Shown here one piece after another: positions 1 through 64,000 of a stretch of DNA of 64,000 nucleotides. The stretch lies in contig DEGR01000048.1 of the NCBI GenBank assembly GCA_002351535.1, forward strand, positions 21,214 through 85,213, given 5' to 3'. Under the pieces are notes generated by a model that made no database searches, had not been told where the DNA came from, and saw only the letters and a program-made list of their open reading frames with translations. Position 1 is the first letter of the stretch. Each line of letters begins with the position of its first letter. The DNA is from Lachnospira sp. UBA2821 (lineage in GTDB: Bacteria; Bacillota; Clostridia; Lachnospirales; Lachnospiraceae). Position numbers and translations under genes: made by a program.

Positions 1-944
1 TTTCTATTATTCTTAGCATTCTTCATAAAACTCTCATCGATAATTTCTGTATTATGCTTATCTGCGTCCGGCTTTTTTTTGATATTGTTTCTATCTGTAT
101 GGTTTATCTTTTCTGCCAGTTTCCTTATGTATTCCGGAGTAGTTCCACAACATCCTCCAACTATATCTGCACCATACAATACCGTTTCACATTCCTTTTC
201 AGCAAAATATTCACTGTTTTTCATAAACACGATACGATTTTTAATAATCTTTGGATACCCTGCATTTGGTAAAGCTGATACATATTTATTCTCAGGGAAT
301 GTCACCTTTTCCATTATTGAATTAAGATGTGACGGACCAACGCCGCAATTAAATCCGATTCCGTCTATTTCATCAATATGTGAAGCCTCCTCTACAAGGC
401 GTCTTGCACTTCTTCCCGAATTGGTAAATCCATACTGATTAACACAAAACTGGACATGTATGTAAATATCACTCTGTTTTCTTATTTCTTTTATTACCTG
501 TTCAATATCATCTATAGCAGAAAATGTTTCAAATAATATCATATCAACATTTTCTTCTATACAAATCCGGGCAGCCCTCCGGTACTGCTCAAGTATTGTC
601 TCTGAATCTGAAACACCCGGATTGCTTATAGGACCTATATCTCCTGCTATATATACATCTTTTTCCCCGGCAGCAGTTCTGGCAAGCCGTATACCTGCTC
701 TTATATTCTCCGCAACCTCATCCTGACTGCATCCGAGCATCTGTCCGTTAGATGCAAATGTATTCGTTCTTATCAGCTTTGCACCTGCTTCTATATATTC
801 CTTATGTATAGCAATAACCTTATCCGGTTCTTCTGTATTTGCATTCTCAGCAATATCACACTTTCCACCGACAGAGGAATAATATGTGCCAAATGCTCCA
901 TCACATATAAGTATGTTATCATTTAAATACTGTCGTACATTCAT
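1..944 (-). CDS. Homocysteine S-methyltransferase family protein (probably YitJ-like HMT/MTHFR fusion); 3' end lies outside the window
   Basis: Not in the ORF track. Manual translation from ATG at 944 gives MNVRQYLNDNILICDGAFGTYY...VIAIHKEYIEAGAKLIRTNTFAS, with the DGA.GT and TNTF motifs of the HMT domain. A GGAG SD lies upstream. Confidence 0.85.
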   Translation of the reverse strand, partial: MNVRQYLNDNILICDGAFGTYYSSVGGKCDIAENANTEEPDKVIAIHKEYIEAGAKLIRTNTFASNGQMLGCSQDEVAENIRAGIRLARTAAGEKDVYIAGDIGPISNPGVSDSETILEQYRRAARICIEENVDMILFETFSAIDDIEQVIKEIRKQSDIYIHVQFCVNQYGFTNSGRSARRLVEEASHIDEIDGIGFNCGVGPSHLNSIMEKVTFPENKYVSALPNAGYPKIIKNRIVFMKNSEYFAEKECETVLYGADIVGGCCGTTPEYIRKLAEKINHTDRNNIKKKPDADKHNTEIIDESFMKNAKNNR

Positions 945-961
945 TAGTCATCTCTCTCCAT

Positions 962-2035
962 CTAAATAATTGATTCAATATATAAGTCTTTCTGAATTGA
1001 TAAGTCAATAAAATCCATTCCGCACTTTACGGTCGGTTTAGACATTCTATTCTTATTGATAAATACAATCTCTCCTTCCTTTCCATTGTTAAGCCTTACC
1101 CTGTTAAGAAGATATGTATTCTCAATATTATCAAGGAATGTAAGAAGATACTCCGTATCATATTTCTGATACCCCTCCTCTTCAAACATCGAGATAACTG
1201 CAAATGGACACATTGCATTTCTATATACTCTTGAGGCCGTCATTGCATCATATACATCTGCTATGGCAACAAGTCTTGCAAACCTGTCTGTTTCATTTCC
1301 TTTTAGCCCGCTGGGATAACCACTTCCATCGTATCTTTCATGATGCATAAGTGCAACATTCTTAATATGTTCATTAATATCCTGATTCTTAAGAATTTTA
1401 TATCCTTCTGTAGTATGACCTTTAATAATATCGTATTCCGCACTCGTAAGACTGCCCGGCTTCTGTATTATACTTTTGTCAATAGTAATCTTTCCAATAT
1501 CGTGTAACAGTCCGCATGCGGTTGCAATTCTCGTATCTTCATTGGAAAAATTAAGCCATCTTGAGAAAATATTACATATGAGTGCCACATTAAGACTATG
1601 AACATATGTTGCATCATCATAATCTCGCATATTCTGCATCATATCAAACACTGAAATCCTTGTCTCAAGAGAATCCATTGTATCCATAACCGGACTTAAC
1701 AATATATCAACATCCAACGAAATATTCTTCTCCACCATATCATTGATAGTATCTTTAAGCTTCTCAGTTGCCACATCAAACTTCTCTTTAAACTCTTTGA
1801 ATTCGGGACTTCCCTTAACCTTCTCATTATAAGACAGGTCCATCTCAACAGACTTTGTAAATACCTGTGATTCCTCATCTTCAACATCAATCCATAAAAG
1901 CTTATACTGATGAAGCTTTTCTATTGATTTGTCGGACATAATTAATCCTTTAGATGAGATAAGCTGTCCGGAAACAAATATATCTTTAGCAAGTATCATC
2001 CCAGGTTTCAAATCATCAATATATACCTTTCGCAT
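962..2035 (-). CDS. HD-GYP domain cyclic di-nucleotide phosphodiesterase
   Basis: LLHDIGK and HHERYDGSGYP motifs; AIADVYDAMT. Confidence 0.9.
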   Translation of the reverse strand: MRKVYIDDLKPGMILAKDIFVSGQLISSKGLIMSDKSIEKLHQYKLLWIDVEDEESQVFTKSVEMDLSYNEKVKGSPEFKEFKEKFDVATEKLKDTINDMVEKNISLDVDILLSPVMDTMDSLETRISVFDMMQNMRDYDDATYVHSLNVALICNIFSRWLNFSNEDTRIATACGLLHDIGKITIDKSIIQKPGSLTSAEYDIIKGHTTEGYKILKNQDINEHIKNVALMHHERYDGSGYPSGLKGNETDRFARLVAIADVYDAMTASRVYRNAMCPFAVISMFEEEGYQKYDTEYLLTFLDNIENTYLLNRVRLNNGKEGEIVFINKNRMSKPTVKCGMDFIDLSIQKDLYIESII

Positions 2036-2085
2036 ACTCTAACCTCTCTCCTTCGTACCTCATAATTATATATTATTTTCTCATA

Positions 2086-2130
2086 AAAAAAGGTTTTACG
2101 CAACAAAATTCTATTGCGTAAAACCTTTTT
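2086..2130. terminator. Intrinsic terminator hairpin (potentially bidirectional)
   Basis: aaaaaggttttacgcaa ... ttgcgtaaaaccttttt inverted repeat with A/T tails, just after the 2141 stop codon. Confidence 0.8.
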
Positions 2131-2140
2131 ATATTTAATA

Positions 2141-2968
2141 TTACATACCCATTTTTTTATATTTTGCTTTCTTTGCTGCTGAAGGAAGTTCAACTTTTGT
2201 ATGTAAATCATATTTAATATACACACCATCACTACATAGTCCGACAACACTGTAATCTGCCGCATTTAAATATAAATCTGCTGTCTCTGAATCAACTTTA
2301 ACTGAAAGAACTCTGCAATATGTATTTCCAAAATATTTATAGCCTTTAGCTTTTGCACTTTTAACATCAATATTCTCATCAGTAATTGTTATTTTAATGC
2401 TTCCATCATCATTATAATAATACCATTTATTATCAGACGTGCTGTGCCAGTACACTTTCTTTGCAACAGTATACATCTTATCACATCCTGTATCGGATAA
2501 TTTATTTTCCATATATACAAGATTCTTCTTAACATTCAATCCTATCTTTAATATAATATTCTTCTCACTTACTGACTTGCTATACAAAGACAATGTTCTG
2601 TAATTAGTTGTTTTAATCTCTTTATTGACTTTCGCTAATATATTCGCTGTGCTGAGAGCTTTTTTAACAACAACTTTACATGTTGCTTTTTTTGTACCGG
2701 CTTTCACTGTTATAACAGCTTTTCCCGCTTTCTTTGCTGATATAACTCCCTTCTTGTCAACTGTAGCTACACTCTTATTACTACTGCTCCACTTAAGTCC
2801 CTTTTTGATACCTGATGCTTTAAGTGTTGTCTTTCCGTTTGCATAAATTGTGATGCTCTTCTTGTTTAAGCTTACTGTTTTTGTAGCTGCCTGTGCACTC
2901 ACGGTACATAATGTAACAGCAATAAGCATCGCCATTACAGATACAATTAATCTGCTTACTTTTTTCAT
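2141..2968 (-). CDS. Secreted protein with N-terminal Big_2 (Ig-like) domain and uncharacterised C-terminal domain
   Basis: Signal peptide ending AQA; Big_2-like WSSSNKSVATVDKKGVISAKKAGKAVIT. Confidence 0.8.
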   Translation of the reverse strand: MKKVSRLIVSVMAMLIAVTLCTVSAQAATKTVSLNKKSITIYANGKTTLKASGIKKGLKWSSSNKSVATVDKKGVISAKKAGKAVITVKAGTKKATCKVVVKKALSTANILAKVNKEIKTTNYRTLSLYSKSVSEKNIILKIGLNVKKNLVYMENKLSDTGCDKMYTVAKKVYWHSTSDNKWYYYNDDGSIKITITDENIDVKSAKAKGYKYFGNTYCRVLSVKVDSETADLYLNAADYSVVGLCSDGVYIKYDLHTKVELPSAAKKAKYKKMGM

Positions 2969-3013
2969 ATTAATTTTTCCTTTCCTTTGACCTTTTTAAT
3001 TCTTCCACCCATT

Positions 3014-3613
3014 TTAATTAAGCTTGTACGTCTTCTTCTTTGCCTTCAGTACATTAGCAGGAATACTGATTTTTTTAGTAAGATTAACCTTTACTATATA
3101 ACCGTCAGATTCCATTCCAATCCACTGCTTATTCGCCTTGTTAAGATAGTATAACGTCTCTTCGTCACCATCTTTTACTTTAACCACAGTACACCTTTTA
3201 CCTGCGAATTTTTTGTCTGCCATCAATGTGCATTTAGCCTTTACAGGCACTTTGCCATATGATGTCTTAGGCATCTTTTTGACGTTCTGGTAAAACCATT
3301 TTTTACTTGCTGTATTATACCAGTACATTTTGTTTTTGTAATAATATGTCTTAGTAAGTCCCATCTTTGTACTGTCATTATAATAAATCTTTGATTTTGT
3401 GTTTATCGCATAACTGAATACAAGATTAGAAGACTTTATCTTTCCTCTATAACATTCAAAACTAAAATTACCGGATTTCGATATCTGGTTATTAATAGTC
3501 TTTACAGCCGTTGTTGCAGTTAACTTTCCGGCTGCATATGCTTCTACAGGATTGATAGAACAAATTGTTACAATTACCAACAACACACATAATACTTTTT
3601 TAATCTGTTTCAC
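3014..3613 (-). CDS. Secreted hypothetical protein, paralogue of the C-terminal domain of 2141..2968
   Basis: GTG start with GGAGG SD; signal peptide ending AYA; by-eye alignment to its neighbour. Confidence 0.75.
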   Translation of the reverse strand: MKQIKKVLCVLLVIVTICSINPVEAYAAGKLTATTAVKTINNQISKSGNFSFECYRGKIKSSNLVFSYAINTKSKIYYNDSTKMGLTKTYYYKNKMYWYNTASKKWFYQNVKKMPKTSYGKVPVKAKCTLMADKKFAGKRCTVVKVKDGDEETLYYLNKANKQWIGMESDGYIVKVNLTKKISIPANVLKAKKKTYKLN

Positions 3614-3766
3614 AAAAATACCTCCATTTTTAACATATGTACAGCTTCCAATACAATAATAATTTTATCATATAACAACTTTTTTAACAAGCTTAGCTTA
3701 TTCCACATCATTATAATATTTTTGTACTAATAATTCTAAACAAAACTACCGAATTGCAAAAAAATG

Positions 3767-3797
3767 TTGACATTAGTACTACTTTGGTGTTTATAAT
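3767..3797 (+). promoter_or_regulatory. Sigma70/SigA-like promoter with no downstream CDS
   Basis: TTGACA at 3767-3772 and TATAAT at 3792-3797. The 19-nt spacing is longer than optimal. Confidence 0.55.
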
Positions 3798-3802
3798 ATA
3801 CA

Positions 3803-3906
3803 TGTAAACAAAAACATAAACCCATATCGCATTTTTGTTTATAACACATCCACAAAATACTTTTTTATTTGCCGGTACATTTACCCATGTACCGGCTCTT
3901 TCTTTT
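3803..3906 (+). ncRNA. Candidate ~100-nt small RNA
   Basis: Lies between the promoter above and a plus-oriented terminator; internal 10-bp stem 3805-3814/3832-3841; the only early ATG is followed at once by TAA. Confidence 0.4.
3871..3906 (+). terminator. Intrinsic terminator, plus orientation
   Basis: Perfect 10-bp stem gccggtacat/atgtaccggc, 6-nt loop, followed by tctttctttt. There is no U-tract in the minus direction. Confidence 0.8.
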
Positions 3907-3919
3907 ATATTTCCACATT

Positions 3920-4470
3920 ATATACTCAACTTCCCACAGTGATAAATCATAAAAATATATGCTATATGTATGCATACGATATTAATATTGCAACTTGCCA
4001 TAAATTACTAATTTGTCGATGCCGTTTTCCGCTTATGTGATTATTTGTGTTCATTCGATATTGAACATCTACGCAAGGTGTGCGACTATTACACACACTC
4101 GATTTATGACGTGTCATGTGTGGGAGTTATGCCGTTCTACTGCTAAAGCCGGTGCGAAAAATACTCGTTCAAGCAAGAAAAATTATATCTTTATATAAAA
4201 TTAAATTGCGCGTTTGTATTTTTCGCACCGAATAAGCTCTGCAGTAGAATGGCATTTACTCCCACCCGACTAAGGAATTATGAGAGCGTTTGTAATAGCC
4301 GTACACTCTTGCATATCTGTTCACTTAACGAATGGACACAAAATTTAAGCGGAAATACGTCATCTGACAAATTCACGTAATTTATGCAAAATATTGCAAT
4401 ATTAATACTGATGCATACATACTCCCGTACTATAATATGTGATTTATCACCAAGGAAAGTTGAGTTATAT
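3920..4470. repeat. ~550-bp imperfect inverted repeat (long rod-like hairpin) of unknown function
   Basis: Co-linear complementary blocks, e.g. 3924-3932/4457-4465, 3939-3949/4440-4450, 3980-3993/4394-4407, 4129-4143/4241-4255, 4150-4164/4216-4230. Confidence 0.9.
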
Positions 4471-4477
4471 ATTATCT

Positions 4478-5386
4478 TTATTCTTTGTCTGACGAAATGT
4501 AATCAAGTTTTGGATTCTTCACAACTACTTTAGTATTCTCTGATACGGATTCTGTGATAAATGCATTTCCACCAACTACAGTTCCTTTTCCAACGGTTGT
4601 ATCACCACCAAGAATGGATGCTCCCGAATAAATAGTTACGTAGTCCTCTATATTAGGATGCCTTTTGGTTCCTTTAAGTGCCTGACCGCCTCTTGTTGAC
4701 AGACCTCCAAGAGTAACTCCCTGATATATCTTCACATGTTCACCAATGATAGTAGTCTCACCTATTACAATACCCGTACCATGGTCAATAAAGAAATATT
4801 TTCCTATAGAAGCTCCGGGATGTATGTCTATACCTGTCTTACTGTGTGCATGCTCTGTCATTATTCTTGGTATAAGAGGCACATTAAGAAGATACAGTTG
4901 ATGTGCTATCCTGCTGACCATAATCGCATAAACCCCCGGATATGAAAAAATTATTTCATCAAGGCTATACGCTGCAGGGTCTCCTTCATATGCAGCCTGG
5001 ACATCTGTATTTAAATATTCTATTATATCAGGTATTTTATTCATAAACTTATCCGTTATTACGTCGGCTTTCTGCTGCATCTGTTCATGATTCATTTTTT
5101 CCATATCAATATCATTACAACAACGATATGCCTTAACAATCTGACTGTTAAGAATATATTTTATACTTTCGCATATATCACCAACATAATATTTTATATA
5201 CTCGCTTTTTAACTTCTTCTGCTCAAAAAATCCCGGAAATAATATTTTTTGCATAAGGTCTATTACTTTTATTATTTCGTTTTTATTAATCAGAGCTCCT
5301 CTGTCTATCTTGGTTATCCCCTCGTATTTCTCATAACTATTTACAATTCCTGTAACAACATTATCAATATCCATATTAATCCTCAT
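4478..5386 (-). CDS. cysE: Serine O-acetyltransferase
   Basis: AAYEGDPAA, GIDIHPGASIG, FFIDHGTGIVIGET and KRHP hexapeptide-repeat motifs; likely start is the second Met (MDID). Confidence 0.93.
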   Translation of the reverse strand: MRINMDIDNVVTGIVNSYEKYEGITKIDRGALINKNEIIKVIDLMQKILFPGFFEQKKLKSEYIKYYVGDICESIKYILNSQIVKAYRCCNDIDMEKMNHEQMQQKADVITDKFMNKIPDIIEYLNTDVQAAYEGDPAAYSLDEIIFSYPGVYAIMVSRIAHQLYLLNVPLIPRIMTEHAHSKTGIDIHPGASIGKYFFIDHGTGIVIGETTIIGEHVKIYQGVTLGGLSTRGGQALKGTKRHPNIEDYVTIYSGASILGGDTTVGKGTVVGGNAFITESVSENTKVVVKNPKLDYISSDKE

Positions 5387-5625
5387 TTCGCTTTCCTACC
5401 TATATTTCATTAATTATTATACAAAGCAATTTTCCAAAAAACAACCCCTGCCGGACCACCCACTCTGATATAATTCATTATATACTACTATAGATGTGGA
5501 ATTAAATTAATGTGTGTGCTATAATGTTCTTTATTCGTAAAAAATGTATTAATGTACTTTCAGAATGCCATAAATGAAGTATTCTGAAAGCACATATTTT
5601 TCATAGGGAGGATATATAAAAGAAA

Positions 5626-7017
5626 ATGAAATCAAAATCGCAGTCTGCCTCCGGTGGACTAAATATTATTATTGTAGGTTGTGGAAAAGTTGGTATTGCC
5701 CTTATTGAGCAGCTCACGAAGGAAGGTCACGATATAACAATCATTGACAAGAACGCCCAGAAGGTACATACCTATACAAGTCTGTATGATATTATCGGTA
5801 TAACCGGTAATGGTGCAAGCTTTAGTGTACAGCAGGATGCCTGCATCGAATCGGCAGATCTGATAATTGCCGTTACCGGCTCAGATGAGCTTAACCTTCT
5901 ATGCTGTACTGTTGCAAAGCAGGTTGGTCACTGTGCCGCCATAGCAAGGGTAAGAACTCCGGATTACAGTGAAGAATCAGCTTATCTGCGTGAACAGTTA
6001 GGTCTTGCAATGATTATCAATCCGGATTATGAGACAGCTCACGAGATAACACGAATTCTGTCCCTGCCGACTGCACTTGAAGTCAACTCATTTGCACATG
6101 GTGATGCAGAGTTAGTTAAACTTAGAATTCCTGACGGCAATAAGCTTTGCGACCTTCATATATCTGAACTTAGCAGACATTTTTCTGCCAAATTCCTTAT
6201 ATGTGCTCTTGAGCGTGAGGGTGAGATTGAAATTCCATCTGGTAATACAATATTGAAAAGCGGAGATAAAATTTCTTTCGTTGCTACACGAAAAGAAGCC
6301 CGCAAATTCTTAAAACAACTTGGTTTTGCTTCACATCATGTAAAGGATACTTTAATAATAGGCGGTGGTAAAACTGCATATTACCTTGCTAAACAGCTTC
6401 TTGCACAGGGTATTGAAGTTAAAATCATTGAACAGGATACTAAACGCTGCGAAGAATTAAGCATTCTTCTTCCCGAGGCAATAATAATAAATGGAGATGG
6501 AACTGATGATGCCTTACTTAAGGAGGAGGGGATAGCAACATGTGAATCATTCGTTCCCCTTACCGGAATTGATGAAGAAAATGTTTTATTATCTTTGCAT
6601 GCCAAAAATATTTCTAATGCAAAAGCTATCACAAAGATAAACAGAAATACTTTTACTACAACAATAGACAGTCTCGACCTCGGAAGCGTTATATATCCTA
6701 AATATATAACTACAGAGGCTATCATAGCTTATGTCCGTGCGAAGAAAAATTCCATGAACAGTAACATAGAGACTCTTTATCATATGTTTAATTCAAGAGT
6801 TGAAGCAATAGAATTCAGAATTGAAAACAAATCTCCTGTCACAGGTTACACTTTAAGCACACTTTCACTTAAAGACAATCTGCTCATATGTTTCATTAAC
6901 AGAAATGGTCAGATTATCATACCAAGCGGACAGGATAGCATTAAAGTCGGTGATACGGTAATGATAGTTACAACTCATTCCGGTTTTAACGATATAGAAG
7001 ATATATTGCAGAAATAG
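5626..7017 (+). CDS. trkA: Trk potassium transporter NAD-binding subunit
   Basis: Two RCK_N domains (IIIVGCGKVG, LIIGGGKTA) each followed by RCK_C; adjacent to trkH. Confidence 0.93.
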   Translation: MKSKSQSASGGLNIIIVGCGKVGIALIEQLTKEGHDITIIDKNAQKVHTYTSLYDIIGITGNGASFSVQQDACIESADLIIAVTGSDELNLLCCTVAKQVGHCAAIARVRTPDYSEESAYLREQLGLAMIINPDYETAHEITRILSLPTALEVNSFAHGDAELVKLRIPDGNKLCDLHISELSRHFSAKFLICALEREGEIEIPSGNTILKSGDKISFVATRKEARKFLKQLGFASHHVKDTLIIGGGKTAYYLAKQLLAQGIEVKIIEQDTKRCEELSILLPEAIIINGDGTDDALLKEEGIATCESFVPLTGIDEENVLLSLHAKNISNAKAITKINRNTFTTTIDSLDLGSVIYPKYITTEAIIAYVRAKKNSMNSNIETLYHMFNSRVEAIEFRIENKSPVTGYTLSTLSLKDNLLICFINRNGQIIIPSGQDSIKVGDTVMIVTTHSGFNDIEDILQK

Positions 7018-7033
7018 AAAGGATCAGACTACG

Positions 7034-8494
7034 ATGAACAGCTCTATTATAAGATATGTGCTTGGACAGGTTCTGAAAGTTGAAGCTATGCTTCTGCTGC
7101 TTCCCTGTCTTATAGCATTAATATATCAGGAACAGGAAGGATTTGCATATTTATTTGTCCTTATATGTTCACTAATCGTCGGCATTGCCGCCACACACAA
7201 AAAACCTTCCAACTATGTATTTTACCTTAAGGAAGGCTGCGTTGCCACTTCACTAAGCTGGATTTTTCTAAGTATTGTAGGAGCACTTCCTTTTGTGCTT
7301 ACAGGGGAAATCCCATCATTTACAGATGCTTTATTTGAGACAATATCAGGTTTTACAACCACAGGTACAAGTATATTGAGTGATGTTGAAGCCCTTTCAA
7401 AATGCAATCTGTTCTGGAGAAGTTTTACACACTGGATTGGAGGAATGGGTGTACTTGTATTCATAATGGCAATACTCCCACTTAGTGGTGGTTCTAACAT
7501 CAACCTTCTTCGTGCAGAAAGCCCGGGACCATCGGTTGGAAAACTTGTACCTAAGATGAAATATACAGCACAGCTTTTATATGGTATATACTTTGGTATG
7601 ACATTTATACAGGTTATCCTTCTGTTATTTGGCAATATGTCACTCTTTGATTCACTCACCACTGCTTTCGGAACAGCCGGTACAGGCGGATTCGGAATTA
7701 AGAATGACAGTTTTATGAGTTACTCCCCTTATATACAATGGGTTGTAACTATATTTATGATATTATTCGGAGTCAACTTTAATGCATATTATTTTATACT
7801 CTTAAAACAGTGGAAAAAGATATTTAAGATTGAGGAAGTTCGTTGCTATTTTCTTATCATACTTGCCTCTACCGGAATAATATTTGCAAATATACTGCAT
7901 ATGTTTTCCAATGCTGCCACAGCTTTGAGACATGCAGCATTTCAGGTTGCATCGATAATTACTACCACAGGATTTTCTTCTGTTGATTTTGATAAGTGGC
8001 CTGAAACATCGAAAACAATACTTGTACTTCTTATGTTCATTGGAGCATGTGCAGGAAGTACAGGAGGAGGAATAAAAGTCTCAAGGTTTATTATATTATT
8101 TAAAACAGTGTTAAAAGAATTACATTCTTACATACATCCACGAAGTGTTAAAAAGATAAAAATGGATGGAAAGCCTGTCGAACATGAAGTTGTACGTTCT
8201 ATAAACGTATACTTTATAACATTTATTATTTTATTTGTAGCATCAGTATTTGCCGTATCTTTAGAAGGAAATGGTATGGTAACTTCATTTACGGCTGTTG
8301 CTGCTACAATTAATAATATCGGTCCCGGTCTTGAACTTGCCGGACCTACGCAGAATTTCTCATTCTTTACACCACTTTCAAAATATGTAATGATGTTTGA
8401 TATGCTTGCAGGAAGGCTTGAATTATTCCCACTTCTCATATTACTTCATCCCGGAGTATGGAAAGATTTCTTCAAAAAAAGAGTACAGAAATAA
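7034..8494 (+). CDS. trkH: Trk potassium uptake membrane protein
   Basis: Selectivity-filter motifs SGFTTTG, GTAGTGGF, ITTTGF, INNIGPG; GACAGSTGGG. Confidence 0.93.
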   Translation: MNSSIIRYVLGQVLKVEAMLLLLPCLIALIYQEQEGFAYLFVLICSLIVGIAATHKKPSNYVFYLKEGCVATSLSWIFLSIVGALPFVLTGEIPSFTDALFETISGFTTTGTSILSDVEALSKCNLFWRSFTHWIGGMGVLVFIMAILPLSGGSNINLLRAESPGPSVGKLVPKMKYTAQLLYGIYFGMTFIQVILLLFGNMSLFDSLTTAFGTAGTGGFGIKNDSFMSYSPYIQWVVTIFMILFGVNFNAYYFILLKQWKKIFKIEEVRCYFLIILASTGIIFANILHMFSNAATALRHAAFQVASIITTTGFSSVDFDKWPETSKTILVLLMFIGACAGSTGGGIKVSRFIILFKTVLKELHSYIHPRSVKKIKMDGKPVEHEVVRSINVYFITFIILFVASVFAVSLEGNGMVTSFTAVAATINNIGPGLELAGPTQNFSFFTPLSKYVMMFDMLAGRLELFPLLILLHPGVWKDFFKKRVQK

Positions 8495-8529
8495 TTAAAA
8501 TAATTATTATTAAAACAGCTATTATTAAG

Positions 8530-8564
8530 ACAGGAGTCAATGTTAAACATTGACTCCTGTTTTT
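8530..8564. terminator. Terminator between convergent trkH and GH5 gene
   Basis: Perfect 14-bp stem acaggagtcaatgt/acattgactcctgt followed by T-run; overlaps the GH5 stop codon. Confidence 0.8.
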
Positions 8565-10102
8565 GATTTCACTTTTGATTTTATCTCTACTATTATTCCT
8601 ATATCTTTTACACTTTTTCCTTTTTCTATCATGTTATTGTAATCCGCAGGTGTTATTATTATCTTCTTCCCATCCACCTTAAAGTTACCATTCCAGCTCT
8701 GACTTATACTTACATCATCCTCTAATTCAATCTCTGATTTCCACCCCGATACATTGCTATCAGTATCATTGATAACTTCTATGTTATACTGACAATATTT
8801 CTTTCCATCAGCCTCCCATGAATTAACTAATTCAGATTTTGCCTTTAGTAAAACATTATCATTTATCTTTGTATCATCATTACTATTATTCTTATCGGCT
8901 GATTTATCTGACCCAGAGTTATCCTGTGATTTTGTTTCCTGTGATGCCTTTGGTACGTCCTCCACATCAATTTTTCCGTTCATCATATTCAGAAACCATT
9001 TTCCCGAATCACTCAGATCATCCTGTGTGAATCCGTTATTCTTATCACATGATGCTTTAAATATAGAGGATGTCTCATCTTTATTCGATATATTCCACAT
9101 AACATAACTTACATCATTCTTATTCATTATATCAAGCCATTTTCCGGCTTCGTTTTCATCTATTGCCCCACTGCCTGAAGCATCACATATTCCAAACTCA
9201 CTTACAAATACTGGAACACCTTTATCAATTGCCGACTGCATACGTTGTCTTATATCGTCCTTATGTGTTGCCGCATAGAAATGCAGTGTGTACATTATGT
9301 TGTCGTAACCCTCTATCGGATTGTCAGCCACCTCATCTGTATACTGACACCAGTTAGGTGTTCCAACAAGAATTACTCCGTCCTTATCATTGGCTCTTAT
9401 GACCTTTATTACCTGCTGTGCATAATCCTTTATGTCTTCCCATGTAGTTCCTCCGTTCGGCTCATTGCATATCTCGTATATAACGTTATCCGCATCTGAA
9501 TACTTCTTAGACATCTCATCAAAGAAACCTACTGCCTCATCTAAATGTGATTTGGGATTATTATCAGACAATGTATGCCAGTCTATTATTGTATACATAT
9601 CATTTTCAGTGGCATATTGAACACCTCTGTTAATCATTTCTTTCAAATCAGTCTGATTTCCCCCCGAGCAGTATCCATTATACTCTTCCGTATACATAGC
9701 AAATCTTATAACATTTATTCCAAAATCGTCATGGAGCTGTCTTATGAAATCCTGATTAATATAATCCGGAAACCACGCAATACCATGTGTACTTAACCCT
9801 CTTAACTGTACCGTATTACCGGATTTGTCTGTAAGCTTTGTGCCTGATACTTTAAGTGCTCCGGCATAAGAAGCCGTCGATGCCTTTGTTGTCTCTTCTT
9901 TTGCTTTTGTTTGCTTTTCTTTTGCTTTTGTTTGCTCCTCTGTTTCTTTTGTTGTTTTTTCCTTACCGGCATTCGATGATATATCCGTGCTCTTACTATG
10001 TACTTTATCTGTTTGTGAACATGCAGCAAATGTACATGCAAGCATTATTGTAAATATAATAACTACAGTTCTCTTTATAACTTTTTTCATAATAATCCTC
10101 AT
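8543..10102 (-). CDS. GH5 endoglucanase (cellulase A clan) lipoprotein with C-terminal CBM2-like domain
   Basis: Lipobox FAAC; GLSTHG, IIDWH, acid/base NEP (ICNEPNG), nucleophile VSEFG; C-terminal NSW...GW...SWNG pattern resembles CBM2. Confidence 0.88.
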   Translation of the reverse strand: MRIIMKKVIKRTVVIIFTIMLACTFAACSQTDKVHSKSTDISSNAGKEKTTKETEEQTKAKEKQTKAKEETTKASTASYAGALKVSGTKLTDKSGNTVQLRGLSTHGIAWFPDYINQDFIRQLHDDFGINVIRFAMYTEEYNGYCSGGNQTDLKEMINRGVQYATENDMYTIIDWHTLSDNNPKSHLDEAVGFFDEMSKKYSDADNVIYEICNEPNGGTTWEDIKDYAQQVIKVIRANDKDGVILVGTPNWCQYTDEVADNPIEGYDNIMYTLHFYAATHKDDIRQRMQSAIDKGVPVFVSEFGICDASGSGAIDENEAGKWLDIMNKNDVSYVMWNISNKDETSSIFKASCDKNNGFTQDDLSDSGKWFLNMMNGKIDVEDVPKASQETKSQDNSGSDKSADKNNSNDDTKINDNVLLKAKSELVNSWEADGKKYCQYNIEVINDTDSNVSGWKSEIELEDDVSISQSWNGNFKVDGKKIIITPADYNNMIEKGKSVKDIGIIVEIKSKVKSKTGVNV

Positions 10103-10124
10103 TCCTGCTCTATTTTATCCCACC

Positions 10125-10229
10125 TTACATATCTTCTTCCGTATAAAATGTTCCTGACATTTGGGCATTTATCTCCGCTATCTCCCGTTTTCCATTAATA
10201 TAATCCGCATAAATATCCAATAAATCCAT
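10125..10229 (-). CDS. Candidate 34-aa small protein
   Basis: Manual translation MDLLDIYADYINGKREIAEINAQMSGTFYTEEDM*; GAGGG SD 7 nt upstream of the ATG. Confidence 0.45.
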   Translation of the reverse strand: MDLLDIYADYINGKREIAEINAQMSGTFYTEEDM

Positions 10230-10405
10230 ATCTTTTCCCTCATCCTTTACCCCTATGGCTTTTTTAATATAAACTGTAATCCCAAATAGTTACATTTATT
10301 TTAAAAATACAAATTTATCGATTAGAAAAAATATAAATGTAAAATACAAGTATATAATACCATATTATCTGTGTCCTGTCACTTTTATATCTGTTCCATA
10401 CAGCA

Positions 10406-10446
10406 AAACCGGCATAGAATTCATTGAATGAATTCTATGCCGGTTT
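10406..10446 (-). terminator. Terminator of alpha-amylase gene
   Basis: 20-bp perfect inverted repeat aaaccggcatagaattcatt/aatgaattctatgccggttt. Confidence 0.75.
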
Positions 10447-10473
10447 AAGTACACTCATATCATTATATTACAT

Positions 10474-12504
10474 CTATATAACCTTATATGTAATAGTCTT
10501 TGTAACTACTTTACCAAGCCCGTCCATAGCAGATACGCTTATCTTATATGTACCTTTTTTCTTTGGTGTGAAGCTTACGCTTCTGGCTGTTGAATAATTC
10601 TTTATTACTGTTGTCTTTGAACCTGATTTGTAAGAATATTTGTATTTTACAGTTCCTGTTCCACCTGATTTTGCAACTGTCAGTTTAATCTTTTTATTTA
10701 CCTTTGATTTGTTTGATTTATTGTTAGTCTTAAATGACGATATCTTAAGGTCAGATGTAACATTGTGTGTTATTGACTTAGCTACTTCATTTTCACCCTG
10801 TTTAGCATATACGGTAAATGTATATTTTCCAATTTTTGAAGGTTTCCATGTAATCTGTGTGCTGGTACTATAATTCTTAATAACTGTTGTCTTGCTTCCT
10901 GACTTAACTGTGTATTTGTACTGGACACCATTTCCTGACACATTTGCCGTAAGAACCACGTTACTTCCTGACACTTTCTTTGACAGCTTATTAAATGTAA
11001 ATACATTCTCATCATCAGCAAGATTATATATTACGGCAATTCCTGATTTTCCAATCTTTCCTGTTAATTTACCGCCGGATACTTTAAATACATTTCCTGT
11101 AATTCTGTCTTTATATACTCCATCTGACATAAGTGACATTTTCTGATTTACGTCTGCAGTATAATTTTTACAGTTAACCACTACTACACCTGTCTGACCA
11201 TCTGATTTCTGTCTCTCAACAAATAACATATCAACATTATCTGTCGATACATTTTCCTTAGCTGACGTAAAATAATTGTGGAATCTGTTAACCGCTGCAA
11301 CTTCTTCATCCTGCCAGCCTGTATTAGATGCATCTCCCATCATTGTACCTGACATACTCTGTGGTCTTGCAAAATAAAGTGGTGTTTCTTTCGCCCTTGC
11401 CGCACTGAATGCCCATGATAATTCGATGACACTTTCCTTTACATTTTTGGTGCTTCCGTCATCATTAGCATATGTATCATGTGATTCAGCCCATACTATA
11501 GGATATCTTCCGGAATTGTTATTCTCCGGATATGTATAATCCGACATAGATACTATCATCGCACATCCCTGCTGGTTAATAAAGCTTGTATTTGAATCAC
11601 TGTAACCTGAGTCTGTAACTGAGAGATAATCTGTATATCCTGTTATATCTGTCCTAGGATTATTAAGAATTTCTCCATAACAGTATAAATCAATATTTCT
11701 TGATTCCTTAGCATAATCTGTAGCCGCATTTATTACATTTGGCCAGAAGTCACTTGCATATGATGCGTCATCCTTAGGTGTCTCAATATGTTTTGCAGAG
11801 TCGAATCTGAATCCGTCTGCTCCCGCATCTATACATTCTTTCATGAATGCAACTGTATAATTCTGTATCTTTGAACTTCCTGTATTTAAGTCCGGAAGCT
11901 TACCTGAACAATACTGTGTAAGCTGCATTCTGTTATTATAATCTGATACTGCTATTTTATCCTTATGCCAGCAGTCTGCATCATTCAAAATGTCTGCAAG
12001 ACATTTATCACTTGGCTTACACTCATTACCCGCAAGATGATTAGGAACAATATCTACTATAACCTTTATTCCATATTCGTGTGCTTTCTCACACATTTTA
12101 ATAAATTCATCTTTTGTTCCGAGTGCACTCTGACCGGAATTATCAATACTGAAATCAACAGGCTGATATAACCAGTACCATTTGTCCTTAACTTTACCTG
12201 TTGTTCCCATGAATGCTGTCTGTATAGGCGAAGTCTGAACTGACGAATAACCAAGTGATGCGATTTTCTCCATATTCTCAGCTATTGTATTAAATGACCA
12301 GTTCCAGCACTGAAGAATAACTCCATCCTGTACATTGTCCTGAATTCCATACTGTTCTTTTTTGCTCTGTGTATTTTCCTCTGCATTGGCAGTAACCATA
12401 CCGGCTTCTATACCATACCCTGCCGGTATACTTGTAAATGTCATTGCAACAGCTAATGCTGCTCCGACCAGTTTTAAATAACTTTTTCTCATACTAATCC
12501 TCAT
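10474..12504 (-). CDS. Secreted GH13 alpha-amylase with two C-terminal Y_Y_Y/Ig-like repeats
   Basis: Signal peptide; GH13 regions DIVPNH, GFRFDSAKH, YGEIL, AESHD; two similar repeats containing YKY..KSGSKTTVIKNYST. Confidence 0.88.
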   Translation of the reverse strand: MRISMRKSYLKLVGAALAVAMTFTSIPAGYGIEAGMVTANAEENTQSKKEQYGIQDNVQDGVILQCWNWSFNTIAENMEKIASLGYSSVQTSPIQTAFMGTTGKVKDKWYWLYQPVDFSIDNSGQSALGTKDEFIKMCEKAHEYGIKVIVDIVPNHLAGNECKPSDKCLADILNDADCWHKDKIAVSDYNNRMQLTQYCSGKLPDLNTGSSKIQNYTVAFMKECIDAGADGFRFDSAKHIETPKDDASYASDFWPNVINAATDYAKESRNIDLYCYGEILNNPRTDITGYTDYLSVTDSGYSDSNTSFINQQGCAMIVSMSDYTYPENNNSGRYPIVWAESHDTYANDDGSTKNVKESVIELSWAFSAARAKETPLYFARPQSMSGTMMGDASNTGWQDEEVAAVNRFHNYFTSAKENVSTDNVDMLFVERQKSDGQTGVVVVNCKNYTADVNQKMSLMSDGVYKDRITGNVFKVSGGKLTGKIGKSGIAVIYNLADDENVFTFNKLSKKVSGSNVVLTANVSGNGVQYKYTVKSGSKTTVIKNYSTSTQITWKPSKIGKYTFTVYAKQGENEVAKSITHNVTSDLKISSFKTNNKSNKSKVNKKIKLTVAKSGGTGTVKYKYSYKSGSKTTVIKNYSTARSVSFTPKKKGTYKISVSAMDGLGKVVTKTITYKVI

Positions 12505-12523
12505 TTCTTAGCAATTTCTATTC

Positions 12524-12862
12524 CTATAACCAGTCTTCCTGATTATCACTTACTTCATAATCCAGACAGCTTCTTGATGCCATGTATGGACGTACTTTTC
12601 CATTGGCAACTTCAACATGTGCCGGATGAACTGAATATCCTTTAAGTGCTTCTGCATTCTCAAAAGTAGAATCAAGCATAAGGTCTGCCGTTGACGATTC
12701 AAGCGACTCTGTCTGTACATGAATGTCTATAAGTCCCGGCACAACGCCCTTAAGTCCTTCCAGTCCTTGTTTTACCCCAAGCCTGATGCTTTCTTTCTCA
12801 GTCTCTGAATATTCTTCCTTAATCTTCCATAAAATAATATGCTTAACCATACTAATCTCCAT
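12524..12862 (-). CDS. Dabb (stress-responsive A/B barrel) family protein
   Basis: MVKHIILWK...Y..HPAH pattern; likely start 12850. Confidence 0.85.
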   Translation of the reverse strand: MEISMVKHIILWKIKEEYSETEKESIRLGVKQGLEGLKGVVPGLIDIHVQTESLESSTADLMLDSTFENAEALKGYSVHPAHVEVANGKVRPYMASRSCLDYEVSDNQEDWL

Positions 12863-12898
12863 TCCGCAGACGCTATGCGTCCATTTCTGAATTTAATT

Positions 12899-13501
12899 TT
12901 AATCCATTGCTTTCTTAATTGCCGCCATAAGTTCATCATATGTATCAAATGCTTCCAATTCAGGATTATCAGCCTTAATCTTGTCTGTACTCTTAAATAA
13001 GAATCCTGCCTTACTTGCTTTAATCATACCTAAATCGTTATAGCTGTCACCACTTGCTATAGTGTCATATCCTATTGACTGTAAAGCCTTCACAGTTGTA
13101 TACTTCGAATTCTCTATTCTCATCTTAAATCCTGTTATCTCACCGTCATCTGCAACTTCAAGTGAATTACAGAATATAGTTGGCCATCCTAATTTCTCCA
13201 TAAGCGGACTTGCAAACTGTGTAAATGTATCACTTATAATAATTACCTGTGTAAAAGAACGAAGCTCATCTAAGAATTCTTTTGCTCCCGGAATAGGGTC
13301 AATCTTCTTAATTGTCTCCTGTATTTCTTTAAGTCCAAGACCATGTTCTTTTAAAACACCAAGTCTCCATGTCATTAATTTATCATAATCCGGCTCATCT
13401 CTTGTCGTTCTTTTAAGTTCAGGAATTCCACTTGCCTCTGCAAATGCTATCCAAATCTCAGGTACTAAAACTCCCTCTAAGTCTAAACATGTAATGTACA
13501 T
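12899..13501 (-). CDS. thrH: Phosphoserine phosphatase / homoserine phosphotransferase (HAD)
   Basis: CLDLEGVLVPEIWI, TTRDEPDYD and GDSYNDLGM motifs. Confidence 0.93.
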   Translation of the reverse strand: MYITCLDLEGVLVPEIWIAFAEASGIPELKRTTRDEPDYDKLMTWRLGVLKEHGLGLKEIQETIKKIDPIPGAKEFLDELRSFTQVIIISDTFTQFASPLMEKLGWPTIFCNSLEVADDGEITGFKMRIENSKYTTVKALQSIGYDTIASGDSYNDLGMIKASKAGFLFKSTDKIKADNPELEAFDTYDELMAAIKKAMD

Positions 13502-13583
13502 AAAACTATCCTTTCCTTTCTGTTTGTAAATATCACACTAATTCTAAACTAATTTTGTATAATGGTCAACAGATTACACAAAA

Positions 13584-13634
13584 ATTTGCGCAGACCGCCA
13601 TATCAGCCTAAGCTGATTAACTGCCTGCGCAAAT
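13584..13634. terminator. Nested hairpin after agrB, probable terminator or stabilising element
   Basis: Outer stem atttgcgcag/ctgcgcaaat and inner stem atcagc/gctgat. Confidence 0.5.
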
Positions 13635-13681
13635 CTTATACGTTCCTAAACCCTTCTATTCTTACAACTTATCCACATTCT

Positions 13682-14257
13682 CTAAATTGCAGTTCCATGA
13701 AATAAAAGTCCCGTAATCTGTGAAATTCCAAGCACAACATGTGCCAGTATAATGCATGTCGCAATATCACCCAAATGAAATACTGTACATATAACCGCTA
13801 TAAGCGTTTCCAAGCACCATATAATAAGTGCTTTTCTTCTATATACAGTCCGCTCAATTCTGTCAAGTGGTTTATTCACCGACTCTACCGGGGATAAAAG
13901 TATAATAATCAGTCCCGACACTGTTAACATTATTAATCCGGCATTATAACATACTTCAATATATTTCATTATAAGAAGTACAATTGTGATTACCGTAACA
14001 GTCAGTAAATAACATCTTAAAGGAGTTGACGCATGATACCCGCCTGCATATTCCCTAAGTGCCATAAATGCCATTAAAAATATTATGCCATACAGCACAT
14101 TTTCTATAGCAACACCAATAATTATAATTGTAATAACATCTATTATATTGGTAAGTATCTGCTCAATTCCATATTCATAAATTTCATAGTCTGCAGCCTC
14201 GATTACTTCATTGCGAAGTAATCTGGCTGCAATTTTTTCAGATAGTATTTTAACCAT
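13682..14257 (-). CDS. agrB: Accessory gene regulator B family peptide-processing membrane protein
   Basis: LREYAGGYHA...C motif, P..NKPL; directly downstream of agrD. Confidence 0.9.
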   Translation of the reverse strand: MVKILSEKIAARLLRNEVIEAADYEIYEYGIEQILTNIIDVITIIIIGVAIENVLYGIIFLMAFMALREYAGGYHASTPLRCYLLTVTVITIVLLIMKYIEVCYNAGLIMLTVSGLIIILLSPVESVNKPLDRIERTVYRRKALIIWCLETLIAVICTVFHLGDIATCIILAHVVLGISQITGLLFHGTAI

Positions 14258-14399
14258 TACGTCTGCTCAGCTTCTTAACTTTTTCCGGCAGCCGTGGCTG
14301 GTAAAAAAAGTATGTACATGTAGCATCTGCACTCCTCTTAGCTGCTACATAAGCTGATTTCATAATAATCTTGTCAAATGTGTTTTTACCCTTTTTCAT
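14250..14399 (-). CDS. agrD: Cyclic (thio)lactone autoinducer peptide precursor
   Basis: Absent from ORF track (49 aa). Translation MKKGKNTFDKIIMKSAYVAAKRSADATCTYFFYQPRLPEKVKKLSRRNG*; Cys-X4 ring followed by YQP..P; AAGGAG SD; overlaps agrB start. Confidence 0.9.
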   Translation of the reverse strand: MKKGKNTFDKIIMKSAYVAAKRSADATCTYFFYQPRLPEKVKKLSRRNG

Positions 14400-14402
14400 T
14401 TT

Positions 14403-14436
14403 TTATTATCTCCTTTCTCGAACAAGGAGATAATAA
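14403..14436 (-). promoter_or_regulatory. 13-bp stem-loop containing the agrD Shine-Dalgarno sequence
   Basis: ttattatctcctt (14403-14415) and aaggagataataa (14424-14436) are a perfect inverted repeat. Confidence 0.7.
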
Positions 14437-14462
14437 CACATTTTTTTAATCTGTGCCGTTAG

Positions 14463-14492
14463 TTGTAAAAAATAGTAGGTTTTTTGTAAAAA
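14463..14492 (-). promoter_or_regulatory. Putative LytTR (AgrA) binding direct repeat
   Basis: Minus-strand TTTTTACAA twice with a 12-nt spacer (21-nt period), between agrC stop and agrD. Confidence 0.45.
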
Positions 14493-14493
14493 T

Positions 14494-15780
14494 TTACAGT
14501 TTTTCAGTCTCAACATACAGATATGCCTCAACTTTAAACTCTTTTTCATCATAATTTATGTTAAGATAACCATTATTTTCATTTACCGCCGTCTCAACAT
14601 TTTGTAATCCGATTCCATGAAATTCTTTATTTTGTTTTGAGGTAACCACTTTTCCTTTTTTTGTGTTTACCATACCATTGTAATTATTAATTACCTCGAT
14701 ACTTAGAAGCCCTTTTAAATATATTATTTTGATTTTTATATACGGATTATCAATTTTCTTTCCTGCTTCAATTGCATTATCTAATAGATTACTTAGAATC
14801 GTAACTATTATTTCTGCATCACTTACAATGTGAACCGGAACAGAAATATTAGTAAATATTTTAACATTATTGTCTTTTGCAACACTTAACTTATAATTAA
14901 GAATGCTGTCAATTGCAATATTTCCTGTATCACTAAACATTACTGTCTTTTGTAATCTGTGAGTAATTCCTTCAATGTATTGTTTTATTTCAGGATTATT
15001 GTCACCTGCCATACCTGCAAGACTATACAGATGATTGTTAATATCGTGCCTGAATTCACTTAATTCTTTATTCTTGACCTGCAGCATTTCTGCCTGTCTG
15101 TAATAATAATTCTTCTCCAATTCAAATATCCTTGAGTGCATTTTTTCTTTGTAATTCTTTGATATTGTGTCATATAAAAATATTATAATGAATAATACAA
15201 TCAGCATACATACTACAGATAATATTTTTACACTGTTGTCTATATGCTGCTGTCTGAATATCGTTGTCTCAAGAATAAATATAATTACACATAATAGAAG
15301 TATTACTGCACCGAATTCCACAGTAAGATTAAATTCTTTGTCTATATTTTTAAATGCTCTTATTGTCTCATATATTAATGCAAGCACTATCGATATTCCC
15401 ACACATACAAACGCAGCGCCCGTATTTCCCTGTGATTCAATATCTACATGGGCGATTGCAACAATTCCTGCAAGCACTGCTTCTGCCGTAAATAAACTCA
15501 TAAGAATTATAACAGATACAACAAGCTTTTTTATGTGCGTTCCTCCATAACATACAGATATTATAATAAGTGTCAGAAGTCCAACCGCTGTATTAAGTAA
15601 CGGATATGGGAATAAAGTATATTGCACCGTACATACAACAAGTCTCAATATGTATGCTCCTAAAGTATATAACTTAGGATTACCGTCATCACCCAAAAAC
15701 ATCTCCATACACTGTGATATCATATATAGTTCAAAAAATGTTGATATAAAATATGCTATCCAGTATAATATCTCTCCCAT
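14494..15780 (-). CDS. agrC: AgrC-like membrane sensor histidine kinase (GHKL)
   Basis: Multi-TM N-terminus; H-box FRHDINNHL; N-box NLLDNAIEA; G-box HGIGL. Confidence 0.85.
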   Translation of the reverse strand: MGEILYWIAYFISTFFELYMISQCMEMFLGDDGNPKLYTLGAYILRLVVCTVQYTLFPYPLLNTAVGLLTLIIISVCYGGTHIKKLVVSVIILMSLFTAEAVLAGIVAIAHVDIESQGNTGAAFVCVGISIVLALIYETIRAFKNIDKEFNLTVEFGAVILLLCVIIFILETTIFRQQHIDNSVKILSVVCMLIVLFIIIFLYDTISKNYKEKMHSRIFELEKNYYYRQAEMLQVKNKELSEFRHDINNHLYSLAGMAGDNNPEIKQYIEGITHRLQKTVMFSDTGNIAIDSILNYKLSVAKDNNVKIFTNISVPVHIVSDAEIIVTILSNLLDNAIEAGKKIDNPYIKIKIIYLKGLLSIEVINNYNGMVNTKKGKVVTSKQNKEFHGIGLQNVETAVNENNGYLNINYDEKEFKVEAYLYVETEKL

Positions 15781-16508
15781 TACCTTTCCTCCATATTCAT
15801 ATTCATATTTATATACATATCACGTATTTCTTTTCTTCTTGACTGACTTATTGAAAACTGCATATCATCAGTCATTACAATATAATCATATCTGATGTTT
15901 TTGATATATCTCGGATTAACCATGTATGACTTATGGATAAATAAAAAACCATATTTTTTCACCTGTTCATATATCTTTTCCAATGAATCATAATATTCTT
16001 CACATCCGTCTATAGTATACATTTTGACTTTTCTGCTGTTTCTTACAAAATATTTAATTCTCGACACTTCAATCTTATGGAAAGTCCGTCCTATTCTGTA
16101 TCTGTACAGACTTCCCCTTTCACAGTTTACCTTAACATATGCATCTATTACTTTCTGCACCTTTTCTTTGTCAAGCGGCTTAATAAGGAAATTAATTGGT
16201 CTGCTGTCAAACAGTTCCATGGCATAACCCTGTTCCGATGATATATATGCTATCTGTGTAATCTCATCTTTCCTGATTTCTCTTATATATCTTCCCACTT
16301 CTACGCCATCTTTTCCCGGCATCTGTATATCAAGAAATATTAAGTCATAATCTGTCCTGTTCAATTCATCACACAGTTCTTCCCCGGAATAAAACACATC
16401 AATAACAAAATTGTGTGATTCCTCATTATTTAATTGTATAAGTATATTTTCAAGCTGAAATCCTATTTCAATCTCGTCATCACATATTGCTATCTTTATG
16501 TCCATCAC
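15780..16508 (-). CDS. agrA: LytTR-family response regulator
   Basis: REC domain (IAICDDE, FLDIQM, FLIKP) and LytTR domain (FLFIHKSYMVN). Confidence 0.85.
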   Translation of the reverse strand: MMDIKIAICDDEIEIGFQLENILIQLNNEESHNFVIDVFYSGEELCDELNRTDYDLIFLDIQMPGKDGVEVGRYIREIRKDEITQIAYISSEQGYAMELFDSRPINFLIKPLDKEKVQKVIDAYVKVNCERGSLYRYRIGRTFHKIEVSRIKYFVRNSRKVKMYTIDGCEEYYDSLEKIYEQVKKYGFLFIHKSYMVNPRYIKNIRYDYIVMTDDMQFSISQSRRKEIRDMYINMNMNMEER

Positions 16509-16537
16509 TTATCTCCATGACTAATGATATATTACGT

Positions 16538-17821
16538 TTATCCTTTAATTGTTACAAAATGAAATTGTTTCTTTCCGGTCGCATAATCATCCACTATATG
16601 TCCATCACCAAAAAGTTTATATTTGTAGCTTACAAGTCCTTCGAGACCAACCGGACCTCTTGCATGAAGTTTTCCTGTACTTATTCCCACTTCAGCACCA
16701 AATCCATATCTGTAACCATCCGCAAATCTTGTTGAACAGTTCTTATATACTCCGGCCGAATCCACCAGTCTCATAAATTCTTCTGTTGCCTCTTCATTCT
16801 CCGTTATTATGCAGTCAGTATGATGTGAACCGTAATAATTTATGTGGTCAATTGCCTCTTCGATACTATCAACAACTTTAGCTGATATAATATAATCAAG
16901 ATACTCTTTCTTATCATCTTCATCTGTCGAAGGCTTACATTCAACTAACTCTTTTATTGCAGCACTTCCACGCAGCTCCACATTGTTCTTCTTTAATTCC
17001 TCTGCAAGAACAGGCATCAGTTTAGCTGCTATATCTTTATGTACTAAAAGTGTCTCCACTGTATTACATGCCGATACATACTGTGTCTTTGCATCAATAA
17101 TAATAGGCACAGCCTTTTCTATATCCGCATCTTTATCAACATATATATGACATATTCCGTCAGCATGCCCCATAACAGGTATCTTCGTATTATTCATAAT
17201 ATACTGTACAAATGCATTGGAGCCTCTTGGAATAAGCAGGTCAACATAACCATTGCACTCTAACAATTCTGATATCTCTGAACGTGCTTCAAGCTGTAAC
17301 ATACATTTATCAGGAAGCCCTGCCCCCTTAACAGCATCATATATTATTCCAAATAATGTCCTGTTGCTTTTTAATGCTTCACTTCCGCCCTTAAGTATAA
17401 CACAGTTACCACTTTTTATGCATAAAGCTGATATCTGGACAAGTGCATCAGGCCTTGCTTCAAATATTACGCCTATTACACCTATAGGGCATGATTCTCT
17501 GTATAACTTAAGTCCCTCATCAAGTTCTCTTTCTAACTGTGTTTTAAATAAAGGATCAGGAAGATTAATAAGATCTTTTATACCTGCAACCACATCTCTT
17601 AACTTAACCTCATCAAATTTGAGACGCTTAAGAATAGGTGCTGCCACGCCATCCTTCTTTGCCTGTTCGATATCCTGTCTGTTCGCCTCAAATATTTCAT
17701 CTTTTTTATCCATCAGTGCTTCAGCAACCCTGTTTAAGGCATTATTTCTTGTCTCTTCACTGCAACCCGACATTTTTGGTGATGCAAGCTTTACTAATCT
17801 TATTTCCTCCTGAATGTTCAT
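16538..17821 (-). CDS. proA: Gamma-glutamyl phosphate reductase
   Basis: GVIGVIFEARP, SACNTVETLL, STRFADGYRYGFGAEVGISTGKLHARGPVGL. Confidence 0.96.
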   Translation of the reverse strand: MNIQEEIRLVKLASPKMSGCSEETRNNALNRVAEALMDKKDEIFEANRQDIEQAKKDGVAAPILKRLKFDEVKLRDVVAGIKDLINLPDPLFKTQLERELDEGLKLYRESCPIGVIGVIFEARPDALVQISALCIKSGNCVILKGGSEALKSNRTLFGIIYDAVKGAGLPDKCMLQLEARSEISELLECNGYVDLLIPRGSNAFVQYIMNNTKIPVMGHADGICHIYVDKDADIEKAVPIIIDAKTQYVSACNTVETLLVHKDIAAKLMPVLAEELKKNNVELRGSAAIKELVECKPSTDEDDKKEYLDYIISAKVVDSIEEAIDHINYYGSHHTDCIITENEEATEEFMRLVDSAGVYKNCSTRFADGYRYGFGAEVGISTGKLHARGPVGLEGLVSYKYKLFGDGHIVDDYATGKKQFHFVTIKG

Positions 17822-18318
17822 CTGTTATTCCTTCCTTTCATATAATTAATCATAATCCATCTGGCTCTGCAGTCTGCCATTCCTGTTAATGCTCCAAGCG
17901 TATCTATAATAACATCTCTTATCTGAGGACTTCTTCCTCCTACAAACATCTGATGAAATTCATCTCCCGCTGCATACAATCCACATAACAGTACAATAAT
18001 AAATCCTGTCTTCCATGTAATAACTCCATTATCCGTAAATGTAGCAGCAAAAAGCATTACTAATTCAGCCAGTATTGCATATTCCGTAAAATGTGCAAGC
18101 TTCCGGATAACAAAATTGCATGTTTCAAATATCCTGACTGACATATCGTATGGCAAGTCATTATACTGTGGATAAAAAATATTTAGCAATAGTCTCGTAA
18201 CACCACCACTCGTTCCTGCCGACTGTGTTCCGGTCTTAGCAGAAAATGAATATATAATCCCCATCCACAGTATAGCAAGTATACCATATATTACACGTTT
18301 TATCATCCTTGTGCCCAT
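17818..18318 (-). CDS. VanZ family membrane protein
   Basis: IRKLAHFTEY and DEFHQMFVGGRS..DV motifs. Confidence 0.88.
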   Translation of the reverse strand: MGTRMIKRVIYGILAILWMGIIYSFSAKTGTQSAGTSGGVTRLLLNIFYPQYNDLPYDMSVRIFETCNFVIRKLAHFTEYAILAELVMLFAATFTDNGVITWKTGFIIVLLCGLYAAGDEFHQMFVGGRSPQIRDVIIDTLGALTGMADCRARWIMINYMKGRNNR

Positions 18319-18345
18319 CTTATTCCCCGTTTCACCGCTGTTTCT

Positions 18346-19941
18346 TTACCATATGTTACTTTCATATACAAGAATAGTGAATATGCCATGCTCAAGTATT
18401 TCCTCCGGCTCATCAAATATCTGTTTATCAACATAGTAATCGTTATACTCATCATTTGTAAGCACGATAAAGTATTTGTCATAATAAGGAGCATCTTCAT
18501 ACCAGTTATCGTTGCTCTGATATGACCTTTTATAATATGCATCATCATCTAACGTAATATCGCGTATCTTAACTTTTGAATCTGATAACAGTGTCGATAT
18601 GTTCGCATTCCAGAATGTGCCATATCCATAATGCAGGTCACTTTCCTCAAGATATTTTACAAGTCCCCTTATCTCGCCGTTATAATATGAATGTTTATCC
18701 AATGTGACCATACTGATAAATGTAATAATACAAAGACAAACCACCGGTATGCCTGCTATTAACACATTACGTTTCATCTTAATGTTTGACAATGCCCATT
18801 TCACAAATACGATACATACTATAACTGATGATATGACAACCGGTGACAGTCTCCACTCAGCACCATTCAATACACCAAACACCCAGCCAAGCATTATAAG
18901 AAGTGTCAGAAAGTGATGTGTCAGAAGCACAATTCTGTATAACTGTTCTTTAATCTTTTTATACAATAATAACATAATCACAGGCACTGTCATTATAACA
19001 ACAGCCGCAATTATTCTTAAAAGATTACATATTCCGGCAAATGAATATATAAGCATTCCGTCTTCAGTCTCAAATCCCAGCAGATTAATGAATGACGGAA
19101 CAACTTTAAAAAGATTATTCATCCACTCAGTTGAATCGGAAAATTTGGAATATCCTTCTGCGTATCCGGCAACAATATTTCCGTTTGCCAACTTTCCAAA
19201 TAGCAGTCCCATTATAACTCCAAGGCATATAACTCCAAGCAATATACCTCTCCGCACATTTACCTTATTCTTAACAGGCGTGTCATAGTCAAAAAATCTC
19301 TCAGCAACTATAGCTCCTATAACAGGAATACTAAACATAGTAAGTGACTGTACACCATTCATTGAACATAATGTTGTCCATACGAACAAAACAGCATACC
19401 CCTGCCACTTCTTTTTAAGTTCCATATCTTCTTTCTTTAATATCCACATTACTATTGCAAGTCCAATCATCAGGAAAAACAATCCGAGACTGTAATATAT
19501 TATATGTCCCCAGAATATCTCCCTCATTTTTTCACTTGCTGATGCTATATAAAGTATTACTATATTGCTTATCATTATCCATTTGTGATTACAGCCAAGC
19601 ATTTTGAAAAACAGACTGATTGAAAGCACAAACAATGCAAAAAATGTTACCATTCCCATAACCTGTGCTTTAACTGACACTCCAAACATTGCGACAAACG
19701 GAAGCATGATAAGATTGCCACCAAACGGTATGAGTGCTGCGTAGTTAAAATCCTGATTCATAAGCCTTCCTGCATCCAAAGAAGCCTGTGCCCACAGAAT
19801 TGAGTCTGTGCAATCCGAATGATAATAGCCTTTTTCCACGAACAATACATGTCTAAGTATAAACAATATTGCTGCATATCCTACTGCCATTATGACAATT
19901 CCTAATACAGATTTGAGAATATTAATTCTTTGCTGTTTCAT
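18346..19941 (-). CDS. Polytopic membrane protein, possibly GT-C-fold glycosyltransferase
   Basis: About 12 hydrophobic segments; acidic first loop (YHSDCTD); C-terminal soluble domain with GYGTFWNAN. Confidence 0.55.
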
Positions 19942-21496
19942 GGTACTCCTCCTCTGTATTTACATTCCATATATTATCCCTCGATTTAACTCCTGATAAT
20001 ATGTTATCAACTGCCTCCATCGATGTAACCATTGAATGGTCCATGTTATTGTATCTGTGCTGTCCGTTTCTTCCAACACAGTAAAGATTATCTATCGTAT
20101 CAAGATATTCCCTTAATTCATCTATTCTGTCATATGTATCAAAATATGCCGGATATGCCTTTTTAATCTTTTCCCTGTGAGCATCCAAAACGTCTTTCTT
20201 AGATGTCAATACTCCCATTTTAATTAACTCTTCTGTTGCGAATTCTATACATTCATTATCCGTCATGTTCCAGAAGTTATCCCCTTCATTGCAAAAATAT
20301 TCGAGACCTATCCACACTTTATTCTCTGCATCTTTAACAAGATATGGGGACCAGTTATTGAATATCTGTATTCTTCCAAGCTTAACCCCTACATCCTGTA
20401 CATATATCCAGCAATCAGGAACTATATTATTAAGAGTCTTTATCTTTGTCTCATTTTTGAGGTTAAGTCTGTCAGCCAGAACACCTACTGTCACAAAGTC
20501 CCTATAAGGCAGACCTGCTGCAATCTCTTTTATATCTACAGGAACTGCATTGTCCATTCCTTCCACAAGGTCTTTTAAAGGCATTGATGAAATGTATATG
20601 TCAGCTTTTTTATTGATTGTCTGTCCATCCTGTACACAGTCTATACTGTCAACACATAAAGTACCATTATCAGAAGATACGTTAATTCCATTAACTTTAC
20701 AGTTCATAATAATGTTTCCGCCAAGCTTTTTGAATTCTTCTGCAGCCGTTTCCCATAGCTGTCCCGGACCATATTTAGGATACTGGAATTCTTCTATCAG
20801 TGATGTCTCAACCTTTCTGTTTTTGCTGCCCGGCGACAGTCTTGCGAATACATCTTTAATTATTGCAAGTATCGATAATCCTTTTACCCTTTGTGAACCC
20901 CAGTCTGCAGAAATAACATCCGGATGCCTTCCCCAGAGTTTTTCCGTATATCCTTCAAAAAACATGGAATATAATACTTTACCAAATCTGTTTATATAAA
21001 AGTTCTCAAGCGATGTTTCTTCCCTTTTATGAACATTTGCCGCAATGTAACTCACTCCGGCTTTCATCGTAGTAAACATTCCCATATTCTTAATGGTATC
21101 CCACTTCAGACTAACCGGATAATCAAAGAATTTCTTTTTGTAATATATTCTTGATACCCTGTTTCTTATAAGCATTACCCTGTCTTCTCTGTCAGGATCA
21201 GGACCACCTTGTGGCAGCTTCTTGTGTCTGTTAAGCATTCTGTCATCATATGAATCACTTCCCTGCACAGGCATCATATTATGCCACCACTCTGTCACTC
21301 TCTCATCTTTAGAGAAAAATCTGTGCCCGCCTATATCCATTCTGTTATCATTATATCTGACCGTTTTAGATATTCCGCCTATATCGCTGCTCTCTTCAAT
21401 AATAGTAACTTTATATTTTCCATCACCGCGGCTAAGCAGCTCATATCCTGCTGTAATTCCTGCAGGTCCCGCTCCTATTATAATTACTTCTTTCAT
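19922..21496 (-). CDS. FAD-dependent oxidoreductase, UDP-galactopyranose-mutase/HemY-like family
   Basis: [44 protein letters not shown]. Confidence 0.8.
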
Positions 21497-21517
21497 AACA
21501 ATCCTCTACCTTTTTAT

Positions 21518-23107
21518 TTAGTTTTTACCAAATTCTGATAAAACAAGTCCTTCATTTCGCTCTATAACCATTCCTACACTCCAACTGTTAATAAATAACA
21601 GTAACGGATTATCATGAAGATCTTTTATCTTCTTCATATCCGCTGTTCCGACAATTCTGTTAACGTCAATATCTTCGTTTTCTATCCATCTGATATGCTC
21701 ATATGGAAGCTGCTCTAATTTAATCTCCACATTGTATTCATTTTCAAGTCTGAACTTCAACACATCGAACTGGAGTACACCCACTACTCCGACTATTATT
21801 TCTTCCATTCCGGTATTAAATTCCTGAAATATCTGTATGGCACCTTCCTGTGCAATCTGTGAAATTCCCTTTATAAACTGCTTTCTCTTCATCGTATCAA
21901 GCTGTCTTACCCTTGCAAAATGTTCAGGTGCGAATGTCGGTATTCCCTCGTATGCAAACTTTTTGTTTGACAGTTCCAATGTGTCGCCGATTGAAAATAT
22001 TCCCGGATCAAATACACCTATTATATCTCCTGCATATGCTTCCTCAACTATATGTCTTTCCTGCGCCATCATCTGCTGTGGCTGTGAAAGCTTGACCTTC
22101 TTGCCTCCCTGAATATGATTAACTTCCATACCCGCATTGAATTTGCCTGAACATATTCTCATAAATGCAATTCTGTCTCTATGTGCCTTATTCATATTGG
22201 CCTGTATTTTGAATACAAATGCAGAAAAATCTTCTTCTACAGGGTCTATAATTCCCTGATCAGATTTTCTTGCAAGCGGTGGTGTTGTCATATTAAGGAA
22301 ATGCTGTAAAAATGTCTCTACCCCAAAGTTAGTAAGTGCCGAACCAAAAAATACAGGTGTAAGGTCTCCTGCCTGAACCTCTTCAAGATTAAACTCTGCA
22401 CTTGCTCCATCTAAAAGTTCAACATCTTCTTCTAATTTATCCCGGTTAAATTCACCTATCTCGTATAACAGTTCCGGTTCGTCAATTCCTATCGTCTTTG
22501 TATCAACTTCTTTTTGTCCGTTCATTGCAGCCTTAAACAAAGATACATTGCGGGACTGACGGTCATAGACACCTTTAAAATTCTTTCCTGAACCTATCGG
22601 CCAGTTAATTGGACATGTCTTAATTCCAAGAACATTTTCTATATCATCCAGAAGCTCAAATGGGTCATTGGCCTCTCTGTCCATCTTATTAATAAATGTA
22701 AATATAGGGATATGTCTCATTACACATACTTTAAAAAGCTTAATTGTCTGTTTCTCGACACCTTTAGAAGCATCAATTACCATTACTGCCGAATCCGCTG
22801 CCATAAGTGTTCTATAAGTGTCTTCCGAGAAATCCTCATGTCCCGGTGTATCAAGAATGTTAATACAGTAATTGTCATAATTAAACTGAAGTACAGAAGA
22901 AGTAACAGAAATACCTCTCTGTTTCTCTATCTCCATCCAGTCTGATACTGCATGTTTGGCTGTCTTTTTACCCTTAACAGAACCTGCCAGATTAATAGCT
23001 CCTCCATAGAGAAGAAATTTCTCCGTAAGTGTTGTTTTTCCTGCATCCGGATGGGATATAATTGCAAATGTTCTTCTTTTATTTATTTCATTTCTGATAT
23101 CACTCAA
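21518..23107 (-). CDS. prfC: Peptide chain release factor 3
   Basis: RRTFAIISHPDAGKTTLTEK, SDWMEIEKQRGISV, DTPGHEDFSEDTYR. Confidence 0.97.
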   Translation of the reverse strand: MSDIRNEINKRRTFAIISHPDAGKTTLTEKFLLYGGAINLAGSVKGKKTAKHAVSDWMEIEKQRGISVTSSVLQFNYDNYCINILDTPGHEDFSEDTYRTLMAADSAVMVIDASKGVEKQTIKLFKVCVMRHIPIFTFINKMDREANDPFELLDDIENVLGIKTCPINWPIGSGKNFKGVYDRQSRNVSLFKAAMNGQKEVDTKTIGIDEPELLYEIGEFNRDKLEEDVELLDGASAEFNLEEVQAGDLTPVFFGSALTNFGVETFLQHFLNMTTPPLARKSDQGIIDPVEEDFSAFVFKIQANMNKAHRDRIAFMRICSGKFNAGMEVNHIQGGKKVKLSQPQQMMAQERHIVEEAYAGDIIGVFDPGIFSIGDTLELSNKKFAYEGIPTFAPEHFARVRQLDTMKRKQFIKGISQIAQEGAIQIFQEFNTGMEEIIVGVVGVLQFDVLKFRLENEYNVEIKLEQLPYEHIRWIENEDIDVNRIVGTADMKKIKDLHDNPLLLFINSWSVGMVIERNEGLVLSEFGKN

Positions 23108-23124
23108 AACTTAATCCTCCAATT

Positions 23125-23790
23125 CTAATCACGTGATTCTATCATAATAAGCCTTCCACTCTTAAGACTTACCTCTGCTTCTTCATCTATTATCTCATTA
23201 CTTACACCAAGACTTAATGTTCCTTTTATAGTAAAATCATAATTTTTAAGCGGATATTTAAATCCTGTAAGTGTAATTTTCTCTACCACATCTGTAAGCG
23301 GCAGGAAGGAAACATACTTTCCAAACTGTTCATTCTTTTTAATAACATATTTATCATATATTATTCTTATTCTGTTGTTCTCATTAGTAATTACCGCTTC
23401 ACTGCATCTTCCCTCCATCATCTGAAGGGTGTGAATATTGGCAATCGTATGGTCTAACCTCGTTCCCGTTCCGCCAATTATCTCTATATAATCTGCCGAA
23501 AGTTCTATTGCCTTTTCTATTGCAGACTGCGTATCAGTCAGGTCCTTTTCGGGATTAAGTCTTATTATACTGACTCCATCGATTTGCGTATATTTCTTAA
23601 GTATGTCTTCCTCTATCGTATCGAAATCACCTACTATATAATCAGGCATAACTTCAAGCTTCATGGCGGACTTTAATCCACCATCGACTGCTATCACTAT
23701 ATCATAATTTCGTGTACTTATATATTTTTTGGTATATTCTATATCAATGTGTCCGCCACTGATTAATAATGCACTCTTTTTATTTTCCAT
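23125..23790 (-). CDS. thiN: Thiamine diphosphokinase
   Basis: [30 protein letters not shown]; start reassigned to MENKK at 23790. Confidence 0.92.
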
Positions 23791-24430
23791 ATTTCTTAAA
23801 TGCTGCCACATTTGCTGCGGCATCTCCATTAAATACTGCTGAACCTGCAACTATAACATTTGCACCGGCGTTAATAACTTCAGATACGTTATTAAGGTTA
23901 ATTCCACCGTCAACCTCTATATCCGTCTTTAATCCCCTGCTCTCTATAATGCTTCTCAATTCTGCAATTTTTCTTGTTGAACTTTCAATATATTTCTGTC
24001 CGCCAAATCCCGGATTTACACTCATTATAAGAACCATATCAAGCTCTTCCAGAATGTAATCAAGTGCTGTGAGCGGTGTTGCCGGATTAAGAACAACCCC
24101 TGCCCTGCATCCCGCATCTTTAATTGCCTGTACAGTTCTGTTAAGATGACAGCATGCCTCCGCATGTACCGTAATTATGTCGGCTCCCGCATCTTTAAAT
24201 TCCTGTATATATCTCACAGGTTCTTCTATCATAAGATGAACATCAAATCCTTTGTCTGTACATTTCCTTATAGACTTAATAACAGGCATTCCAAATGATA
24301 TACTTGGAACAAATTTACCATCCATAACGTCTATATGAATATAATCTGCTCCTGCCTTGTCTACTGTTTTAACCTCTTCTCCAAGTTTTGAAAAATCTGC
24401 TGATAAAATCGATGGTGCTAAATAAATCAT
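23780..24430 (-). CDS. rpe: Ribulose-phosphate 3-epimerase
   Basis: [40 protein letters not shown]. Confidence 0.97.
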
Positions 24431-24432
24431 TT

Positions 24433-25320
24433 CTATCCTCCATATTGTTTCTTTCTGTTCTTTATTTCCTGAAGCATCTGAATATAATTATCATATCTTT
24501 TCTGACTTATCTTTCCCTCTGATAATGCTTCTTTTACCTTACAGTCAGGCTCATTTTCATGGATGCATCCGTTAAATCTGCATTTTCCCTCATACTTCCT
24601 GAATTCCGGGAAATAATCTTTAAGATATTCTTTGTCAAAATCATTTGTAAATAAAGATGTGAATCCCGGAGTATCCATTATATAGGTGTCCTCTCCAAGA
24701 TTAAATATCTCTGTGTGTCTTGTCGTATTCTTTCCTCTTCCAATTTTCTCACTTATATCTCCGGTCTCTGAATTTGCATCCGGAATAATAGCATTAAGCA
24801 TAGAAGATTTTCCGACTCCTGACGGACCCGCAAATGCCGTTGTCTTTCCTTCCAAAAGTCTCTTTACATCATCTACACCCGTTCCATTAAGTGTGCTTGT
24901 AAATATTACATGATACCCTGAATTAACATATATGTTCTTAAGTTGTAGCAGCTCATTATCATCGGCCATATCACACTTATTAAAACATATAATAACAGGT
25001 ATGTCCTGTCTCTCCATCATTACAAGAAAACGGTCCAACAGATTGATATTCGGATCTGGTCTCTTTACAGCAAAAACAACCAATGACTGATCTATGTTGG
25101 CAACTGCCGGTCTGATCAGTTCATTGGTTCTTTCAAGTATCTCTATAATATTACCCTTATAATCTTCCTGGCTGATAATATCTATTTCAACATTATCACC
25201 TACAAGCGGCTTTACTTTTTTATTCCTAAATGCACCTTTTGCTTTACATTCATAGATTCCACTATGTACTACATGTACATAGTAGAATCCAGCAATTCCT
25301 TTTATTATCTTTCCTTGCAT
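24433..25320 (-). CDS. rsgA: Ribosome small subunit-dependent GTPase A
   Basis: OB fold; NKCD; GPSGVGKSS; GKNTTR; DTPG; Zn site [14 protein letters not shown]. Confidence 0.96.
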
Positions 25321-25329
25321 ATAACACCT

Positions 25330-27648
25330 TTACTTGTAATTAACATCATAAGTATAAACAGGACTTGAAACATCATTTACATATATTTCTACACTGACAG
25401 CTCCCTTTGTATCTCTTTCCGGAAGGTCTAATGTCCACGAATCCGGCCAGTTAGCAACATCTGAATATTTCGCATCAAAGCTGTCATAGAAACTTCCGTC
25501 TACTTTTATTACTACAGTTCCTGAATAATTACCATTATCATCAGGTGTAAGCTGTTTTGTAATATCTTTCTTTCTGATGTTAACTGAAGCTGAATACATT
25601 GTAGGCTCTGTTGGCTGCTGTCCAAGGCTTATTGTATAATTTACTGATGTTCCTGAAGCAACGGTTGTGTTGGCATCCACTGACTGTCCGCATATCTGTC
25701 CTTCACCGGCCTTGTCACTGTATACTTCACCGGTCTTGCTTCCAAGTGAAAGTCCGTTAGCTTCAAGTGCTGATTTTGCCTCTGACACAGAATTTCCTGT
25801 AAGGTCAGGCACTACGCATTTTGGCTCAGCTCCATCACTTATGACTACATTTACTGAACTTCCTGAAGGAAGTTTCTCATTCTCTTTTACATCCTGACTT
25901 ATTATAAGTCCGGCTGATACTGACTCATCGTATCTGTGCTCAACATTTCCAAGTACAAGATTGTTATTCTTAAGTGATGTTCTTGCAGCATCCTCAGTAA
26001 GTCCTACGATTGATGGAACAAGTGCATCTGTTGATGATGCATTTCCTTTGCTTACTACAAGTGTAATTGTATCACCATATTTTATCTGCTGTGGTGGTGC
26101 AGGTGTTGTACTTATTACAACATCCATTTCCACTGATGAATCTTCCTGATACTTAGTATCATAAGTAAGGTTAAGATTCAGCTTGTTAAGTTCTTCTATA
26201 GCCTCTTCTTTTGTCTTTCCGACAAGGTCTGAAGGCATATCCATAAGCTGCGCACCTTCACTTATCTGAAGCTTGATTGTTGTATTCTTCTCAACTACTG
26301 TTCCATATTCAACTGATGCGGATATTACATATCCTGCTGCAACTGTATTGCTACTCTGCTTCTCTGTCTGATATCCAAGGTGTGCATCATTAAGAATCTT
26401 AATAGCCTCTTCCTCTGTCTTATCTGTAAGGTCAGGCATAAGAACGTGATTTGCATCAAGAGTTGTTTCTTTCTCTGTCGTTTTCTTATCATCTTTCTTT
26501 CCGCCGCCTAAACCGTTTTTGAATATTGATACTCCGAGGAATATCGCAACTGCAAGAATGAGTACACCTGTAACAATACCACCTATCGCAACAATTTTGT
26601 CAAGTTTTGGATTCTCTTCTTCATCTTCTTCTTCAGAATCATCCACGTCATTTATGGCATTTGTTTCATTTTCTAATGATGACAATTCTGCTGTATCATC
26701 ATCTATAAGATCTTCCTGAACTTCGTCAGAACCACTTATCTCTCTTCTTATAAGTGCAACATCCTCGTCAGATATCATAACTGTAGCCTGATTATTTGCC
26801 ACAGGTGCCATCTGCACAAAGTCTTCATCAGGTGATATTAATGATCTCTTAAGATCTGCTATAAGAGATGATACTTTAAGGTATCTTCTGTCTGCCTTCT
26901 TCTGGGTACATTTTTCAATTATTTTCTCAACACTTATTGGTAAATCAGGTGCAAATTCCTTAGCAGGCGGAATCTCACCCTGTATGTGCTGTAATGCTAT
27001 AGTTACGGTAGTATCTCCCTCAAACGGAACTCTTCCCGTAATCATCTCATAAAGTGTAATACCTAATGAGTAAATATCACTTTTCTCATCTATAAATCCA
27101 CCTCTTGCCTGCTCCGGTGAAATATAGTGAACTGAACCCATTGCATTAGAATTAATAGTATTAGCTGATGCAGCTCTGGCAATACCAAAGTCTGTAACTT
27201 TTACTTTTCCTTCTCTTGATATAATGATATTCTGTGGTTTTATATCTCTATGAATTATATGATTATTATGTGCAGCTTCTATTCCCTGTGCCACCTGTAT
27301 GGCTATACTTACTGCCTCTTTAACAGAAAGTTTCCCCTTTTTTTCGATGTATTTTTTCAGTGTTATTCCTTCAACAAGCTCCATTACAATGTAATGAAGT
27401 CCATTATCTTCACCTACGTCAAACACACTGACTATATTAGGATGTGCCAGCCCTGCTGCCGACTGTGCCTCAACTTTGAACTTAGACACGAAATTCTTAT
27501 CCTCGCTAAATTCAGGCTTTAACACTTTAATTGCCACATAACGGTTTAACTTATGGCATTTGGCCTTATATACATCTGACATTCCGCCAGAGCCAACTTT
27601 ATCAATTATCTCATAGCGATCGCTAATGAACATTCCTTTTCTTAACAT
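25330..27648 (-). CDS. pknB: PASTA-domain Ser/Thr protein kinase (Stk1/PknB)
   Basis: GSGGMSDVY, HRDIKPQN, DFG; one TM; four PASTA repeats. Confidence 0.95.
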   Translation of the reverse strand: MLRKGMFISDRYEIIDKVGSGGMSDVYKAKCHKLNRYVAIKVLKPEFSEDKNFVSKFKVEAQSAAGLAHPNIVSVFDVGEDNGLHYIVMELVEGITLKKYIEKKGKLSVKEAVSIAIQVAQGIEAAHNNHIIHRDIKPQNIIISREGKVKVTDFGIARAASANTINSNAMGSVHYISPEQARGGFIDEKSDIYSLGITLYEMITGRVPFEGDTTVTIALQHIQGEIPPAKEFAPDLPISVEKIIEKCTQKKADRRYLKVSSLIADLKRSLISPDEDFVQMAPVANNQATVMISDEDVALIRREISGSDEVQEDLIDDDTAELSSLENETNAINDVDDSEEEDEEENPKLDKIVAIGGIVTGVLILAVAIFLGVSIFKNGLGGGKKDDKKTTEKETTLDANHVLMPDLTDKTEEEAIKILNDAHLGYQTEKQSSNTVAAGYVISASVEYGTVVEKNTTIKLQISEGAQLMDMPSDLVGKTKEEAIEELNKLNLNLTYDTKYQEDSSVEMDVVISTTPAPPQQIKYGDTITLVVSKGNASSTDALVPSIVGLTEDAARTSLKNNNLVLGNVEHRYDESVSAGLIISQDVKENEKLPSGSSVNVVISDGAEPKCVVPDLTGNSVSEAKSALEANGLSLGSKTGEVYSDKAGEGQICGQSVDANTTVASGTSVNYTISLGQQPTEPTMYSASVNIRKKDITKQLTPDDNGNYSGTVVIKVDGSFYDSFDAKYSDVANWPDSWTLDLPERDTKGAVSVEIYVNDVSSPVYTYDVNYK

Positions 27649-27651
27649 ACC

Positions 27652-28386
27652 TTACACCTCATCGTGATTTAGTCTGACAAGTAAAACAGAAATATTATCC
27701 TTGCCACCATTATTATTTGCTGTATCTACAAGCTTATGTGCCGTCAATTCCAGTTCTTCACCTTCATTGATTATATTCTTGATATCCTCGTCCTCCACCA
27801 TATTGGTCAGTCCGTCTGAACACATAAGAATAACATCCCCTGCAGAATACTCTATTTCAAAATAATCGGCAACAAGCTCTGAATCCGCACCTATTGCCCT
27901 TGTAATTATATTCTTTTTCTCATGAGTTCTTGCACTCTTCTTATCTAATTCTCCCATATTAACCATTTCTGCAACAAGTGAATGGTCTCTGGTTATCTGC
28001 TGTATATCTTCATTTACCAGATATAATCTGCTGTCGCCAACATTTGCTATGTATATTGAATCTCCAATTACTGTTGCAACAACCAGGGTAGTTCCCATCC
28101 CTTTCATTTCTACATTCTCAGATGCTTTGTCAATTAGTGCCATATTAGCAAAATTAACAGCTTCATCTATTATAGAAATAGGATTCTCTTCTCTGGAATT
28201 ACGAACGGTATCAGTAAATGCTTCTACCGTAAACCGTGAAGCAAAATCACCTGCCCTGTGTCCTCCCATTCCATCCGCAACTATATACAGATTTGGGAGA
28301 TTCCCGACCGGCTCATCAGAAGAAAAAACAAAATCCTGATTTGATTTTCTCTTGATGCCTACATCGGTTATTGCATATGACTTCAA
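27652..28386 (-). CDS. stp: PP2C Ser/Thr phosphatase (Stp1/PrpC)
   Basis: VADGMGGH, GMGTT, NVGDSR, CSDGL, GGKDNIS. Confidence 0.94.
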   Translation of the reverse strand: MKSYAITDVGIKRKSNQDFVFSSDEPVGNLPNLYIVADGMGGHRAGDFASRFTVEAFTDTVRNSREENPISIIDEAVNFANMALIDKASENVEMKGMGTTLVVATVIGDSIYIANVGDSRLYLVNEDIQQITRDHSLVAEMVNMGELDKKSARTHEKKNIITRAIGADSELVADYFEIEYSAGDVILMCSDGLTNMVEDEDIKNIINEGEELELTAHKLVDTANNNGGKDNISVLLVRLNHDEV

Positions 28387-28416
28387 GATGTTACCTCCTT
28401 TTCTCTCTGTTCTTTT

Positions 28417-29454
28417 CTAATTCTCATCCATGTAACGTTTTCTCAACTGTCCACAGGCTCCGTCAATGTCACGTCCCATCTCTCTTCTGACTGTAACATT
28501 AATACCATAACTTTCAAGCCTGTATTTAAAATTTATAACAGCCCTTTTATCTGACTGCCTGTAATCCCTCTCTTTTATCGGGTTAACAGGAATCAGATTC
28601 ACATGTCCATGCATATCTTTAAGAAGCGTTCCAAGTCTGTCTGCCTCCTCCCGGGTATCATTAACACCTGCAACAAGACTGTATTCAAATGTCACTCTTC
28701 TACCAGTCTTCCTAAAATAATATGTGCATGTGTCAAGTATCTCTCTTATTGTATACCTGTTTGCTATAGGCATCAGACTCCTTCTCGTCTCATCATCTGA
28801 TGCATGAAGCGACAGTGCAAGCGTTATCTGAAACTCTTCATCCGCAAGCCTTTTTATATTATCAATAAGCCCACATGATGATATTGTAATATTTCTTTGA
28901 CTAATATGCAAGCCATTTTCATCTGTTATCATCCTGACAAACTTTACGACATTATCATAATTGTCCATAGGCTCACCTGTTCCCATCAGAACTATATTCG
29001 AAATTCTCTCTCCTATATTACTCTGTATTCTATATATTTCATCTAACATTTCTGATGTTGTAAGGCATCTTTCAAGACCATCAAGTGTGGAGGCACAGAA
29101 TCTGCAGCCCATTCTGCAGCCTACCTGGGTTGATATGCATACAGAATTGCCAAACTTATATCTCATAAGAACACTCTCTATAACATTTCCATCTGACAAT
29201 TTGAACAGATACTTCCGGGTTCCATCTATCTTTGAAGTAAGAACCTCTGCTGCTTCGAGTTTTGTTATATAACACTCTCTTTTAAGTGTATCTCTTAATT
29301 TTTTAGGAATGTTACTCATGTCATCAAAATCCGTAACCAGCTTCTGATGAAGCCATTCATATATCTGTTTAGCCCTGAACTTTTTCTCTCCGGCTGATTC
29401 TATATATTCGCATAATTCCTGCATATTCATTGACTTAATATCTATATTATTCAT
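28417..29454 (-). CDS. rlmN: Dual-specificity RNA methyltransferase (radical SAM)
   Basis: CISTQVGCRMGCRFC; MGTGEP; DIDGACGQL. Confidence 0.96.
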   Translation of the reverse strand: MNNIDIKSMNMQELCEYIESAGEKKFRAKQIYEWLHQKLVTDFDDMSNIPKKLRDTLKRECYITKLEAAEVLTSKIDGTRKYLFKLSDGNVIESVLMRYKFGNSVCISTQVGCRMGCRFCASTLDGLERCLTTSEMLDEIYRIQSNIGERISNIVLMGTGEPMDNYDNVVKFVRMITDENGLHISQRNITISSCGLIDNIKRLADEEFQITLALSLHASDDETRRSLMPIANRYTIREILDTCTYYFRKTGRRVTFEYSLVAGVNDTREEADRLGTLLKDMHGHVNLIPVNPIKERDYRQSDKRAVINFKYRLESYGINVTVRREMGRDIDGACGQLRKRYMDEN

Positions 29455-30811
29455 CTGTCATCCTCTTTTTGAATCTGGAAATAAAAAATCCATCCATATC
29501 ATTTTCTCCGTTAAAATATTGTATATACCCTTTTTTTGCGGTTTCATGATACATTTTTTCAGGAATAAACTTCTCAAACGATTCCGCATCAAATGGCAGA
29601 TTTTCAAGTATCCATTTTACATTTTCATTATTTTCTATAGTATTAACCGTACATGTACTGAATATAAGTGTTCCCCCCGGTTTTACATATGATGAAACAA
29701 CGTTTAGGATATCTCTTTGTATTTTTGCAAGATTCTCTATATCCTGCATTGTTGTTTTATACTTTATGTCATTTTTCCTGCCGATAACACCAAGTCCTGA
29801 ACATGGGAGGTCTGCTATTACTATATCTGCACCTTCATAAAGACTTTTATCAGTTACAGTAGCATCCCACACCTGACATTCAACATTGTTAAAGCCACAT
29901 CTTTCTATATTCTCACGTATTCTGTTGACTTTGCCTTCAGATATATCCCTTGCTATTACACTTCCTGTTCCATTAAGCATATCCGCTATATGTATTGTCT
30001 TTCCTCCGGGTGCTGCGCACACATCTATACATACATTATTCTTATGTGGGTCTGCTACAATTCCGACAAGCATCGAACTTACATCCTGAACCTGAATATA
30101 ACCTTTCCTGAACGCACTTATTTTGTCTACCGTGTCATATCCGCTTATGCAAAATGCCCCATTAACTTCTTCTATTCTTTCATAGATTATTCCATCTTCT
30201 TCAAATTCGCTAAAAAGCTGTTCTTCCGTCACTTTGGAACTATTCATTCTCACAGTGACACTGCTTTCCTTTTGTGACGCAATAATCATGCTCTCTGTCT
30301 TTTCCCTGCCATATTCTTCACTCCACATGTTGATAATCCATTCTGGAACAGAATACACAATAGACATATATCTGACAAAATCCTTATTCTTATCAGGATA
30401 AACAACTTTCGAAGGCTCTCTGAAATAGCTTCTTAGCACTGCATTTACAAATCCCTTAAGACTTGAGAATCCTCTTTTCGCCGCAAGCTTAACCGCTTCA
30501 TTGCATATCGCACTCTGTGGGACACTGTCCATATATTTTGCCTGATACACCGATATACGCATTATATTTCTTATAACCGGCTTCATCTTTTTCACTTTAA
30601 CTTTAGAAAAGGTATCTATAATATAGTCAAGCTCTATACATTTTTCTATAGTACCCTGTGCTATCCTCACTATAAATCCACGTTTCTGTCTGTCAAGTGA
30701 CATAAGTTTATCAAGCTTATCCTTAATAACCACATGACTAAGCTTCTGCTTTTCCATTACTTCAATCACAATATCCAGTGCCACAGCTCTCGGGTTGATA
30801 TTATCAGTCAC
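29447..30811 (-). CDS. rsmB: 16S rRNA m5C967 methyltransferase
   Basis: NusB-like N-terminus; DVCAAPGGKT, DLPCSGLG, FSTCT. Confidence 0.95.
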   Translation of the reverse strand: MTDNINPRAVALDIVIEVMEKQKLSHVVIKDKLDKLMSLDRQKRGFIVRIAQGTIEKCIELDYIIDTFSKVKVKKMKPVIRNIMRISVYQAKYMDSVPQSAICNEAVKLAAKRGFSSLKGFVNAVLRSYFREPSKVVYPDKNKDFVRYMSIVYSVPEWIINMWSEEYGREKTESMIIASQKESSVTVRMNSSKVTEEQLFSEFEEDGIIYERIEEVNGAFCISGYDTVDKISAFRKGYIQVQDVSSMLVGIVADPHKNNVCIDVCAAPGGKTIHIADMLNGTGSVIARDISEGKVNRIRENIERCGFNNVECQVWDATVTDKSLYEGADIVIADLPCSGLGVIGRKNDIKYKTTMQDIENLAKIQRDILNVVSSYVKPGGTLIFSTCTVNTIENNENVKWILENLPFDAESFEKFIPEKMYHETAKKGYIQYFNGENDMDGFFISRFKKRMTDE

Positions 30812-31529
30812 GGTCTCTTCCTCCGAATAGTATAATCAATCTTAAAAGTTGTAATATTGCTGCTGCCGCAGATGCCACATAAGTAAGTGCTGCCGCAAAC
30901 AATACTTTCCTTGTCTGTGCAACTTCCCTGTCAGATAATATACCGACATTTCCAAGAAGCTTAAGTGCTCTTCCTGACGCATTGAATTCTACGGGAAGTG
31001 TCACTATCTGGAATAATACTGCAAGTGAAAAGCAAAGTATTCCAAGTTTGATAAGAAGGTTTGAACCACCTGCCACGATTCCGATTATTATAAGTACCCA
31101 TGATATTGATGAACCAAAATTAGCAGCAGGAACAAGTGCTGACCTTATACTTAAAGGTGCATATCCTTTTGCATGCTGTATCGCATGACCACATTCATGT
31201 GCCGCAACACCAACTGCCGCAACGGACGTGCTGGAGTATGTCGCATCTGACAGGTTAAGTGTCTTATTAGACGGATTATAGTGGTCTGTAAGATTACCTG
31301 CAACATGCTGTATCACAACATCATTTATCCCCTGACTTCTAAGTATTCTCTCTGCCGCCATTGCTCCTGTCATGCCACTTGCACTTCTTACTTTTGAATA
31401 CTTTTTGAATGTTGTATTAACTCCAAGTGACGCAAACACTGACAATAACACACCTATTACTATAAGTATATATGTCGGGTCAAACATATAACCATATCTT
31501 ACAGGTCCATAATACATACCAAGTATCAT
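30804..31529 (-). CDS. Putative neutral zinc metallopeptidase (YugP-like)
   Basis: LTDHYNP, AAHECGHAIQH (HExxH), TLPVEFNAS. Confidence 0.9.
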   Translation of the reverse strand: MILGMYYGPVRYGYMFDPTYILIVIGVLLSVFASLGVNTTFKKYSKVRSASGMTGAMAAERILRSQGINDVVIQHVAGNLTDHYNPSNKTLNLSDATYSSTSVAAVGVAAHECGHAIQHAKGYAPLSIRSALVPAANFGSSISWVLIIIGIVAGGSNLLIKLGILCFSLAVLFQIVTLPVEFNASGRALKLLGNVGILSDREVAQTRKVLFAAALTYVASAAAAILQLLRLIILFGGRDRD

Positions 31530-32452
31530 ACTAACACATCTCCTCTCTCAAGTCTGTATCCTCTTAAGAATACCTCTGAATCCATTCTCTTTTTACCTTC
31601 AAGCTGAAGTTCCCTCACTACAAGACTACCTTTTCCGGTGCTTATAACAAAATGTTCTTTTGTTACTTCTGTTATCTCACCGGGCTTTCCGTCTGTACTG
31701 TCAATGACATCTGCCGACCATATCTTTATTGTTTTACCATTCAATGAAGAGTATGCACTTGGCCATGGATTTAATCCACGGATAAGTCTTTCTATTTCCA
31801 CGGCTGACTTGCTAAAATCAATCTTTCCTAACTTTTTATCCAGCATTTTCGCATAATTCGAGCGGCTGTCATCCTGCTTTGTATATGTTGCCTCGCCTGA
31901 TTCTATCTTCTTAAGTGTTTCTACTATAAGCTCTCCGCCTGCCTTTGATAACTTATCGTGAAGACTTCCTCCTGTCTCTTTCTCATCAATCGGCAGAACT
32001 TTAGTCATTATCATATCTCCGGTGTCAAGTCCCTCGTTCATCTGCATAGTCGTTACGCCGGTCTCTTTCTCACCGTCAATAATTACCCATTGTATAGGTG
32101 CAGCACCTCTGTATTTCGGAAGGAGTGATGCATGAATATTGATGCATCCGTACTTAGGAATATCCAATATTGCTTTTGGAAGAATCTGTCCAAATGCGAC
32201 AACAACCATAACATCCGGATTAATATCCCTTAATATATTTACAAATTCTTCATCTCTTACTTTTACAGGCTGATATACCGGTATACCAAGTTCCATAGCC
32301 GCTTCTTTCACCGGTGTGTACTGCACCGCCTTTCCTCTTCCCTTAGGTTTGTCAGGCTGTGTAACTACTGCCGCTATCTCATGCCCTGCTTTATGCAATT
32401 CCTGCAACGCCGATACCGAAAAGTCCGGCGTTCCCATAAATACTATCTTCAT
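31526..32452 (-). CDS. fmt: Methionyl-tRNA formyltransferase
   Basis: MKIVFMGTPDF, NIHASLLPKYRGAAPIQW. Confidence 0.97.
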   Translation of the reverse strand: MKIVFMGTPDFSVSALQELHKAGHEIAAVVTQPDKPKGRGKAVQYTPVKEAAMELGIPVYQPVKVRDEEFVNILRDINPDVMVVVAFGQILPKAILDIPKYGCINIHASLLPKYRGAAPIQWVIIDGEKETGVTTMQMNEGLDTGDMIMTKVLPIDEKETGGSLHDKLSKAGGELIVETLKKIESGEATYTKQDDSRSNYAKMLDKKLGKIDFSKSAVEIERLIRGLNPWPSAYSSLNGKTIKIWSADVIDSTDGKPGEITEVTKEHFVISTGKGSLVVRELQLEGKKRMDSEVFLRGYRLERGDVLV

Positions 32453-32484
32453 ACATGGCTCCTTTCTGAAAATATATTAATTAT

Positions 32485-32979
32485 TTACGCCTCTTCGAGT
32501 TCCTCGGAACTTAAAAGCTCGCCTTCTACCTTACTTACATACAATATTCCATCGAGATGGTCACATTCATGACATATTGCTCTTGCCATAAGTTCTGTTC
32601 CCTCTATCTCATATTCCTCCATATTTTCATCAAATGCAACCGCCTTAACATAGTCAGGTCTTGTTACTACACCCGCTTTTCCCGGAACACTTAAGCATCC
32701 TTCATTACCCGTCTGACTACCTGAAGTCTCGATAATTCTTGGATTAATCATTACAACAGGACCTTCACCTATATCTATTACTACTATTCTCTTCAGTACT
32801 CCAACCTGAGGTGCTGCAAGTCCAACCCCATTTGCCTCATACATTGTATCTAACATATCATCAATGAGGTCTTTTGTCCTGTCATTAACTTCTTTAACCT
32901 CCCTGCATGTCTTTGTTAATATTTCGTCTCCAATTTCTCTGATATTTCTAATTGCCATATTTTTCTCCTTAATCTGCAT
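32485..32979 (-). CDS. def: Peptide deformylase
   Basis: [25 protein letters not shown]; likely start 32958. Confidence 0.97.
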
Positions 32980-32988
32980 CTTTTTAAA

Positions 32989-35235
32989 CTAATAATTATT
33001 TAACGGTGTAAAATCAAACTGTACACTTAATTTATCTTTATATATCGGAATCATGTCAATGTATCTCTCGACTCCATTCTTGACATATACAAGTTTATCA
33101 TATTCTTTATGTTTTATATATATAACATATCTGTATATATCATTTATCTTTGATATAACAGCTTCTGATGCACCTATAACCATCAATCCGTCAATATTAC
33201 TCCTGTCTATTCTTCCTGATATATCTCTTGCAGCTTCACCGCATAACCTCCTGTCATCAGATGTTATTAGAATTGCTGCCATATTATATACCGGCGGATA
33301 GCACATAAGCTTTCTGTACAAAATCTCGTGTTCATAATACTTTATATAATCCTGTGTAGCAGCATATACTATACTATATTCCTCCGGATTATATGTCTGT
33401 ATGACAACTTCACCGGGTTCTGTTCCTCTTCCTGCACGCCCTGCGGCCTGTGTAAGAAGTTCAAATGTCCTTTCTGATGCCCTGTAATCTGCTGTGTAAA
33501 GCGACATATCAGCAGCAATTACACCTACAAGTGTAACGTTCGGAAAATCATGTCCTTTCACTATCATCTGTGTTCCTACAAGAATGTCCGCCTCCTGATT
33601 GGAAAATGCATTAAGAATCTTTTCATGTCCGCCTTTTGACGATGTTGTATCCATATCCATTCTTAATACTCTGGCTTCGTTAAACATTTCCTTTATTCTT
33701 TTCTCTACAGACTCGGTTCCGATTCCAAACTGTCCAAGATACTTAGAACCACATTCGGGACATTTCTTCATTGCATTTATCTCATATCCGCAGTAATGAC
33801 ACTTGAGATACTCTCTCTGTCCATATTTGTGATATGTCAGAGACACGTCACAATGCGGACACTTTATAACCTTTCCACATTCCCTGCATGACACAAATCC
33901 TGCATATCCCCTTCTATTAACGAACAGCATAATCTGCTGTCTTTTCTTTAATCTGTCATCTATAAGTTCTTTAAGTGTGTTACTGAATATCGTTCTGTTA
34001 CCTGCCTTAAGCTCTTCTCTCATGTCGACTATATGAGCCTTAGGCATAGGTCTTTCCTTAACTCTGGTATCCATCATATGAAGCATATATTCATTATTCT
34101 TTGCTTTATAAAATGAATCTACCGATGGTGTTGCTGAACCTAAAATCACAGTTGCATCAGTAAGCGCAGCCCTCATTATGGCAGTCTCTCTTGCATGATA
34201 CTTTGGAACACTGTCGCTTTTATATGCACTTTCATGCTCCTCATCTATAACTATAAGCCCGACATTTGAAAAAGGTGTGAACAAAGCTGACCTTGGTCCA
34301 ATCATAATGCTTATTTTTCCTTCTTTAGCTCTCCTGAACTGGTCGTAACGTTCTCCTGCTGACATTTTTGAATTGATAATAGACACCTTATCGCCAAACC
34401 TGTTATAGAATCTTTTTATATTCTGATATGTTAGTGCAATTTCCGGAATAAGAACAATTGCCTGCTTTCCCTGCGAAACAACATTCGCAATACATTCCAT
34501 ATACACTTCTGTCTTTCCGCTTCCGGTTACACCTAATATAAGGTGTGTTCTTGCACCATTCTTTTTGTTCATCTCACCTACAATCGAATCAACTACATTT
34601 TTCTGTTGTTCATTCAATTCTAAATACATATCTTTCTTTTCAAGATTACTAAAAGGATTTCTATATAATGTATCTTTTCTGATTTGAATTATATTATTTT
34701 CATGTAATGTATTTATTACACTTTTGGATACACCAAGTTTTGATAATACCAATTCTTCCGGCATTTCCTTCTGGACGGACAATTCCTCTAATAGTCTTAC
34801 TCTGGATTTCATTCTTTTATCATTTGAGTATTTCCCGATAAGTGCTTTTAATGTTTCTTCATCAACATTCAGAGAAATATAATCCTTAGTAACCGGCTTA
34901 ATCTCACGGCTTACCGGAATTACTGTCTTTAGTGCCCTGTTCATGGTAGAGCCATAGTTTTCCTTAATCCATGCAGCCATTTTAATCATCTGCGATTCAA
35001 TCGGAATACTTCCCTCAACAATACTGTCTATATATTTCATCTTGCTGACATCATATTCCGGAACTGATGTTTTCTCTACAACATAGCCTTTTATTATTCT
35101 GTTGCCACGCCCAAAAGGCACACATACCTGCACACCCGGCTTTATACTATCACGCAGATGTTCAGGTATAATGTACTGAAATGTTTTATCTAATTTTTCA
35201 TGAGTTATATCTATTATAACATCTGCAAATTCCAT
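32989..35235 (-). CDS. priA: Primosomal protein N'
   Basis: GVTGSGKTEVY, DEEHE, ATPS, Cys-cluster, QAAGRAGR. Confidence 0.97.
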   Translation of the reverse strand: MEFADVIIDITHEKLDKTFQYIIPEHLRDSIKPGVQVCVPFGRGNRIIKGYVVEKTSVPEYDVSKMKYIDSIVEGSIPIESQMIKMAAWIKENYGSTMNRALKTVIPVSREIKPVTKDYISLNVDEETLKALIGKYSNDKRMKSRVRLLEELSVQKEMPEELVLSKLGVSKSVINTLHENNIIQIRKDTLYRNPFSNLEKKDMYLELNEQQKNVVDSIVGEMNKKNGARTHLILGVTGSGKTEVYMECIANVVSQGKQAIVLIPEIALTYQNIKRFYNRFGDKVSIINSKMSAGERYDQFRRAKEGKISIMIGPRSALFTPFSNVGLIVIDEEHESAYKSDSVPKYHARETAIMRAALTDATVILGSATPSVDSFYKAKNNEYMLHMMDTRVKERPMPKAHIVDMREELKAGNRTIFSNTLKELIDDRLKKRQQIMLFVNRRGYAGFVSCRECGKVIKCPHCDVSLTYHKYGQREYLKCHYCGYEINAMKKCPECGSKYLGQFGIGTESVEKRIKEMFNEARVLRMDMDTTSSKGGHEKILNAFSNQEADILVGTQMIVKGHDFPNVTLVGVIAADMSLYTADYRASERTFELLTQAAGRAGRGTEPGEVVIQTYNPEEYSIVYAATQDYIKYYEHEILYRKLMCYPPVYNMAAILITSDDRRLCGEAARDISGRIDRSNIDGLMVIGASEAVISKINDIYRYVIYIKHKEYDKLVYVKNGVERYIDMIPIYKDKLSVQFDFTPLNNY

Positions 35236-35237
35236 AC

Positions 35238-36086
35238 TTATTCTTTCACTAAACCGACACTTGATACACAGTTTGACATAAGCATTGCTATAGTCATAGG
35301 TCCTACGCCGCCCGGTACAGGTGTTATTGCACTTACTTTGTCTACTACAGAGTCATAATCCACATCACCACATAATTTGTTATTTTCATTTCTGTGAATT
35401 CCTACATCTATAACAACAGCCCCCTCTTTTACATAGTCAGCATTAATAAACTTAGGTTTTCCGATAGCTACCACAAGTATATCAGCTCGCTTTGCAACTT
35501 CCATAAGGTCTTTTGTTCTGGAATGTGCGACTGTAACTGTACCATTTTCCCTGAGAAGTAACATTGCCATAGGCTTTCCAACTATATTACTTCTTCCGAT
35601 AACAACACACTCTTTTCCTGCTATGTCTATATCACTTCTCTTTAGAAGTTCTATAATTCCCGCAGGTGTACATGATACAAACCCTTTTTTGCCGATAGAA
35701 AGCGCACCTACACTCATCGGATGGAATCCATCCACGTCCTTTAATGGTGATATAGCTTCTATAACTTTATCTTCGTTAATGTGTTCAGGAAGTGGCAGCT
35801 GTACAAGTATTCCATTCACATCTTCTCTGTTATTAAGTTCTTCAATAATATCAAGAAGCTCTTTCTCTGATATGTTTTCATCAAGCTCATATGCAAGCGA
35901 CCTGATTCCAATAAACTCACATGCCTTTTTCTTATTGTTAACATACACTGATGATGCAGGGTCATTACCAACCTGAATAACTGCAAGTGTAATGTCGATA
36001 CCCTTTTCTTTGTATTCCTTAACTTTAACTTTTAACTCTTCCTTAATTTCTGCAGAAATCTTTTTTCCATCTATTATCTTTGCCAT
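35238..36086 (-). CDS. folD: Methylenetetrahydrofolate dehydrogenase/cyclohydrolase
   Basis: [41 protein letters not shown]. Confidence 0.97.
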
Positions 36087-37564
36087 TATTTTAATTCCTC
36101 CAGTATTTCATTTATTATGACTCTTTCATCAAATGGATGTCTCTCTCCATTAATTTCCTGATAATCTTCATGCCCTTTTCCACATAAAAGAACAATATCA
36201 CCATCCTCAGCATTTTCAATGCAATACTTAATTGCTTCTTTTCTGTCAGGAATTACAACATATTTTCCTGTTGTCTTATGCATCCCGACTTTTATATCTT
36301 CAATGATATCCATTACATTTTCGTATCTTGAATTGTCCGCTGTTATTACTGACAGGTCAGCATATTTTCCTGATATCTCGCCCATCTCATATCTTCTTAA
36401 CTTAGAGCGGTTACCTCCGCATCCAAACAGACACACCATTCTCTTAGGCTTGTAAGCCCGGATTGTGGTAAGGAGACTCTCAAGACTCATTGCATTGTGA
36501 GCATAATCTATAAGAAGATTAAATCTATCAGATATTTTAACCGGCTCAACTCTTCCCCTGACAGCTACATGTAAAAGAGCTTCTTTAATGTTATCAGGTT
36601 CAGCCCCAAGTAACTTAGTTACCGCTATTGCTGCCATTGCGTTATATGCTGAGAACTTACCCGGTGTATTTACCTTGAATTTTGTCTTTGCAATCCCAAG
36701 CTTTTCACTCTCTACATCCATATTTATTCCTATGAATCCCGGCTCCATGAGGTACTCAACGTCACTGCCTTTGAGGTCTGCATTTTCGTCAAAACCATAT
36801 GTGAATTTCTCACATGTTGCACCCTGCATCATATCTTTCGCATGCTCATCATCTATATTAAATATTCCATATCTGCTCTGTCTGAATAAAAGACTCTTAC
36901 AATGAATATATTCTGCCATATCTGCATGTTCATTTTCACCGATATGGTCAGGTGAAAGATTTGTATATATTCCATAATCAAACTGAATTCCTGCTGTTCT
37001 GTTCAGCTTAAGTGCCTGTGAAGACACTTCCATTACTGCCACCTGACAGTGTGCTTTAACCATCTCATTAAGATACATATGAATATCGTATGACTCCGGT
37101 GTTGTATTGTGTGTTTCAATATGCTTCCCATCCATAAAGACACCCATTGTACCGATTACACCGACTTTTATACCATGATTCTCAAGTATTGACTTAATCA
37201 TAAATGTAGTTGTTGTCTTACCTTTAGTTCCGGTGAGACCCACCACCGTAAGTTTTTCTGCCGGATTGTCAAATAACTGTGCAGCAATCAGGGATAATGC
37301 TATTCTCGCATCGCTGACTTTTATGTAAGTTACTCCGTCCGCATATTCCACTTCATGCTCTACTACAATAACCTTCGTTCCATTCTTTATGGCACTGTCA
37401 ATATAGTCATGACCATCGGCCTGCGCCCCCGGTATACATACAAACACTGTCTCATCTTTTGCTTTTCTGGAATCATATACTATATCTGTTATGTCAGTAT
37501 CTGTACTTCCAGCCAGAATTTCGTATTCTATATTTTGTAATATTTTATCAAGTTTCATACGCAT
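36086..37564 (-). CDS. murE: UDP-MurNAc-dipeptide:meso-DAP ligase
   Basis: [25 protein letters not shown] (DNPR variant), GKGHE. Confidence 0.92.
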
Positions 37565-37578
37565 TTTCCTTTCCGGTG

Positions 37579-38430
37579 TTATTCTTCTATCTCTCCATCA
37601 AATACATGGGTTGCAGTTCCCTTCATAATAACTCTTCCATCACTAAGATATGTGTCTTTCAATTCCCCTCCGCGTATCTTAATTGTCACCTCTTCATCTC
37701 TTCTGCAATATCCGTTTAATACTGCTGCCACAGTCACGGCACATGTTCCGGTACCACATGACATTGTCTCTCCTGAACCACGCTCCCATACTCTCATTTT
37801 AAGAGTATGTTCATCTATGACTTCAACAAACTCCGTATTTATCTGTTCAGGAAATAATTCATGATGTTCAAAAAGAGGTCCTATTTTATCCAGTTCCATA
37901 TCATCTATTCCGGTTGTAAATATTACTGCGTGCGGATTACCCATTGAAACACATGTAACCTCATATTCTTTGCCGTCAACTGTCATCTTTCTATTTATAA
38001 ATGTATCTGCACCATCATTAACAGGTATATCCTCAGGCTTTATAACAGCCACTCCCATATCTACCGATACATATGTTACTTTGCCATCCTCAATAGTAAG
38101 TTTAAGTGTCTTCACGCCACTTTTTGTTTCTACTGTAATAATATCTTTTGATACAAGCCCATGCTCATAAGAATACTTTGCCACACATCTTATGCCATTG
38201 CCACACATCATTCCTTCAGAGCCATCAGCATTATACATTTTCATCCGTACATCTGCTACATCTGAAGGACATATAAGAATAAGTCCGTCAGAGCCTATTC
38301 CAAAATGTCTGTCACTAACTTTTATTGATAACTTCTCCGGATTGTCTACTTTCTGTTCAAAACAGTTGACATATACATAATCATTTCCGGTTCCATGCAT
38401 TTTACTGAATTTCAACATACTAATCCCCAT
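37579..38430 (-). CDS. dapF: Diaminopimelate epimerase
   Basis: KMHGTGND, MCGNGIRC, SMGNPH, WERGSGETMSCGTG. Confidence 0.96.
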   Translation of the reverse strand: MGISMLKFSKMHGTGNDYVYVNCFEQKVDNPEKLSIKVSDRHFGIGSDGLILICPSDVADVRMKMYNADGSEGMMCGNGIRCVAKYSYEHGLVSKDIITVETKSGVKTLKLTIEDGKVTYVSVDMGVAVIKPEDIPVNDGADTFINRKMTVDGKEYEVTCVSMGNPHAVIFTTGIDDMELDKIGPLFEHHELFPEQINTEFVEVIDEHTLKMRVWERGSGETMSCGTGTCAVTVAAVLNGYCRRDEEVTIKIRGGELKDTYLSDGRVIMKGTATHVFDGEIEE

Positions 38431-38433
38431 TTC

Positions 38434-40104
38434 TTAGAATAAGCCTGTGATTTTGCCATTATCATCAACATCTATATTGTATGCCGCAGGCATCTTAGGC
38501 AGACCCGGCATAGTCATAATCGCACCTGTCACAGCCACTACGAATCCTGCACCTGCCGATACATATACCTCTCTTACATTTATCTTGAATCCCGTCGGTC
38601 TTCCAAGCTTTGTCTGGTCATCAGATAATGAATACTGTGTCTTTGCCATACATACCGGAACATTAGAAAATCCAAGTTCTGTAATCTTTGCAAGTGCTTT
38701 CTTGGCTGCAGGTGAATATGTTACACCATCTGCTCCGTATATCTTTGTTGCTATAGTATCTATCTTATCCTCAAGACTCATATCGTCAGGATAAAGTGGT
38801 GCATAATTACTTTCTTTATTCTCAATTGTCTCAAGTACTTTATTAGCGAGTTCTATTCCGCCTTCGCCGCCTTTTTCCCATACTTTTGCCAATGCAAATT
38901 CGCAATTTCTGTCCTTGCAGAATTTCTCAACAAACTGTATTTCTTCATCTGTATCTGTAATAAATGAGTTAAGTGTAACTACCACAGGCACACCGAATAG
39001 CTGAAGATTCTCAATATGCTTTTCAAGATTCACAATACCTTTTTTGAGTGCTTCAAGATTCTCTGCACTAAGTTCTGTCTTAGGAACTCCACCGTTATAT
39101 TTTAATGCTCTTATTGTTGCAACAAGGACTACTGCCGATGGCTTAAGTCCTGCCATACGACATTTAATATCAAGAAACTTCTCTGCTCCTAAATCTGCTC
39201 CGAATCCTGCCTCTGTAACAACATAATCAGCCATCTTAAGTGCTGTCTTTGTTGCTCTTACTGAGTTACATCCATGTGCAATATTGGCAAATGGTCCGCC
39301 ATGCACAAGAGCCGGTGTGTGCTCGAGTGTCTGAATCATGTTTGGCTTAATGGCATCTTTTAACAGTGCTGCCATGGCACCCACTGCATTTAACTGTCCT
39401 GCCGTAACAGGTTCACCATCTACATTATATGCAACAATTATCTTAGAGAGTCTTTCTTTTAAATCTTTCATATCATTTGCAAGACATAATATAGCCATTA
39501 TCTCTGATGCAACTGTTATTACAAAATGGTCTTCTCTTACATATCCGTCCATCTTTGAACCAAGACCTACAACGATGTTTCTGAGCACGCGGTCATTCAT
39601 GTCCTCACATCTTTTCCATACAATCTGTCTTGTATCGATATTAAGCTTATTTCCCTGCTGGATGTGGTTGTCAAGGAGTGCTGCCAAAAGGTTATTTGCC
39701 GATGTTATAGCATGAAAATCTCCTGTAAAATGAAGATTTAAGTCTTCCATAGGTACCACCTGAGCATATCCGCCACCTGCTGCTCCGCCTTTAATTCCAA
39801 AACATGGTCCCAAAGAAGGCTCTCTAAGCGCAATAATGGCTTTTTTATTAAGTCTGCCAAGTGCCTCTCCAAGCCCTACTGTTACGGTTGTCTTTCCCTC
39901 TCCTGCCGGTGTAGGATTGATAGCAGTTACAAGTATAAGCTTTCCGTCTTCATTGGACTCAATGCTTTTCATATACTCATCCGTAAGTTTTGCCTTATAT
40001 TTTCCATAAAGTTCTAAATCATCTTCCTTTAAACCAATCCCGGCTGCTACTTCTTTAATTGGGAGCATTACTGCTTCCTGTGCGATTTCAATATCTGTTT
40101 TCAT
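38434..40104 (-). CDS. fhs: Formate--tetrahydrofolate ligase
   Basis: [41 protein letters not shown]. Confidence 0.97.
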
Positions 40105-40140
40105 TATTTTACCTCTCTTTATATATATTTATATTAGTAA

Positions 40141-42888
40141 CTATTTGTTATCATTATTCTTAAGGTACTCTTCAAACTGCTCTAATGTCATCAATACCTT
40201 TCTTGGCTTAGTTCCATCTTCTTCACCTACTACTCCCGCCTGTTCAAGTTGGTCAATGATTCTTGCTGCCCTGTTAAATCCAACTCTGAACATTCGCTGT
40301 ATCATACTTGTAGAACCTTTGCCTTTTTCTATAACGAATTTTCCCGCCTCTGCAAAATATGCATCAACAGCACTCTCATCTTCATTTGCACCCTGACTGT
40401 CATTGCCCTGGACAGACACTATAGGCTGATTCGTAATGTCTTCATTATACTCTATCTTCTCAGTATGTGATACTATAAATTCAACTACCGACTGTACTTC
40501 GCTGTCCGATACAAATGCTCCCTGTACACGTACAGGTTTCACATATCCCGACGGATAGAAAAGCATGTCCCCATTTCCAAGAAGTTTCTCTGCACCATTT
40601 ATATCAATAATGGTTCTTGAGTCAACTCCCGACGACACCAGTAAAGCAACCCTTGATGGTATGTTTGCTTTAATAAGTCCTGTTACAACATCTACGGAAG
40701 GTCTCTGTGTTGCAATTACAAGATGTATTCCGGCAGCCCTTGCTAACTGTGCAAGACGGCATATATATGTCTCTACCTCCTTTGCCGCAACCATCATAAG
40801 GTCCGCAAGTTCGTCGATTATAATAAGAATCTGTGACATTCTCTCAGGTCTTTCTTCGCTTTCTTTTAACTCAACCTTTTCTATTTTTTCATTATATCCC
40901 TTAACATCTCTTACACCATATTTGGCAAATTCCTCATACCTTCTTGTCATCTCAGATGCTGCCCATGCAAGCGCTCCTGCAGCTTTCTTCGGGTCTGTTA
41001 CAACCGGTGTCAATAAATGTGGTATTCCATTGTAAACTCCAAATTCAACTACCTTTGGGTCTACTATAAGAAGTTTTACTTCATTTGGGTCTACCCTGAA
41101 CAGAATACTCATTATAATGGAATTGGTAAAGACTGATTTTCCTGAACCTGTCGTACCCGCTATAAGCATATGAGGCATCTTTGCTATATCCGCCACAATA
41201 ACATTTCCTGCTATATCCTTACCTGCAGCAAATGCAAGCTTTGAAGGATGATTCATAAGCTCATCTGATTCTATAAGGTCTCTTAGAAATACCGGTTCTC
41301 TCTTATCATTAGGCACTTCTATTCCAACCGCCGCCTTTCCCGGTATCGGTGCTTCTATTCTTATATCTGCTGCTGCAAGATTAAGCTTTATATCATCTGT
41401 AAGTGCTGTTATCTTGCTGACCTTCGTTCCCATTTCCGGCTGAATCTCGTATCTCGTAACGGATGGTCCTCTGCTTTCATTAGTTACTGTGACATTTACG
41501 CCGAAATTCTTAAGAATTTCTTCAAGCTTTAATGCCGTTTCGCTAAGTCCCTGTGTCTGTGGTCTCTTTGAAGCCACACCCTTTTTTAACAGGCTGAGAG
41601 GTGGGAATTCGTAACGGTATACTTCATTATCAGCATTCTTCTTCTCAACAACTCTTCCCTTCTCGGGTGGAGACGTCACTCCCTCGCTCATATCAGCCTG
41701 AGTTCTCTCTACACCTTTATTTGCAGGAGCAGGCGGAACATTAGTAAATGGTTTCCTGTCCATTACGGCTTTTGCGGATTTACTTACCTGAATCTTCTCT
41801 TTAGGTGTAAACACTTCATTTTCATCCGCTTCATTGTTTATTGGTGAATTTTTCTCAACAGTTGAAGTGTTGGATTTTTTATTTGAAACAGGTTTTGTGT
41901 ATGTAACAGCTTCTCTTAATGCACCCTCATTATTCTCAACTCTGTTATTCTCAACTCTGTTATTCTCAACTCTGTTGTTCTCAACCTTATCATTCTCAAC
42001 TTTATTATTCTCACCTTTAATGACTATTCCATTAGGAAACTCCTCATGTATTTCATGAAGTCCTTCATCCTGTCTGTTAGGATTAATCAATTGTAAATCC
42101 GTCGCAACTCCTGACACTTTATGTTTTTTATTTCTGCGTATGTCCCTGTCATTTCTTATAATATCACTCTCACGCTGCATACGCTTTATATTGCCTTTGG
42201 TTGCTTTATATCCCGACTTAATTCCGCCAACCAGTGACCTCTCTGTTATAAGTATAATACATATTAATGATAAGAATAATATAAAAACATAAGCTCCTAC
42301 TATTCCTATTATTCCCGACGTTCCTACTGCTATTAAACCGCCGGTAATTCCACCTCCTGCCCTTCTCGTAGAACAGACACTATAAAAATCTATATTATCT
42401 GTACCACTATAAACAAGCTGTGCCAACGCACACATCAGTAAAAACAGTAGTATTCCTGACACAAGCTTTACAGGCATTTTTGAATTGCCAAAATTAACTA
42501 TAAAGAATATATATCCGATGAAAAGAGCAATCGGAAATATGTATGCCAGAATTCCAAACATTCCAAACATAATATTTCCCAATACTTTTCCAAGTTTTCC
42601 CATCACACCAAAATTACTGAGTTCAAGCATTACGGCAATCGCAAATGACACCCATAATTTTATCTCTATATGAAGTCTCGCCTCTTTGGCAGAAACAATT
42701 CTTTCATATTTAATATCATGACTGTTATTTGTATTTTTCTTAGTTTTCTGCCTTGTCTGTGACTTTGCCGGTGTTTTTGAGGATGTTGCAGTCTTTCTAC
42801 CCGTATTCTTTGCAGTTTTACCGGAAGATGTATTACCTTTTTTAGTTGAAGTATTTGACTTTTTTTTCTGTGTTCCAGCCATCTTCAA
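40141..42888 (-). CDS. ftsK: DNA translocase FtsK/SpoIIIE
   Basis: N-terminal TM block, linker, AGTTGSGKS, DELADLM, gamma domain GFNRAARI. Confidence 0.96.
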   Translation of the reverse strand: MKMAGTQKKKSNTSTKKGNTSSGKTAKNTGRKTATSSKTPAKSQTRQKTKKNTNNSHDIKYERIVSAKEARLHIEIKLWVSFAIAVMLELSNFGVMGKLGKVLGNIMFGMFGILAYIFPIALFIGYIFFIVNFGNSKMPVKLVSGILLFLLMCALAQLVYSGTDNIDFYSVCSTRRAGGGITGGLIAVGTSGIIGIVGAYVFILFLSLICIILITERSLVGGIKSGYKATKGNIKRMQRESDIIRNDRDIRRNKKHKVSGVATDLQLINPNRQDEGLHEIHEEFPNGIVIKGENNKVENDKVENNRVENNRVENNRVENNEGALREAVTYTKPVSNKKSNTSTVEKNSPINNEADENEVFTPKEKIQVSKSAKAVMDRKPFTNVPPAPANKGVERTQADMSEGVTSPPEKGRVVEKKNADNEVYRYEFPPLSLLKKGVASKRPQTQGLSETALKLEEILKNFGVNVTVTNESRGPSVTRYEIQPEMGTKVSKITALTDDIKLNLAAADIRIEAPIPGKAAVGIEVPNDKREPVFLRDLIESDELMNHPSKLAFAAGKDIAGNVIVADIAKMPHMLIAGTTGSGKSVFTNSIIMSILFRVDPNEVKLLIVDPKVVEFGVYNGIPHLLTPVVTDPKKAAGALAWAASEMTRRYEEFAKYGVRDVKGYNEKIEKVELKESEERPERMSQILIIIDELADLMMVAAKEVETYICRLAQLARAAGIHLVIATQRPSVDVVTGLIKANIPSRVALLVSSGVDSRTIIDINGAEKLLGNGDMLFYPSGYVKPVRVQGAFVSDSEVQSVVEFIVSHTEKIEYNEDITNQPIVSVQGNDSQGANEDESAVDAYFAEAGKFVIEKGKGSTSMIQRMFRVGFNRAARIIDQLEQAGVVGEEDGTKPRKVLMTLEQFEEYLKNNDNK
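41930..42014. repeat. 15-bp in-frame tandem repeat (about 5-6 copies) in ftsK linker
   Basis: ttattctcaactctg units encoding ENNKV/ENDKV/ENNRV x3. Confidence 0.9.
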
Positions 42889-42930
42889 GTAACCGTTTCC
42901 TTTCTATGTTGCAATCTCAATTTCACACCA

Positions 42931-43869
42931 CTAAATAACAAAATTGGCTATAATTGCAACACAACCTACTATTGCACAATAATATGAAAAATATCTGAAC
43001 TTTTTGTTTTTAATAAGTACAAGCATAGCTTTGATGCATATAAATCCTACTACACCTGCCACTACGGTTCCTGCAATATAACACATTAACTCTGAACCTG
43101 TAATTGCATTTTCAGGGTCAAATAAATCTTTAATATCAAGAATATTTGCTCCAAGAATCGCAGGTATTGACATTATAAATGAATATTTAACAGCAAACTT
43201 TCTGTCAAATCCAAGTAACCGCTCTATGGTTATTGTAGTTCCGGACCTTGATAATCCGGGAAGTGTTGCAATTCCCTGCGATACCCCGACAATCACCGCA
43301 TCCTTATATGAAACTTTATCTTCTTTCTTTCTTTTATCAGGTAACTCATCTACTATGTATAAAAGACACGCTGTAATAAGAAGGCTTAAACCTACTACTA
43401 AAAGACTTGGATTATCCATATTAAATATCTTCTTAAACAGAAGACCTATTATACCTGTTGGAATTGTTGATACAATTATAAGCATAACAAAACGTCTGTA
43501 AGGTGTACTTATAATCTTTCTGTATGCTCTTTTATCCTTCTTAAAAAAGCATACGATATTATGAAATGCATCAACTATTATCATTACTCCTTCTTTGATT
43601 AACTCCCATATATCTTTCCAATATACGATAAACACAGCTACAAGTGTTCCAAAGTGTAACATCAGATCAAATGTAAGACCAACATCTGATAATCCAAACA
43701 GCTTTTTGAATAAAGCAAGGTGTCCTGAGCTGCTTACCGGCAAAAACTCTGCCAGTCCCTGTACAATTCCCAATATAATTGCTTCTATAAAACTCATTTT
43801 TTCAATCCTTTCCTTCGTCCTAATAGACATATTCGTTAACATTGTACTATTTATTTGAAAATAATTCAA
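42931..43869 (-). CDS. uppP: Undecaprenyl-diphosphate phosphatase (BacA)
   Basis: QGLAEFLPVSSSGH, PGLSRSGTT; likely start 43797. Confidence 0.95.
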   Translation of the reverse strand: MNYFQINSTMLTNMSIRTKERIEKMSFIEAIILGIVQGLAEFLPVSSSGHLALFKKLFGLSDVGLTFDLMLHFGTLVAVFIVYWKDIWELIKEGVMIIVDAFHNIVCFFKKDKRAYRKIISTPYRRFVMLIIVSTIPTGIIGLLFKKIFNMDNPSLLVVGLSLLITACLLYIVDELPDKRKKEDKVSYKDAVIVGVSQGIATLPGLSRSGTTITIERLLGFDRKFAVKYSFIMSIPAILGANILDIKDLFDPENAITGSELMCYIAGTVVAGVVGFICIKAMLVLIKNKKFRYFSYYCAIVGCVAIIANFVI

Positions 43870-44552
43870 GCACTGTGACTGTTATCTATCATCTTATACA
43901 ATCTGTCAAATGCCTCTTTTATCCCTCCTACTTCATTAATAAGTCCACACTCAACAGCCTCCTCTCCAACAAGGATTGTTCCAAGATCTTTTGTAAAGGT
44001 ATCTGAATTCATCATAAGTTCCTCAATCCTGCCTTTCTCAATACATGAATGTTCTTCTATAAAGCCGGTAATCCTCGATTGGATAATTCTGAAATAATCA
44101 TATGTCTTCTGCGCCCCAATTATCATTCCACTCATTCTCACAGGATGAACAACCATTGTTCCCGATGGTACTATGAAAGAATAATCCGCTGATACACTTA
44201 GTGGAATGCCTATTGAATGACTTCCTCCAAGTACCAGGGACACTACGGGTTTACTCATGGATGCTATCATTTCTGCAATAGCAAGACCGCACTCCACATC
44301 GCCCCCTGTCGTATTAATTATCATAAGTATTCCGTCATATTCACTACTGTCTTCAACCAAAACCAGTTGCGGAAGTATATGTTCGTACTTTGTTGTCTTT
44401 GTTGTTGCAGGAAGAACATCATGCCCTTCTATTTCTCCTATAACAGACAAAAGATATATATTATATCCCTTTTTATTATCTTTAAGTTCCACAGTACCAT
44501 ACTCTTTTATATCTTCTCTTTTTTTATCTTTGCACATAAAAATAGCACACAC
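43866..44552 (-). CDS. tepA: ClpP-family translocation-enhancing protein TepA
   Basis: TTKYEHILPQL, NTTGGDVECG, GGSHSIG, VHPVR; lies upstream of uppP-ftsK. Confidence 0.8.
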   Translation of the reverse strand: MCAIFMCKDKKREDIKEYGTVELKDNKKGYNIYLLSVIGEIEGHDVLPATTKTTKYEHILPQLVLVEDSSEYDGILMIINTTGGDVECGLAIAEMIASMSKPVVSLVLGGSHSIGIPLSVSADYSFIVPSGTMVVHPVRMSGMIIGAQKTYDYFRIIQSRITGFIEEHSCIEKGRIEELMMNSDTFTKDLGTILVGEEAVECGLINEVGGIKEAFDRLYKMIDNSHSA

Positions 44553-44631
44553 ACCTTTCTAGTGTAATCGACATATTTATTTCCATATCATGTCAGCTTC
44601 ACTAATATAAGTATGTATGCTATCTGTTCAT

Positions 44632-46752
44632 TTATGCATTTACATCTACTTTTTCGATTATGTCTATGAGCTTATTGTAACGCTGTATCTCAAGCTCCTT
44701 ATTCTCAAACTGGTCAATTACCATATTAAGTTCATTCGTAATATCTTTAAGAAGATTATCTGCAAATGTTCTCTTTAATTCATCAATTCCATCTTCAAAT
44801 CTCATTACTTCATGCTCTAACTTCTTACAAATACCTTCCCTTACATCATAGATTGTATCTGATAATACCTTTTTGAAGTTTGACTTCATTGAATTACTCT
44901 TAATCTCTCCCGTAAATTCTGATGTAATAATATCTTCAAAAGGTGCAGTAGGAAATTCTATTGCAGGAATTCTTATACCATTAAGCGTCCTCTCTACAAG
45001 AAGCTTATAATATGAAGCATCATAGTTATCTCCAAGTGCATCAAGATTCTCTATAATAATGCTTAAAAGCTTATTCTTAAGTACCGATATGTCTAATGAT
45101 TTATTGAATGTAAGTTCAATACATTCCTTGCCATCCTCAACAAAATTTCTTATATTTTCTATTGCATCATATGCATCAATATACGAATATTTCTCATCAT
45201 AACTATATATAACTCTTGATGTAGTTCCCCATGTCCATGGTTTGAACCATTTTGCATTAGATTCTTTCCTAATCTCAAAATGTGTCGTTATTCCTTCTTT
45301 TTCAGATACCTGAAGATACTCACGGTTATATGCCCTTATCTCACTTATAGCCTGAAGTTTATACTGCTCTATCTTCTCTTTAAGGTCATTGAATACAACC
45401 TCAAGATTCACATTCATCTTGTTAATCTGTGATGTTATATTTTTCTTCTGTTCTGAAAGCTTTTCCTTGTCATATTTGTTAAGCTGTGTAATTCTGTTTT
45501 TTGCAAGGTTCTGAATTCGCATAAGCTTATCTTTAAGCTCATCTTTGGCATCAGGAATAAATGTAGATGCTTTTTCTTCCAGCATTATATCCTTTTTACT
45601 TACAACTTCATCAAAGATATTACGGATTTCATCCATATTACCTATCTTCATAAGCTGTTCCTTTGTAACCGGACCTTTAGAAGCAAAATCATCATATACC
45701 TTCTGTTCTTTCTTTGTAAGATTCTTTAAATCCTTCTTCGCCATATTTTCTGCAATGGCTGAAACAAACACGGGATGTTTGAACTGTTCTATAAGTTCAA
45801 CATCAACATAATAATTATTATTTCTATATGTATTAAATGCCGATTCTGCATATTCGGTAAGCTGCTTCTTTGTATACTCAAATGCCTCATCCAGTGAATC
45901 TTTTGACCATAAAGTATCTCTTATTCCGTCATCAACTCTGCTGCATACAAGTACAACCTTCTTAACGCCCTTCTTAGGAAGCTGTGACGCTACAAGATCT
46001 ATATCATTTTTATCAAGAAATGATGTTGATTTGCTAAGGAAGAATACTACATCACACAATTCCATAAACTGTTTCGTCTTATCAACTCTTGATAAAATCG
46101 GGTCATATAATCCCGGCGTATCTACAATTGAGATATCTTCCAACTCTTCCCTGTCCGTATAAATGCTTACGCTCTTAACCAATGGTGTATATTTACCATT
46201 TTCTCCAACATAATCATTTATATTCTCCATCAGTTCTTCATAAGATTCATAATATATAACTTCTTTTTGTTTTGTGATAAAATCCTGCGCATTGAGATTT
46301 CTTTCTTCCGTCATTGTCATTATCTCATGTGCAACTTTATATTCATTCTTTTCTCTGTCACCGGATGCTGCCGCATTAATCAGTTTCCACTCTTCCCTTG
46401 TAAAATACTCAACCTCAAGTCTGTTCTCGGCATCGTATTCTATCTTTGTGAGAACTGCTGTCTTAGGTGTTACGGCAGATGGCAGAACCGGATTTCCCTC
46501 AAACATTAAAGTATTAAGAAATGAGGATTTTCCCACCTTAACTCTTCCGATGATGCCAATATTCAGCTTTCTGTCTTCTCTGAAAAAATCATCTGTCTTA
46601 CTTCGAAAGCTCTTCTTAATCAAAGCTATATCAAATAAATCAATTTCATTTTCAAATTCCTGCAGATTTCTATACACATTATCTACTTTATCCAGAAACT
46701 TACCAAACTCTACCTCGTTGTCCTTGGTTCTGTTAAAAATATCCATCACCAT
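44632..46752 (-). CDS. Dynamin-like GTPase (LeoA-like), 706 aa
   Basis: G1 GRVKVGKSS, G2 PKT, G3 DTPG, long helical C-terminal stalk. Confidence 0.82.
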   Translation of the reverse strand: MVMDIFNRTKDNEVEFGKFLDKVDNVYRNLQEFENEIDLFDIALIKKSFRSKTDDFFREDRKLNIGIIGRVKVGKSSFLNTLMFEGNPVLPSAVTPKTAVLTKIEYDAENRLEVEYFTREEWKLINAAASGDREKNEYKVAHEIMTMTEERNLNAQDFITKQKEVIYYESYEELMENINDYVGENGKYTPLVKSVSIYTDREELEDISIVDTPGLYDPILSRVDKTKQFMELCDVVFFLSKSTSFLDKNDIDLVASQLPKKGVKKVVLVCSRVDDGIRDTLWSKDSLDEAFEYTKKQLTEYAESAFNTYRNNNYYVDVELIEQFKHPVFVSAIAENMAKKDLKNLTKKEQKVYDDFASKGPVTKEQLMKIGNMDEIRNIFDEVVSKKDIMLEEKASTFIPDAKDELKDKLMRIQNLAKNRITQLNKYDKEKLSEQKKNITSQINKMNVNLEVVFNDLKEKIEQYKLQAISEIRAYNREYLQVSEKEGITTHFEIRKESNAKWFKPWTWGTTSRVIYSYDEKYSYIDAYDAIENIRNFVEDGKECIELTFNKSLDISVLKNKLLSIIIENLDALGDNYDASYYKLLVERTLNGIRIPAIEFPTAPFEDIITSEFTGEIKSNSMKSNFKKVLSDTIYDVREGICKKLEHEVMRFEDGIDELKRTFADNLLKDITNELNMVIDQFENKELEIQRYNKLIDIIEKVDVNA

Positions 46753-46758
46753 ATCCTC

Positions 46759-48390
46759 CTATGACAAATTATCCATTCTGAATGCCTCAACCACCTTAAG
46801 ATCTGCTTCAAGATTTTCTGTCTGAACTATTCTGTTATTCTCTTCAATGCTTATATCAGTCTCAATATCACGAAGTGATTTCTGAAGCATCTCCCTTTGT
46901 TTCATTACATCCTGTTCTATTTTCTGGTTTATCTTTGATATGTAATTGTTAATAGCAAGCTCAATACTGTCTGTAGTCTGTCTTGTGACTTCATTTACTA
47001 TATCATTGGCAGCTTTATCTATCTCTAATTGCTTCTTTCTGTTATTTTTTATATTATGTAAAGTATCTGCCGTTATTCCTACTATTGCTCCAACTGCTGC
47101 AGCTATGGGATTAGCTATTGCAAATCCGACACCTGCGAGTACTACAGGCAGTGCCGACTTGGCTACTTCTTCCGGAATACTCTGGTTCACCGCTGCCTTG
47201 ACATTTCTTATTATCTCATCATCGTCCGGAAACTGTATAGTAATCATCTCTGATATATGATTAACATATTTCTTAAGTTTTGGTTCAAACTCTGTGTTTA
47301 TTCCTACTCTTACAGAACGTCTCACAATAGAATTGACTTTATCTGTAATATCATTACCATTCTCAAGCATGGCACTTATGGTTGGCAGGCTTGATTCCAA
47401 ATCTCCTTTAACATGTTCCCTGATAGAATTTATACATACTTTAGCCTGTCTCTGGAAATTATGTTTCTCCCTGTCAATCTCAAGTGTAAGCTCCTGTATT
47501 TTCTTTTCAGTCTTTTCTTTCTCCTGCTCAAGTCTCGAAGTTGAAAGACACGCTTTATCAATTCTTTCTATAAGATATACCTCAGCATATTTCGAACAGT
47601 TTCTAAGATGCTCTGAATATTTATTAACAAATATCTGATCTGTCTTGCCCTGAATCTCAATAAGTATTTCTTTTAATTCATCAACATTAACCCTGCCATA
47701 TGAATCCACACATGCAACCTTTACATCATCCTGTCCGATTATCCTGCCAACCAGCTTCTTTAACAATGCTTTACATTCTTCAAGTTCATCATCATCAAGT
47801 CTGTGGCTTTTTGTAATCACAACATATACCGGCATGTTATATACTCTTAATTCTTTAAGAAAATCCGATATACTTTCCTTAAGTACCGGTTCATCTGATG
47901 ATACCACAAGCAGATATGCCAGACTGTTAGGAAGGTACTGGTCAATTGCCCTGTTATGAAGTTCAATACTTGTATCAAATCCCGGCAAATCCACTATATT
48001 TACTGACTTTATCTGTTTTAAAAACTCACTGTCATATTCTATCTTAACAAGATTAGTTGTCTGTATCGTAAGCCCTTTAAGTGGCAGCTCTTCTATCTTT
48101 CTTTCTATAACACATTTTTTATCATATTGGTATACTTTATTATTGCCATAATATACCTCTGTTGGAACAGCTGTTTCAGGCGTAATCTCGACACTAAGAA
48201 GAGGCTTTCCTATCACTGCATTAATCATTGAACTTTTGCCTGTACTAAAATTACCTACGACGGGTGTATTTACCCTATATGTATCCATACTTTCTAATAT
48301 TTCCTGTGTTTCTTCATAAGGAATATCATATTTTTTCTGAATCTCAATAAGCTTTTGAAATTTTTCTTTGTACTCGTCTAAATATTTCAT
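46759..48390 (-). CDS. Dynamin-like GTPase, 543 aa, with hydrophobic paddle segment
   Basis: G1 GNFSTGKSS, PETAVPT, DLPG, ITKS; hydrophobic ALPVVLAGVGFAIANPIAAAVGAIVG. Confidence 0.85.
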   Translation of the reverse strand: MKYLDEYKEKFQKLIEIQKKYDIPYEETQEILESMDTYRVNTPVVGNFSTGKSSMINAVIGKPLLSVEITPETAVPTEVYYGNNKVYQYDKKCVIERKIEELPLKGLTIQTTNLVKIEYDSEFLKQIKSVNIVDLPGFDTSIELHNRAIDQYLPNSLAYLLVVSSDEPVLKESISDFLKELRVYNMPVYVVITKSHRLDDDELEECKALLKKLVGRIIGQDDVKVACVDSYGRVNVDELKEILIEIQGKTDQIFVNKYSEHLRNCSKYAEVYLIERIDKACLSTSRLEQEKEKTEKKIQELTLEIDREKHNFQRQAKVCINSIREHVKGDLESSLPTISAMLENGNDITDKVNSIVRRSVRVGINTEFEPKLKKYVNHISEMITIQFPDDDEIIRNVKAAVNQSIPEEVAKSALPVVLAGVGFAIANPIAAAVGAIVGITADTLHNIKNNRKKQLEIDKAANDIVNEVTRQTTDSIELAINNYISKINQKIEQDVMKQREMLQKSLRDIETDISIEENNRIVQTENLEADLKVVEAFRMDNLS

Positions 48391-48415
48391 TGCTGCCTCC
48401 CATAAAATATCACTA

Positions 48416-49456
48416 TTAGTCCAATTCTAACCGCTTCGTGGATTCTCCCACAATTAATTCACCCGAGAAAATTATATTGTCTTTTATATTTGGCTTGTTA
48501 TTTATCATACCAAATAAAAGTCTTAATGTTTCCCTTGCCATCTCCTCTACAGGCTGGCGGATAGTTGTAATTGATGGTATATAGTATCTTGCTATTTCAA
48601 GTCCATCAAACCCCGCTATTGAATAGTCATCAGGTACTTTTTTCCCACTTTCCCAGATAGCCCTGCATGCCCCAATAGCTATGGCATCCGTAATAGCATA
48701 AACAGCCGTACACTGTACATCTAATTGTAACATTTTTTTTGTTGTAATGTAACCACTTTTTACAGAATATCTGTCATTTCCCTCAATTAACTCAAACACC
48801 AGATTTTTGTCAAATTCTATTCCATTCTTTTTAAGTGCTCTCTTATATCCTAACATTCTTAGTTTGCCAATACTCTCGTCATCTTCTGATGCTGCAAGTA
48901 TTGCTATTTTCTTATGTCCAAGACTGCACAGATAATCAACTATCTTAAAACTTTCCATCTCATCATCCACTGCTACCGAAGCAAATTCTTTATGTAATTC
49001 AATATCCTGCATTCCTATTGTACTTAGCACAAAAGGAACTTTTAATTTATTAAGCTTTTCTTTTGAATGTGAAAAATAACCTCCCAGAAATACAATTCCT
49101 TTAAGCTTCTTTTCCTTCTCTATCTCAAGTGCAACATCTATCTCGTCCTGATTCTGGTCAACACGTTGAAGTATAAAAGTATACTGTTCATCCTGAATTC
49201 CTTTTTCAAATTCTGTTATCATGGGACTAAAAAATGAATTATTTATTCCTTTGACTAATACCGCAATCGTCTCTGATTTTATCCTCTTAAGATTTCTTGC
49301 ACTGTTATTAGGCACATAATTATTTTCCTCTATCACCTTCAATATTCGTTGTTTTGTTGCCACATTTATTCCCGGACTGTTATTAATTGCCCTTGATACC
49401 GTGCTGACTCCTACATCACACATCCTGGCTATATCTTTTATTGTTACTGATTCCAT
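48416..49456 (-). CDS. LacI-family transcriptional regulator (probable maltodextrin repressor)
   Basis: TIKDIARMCDVGVSTVSRAIN HTH; YVPNNSARNLK; GFDG; downstream of malQ. Confidence 0.92.
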   Translation of the reverse strand: MESVTIKDIARMCDVGVSTVSRAINNSPGINVATKQRILKVIEENNYVPNNSARNLKRIKSETIAVLVKGINNSFFSPMITEFEKGIQDEQYTFILQRVDQNQDEIDVALEIEKEKKLKGIVFLGGYFSHSKEKLNKLKVPFVLSTIGMQDIELHKEFASVAVDDEMESFKIVDYLCSLGHKKIAILAASEDDESIGKLRMLGYKRALKKNGIEFDKNLVFELIEGNDRYSVKSGYITTKKMLQLDVQCTAVYAITDAIAIGACRAIWESGKKVPDDYSIAGFDGLEIARYYIPSITTIRQPVEEMARETLRLLFGMINNKPNIKDNIIFSGELIVGESTKRLELD

Positions 49457-49537
49457 CCATTATCCCTTCCTGATTAAACAAATGCCCACTGACTTGTATC
49501 GTCCGTGAGCATTCATTTACAATCAATAATTCATTTT

Positions 49538-51031
49538 TCAGCTTCCGCAATTTCTTCCGTAAATATCTGTCATCTGAGCTATTCTGTCCAAAAGTTCATC
49601 TGTAATATCTTCTTCCATCATTCTCCACGTCCAATTTCCCCCGACAGTAGACGGAATGTTTATTCTTGCCTCTGAACCTAATCCCAGATAATCCTGTAAT
49701 GGAATTATTGCCATATTTGATACACTTGCCATTGCAATTCTGATAAAATCATTGTGTATGTCTTTATCAGCTGTATTATAATTATTCATATATTTTTTTG
49801 AATATTCACGGTCTTCATCACTTATTGTACGATACCACCCCTGAATCGTATCATTATCATGCGTTCCTGTATATACAACTGTATTCTTATCATATGTGTG
49901 TGGAAGATAATTACTCTCTTCCCTTGAGTCAAATGCAAACTGAATTATCTTCATTCCCGGATATCCCGTATCCTTAACCAACTTTATAACAGAATCTGTA
50001 AGATATCCTAAATCCTCAGCTATGATATCAAGTTTACCAAGCTTATCCTCTATTGTTTTAAACAAACCGATTCCCGGTCCCTTCTCCCAGTGACCGTTCT
50101 CGGCTGTGGAATCTCCATAAGGTATAGAATAATACTCGTCGAAGCCTCTGAAATGATCTATTCTGACCACATCATACAGCTTAAAACTATATTCTACTCT
50201 CCTTATCCACCATTTATATCCGGTTTTCTTATGATATCCCCAGTCATATAAAGGATTTCCCCACAACTGACCTGTTGCTGCAAATGCATCAGGCGGACAT
50301 CCCGCTACCGCAGATGGAATATTATCTTTAGTAAATTGGAATAACTTTTTATCAGACCAGCAGTCTGCACTGTCAAATGCAACATATATTGGAATGTCTC
50401 CTATAATCTTTACTCCATGACTATTAGCATATTCCTTAAGTTCCATCCACTGCATAAAAAACTTATATTGTAAAAATTCATAAAAAAGAATATCATCTGA
50501 TAATTCTTCCTTATACATATCAACATCTTCTTTTTTACGAAGCTTTATTCCTTCTTCCCAGTCAGTCCACATTGAACCGTCATGAGAATCCTTAACCGCC
50601 ATGTACAAAGCATAATCCGGCAGCCAGTCTTTATTTTCCTCGACAAATCTTATAAAAGCTTTATCTTCCCTGACATTACTATTTTCAAATGCTGTCCATA
50701 ATATATCATATCTCTCAGCGTATATTTTTCCATAATCAACCACTCTGGCATTATCGCCAAAATCACACTCATCACACTCTTCCCTTGTAATAAGTCCCTC
50801 TTCTATGAGTTTTTCCAAATCGATAAAATATGGATTACCGGCAAATGTTGAAAATGACTGGTATGGCGAATCACCAAAGCTGGTCTGCCCCAGTGGAAGT
50901 ATCTGCCAAAAATGCTGATGGGCTTTTTCAAGCCCATCAACAAATCTATATGCTTCTTTTGAAAAGCACCCTATTCCATATTTTGACGGAAGACTGGATA
51001 TTGGTAACAATATACCACTTGCTCTCATCAA
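49538..51031 (-). CDS. malQ: 4-alpha-glucanotransferase (GH77)
   Basis: SPYQSFSTFAGN, GQLWGNPLY, RIDHFRG, AEDLG, YTGTHDNDT. Confidence 0.96.
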   Translation of the reverse strand: MMRASGILLPISSLPSKYGIGCFSKEAYRFVDGLEKAHQHFWQILPLGQTSFGDSPYQSFSTFAGNPYFIDLEKLIEEGLITREECDECDFGDNARVVDYGKIYAERYDILWTAFENSNVREDKAFIRFVEENKDWLPDYALYMAVKDSHDGSMWTDWEEGIKLRKKEDVDMYKEELSDDILFYEFLQYKFFMQWMELKEYANSHGVKIIGDIPIYVAFDSADCWSDKKLFQFTKDNIPSAVAGCPPDAFAATGQLWGNPLYDWGYHKKTGYKWWIRRVEYSFKLYDVVRIDHFRGFDEYYSIPYGDSTAENGHWEKGPGIGLFKTIEDKLGKLDIIAEDLGYLTDSVIKLVKDTGYPGMKIIQFAFDSREESNYLPHTYDKNTVVYTGTHDNDTIQGWYRTISDEDREYSKKYMNNYNTADKDIHNDFIRIAMASVSNMAIIPLQDYLGLGSEARINIPSTVGGNWTWRMMEEDITDELLDRIAQMTDIYGRNCGS

Positions 51032-51039
51032 ATCACATC

Positions 51040-51972
51040 CTATCCTTTAACAGCGCCGGCAGCAACACCTTTGATGATGTACTTCTGGCAGCTTAAATAA
51101 AATATTATAATTGGAACTATCGCTATAACAAGCATAGCCATAAGCCATCCAAGATTCTTAACACCATAAGAACCTGTACATGCATCAATAGCTATTGGTA
51201 TTGTCTTAACTTCTGTTGGAAGAATCAGTTTTGGAAGAAGATAATCGTTCCAAATCCACATTGTTTCAAGAATAGCAATTGTAATACATGTTGGTTTTAA
51301 CATCGGAAGCACAACTTTAAAAAATGTCTGAATCGGATTACATCCGTCAATCATCGCAGCTTCTTCAACATCATATGGAATTGCCTTAACAAATCCACTA
51401 AACATAAATACACACATCCCTGCTCCGAAACCTACATATAACACAATAAGTCCCGGTACACTTGCCATATGAAGCTCATTAGCAAGGTTAGACATAGTGT
51501 ACATAACCATCTGGAATGGTACTACCATTGAAAATACAAATAAATAATATATTACCTTAGTAACTTTTGTCTTATTTCTTGTTATATACCATGCAGTCAT
51601 GGATGTAAGTAACACAAGTACAAGAACCGCAACAACAGTAATTATGGCCGAATTCTTAATAGCTGAAAGCATACCTACTTTGGCCGCACCTTCTGTATAG
51701 TTACTCCATCCTGTAAATGTTTCTTTAGTGAGAAGGTCAAATGCCATTCCTTTTCCTTCTCTGATTGCAAGTTTTTTCTTAAATGAGTTCATTACTATAA
51801 GAAAAATTGGTGTAAGCCATGCAAGCGACAGAACAGTCATTACTATAAAGGTTATCCATCCTGAAATCTGGCTTTTTAACTTTGCACTTGCCATACTGCT
51901 GTTACCGGGTTCCTTTGTCTGAATCTGGCTTCTGTCTATATATCCTTCTTCTTTCTTAATCTCTTCGCTCAT
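51040..51972 (-). CDS. Carbohydrate ABC transporter permease (MalG-like)
   Basis: EEAAMIDG EAA loop; WIWNDYLLP. Confidence 0.93.
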   Translation of the reverse strand: MSEEIKKEEGYIDRSQIQTKEPGNSSMASAKLKSQISGWITFIVMTVLSLAWLTPIFLIVMNSFKKKLAIREGKGMAFDLLTKETFTGWSNYTEGAAKVGMLSAIKNSAIITVVAVLVLVLLTSMTAWYITRNKTKVTKVIYYLFVFSMVVPFQMVMYTMSNLANELHMASVPGLIVLYVGFGAGMCVFMFSGFVKAIPYDVEEAAMIDGCNPIQTFFKVVLPMLKPTCITIAILETMWIWNDYLLPKLILPTEVKTIPIAIDACTGSYGVKNLGWLMAMLVIAIVPIIIFYLSCQKYIIKGVAAGAVKG

Positions 51973-52832
51973 TACTGCTCTACCTCCTTCTTTCTAGTTA
52001 CTGAAAGCTGAACAAATGTAATTAAAGCTACAAGAATAAAGAATATAACAGCTTTAGCCTGACCCATACCTTCTGAATAAGGATTTACCTGATGATTGTA
52101 GAATGTATCAAAGATATCCATAGCTACAAGGTTTGTCTTAGAGCTAAATCCGTTCAACGCATAGTTCTGGTCATATAATTTAAACATATTTGATATCGAT
52201 AAGAAAAGACATATTGTTATCGATGGCATTACCAACGGTAATGTTATTTTTCTTAATATCTGGAACGAAGTCGCTCCATCAATTCTTGCTGCTTCCATTA
52301 CATCTTCAGGTATGTTCTGAATACCTGCAATGTAAATAATCATCATATATCCCATAAGCTGCCAGCTCATTACAATGATAAGTCCCCAAAAACCATAATT
52401 GGCACCACCGTAACCAAACACATGGTGGAAGTACTTCTGGCAGAATGTATCCATAATCTCTTTCCAAATATATCCAAGAACAATACCACCGATAAGGTTT
52501 GGCATAAAGAAGATTGTTCTAAAGATATTAGTTCCCGGCACTTTCTTAGTTAAGAAGTATGCCAGTAAAAACGCACCCACATTTATAATAATAACACCAA
52601 TAATTGTAAACTTTGTTGTTCTTAACAACGTTGTAAGGAATGTTGCATCCTCGCTTGAAAAAATCTTAATATAATTCGTAAAGCCAACCCATTTAGCATC
52701 TTTTACCGTATTAAACTGGCAAAAAGAAAGATATATACCCATTATAAAAGGTATAATAAATGCTATTGTAAATGAGATAAGTGTAGGCAATACAAACAAC
52801 GGAAAATACTTTCTATATGTTTTTTTATTCAT
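51972..52832 (-). CDS. Carbohydrate ABC transporter permease (MalF-like)
   Basis: MEAARIDGA EAA loop; WVGFTNY. Confidence 0.93.
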   Translation of the reverse strand: MNKKTYRKYFPLFVLPTLISFTIAFIIPFIMGIYLSFCQFNTVKDAKWVGFTNYIKIFSSEDATFLTTLLRTTKFTIIGVIIINVGAFLLAYFLTKKVPGTNIFRTIFFMPNLIGGIVLGYIWKEIMDTFCQKYFHHVFGYGGANYGFWGLIIVMSWQLMGYMMIIYIAGIQNIPEDVMEAARIDGATSFQILRKITLPLVMPSITICLFLSISNMFKLYDQNYALNGFSSKTNLVAMDIFDTFYNHQVNPYSEGMGQAKAVIFFILVALITFVQLSVTRKKEVEQ

Positions 52833-52861
52833 AATTCACCTCAAAAACAGTTGTAATTGCT

Positions 52862-52895
52862 TATAAAAAAAGTGAGCGAGCCAATTCTCACCCAC
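52862..52895 (-). terminator. Internal terminator between binding-protein and permease genes
   Basis: Minus-strand stem agtgggtgag/ctcgctcact (two G-U pairs) followed by a U-run. Confidence 0.55.
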
Positions 52896-52912
52896 TATAT
52901 ACACTTTTATTG

Positions 52913-52939
52913 TGTCATGCGTGCATAGCACGCATGACA
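52913..52939. other. Stem-loop 3' of the binding-protein gene (probable mRNA stabiliser)
   Basis: tgtcatgcgtgc ... gcacgcatgaca inverted repeat. Confidence 0.6.
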
Positions 52940-52996
52940 TATTACAGGGAGTAAGGAATATTAAGTTATACTATACCCGTTTCCCTAAGATTCATA

Positions 52997-54361
52997 TTAT
53001 TTTGCAGAAGCTGCTTCTGTTTTCCATAAATCCTTAGCTTTAGCTGCTGTGTCATCCCAAGACTGTGATTTCTCAGCATACTTAAGAAGTTCTTCATAGA
53101 ATCCTGATTTCCAGCTCTCTCCTGGGATTGTAGGGAATACCCATGATACTGTAGTTGTATCTGTATTAGCAAGATCATCAAGTCCCTGCTGTACAAGTGG
53201 ATTGTCAGGAGCTTCTCCACCTTCATAAGGTGAAACAAATCCTAAATCATCTTTAACGTGAGCTTTTCCTTTATCACTTGTGTATAACCAGTTGAAGAAG
53301 TCAAGTGATGCCTTCTGGTCTGCTTCTGAAGCTTTAGAGTTGATTGCAAGGAAGTTCTCTGTACCCATGCAAAGACCCTGTTTCTCTTCGCCTTCAACAC
53401 CTGTGTATATTGGCATGAAGTAAACGTCATCCTCTTTAACTTCATTTCCATCTACTCCGTCAATCTGTCCCCATCCCCATGTACCATTCTGAACGATAGC
53501 ACATTCTTTTAATGCGAACTCAGCCATAGCATCATCTACACTTCCGCTTGAAGCGTTCTCTCTATTAACTGTTGAGTAATCAAGATATAAATCAAATATG
53601 TTCTTGTAGTTCTCTGAATATGTGAAATCAATAGCATCTTTCTGTGTAACGCCATCTTTCTGATATTCATAGTAAAGTGGAACATTGAATAAGTGTGTTG
53701 TTAATCTCCAGAAACTTTCTGTATTAACAGCTGGCTCTGAGAACACACCTGAAATACCAAGATCATCTTTATGTTTGTCCATATCTTTAACTACTGCAGA
53801 TAATTTCTCGAAGTTATTGATATCTTCAATCTTCTTGCATCCTGTATCAGCAATTCCGTCTAATGCAAAGTAATCTTCAAAGATTGACTTGTTACAGATT
53901 AAACCATATGTCTCTGTTGCAAGAGGAATACCAAATACACCTTCATCTGTTGATACTACTCCTTCTTTATCAAGAAGAATGTTGTAAAGATCTGAGTCTG
54001 AAAGATCTGCACAATAATCTTTCCATGATTCATATCCAACAGGTCCGTTAATGATAAATGCTGTAGGAGCATCTGACTTAGCCATCTCTGTCTTAAGAGT
54101 TGACTCATACTGGTTATCAGCAGCTGTAACTACTTTACAAGCTACACCAGTCTCTTTTGTGTACTCTTTAGCAATCTTGTTAAACTCTTCCTCTGCCTCA
54201 GGTTTGAAGTTAAGGAAATAAACTGAACCTTTAGATGGATCTGCTTTAGCTCCATCATCTTTCTTGCTTGCTGATGAATCACTCTTAGAGTCTCCACATC
54301 CTGCAAGAGCTGTAGCTGCCATAGCTACACAAAGTGTTAAACTTAATAATTTCTTCTTCAT
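52997..54361 (-). CDS. Sugar (maltodextrin) ABC transporter substrate-binding lipoprotein
   Basis: Lipobox ALAGC; FLNFKPE; first gene of the ABC-malQ operon. Confidence 0.9.
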   Translation of the reverse strand: MKKKLLSLTLCVAMAATALAGCGDSKSDSSASKKDDGAKADPSKGSVYFLNFKPEAEEEFNKIAKEYTKETGVACKVVTAADNQYESTLKTEMAKSDAPTAFIINGPVGYESWKDYCADLSDSDLYNILLDKEGVVSTDEGVFGIPLATETYGLICNKSIFEDYFALDGIADTGCKKIEDINNFEKLSAVVKDMDKHKDDLGISGVFSEPAVNTESFWRLTTHLFNVPLYYEYQKDGVTQKDAIDFTYSENYKNIFDLYLDYSTVNRENASSGSVDDAMAEFALKECAIVQNGTWGWGQIDGVDGNEVKEDDVYFMPIYTGVEGEEKQGLCMGTENFLAINSKASEADQKASLDFFNWLYTSDKGKAHVKDDLGFVSPYEGGEAPDNPLVQQGLDDLANTDTTTVSWVFPTIPGESWKSGFYEELLKYAEKSQSWDDTAAKAKDLWKTEAASAK

Positions 54362-54416
54362 TAAATTCTACCTCTCCTTCTTTGATTTGAGTATTTTGTG
54401 GTCAACATGTTACATT

Positions 54417-54430
54417 CGGTAACGTTTCCA
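54417..54430. promoter_or_regulatory. LacI-family operator
   Basis: Near-palindrome cggtAACGTTtcca with central CG, just downstream of the operon promoter. Confidence 0.65.
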
Positions 54431-54444
54431 ATAACCATGAATAG

Positions 54445-54473
54445 ATATTATCACACTTAAACAATATTTGCAA
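54445..54473 (-). promoter_or_regulatory. SigA promoter of maltodextrin operon
   Basis: Minus strand TTGCAA-17 nt-TAATAT with TG extension. Confidence 0.6.
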
Positions 54474-54566
54474 CAAAAATATAAAAAATAATATCTTTTT
54501 TGTGTATTTTTACCTATTATTGTCATATTTATCCAATAACAATTACATTATTAGTTCTATTGCATC

Positions 54567-55364
54567 CTAATTATTGTTAATTTTTAACATATCAACAATT
54601 TCTCTATATTTTAATGCTCCGCCAAAAATATCTAATGCACTGCCTATTGTAAAATCTATTCTGCCGCTTCCATATTCTTTAATAATTTCTATGTCCTCCA
54701 TACCTCTTATTCCACCCGCATAAGTAACCGGTATAGTATAATTTTCACCAAGCATTTTCGTAAGCTGTTTTTCAACTCCGGAATTCTTTCCCTCGACATC
54801 CACTGCATGAATAAGAAATTCACTGCAATACTCTGACAATTCTTCCAGAATATCTTTAGTTACGGCTACATCGGTAAACTTCTGCCATCGGTCTGTTACT
54901 ATGTAATACTCTCCCTCCTTCTTTCTGCAGCTCAAATCAAGTACAAGATGTTCCCTGCCCGTAACGGAATATATTTTCTTAAGATTATCATAATCAATTC
55001 TTCCTCCGCTAAAAACATATGATGTCACTATAACATGAGAAGCACCTCTGTTAAGATAATATTCAGCATTGTCCGAATTTATTCCTCCGCCAATCTGCAT
55101 TCCTCCCTTAAAGGCATCAAGTGCTTCAAGCGCCTGTGCTTTGGTTGCTTCATAATAATCCGAATCTTTATGATTAAGCAGAATTATATGTCCCCCTGTA
55201 AGTCCATCGTTTTTATACATATCCGCATAATATGCTGCTCCATTTTCTGATACAAAATTTTCCTTTGCCTTGTCTCCTTTGTCAACTATAGTCGAACCTA
55301 CTACCTGTTTAACTTTTCCATTATGAATATCTATACATGGTCTGAATTTCATACTAATCTCCAT
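54567..55364 (-). CDS. hisA: ProFAR isomerase, His6/eukaryote-like type
   Basis: FRPCIDIHNGKVKQVVG, GGHIILL, QIGGGI, EFLIHAVDVEG. Confidence 0.9.
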   Translation of the reverse strand: MEISMKFRPCIDIHNGKVKQVVGSTIVDKGDKAKENFVSENGAAYYADMYKNDGLTGGHIILLNHKDSDYYEATKAQALEALDAFKGGMQIGGGINSDNAEYYLNRGASHVIVTSYVFSGGRIDYDNLKKIYSVTGREHLVLDLSCRKKEGEYYIVTDRWQKFTDVAVTKDILEELSEYCSEFLIHAVDVEGKNSGVEKQLTKMLGENYTIPVTYAGGIRGMEDIEIIKEYGSGRIDFTIGSALDIFGGALKYREIVDMLKINNN

Positions 55365-55429
55365 TTCTAAAAAACGGATTCACAGATAATTCCATGAACC
55401 CGTCTTCTACTATAATTACTTACTAACTG

Positions 55430-56737
55430 TTATGCATTTAATGCCTGCTCTATATCTGCAATTATATCATCTACATTTTCAATTCCAACTGACAACCTGA
55501 TAAGATCCGGCTGTACGCCTGCTTCTATAAGCTGTTCATCCGAAAGCTGTCTGTGTGTATGACTCGCAGGATGCAATACTGATGTTCTGGCATCCGCAAC
55601 GTGTGTTACTATAGCTGCCAGCTTTAAGTTATCCATGAACCTGATAGATACATCTCTTCCACCCTTAAGTCCGAATGATATAACACCACATGTTCCATTT
55701 GGCATATATTTCATGGCAAGCTCATGATATTTATTATCCGGAAGTCCCGAATAATTCACCCATGCCACTTTGTCATTCGAATTCAGATACTCTGCAACTT
55801 TCTGTGCGTTTTCACAATGTCTCTGCATCCTGAGATGTAATGTCTCAAGTCCCACATTAAGAAGGAATGCGTTCTGTGGTGACTGTATAGAACCCAAATC
55901 TCTCATAAGCTGTACAGTTGCTTTTGTTATGTAAGCAGCCTTTCCGAACTTCTTTGTATATATTATTCCATGATATGACTCATCAGGTGTTGTAAGTCCA
56001 TGGAACTTATCACCATATTTATCCCAATCGAAGTTACCTGAATCTACTATACATCCACCGACTGCCATCGCATGGCCATCCATATATTTTGTTGTTGAGT
56101 GGACTACTATATCTGCTCCCCACTCAAAAGGACGACAGTTAATAGGTGTAGCAAATGTATTATCAACAATAAGTGGTACTCCATTAGAATGTGCTATTCT
56201 CGCAAATTTTTCAATATCAAGTACTACAAGTGAAGGGTTTGAGACAGTCTCTGCAAACAGTGCCTTCGTGTTAGGTCTGAACGCCTTGCTTATCTCCTCT
56301 TCTGATGCATCCGGGTCTATAAATGTTACGTCTATTCCCTGTTTCTTCATAGTAACCCCGAACAGATTAAATGTTCCGCCATATATAGGTGCAGAACTCA
56401 CAATATGGTCTCCTGCTTCACATATGTTAAATATTGCATAATAGTTAGCAGCCTGTCCTGAAGATGTAAGCATTGCTGCCACGCCACCTTCAAGCTCTGC
56501 TATCTTTGCAGCCACCATATCATTTGTAGGATTCTGAAGTCTTGTATAAAAATATCCTTCTTCCTCTAAATCAAAAAGTTTTCCCATCTGGTCGCTTGTA
56601 TCATATTTGAATGTTGTACTCTGATATATAGGCAACACTCTCGGTTCACCTTTTTTAGGTGTCCAGCCTGCCTGAACGCACGCTGTTTCAATACTTCTTG
56701 TTCTTTTCATTATTTTCCCTCTTACTTTAAAACACAT
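55430..56737 (-). CDS. metY: O-acetylhomoserine aminocarboxypropyltransferase
   Basis: YFYTRLQNPT, DNTF, HSTTKYMDGH (PLP Lys), HPASHTH; likely start 56710. Confidence 0.9.
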   Translation of the reverse strand: MCFKVRGKIMKRTRSIETACVQAGWTPKKGEPRVLPIYQSTTFKYDTSDQMGKLFDLEEEGYFYTRLQNPTNDMVAAKIAELEGGVAAMLTSSGQAANYYAIFNICEAGDHIVSSAPIYGGTFNLFGVTMKKQGIDVTFIDPDASEEEISKAFRPNTKALFAETVSNPSLVVLDIEKFARIAHSNGVPLIVDNTFATPINCRPFEWGADIVVHSTTKYMDGHAMAVGGCIVDSGNFDWDKYGDKFHGLTTPDESYHGIIYTKKFGKAAYITKATVQLMRDLGSIQSPQNAFLLNVGLETLHLRMQRHCENAQKVAEYLNSNDKVAWVNYSGLPDNKYHELAMKYMPNGTCGVISFGLKGGRDVSIRFMDNLKLAAIVTHVADARTSVLHPASHTHRQLSDEQLIEAGVQPDLIRLSVGIENVDDIIADIEQALNA

Positions 56738-56759
56738 TTAAACTACTCAGCATTAATTT

Positions 56760-58862
56760 TTATTTTACGTCTTTTATGCTAAAACTTGTTCTTCCCATCT
56801 TATCTTTTCCAAGACATACAACTTTAACAACGTCTCCAAGAGTAAGAACATCTTCAACACGATTGATTCTTTCATTTGATATCTTAGATATGTGAACCAT
56901 TCCCTCTTTACCCGGAGCAAATTCGATGAAAGCACCAAATTCTTTTATGCTTACAACTTTTCCTTCGAAAATCATTCCTTCCTCAAAGTCTGTTGTAATC
57001 GTCTGTATCATTTTAACAGCAGATGCTATCATTGCCTTATCCTGTCCACAGACTGATACAGCTCCCTCATCTGTTATATCAATCTTAACGCCTGTCTGTT
57101 CAATTATTGCGTTAATCACTTTGCCTTTCTGTCCTACAACATCACCTATCTTTGAAGGGTCAATCTTTATCTGTACAATCTTAGGTGCAAATTCTCCAAC
57201 TTCTTTTCTTGGCTCACTTATACATGGAAGCATGACATCATTAAGAATTGTCATTCTTGCCTCGTATGTCTTCTGTATTGCCTCCTCAACGATTGGACGT
57301 GTAAGTCCATGAATCTTAATATCCATCTGGATAGCTGTAATACCATCAGGTGTTCCTGCTACCTTGAAATCCATATCTCCAAAGAAGTCTTCAAGTCCCT
57401 GAATATCTGTAAGCACAATGTAATCATCATCTGTATCACCTGTTACAAGTCCACATGAAATTCCTGCCACAGGTTTCTTAATTGGAACACCCGCAGCCAT
57501 CAGTGACATTGTAGACGCACAGATAGAAGCCTGTGATGTAGAACCATTTGACTCAAATGTCTCAGATACTGTTCTTATAGCATATGGGAATTCTTCCTCA
57601 CTCGGAATCACAGGAACAAGAGCTCTCTCTGCAAGAGCACCATGTCCTATTTCTCTACGTCCCGGTCCTCTTGAAACCTTTGTCTCTCCAACCGAATATG
57701 CAGGGAAATTATAGTGATGCATATATCTCTTGCTTACAACATTTTCATCAAGTCCGTCAATTCGCTGGATTTCTGATAATGGTGCAAGTGTTGTTATTGT
57801 ACATATCTGTGTCTGTCCCCTTGTAAACATAGCTGAACCATGTACTCTTGGAACTATGTCTGTCTCTGCTGCAAGCTTTCTGATTTCTGTAATTGCACGT
57901 CCATCAGGTCTCTTATGGTCTTTGAGAATCATTTTTCTTACAGTCTTTTTCTGATACTGATAAATAGCTTCTCCAAGAACTGCAAGCCATTCTTCATTAT
58001 CAGCAAATGCTTCCTCTAACTTTTCTGTAACATGCTTAATATTCTCTTCACGAACCTGCTTCACATCCGTAAACACAGCCTCTTCCATTTCTTCAGGAGG
58101 AACTAACTCCTTAATCTTTGCAAACATTTCTTCAGGAATAGCGCAGCTCTCATACTCAAACTTCTGCTTTCCGACTTCTGCAACGATTTTATCTATAAAC
58201 TGTATAATTGTCTGATTAACATCGTGACACTTGTAGATAGCTTCTATCATCTTATCATTAGGAATCTCATTTGCACCGGCTTCAATCATGATAACCTTTT
58301 CTCTTGTAGATGCTACCGTAAGCTTTAAATCTCCTTCATTCCACTGCTTCTGTGAAGGGTTAATGATAAATTCACCGTCAATAAGTCCCATCTGTGTCAT
58401 TGCACATGGTCCGTCAAATGGGATATCTGATATACATGTTGCAATAGCAGAACCTATCATTGCAACCAGCTCAGGACGACATTCAGGGTCTACTGACATT
58501 ACCATATTGTTAAGTGTTACATCATTTCTGAAATCTTTAGGGAATAACGGACGCATAGGTCTGTCTATAACTCTTGATGTAAGAACCGCGTTCTCCGAAG
58601 CTTTTCCCTCTCTTTTATTAAAACCACCCGGTATTTTACCTACTGAATAAAGTTTCTCCTCATATTCAACACTTAATGGGAAGAAATCAATTCCATCTCT
58701 TGGCTTATCTGATGCTGTTGCTGTTGATAATACTACTGTGTCTCCGTAATGCATAAATGCTGCACCGTTTGCCTGTGCTGAAACTCTGCCAACATCAACA
58801 CTAAGTGTTCTTCCGGCAAGTTCCATGGAAAATGTCTTAAACATACCTTTTCTCCTTTTCAA
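56760..58862 (-). CDS. pnp: Polyribonucleotide nucleotidyltransferase
   Basis: GKIPGGF, HGSAMFTRGQTQ, RREIGHG, GDMDFKVAG, KH and S1 domains. Confidence 0.98.
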   Translation of the reverse strand: MKRRKGMFKTFSMELAGRTLSVDVGRVSAQANGAAFMHYGDTVVLSTATASDKPRDGIDFFPLSVEYEEKLYSVGKIPGGFNKREGKASENAVLTSRVIDRPMRPLFPKDFRNDVTLNNMVMSVDPECRPELVAMIGSAIATCISDIPFDGPCAMTQMGLIDGEFIINPSQKQWNEGDLKLTVASTREKVIMIEAGANEIPNDKMIEAIYKCHDVNQTIIQFIDKIVAEVGKQKFEYESCAIPEEMFAKIKELVPPEEMEEAVFTDVKQVREENIKHVTEKLEEAFADNEEWLAVLGEAIYQYQKKTVRKMILKDHKRPDGRAITEIRKLAAETDIVPRVHGSAMFTRGQTQICTITTLAPLSEIQRIDGLDENVVSKRYMHHYNFPAYSVGETKVSRGPGRREIGHGALAERALVPVIPSEEEFPYAIRTVSETFESNGSTSQASICASTMSLMAAGVPIKKPVAGISCGLVTGDTDDDYIVLTDIQGLEDFFGDMDFKVAGTPDGITAIQMDIKIHGLTRPIVEEAIQKTYEARMTILNDVMLPCISEPRKEVGEFAPKIVQIKIDPSKIGDVVGQKGKVINAIIEQTGVKIDITDEGAVSVCGQDKAMIASAVKMIQTITTDFEEGMIFEGKVVSIKEFGAFIEFAPGKEGMVHISKISNERINRVEDVLTLGDVVKVVCLGKDKMGRTSFSIKDVK

Positions 58863-58902
58863 ATCAATATATTGTGTAGAGTTATTTTACTATCGCCATA
58901 AC

Positions 58903-58930
58903 AAAAAGGGGCAGAAATGTCCTGCCCCGT
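58903..58930 (-). terminator. rpsO terminator
   Basis: ggggcag/ctgcccc stem with minus-strand U-run. Confidence 0.75.
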
Positions 58931-58941
58931 TAATATCAAAA

Positions 58942-59208
58942 TTATTTTCTTAATCCTAATCTTTCGATTAACTTACGATATCCTTCAAGGTCTGTCTTCT
59001 TAAGGTAAGCAAGTAATCCTCTTCTCTGACCTACAAGCTTTAACATACCTCTTCTTGAGTGATGATCCTTCTGATGTACCTTTAAATGCTCTGTAAGTTC
59101 TCTGATTCTTTCTGTAAGAATAGCAATCTGTACCTCAGGTGAACCTGTATCTCCTTCTTTTCTTCCGTAAGCTTTGATAATCTCTGTTTTCTTTTCCTTT
59201 GAAATCAT
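58942..59208 (-). CDS. rpsO: 30S ribosomal protein S15
   Basis: [22 protein letters not shown]. Confidence 0.98.
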
Positions 59209-59333
59209 GATAAATCCTCCTAATAAAAATTATTGCCTGATACTTCAGAATAAGGTTGGAGTATCCTAAGTCCGAGTATCGGTTAACTTGTCAAAACCTT
59301 GGCTATTGTAACACAATATCACGTCTTTGTCCA
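59209..59333 (-). promoter_or_regulatory. rpsO promoter and structured 5' leader (probable S15 autoregulatory site)
   Basis: TGGACA (59328-59333)-17 nt-TACAAT (59305-59310); leader has gatact/agtatc and ttagg/cctta pairings. Confidence 0.5.
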
Positions 59334-59341
59334 GCTATTTA

Positions 59342-60559
59342 TTAACCGGCAATTCTTACCGCACAGGTTGGTGTCATAAAGTATGCGTTTCCAACGCATA
59401 TTCCTGTCTTCTCGGTGCTGGCATGAATGATTCTTCCACCTCCGGCATAGATTGCCACGTGTCCGATTGAACCGCCATAGCTGTAGAATAATAAATCTCC
59501 GGGTTGTATATCTGATAAATCTACTCTTGTTCCGTTATTTGACTGTGCTGCTGACGTTCTGCTAAGTGAATATCCAAAGTGTTCAAATATTCTCATCGTA
59601 AATCCTGAGCAATCTGCTCCATTGGTAAGACTTGTACCACCCCATACATACGGATTGCCAAGAAACTGCTTTGCATATTCTACAATACCGGCACCGATAT
59701 CAGCCTGTGCCTCTTCGCTTTCCTGTACAAGCTGCTCAATTGTCACACCCTTAGGAAGTGCATCATGTACATTTACATAGTCAGCACATACATATCCTTC
59801 AGTTCCACTTAAATTAACATGAACCCATCCGTCAAGCACTTCAACTACTTCTAAATCTTCACCCATGGCTACTCTGTTAAGAATAGTACATTCTGTATTG
59901 GCCTGTTCCCTTACCATAAGTCTGTCACACATTACCGTTGCAACTTTCTGCTTAGCCTCTGCTGCTCTCTGGTTAGCCTGCTCTCCTACAAGAAGGAATT
60001 CTGCACTTACATATCCGCTTACATCCCCTGATGTAATCTTATACCAGCCGTCTAATGTCTCATTTATCTCACATCCGGCATTCATAGGAAGCTTTCCAAG
60101 TACCGCCGCATCTGTAGAAGGCTGCTCTCTTACATTAAGATAATTTTCAACATTTGCAACACCAAGATTAGTATATCCTTCTATCACTGATGCCGGCTGC
60201 TGTGCAGGCTGTACATCCTGTTCACTCTGTGCAGTCTCCTTCTGCTGCGTTTCATCTGACGTCTTCTCTTCATCAGGCGCAAGCTTGAGAATATTTTTAA
60301 TTCCTTCTACTGACGCAGGAGAATGAACTAATTCTGTATCATAATAATTATCAAATGCTAATGCAATACCTGCTGATTCCAATCCTGTATTCTTTATATT
60401 TTTGTTATCTTTATCTGATTTGTCAAGCTGCTGTAATGCTGCAATTATTCCTTCTGTTGCAAGCTTATCAGAAGCATTTGCCGCTGATACGCTAACAGGT
60501 GTTGCAGCTAACATACATGCCGTGCATAATGCAAATGTTGCACAAGTATATTTTTTCAT
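59342..60559 (-). CDS. Secreted NlpC/P60 peptidoglycan endopeptidase with two SH3b domains
   Basis: Signal peptide; LNVREQPS and LMVREQAN SH3b repeats; LGNPYVWGG, DCSGFT, GHVAIY, IHAS. Confidence 0.93.
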   Translation of the reverse strand: MKKYTCATFALCTACMLAATPVSVSAANASDKLATEGIIAALQQLDKSDKDNKNIKNTGLESAGIALAFDNYYDTELVHSPASVEGIKNILKLAPDEEKTSDETQQKETAQSEQDVQPAQQPASVIEGYTNLGVANVENYLNVREQPSTDAAVLGKLPMNAGCEINETLDGWYKITSGDVSGYVSAEFLLVGEQANQRAAEAKQKVATVMCDRLMVREQANTECTILNRVAMGEDLEVVEVLDGWVHVNLSGTEGYVCADYVNVHDALPKGVTIEQLVQESEEAQADIGAGIVEYAKQFLGNPYVWGGTSLTNGADCSGFTMRIFEHFGYSLSRTSAAQSNNGTRVDLSDIQPGDLLFYSYGGSIGHVAIYAGGGRIIHASTEKTGICVGNAYFMTPTCAVRIAG

Positions 60560-60630
60560 TGTAAACCTCGTTTCAAATTTTCCATATCGCTCTGTAAATG
60601 TTACAATTTTGTTACATTTATTACAGATTT

Positions 60631-60658
60631 ATTATAGCAATTAATTTCATATTGTCAA
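60631..60658 (-). promoter_or_regulatory. SigA promoter of NlpC/P60 gene
   Basis: Minus strand TTGACA-16 nt-TATAAT. Confidence 0.65.
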
Positions 60659-60679
60659 TATGCAAAATTCATTCAGGGT

Positions 60680-62674
60680 TTAATCAATTTTAAATTTACT
60701 GATTTCTCCGGTTATTTCAGATACAATATCTTTTAGTTCCCTGCCCGCAGATACAACTTTTTCACCATCTTTTGAAAATTCCTCAGATATCTTCATAACC
60801 TGTTCATATGTCTCACTTATTATCTGGGTGCTGGCTGTCTGCTCTTCAACACTGGCTGCCATATCTGTTATAACATTGCTTATATTCTCAATGGCATCAT
60901 TTACCGTATCCATAAGTGTGCTTATCTCAGTTACACTTCCATCAATCTGTTCAAATACATCTGACGTATTTGTAACATTGTCAACTCCCGCATTTACTTT
61001 GTCTATACTGAGCGAAGTCTTATCAGAAACAGTATTTATCATTTCATCCATGTTCTTTGTAACTGCTACTATATCAACCGCTGAATTTCCGCATTCCTCT
61101 GCCAGCTTTCTTATTTCCTCTGCCACAACTGCAAAACCTTTTCCTGCCTCACCCGCTCTTGCAGCCTCTATGGAAGCATTTAATGCAAGCAGATTTGTCT
61201 GGTCGGCTATTTCCTGTATAACCTGCACCATATGGTTTATTCCCTCAATCCCTTCTGCAACATTATTAACCGCCTCTTTAAGTTCCGATGAAACCTCTGA
61301 AATACTCCTCATAGTCTCATTCATATGTGTTACCTGTACTTTTCCGTTTTCTACCATCAAAACTGCACCGTGTATCTTATCTTTAACCTGTGACGATGCT
61401 TTAGTGGTATCGTACACATTCATTGTAAGCCCGTCTGTTCCCTGTGCAATTACATGAATGCCTTCGTTTAATTCTTCAAGCGTATGTGTCAGATTCTGCA
61501 CCGATACAAGCTGTGTGGCTGCTGATTCCTGCAAATGTGCTGCCACTTCCATATTTGTCTCAGACTGATTATCCATATGCTCCACGTCAGTTCTGATTTT
61601 CTTCATGGTATTTTTTAGTTTTTCATCCAGTTGATTCATATTCTTTCCTATATGCCCCAGTTCATCAGACGATTTAACTGAACATACCGTCGTAAGGTCA
61701 AGGTCTTTAATTCTGTTAATGGCATTATCAATTTTAGGAACCGGTTTCATCAATATCGTCAGCACTACAATAAGAACTATTACCTGGACAACTATTCCAA
61801 GTGCCATAGTTGCAAACGAAGCATCTTTTATTCCCGAAGCTCTTGTTGCAACATCTTTTTTAGGAACAACAATAACGGTAATAAAGTTTGTATCTGTTAT
61901 TTTATCAGCAGATATATAATAACTGCCGGCTTCCTTAACTTTATTGTAAGCCTTTTTACTTATAATATCCTTCACCGTATCAATAATAACGTTATTGATA
62001 TCATCTGTTGTCTTTCCGTTCCATTCTTTTTTCTCACGATTTCCCATTATCAATCCTGATGTCTCATCTATTGCAAATGCATAGCCTGAAACACCAATTT
62101 TCTGCTTTTCAAGTGCTTCATTAAGTGCTGTAAGCGGCATATCTGCTGATATAACACCTGTCACTTTACCTTCATCATCCTTAATATTTGCATAGATTGA
62201 TATTATGTATTCGCCACTGTCCGCATCAAGATAGCACTCACCGAAAGTTACCTCATCTGCCTCAAGTCCTTCCTTATACCATGGTCTTTCCTTCATAACC
62301 CAGTCATCATCCGGAGTCCACATCTTATCGATATAAGTACCATCCTCAAGTCCGCAATATATTCCATTCGGAATAATATCAAGATAGGCATCCGCAATAC
62401 CCATAATATAATTTTGAATGTCAGCAGTCGTCTTACACGATTTTTCTGCAGATGTCTGGATATTCTTAACCAGACCTATTACCTGGTTAAGTTCCGCATG
62501 CATCTGATTATTAACATTCTCCTGTGACAATTCAATCTCATTCATAAAATTTTGTTCTACAACACTTTTGGATTCTCCATAAGTGAATATAAATACAAGA
62601 AGATATGCCAGAATGATAAACGGTACCATTGTAAACATTATTTTATTCTTCAGGCTGTTCTTTATAAGCTTCAT
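60680..62674 (-). CDS. Methyl-accepting chemotaxis protein (dCache-HAMP-MCP)
   Basis: RPWYKEG Cache motif, [45 protein letters not shown]; start reassigned to MKLIK after GGAGG. Confidence 0.95.
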
Positions 62675-62756
62675 CTGTATTCCTCCTTCGTAGCATAAAT
62701 ACTTCTTATATTCTATCATTTTTATGTATAATTTTCCATAAAAAAATACACATATA

Positions 62757-62822
62757 AAAACTTCCCGCAGCAGCAAATAATATACTATTGGATATTATTA
62801 AAAATACGCTACGGGAAGTTTT
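62757..62822 (-). terminator. Large-loop terminator-like hairpin after the surface-protein gene
   Basis: aaaacttcccgcagc ... gctacgggaagtttt; the single mismatch is a G-U pair on the minus strand. Confidence 0.55.
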
Positions 62823-62846
62823 AATTATAAATAAATATTAATACTG

Positions 62847-64000
62847 TTATTTTGTAATTGTTACTGTATTACTCTGTCCTTTTCCGCCAAAAATCTTCTT
62901 ATATGTTTTAAGTTTAGATGAAGGAACTTTTATTTTTGCTTTTTTGTCAATACCTCTGAACGCATTATCTCCTACATTCTTTATACCTGTTGATGTTACT
63001 GTTATAGACTTTAAGTTCTTACAGTTTTTAAATGCATTTTTAGCAATCGATGTCACATTAAAACTTACGCCGCCGATTTTTACAGACTGCACAATTTTAA
63101 CACTCTTTGATGCTTTGTTCTTTAATGTTGACACTTCCACTGTTCCTTTTCCTGAAACTGAATTACCTGTAATCTTATAAACAACATTTCCTACTGTATA
63201 TGTAGCATTTTTCTTAACAGATATACTAAATGTTTTCTTAACAGTACCTGTATAATTGCCAATTCCTTCTACTACAACTGTAGCTTTTCCAATGTTTTTG
63301 TTGTTCTTATAAGATACCTTATAATCTTTACCATTCTCAAGTGTTCCAACTTTAACTTCCGGTTTCTTAGCTTTTCCATCATAATAATATCTGCTGCAGT
63401 CAAGCTTTATATCCATATCTTCTATAGATACAATAACCGGCTCATCCGTTTTCTTTTCAAGTGCTGCTACTGCTGCATTCAGATGTGCGAGTGCCTCATC
63501 TACCGTTGCCTGTGTATGTGGAGTTTTTAATTCCTCTTCTGCTTCACCAAGTTCAACAAGCATTGCTTCCCATGTCTGTGCCGTATAATCTGTTTCTACA
63601 AGTGCCTTCGCTGATGTAACTGCTTCTTCAAGTGCCTTTGTGTCAATCTCTTCTACTGCCGGTTCTACTATATTTTCTGCCTTTGCTTCAAACTGTGCCG
63701 TATAATCCTCATGACCGAGTGCATAGACTGTAAGAGTCCAATATCCTGTTCCATCTGTTCCTGCAGGAAGTTTACATCTGATTGAATCAGTGAGTCCAAG
63801 CTGTATTCCCATCGCTTTATGCATCCAGTTATCCGCTGCAAATTTTGTTCCATATGTTACAAGAGCATTCTTATATTCCGAATCGTTTCCATAATATTTC
63901 CAGACAACAGCCTGCATATTTGCTCCAAGCTCACCATACCCGTCACCTGTAAGGTCAACCCTTAAGAATTCTCCATAACTTCCATTTGCCTCTTTAACAT
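62847..64000 (-). CDS. C-terminal part of a surface protein: Tp47-domain-C-like module, FIVAR-like helix, Ig-like repeat and BspA-type LRR tail; 5' end lies outside the window
   Basis: The frame stays open to the window edge (VKEANGSYGEFLRVDLTGDGYGELGANMQAV...); YGTKFAADNWMH; ...DYTAQTWEAM..L.EA; VTSIAKNAFKNCKNLKSI. Confidence 0.7.
   Translation of the reverse strand, partial: VKEANGSYGEFLRVDLTGDGYGELGANMQAVVWKYYGNDSEYKNALVTYGTKFAADNWMHKAMGIQLGLTDSIRCKLPAGTDGTGYWTLTVYALGHEDYTAQFEAKAENIVEPAVEEIDTKALEEAVTSAKALVETDYTAQTWEAMLVELGEAEEELKTPHTQATVDEALAHLNAAVAALEKKTDEPVIVSIEDMDIKLDCSRYYYDGKAKKPEVKVGTLENGKDYKVSYKNNKNIGKATVVVEGIGNYTGTVKKTFSISVKKNATYTVGNVVYKITGNSVSGKGTVEVSTLKNKASKSVKIVQSVKIGGVSFNVTSIAKNAFKNCKNLKSITVTSTGIKNVGDNAFRGIDKKAKIKVPSSKLKTYKKIFGGKGQSNTVTITK

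Follow-up and report, generated by a model that had tools for sequence, protein, structure and literature searches.

We have found that the long hairpin beside a cysE-like gene in the 64,000-nucleotide stretch of Lachnospira sp. UBA2821 DNA analysed here (the window) is probably, at odds that we put near 70%, a non-coding, non-autonomous, MITE-like foldback element occupying positions 3924-4465, whose hairpin is kept by recombination between its two arms. An earlier note on this DNA, made from the sequence alone, had offered four options for the hairpin: a large undescribed structured ncRNA, an RNase III substrate, a cruciform DNA site or a foldback mobile element. The last of these fits best, because the sequence is multicopy, ends in terminal inverted repeats of insertion-sequence (IS) type, is bordered by a target duplication and is accompanied by derivatives that have lost internal parts; the idea with which the note led, a single novel ncRNA gene, is not supported in that form.

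The palindrome is imperfect, and the co-linear helices that the earlier note had listed are all present (Table 1). The hairpin does lie in the span of 3920-4470 originally given for it, but the element itself is confined to its 542 bp and the outer letters of that span belong to the TATAT flanks. When folded as RNA, the plus strand reaches -235.2 kcal/mol (dinucleotide shuffles, -112 +/- 6; z = -20.4) and the minus strand -245.0 kcal/mol (shuffles, about -120; z = -19.0), so that the impression of a fold far from random holds on both strands. A search of Rfam at E <= 1 returned no family for the element, the matches being chance ones to plant and animal miRNA hairpins at 25-35 bits, against gathering scores of 89-140, and it bore out the initial judgement that no SRP, 6S, RNase P or tmRNA signature is present; ROOL, GOLLD and OLE likewise gave no match at their gathering scores. 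Nor is there a credible ORF, as had also been supposed: none is conserved across the ten full-length copies described below, among which indels break the frames. We considered, and rejected, a coding start formed by a Shine-Dalgarno sequence and ATG in the right loop, since the start varies among copies (ATG, TTG, GTG or CTG) and early stops follow. The element lies just 3' of the cysE-like gene, but that gene is on the minus strand and its stop codon is 12 nt from the element end; it had been placed about 5 nt before the start of the hairpin.

Table 1. Features of the foldback element and its surroundings (window positions unless contigs are named)
Feature	Position	Strand	Remarks
Full foldback element	3924..4465	.	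542 bp; 1 of 10 full-length copies in the genome
Left target-site duplication, TATAT	3919..3923	.	5 bp; read from the sequence; length as in parent-type IS
Right target-site duplication, TATAT	4466..4470	.	5 bp; length as in parent-type IS
Left terminal inverted repeat, ACTCAACTTCCCACAG	3924..3939	+	like IS end ACTAAAACTTCCCACAC
Right terminal inverted repeat, plus-strand reading CCAAGGAAAGTTGAGT	4450..4465	-
Inverted repeat	3924-3949/4440-4465		26 nt, 85%
11-bp perfect inverted repeat, GTGATAAATCA	3939..3949	.	left breakpoint zone of inversion in another strain
Partner of 11-bp repeat, TGATTTATCAC	4440..4450	.	right breakpoint zone of the same inversion
Inverted repeat	3965-3975/4411-4421
Inverted repeat	3980-3993/4394-4407		14/14
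Inverted repeat	3999-4008/4377-4386
Inverted repeat	4026-4035/4346-4355
Inverted repeat	4044-4060/4326-4342
Inverted repeat	4078-4100/4284-4306
Inverted repeat	4129-4143/4241-4255
Inverted repeat	4150-4164/4216-4230		15/15
Conserved inner module	4095..4288	.	194 nt; near-invariant asymmetric loops CTCGATTTATGACGTG (left) and CTAAGGAAT.ATGAGAG (right)
Variable AT-rich apical loop	4175..4207	.	33 nt; between invariant CTCGTTCAAGC (4164-4174) and GCGCGTTTG (4208-4216)
Metatranscriptome-covered stretch	3934..4425	.	adaptor-joined ends 3998, 4298, 4424/4425
cysE-like gene	4478..5386	-	hexapeptide / SATase_N, just below Pfam cut-offs; outside the element
Full-length copies	contigs C45, C51, C72 (three), C27, C14, C69, C53, C19

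A count of copies in the host genome (2.53 Mb in 83 contigs) found ten of full length, 534-543 bp long and 76-89% identical to the window copy, and the element is thus multicopy and not a unique gene. At least three more copies, on C28, on C69 and at window 62758-62821, are internally deleted but keep both ends, and the last of these (C45:83971-84034) is a mini-derivative of about 65 bp, reduced to its pair of terminal inverted repeats, AAAAACTTCCCGCAG...CTACGGGAAGTTTT. The full and deleted copies are spread over nine contigs and every one of them is intergenic, with neighbouring genes that may be divergent, tandem or convergent and to which the element bears no consistent orientation. The rod-like fold is common to all the full copies (-226 to -279 kcal/mol). 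Copies match one another at about 80% in one orientation versus 68% in the other, indicating that the asymmetric loops were inherited and did not arise from independent duplications. A few other Lachnospiraceae hold more copies; BLAST found the element in none of the 40 nearest relatives, a strict pattern search of 401 genomes of the order matched only its own genome, and a phage collection gave zero matches to it. Eight IMG/VR matches to the apical motif, which might have indicated a link to phages, proved to be chance, falling inside a gene for a gp32-like single-strand-binding protein. We also note a scaffold gap (8 N) between AAATTTCCCACA and TGTGGGAAATTT (G000:C71:138-170), where another copy, either of the element or of its parent IS, has probably collapsed.

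The ends of the element tie it to a particular type of transposon. Its termini, ACTnAAACTTCCCACA, are like those of a 1.6-kb IS4-superfamily insertion sequence; copies start with A(C/T)nnAAACTTCCCACA and finish with the complement, a likeness to the IS end ACTAAAACTTCCCACAC. In relatives this IS end bounds a 1588-bp insertion sequence with 5-bp target duplications (TTTTT, GCTTT, AAGTT), whose transposase hits NCBIfam NF049925 (IS4 family) at 530 bits as well as the Pfam families DDE_5 and DDE_Tnp_1, and a 15-mer of the end occurs in 22 of 401 Lachnospiraceae genomes versus 2 for the reversed control. The genome of the window itself carries a complete related IS at C26:1-1592, beginning at the first base of that contig, with a related but somewhat different end (ACTCAAACTTCGCAC) and an intact NF049925 gene (C26:177-1505; 603 bits, 469 aa open). 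The IS that matches best, with the ends ACTAAAACTTCCCACAC, lacks its interior in the assembly, and the transposase was not found in either of two other rumen MAGs that carry the element. Beyond the termini we see no similarity between the interior of the element and the IS, and the element is therefore not a simple deletion derivative of it. As for the 5-bp duplication, it is exact at two of the ten full copies (TATAT in the window and ATATA at C72:57672-58208), holds at four of five positions at C72:2565-3106, at the C51 copy and at the deleted derivative on C28, and can no longer be recognised elsewhere. No empty site was found: all strains sampled are filled at the window locus, the G041 orthologue of a second locus (L047) holds a deleted copy, the flanks of a third (L046) are missing from G042, and same-genus genomes without the element gave no corresponding empty site that could be aligned.

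Six contig ends of this assembly (the starts of C13, C29 and C62 and the ends of C54, C80 and C81) stop 13-19 nt inside a repeat ending in ACTAAAACTTCCCACAC, and a high-copy IS4-family element with these ends breaks the assembly of the genome. At least four other terminal sequences recur at its contig ends, for example GTAACAGTTCAGCCTTCCGGC, CTCTCGGAATCTC, GAGGCATCATCAGTATGTGT and CCTTAACTTTTCTTTTTTGT, a sign that this 2.5-Mb genome carries many IS elements of varied kinds.

We infer from the ends and the duplication that the element is mobile. Most likely an IS4-superfamily transposase, acting in trans, inserted it at an AT-rich intergenic site and so generated the 5-bp duplication; its termini of 14-17 bp are those of the 1.6-kb IS4-superfamily IS that is also represented in the genome. 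Because nearly the whole of the element is an inverted repeat, its two arms recombine with each other. Reciprocal exchange between the arms flips the interior, an outcome seen twice, and non-reciprocal exchange may keep the arms complementary, yielding apparently compensatory substitutions that favour neither strand.

The two flips are of different extent. At a pair of orthologous loci, L042 (MAG SUG268) and L043 (rumen MAG RUG12830), the flanks are 92% identical and the element is co-linear over its outer ~95 nt, while flipping one interior raises the identity of the inner ~400 nt from 0.46-0.74 to 0.92-1.0. At the window locus, a 2391-nt contig from metagenome run X10, at full depth, joins the reverse complement of 3939-4020, with 0 mismatches, to 4451-4700, and a second contig from that run joins 3948 to the reverse of 4421. 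The junction lies within the perfect 11-bp repeat (Table 1), and the right terminus in X10 retains its own variant sequence, so that the change is an inversion within the element rather than a new insertion. Seven other metagenomes have the orientation of the window. Each of the eight shows a single orientation at full flank depth, with no mixture in any (these are contigs only, from which rare minorities would escape), suggesting that flips are rare events. The apex, too, can be lost: at G041:C113:7244-8821, orthologous to the copy on G042:C120, 228 nt are missing across a junction with 8 nt of microhomology, which is an example of palindrome-stimulated deletion.

Whether the structure is maintained or merely decaying can be judged from the copies, and the earlier note's view that it is maintained was borne out. 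Across the ten copies, 93.5% of cells are paired (86.8% in shuffles), and double changes occur in 72 of 185 pairs against 29.3 +/- 3.6 in shuffles, none of 500 of which reaches 72, and against 13-24 for slid partners. In the outer stem, 83% of positions are paired inside copies and just 50% are identical among them. The arms truly co-evolve, and they do so without strand preference. Among the 128 pairs predicted on both strands, 20 copies give 2322 Watson-Crick, 67 G-U, 63 A-C and 95 other combinations; our attempt to call a functional strand from G-U against A-C gave no signal, as had been anticipated from the occurrence of wobble pairs in both orientations. Exchange and conversion between arms would be a sufficient, strand-neutral source of this compensatory pattern. 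Given that there is no strand bias and that the arms recombine, maintenance of the hairpin need not depend on selection for an RNA fold.

The element is nevertheless represented in RNA. Contigs bearing the strain-specific SNPs of the locus cover nearly all of it in three bovine rumen metatranscriptomes, at a depth of 14-53, whereas the flanks (3653-3907, and 4469-4860 in cysE) have a depth of 0. The suggestion that the hairpin is co-transcribed with cysE thus finds no support: the element is transcribed, or its RNA persists, independently of cysE. Of the adaptor-joined ends, that at 4424/4425 recurs in two runs, none can be assigned as 5' or 3' from the library data, and adaptor orientation indicates fragments from both strands. 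RNA of the element probably stands above its neighbours because a 250-bp RNA helix is stable; it may be a substrate for RNase III and may affect neighbouring genes. Coverage of the copy on C51 in the RNA data is low and partial. Inside the element we count 7 promoter-like sites (5.7 +/- 2.4 in shuffles), and these are not conserved among copies or in other species. Outward promoter-like sites are found at the two ends, at 3917-3945 on the minus strand and 4444-4473 on the plus strand (TTATCA-17-TATAAT, with 10/12 matches, and TTATCA-18-TATATT), built from the subterminal repeat and the AT-rich target duplication; to judge from their sequence they could drive transcription into neighbouring genes. 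We also observe, outside the element at 3767-3906 on the plus strand, an orphan TTGACA-17-TATAAT promoter followed by a clean terminator (stem 3871-3896 and a T-run), a candidate sRNA of about 100 nt whose sole Rfam match is weak (CyaR-like, 29.4 bits against a gathering score of 47) and whose depth is zero in four rumen metatranscriptomes.

One part of the element does not fit so easily with recombination alone. Conservation is far higher in the core (about 3990-4400) than in the outer stems or apical loop, and the unpaired stretches CTCGATTTATGACGTG, CTAAGGAAT.ATGAGAG and CTCGTTCAAGC...GCGCGTTTG are near-invariant over three species, as is a single bulged A. The bulged A, in CTGACA opposite TGTCG, is conserved across genera, as are the loops of the inner module. 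A general rule that loops are more conserved than stems did not survive averaging, by which paired columns score 0.74-0.80 and unpaired ones 0.66-0.69; the conservation concerns particular loops only. Related hairpins exist without IS-type termini: the megaplasmid of Lachnospira eligens ATCC 27750 carries a rod of 531 nt with cls on one side and a NUDIX gene on the other, and Agathobacter rectalis has one, with other, GC-rich outer stems, between proS and cca. In these two species the apical loop has just 3-4 nt. A second copy on the L. eligens ATCC 27750 megaplasmid, unannotated, ~210 nt long and consisting of the inner module only, lies between genes for a GH1 beta-glucosidase and an AAA ATPase (NC_012780.1, about 500.0-500.3 kb; L114:1400-1735). 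Searching with a covariance model built on the inner module gave 1-2 copies each in 3 further genera of 130, making 4 of 131 in total, and one of these copies in another genus again has the AAGCTTCCCACA end.

The distribution of the inner module is thus patchy, like that of mobile DNA, yet the module is constrained beyond what pure conversion predicts. Frequent conversion between arms should erase small asymmetries, and as these have been kept, some selection on structure or sequence is likely; the module is under some sequence constraint. It is conceivable, although we would bet against it, that the inner module has a function of its own as a nucleic-acid element not described before, whether as a structured RNA transcribed in both directions or as a DNA hairpin recognised by a protein. 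If so, the module would spread by means of borrowed transposon ends and long spacer stems, its orientation being reset by recombination between the arms.

It could be argued that the conserved core, and especially the inner module of ~190 nt, is a genuine structured ncRNA gene, acting in trans or in cis, that was caught between IS-type ends and for that reason became multicopy, and that selection on the RNA keeps the hairpin. The abundance of its RNA, far above both flanks in three rumen metatranscriptomes, would fit with this, as would the recurrence of ends at 4424/4425, since discrete ends could mean a dedicated transcript. So too would the near-invariant asymmetric loops and bulge, flanked by covarying stems across genera, and the existence of the module without IS-type termini. 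We nevertheless think a gene of this kind unlikely, as G-U pairs are at the level of A-C with no strand preferred, RNA fragments come from both strands, the orientation to neighbours is inconsistent and the core itself flips, only 4 of 131 genera have the module, Rfam holds no such family, and the promoter-like sites are neither above shuffles nor conserved. Rather less probable still is that the hairpin acts as single-stranded or cruciform DNA, recognised by a transposase or host protein for transposition, replication priming or recombination. A symmetric spectrum of mismatches is what would be expected of a structure on both strands or of a cruciform, the bulges and loops are conserved, and rearrangements of a kind that hairpins stimulate, the inversions and the apex deletion, were seen. 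However, IS4-type DDE transposases, such as those of Tn5 and Tn10, work on double-stranded ends without needing an internal hairpin, the core-less derivatives retain only termini, showing that the ends are not defined by the core, and no candidate partner protein adjoins the copies.

The occurrence of the asymmetric interior in both orientations (L042 versus L043, and the window versus X10), along with the outward promoter-like hexamers at both ends, raises the question of a programmed invertible switch, or inverton, that redirects a promoter or terminator to one or other neighbour. We give this very little credence, because the breakpoints differ (the 11-bp repeat by the terminus here, a ~30-bp repeat ~95 nt inside in L042/L043) and their sequences are not conserved among copies, no recombinase gene adjoins any copy, and each of the eight metagenomes holds one orientation at full depth. 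As to the view that this is a foldback artefact of assembly, or an inverted duplication that arose once and is decaying, the palindromic nature of the sequence alone would recommend it, and we attach next to no probability to it; it is already refuted by the ten diverged copies within the genome, by the independent assembly of the locus in more than ten metagenomes and by the presence of related elements in finished genomes. Recombination between the arms of a mobile foldback element, and not selection on RNA, explains the maintained hairpin most simply.

Long, stable stem-loops are the typical fold of MITEs, and MITEs are transcribed (PMC3184786); the features of the element described here match those of bacterial MITEs. 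The Correia elements of Neisseria (CREE/nemis) are likewise non-coding MITEs with terminal inverted repeats at dispersed intergenic sites; their transcripts form hairpins open to cleavage by RNase III, and the part lying between the repeats can invert (PMC10969869, citing Elbeyioglu et al. 2017; PMC3184786). Correia elements, however, are ~100-155 bp long with inverted repeats at their ends only, whereas here 542 bp are palindromic from end to end, with IS4-type termini, a 5-bp duplication and a rumen Lachnospiraceae host. The bcr1 repeats of the Bacillus cereus group are also intergenic mobile repeats of a Firmicute that are transcribed, have 5-bp direct repeats and show compensatory changes that keep the structure double-stranded (PMC3184786). 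They differ from our element in being ~155 bp long, in having a two-hairpin, cruciform-like fold and in lacking any sequence similarity to it. We know of no parent IS with the same ends for bcr1 and of no report that it flips. Eukaryotic Foldback and Galileo elements consist largely of very long inverted repeats and readily recombine and invert (PMC2775673, PMC3688188), but the likeness is one of analogy only, since these are eukaryotic and kilobases long, with internal tandem repeats and transposases of P-element or MULE type. The tie to the 1588-bp IS4-superfamily IS of Lachnospiraceae (NF049925) consists of the terminal 14-17 bp (ACTAAAACTTCCCACAC) and the 5-bp target duplication; unlike that IS, the element lacks a transposase gene, and there is no relation between the two interiors. 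Finally, 6S RNA and other rod-like ncRNAs share with it long irregular helices and conserved internal loops, but the element is multicopy, strand-neutral and invertible, has IS-type ends and matches nothing in Rfam. We regard it as a new family of bacterial MITE, unusual in its length, in its end-to-end palindromy and in containing a conserved module that also occurs outside transposon ends.

What looked like an orphan structured RNA of 550 nt is a repeat family, and a tempting false lead is thereby removed. The case also shows that covariation alone is not proof of selection on RNA where the pairing partners can recombine with each other. The constraint on the inner module that is common to Lachnospira eligens and Agathobacter rectalis is left as a concrete and testable residue. 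An unusually long, fully palindromic MITE family is now documented in rumen Lachnospiraceae, and the likely type of its parent IS can be named. Assemblies break at such elements, which can also carry promoter-like sites facing outward and put RNA helices of 250 bp beside genes; they are for these reasons relevant to the annotation of rumen and gut bacteria and to studies of their gene expression.
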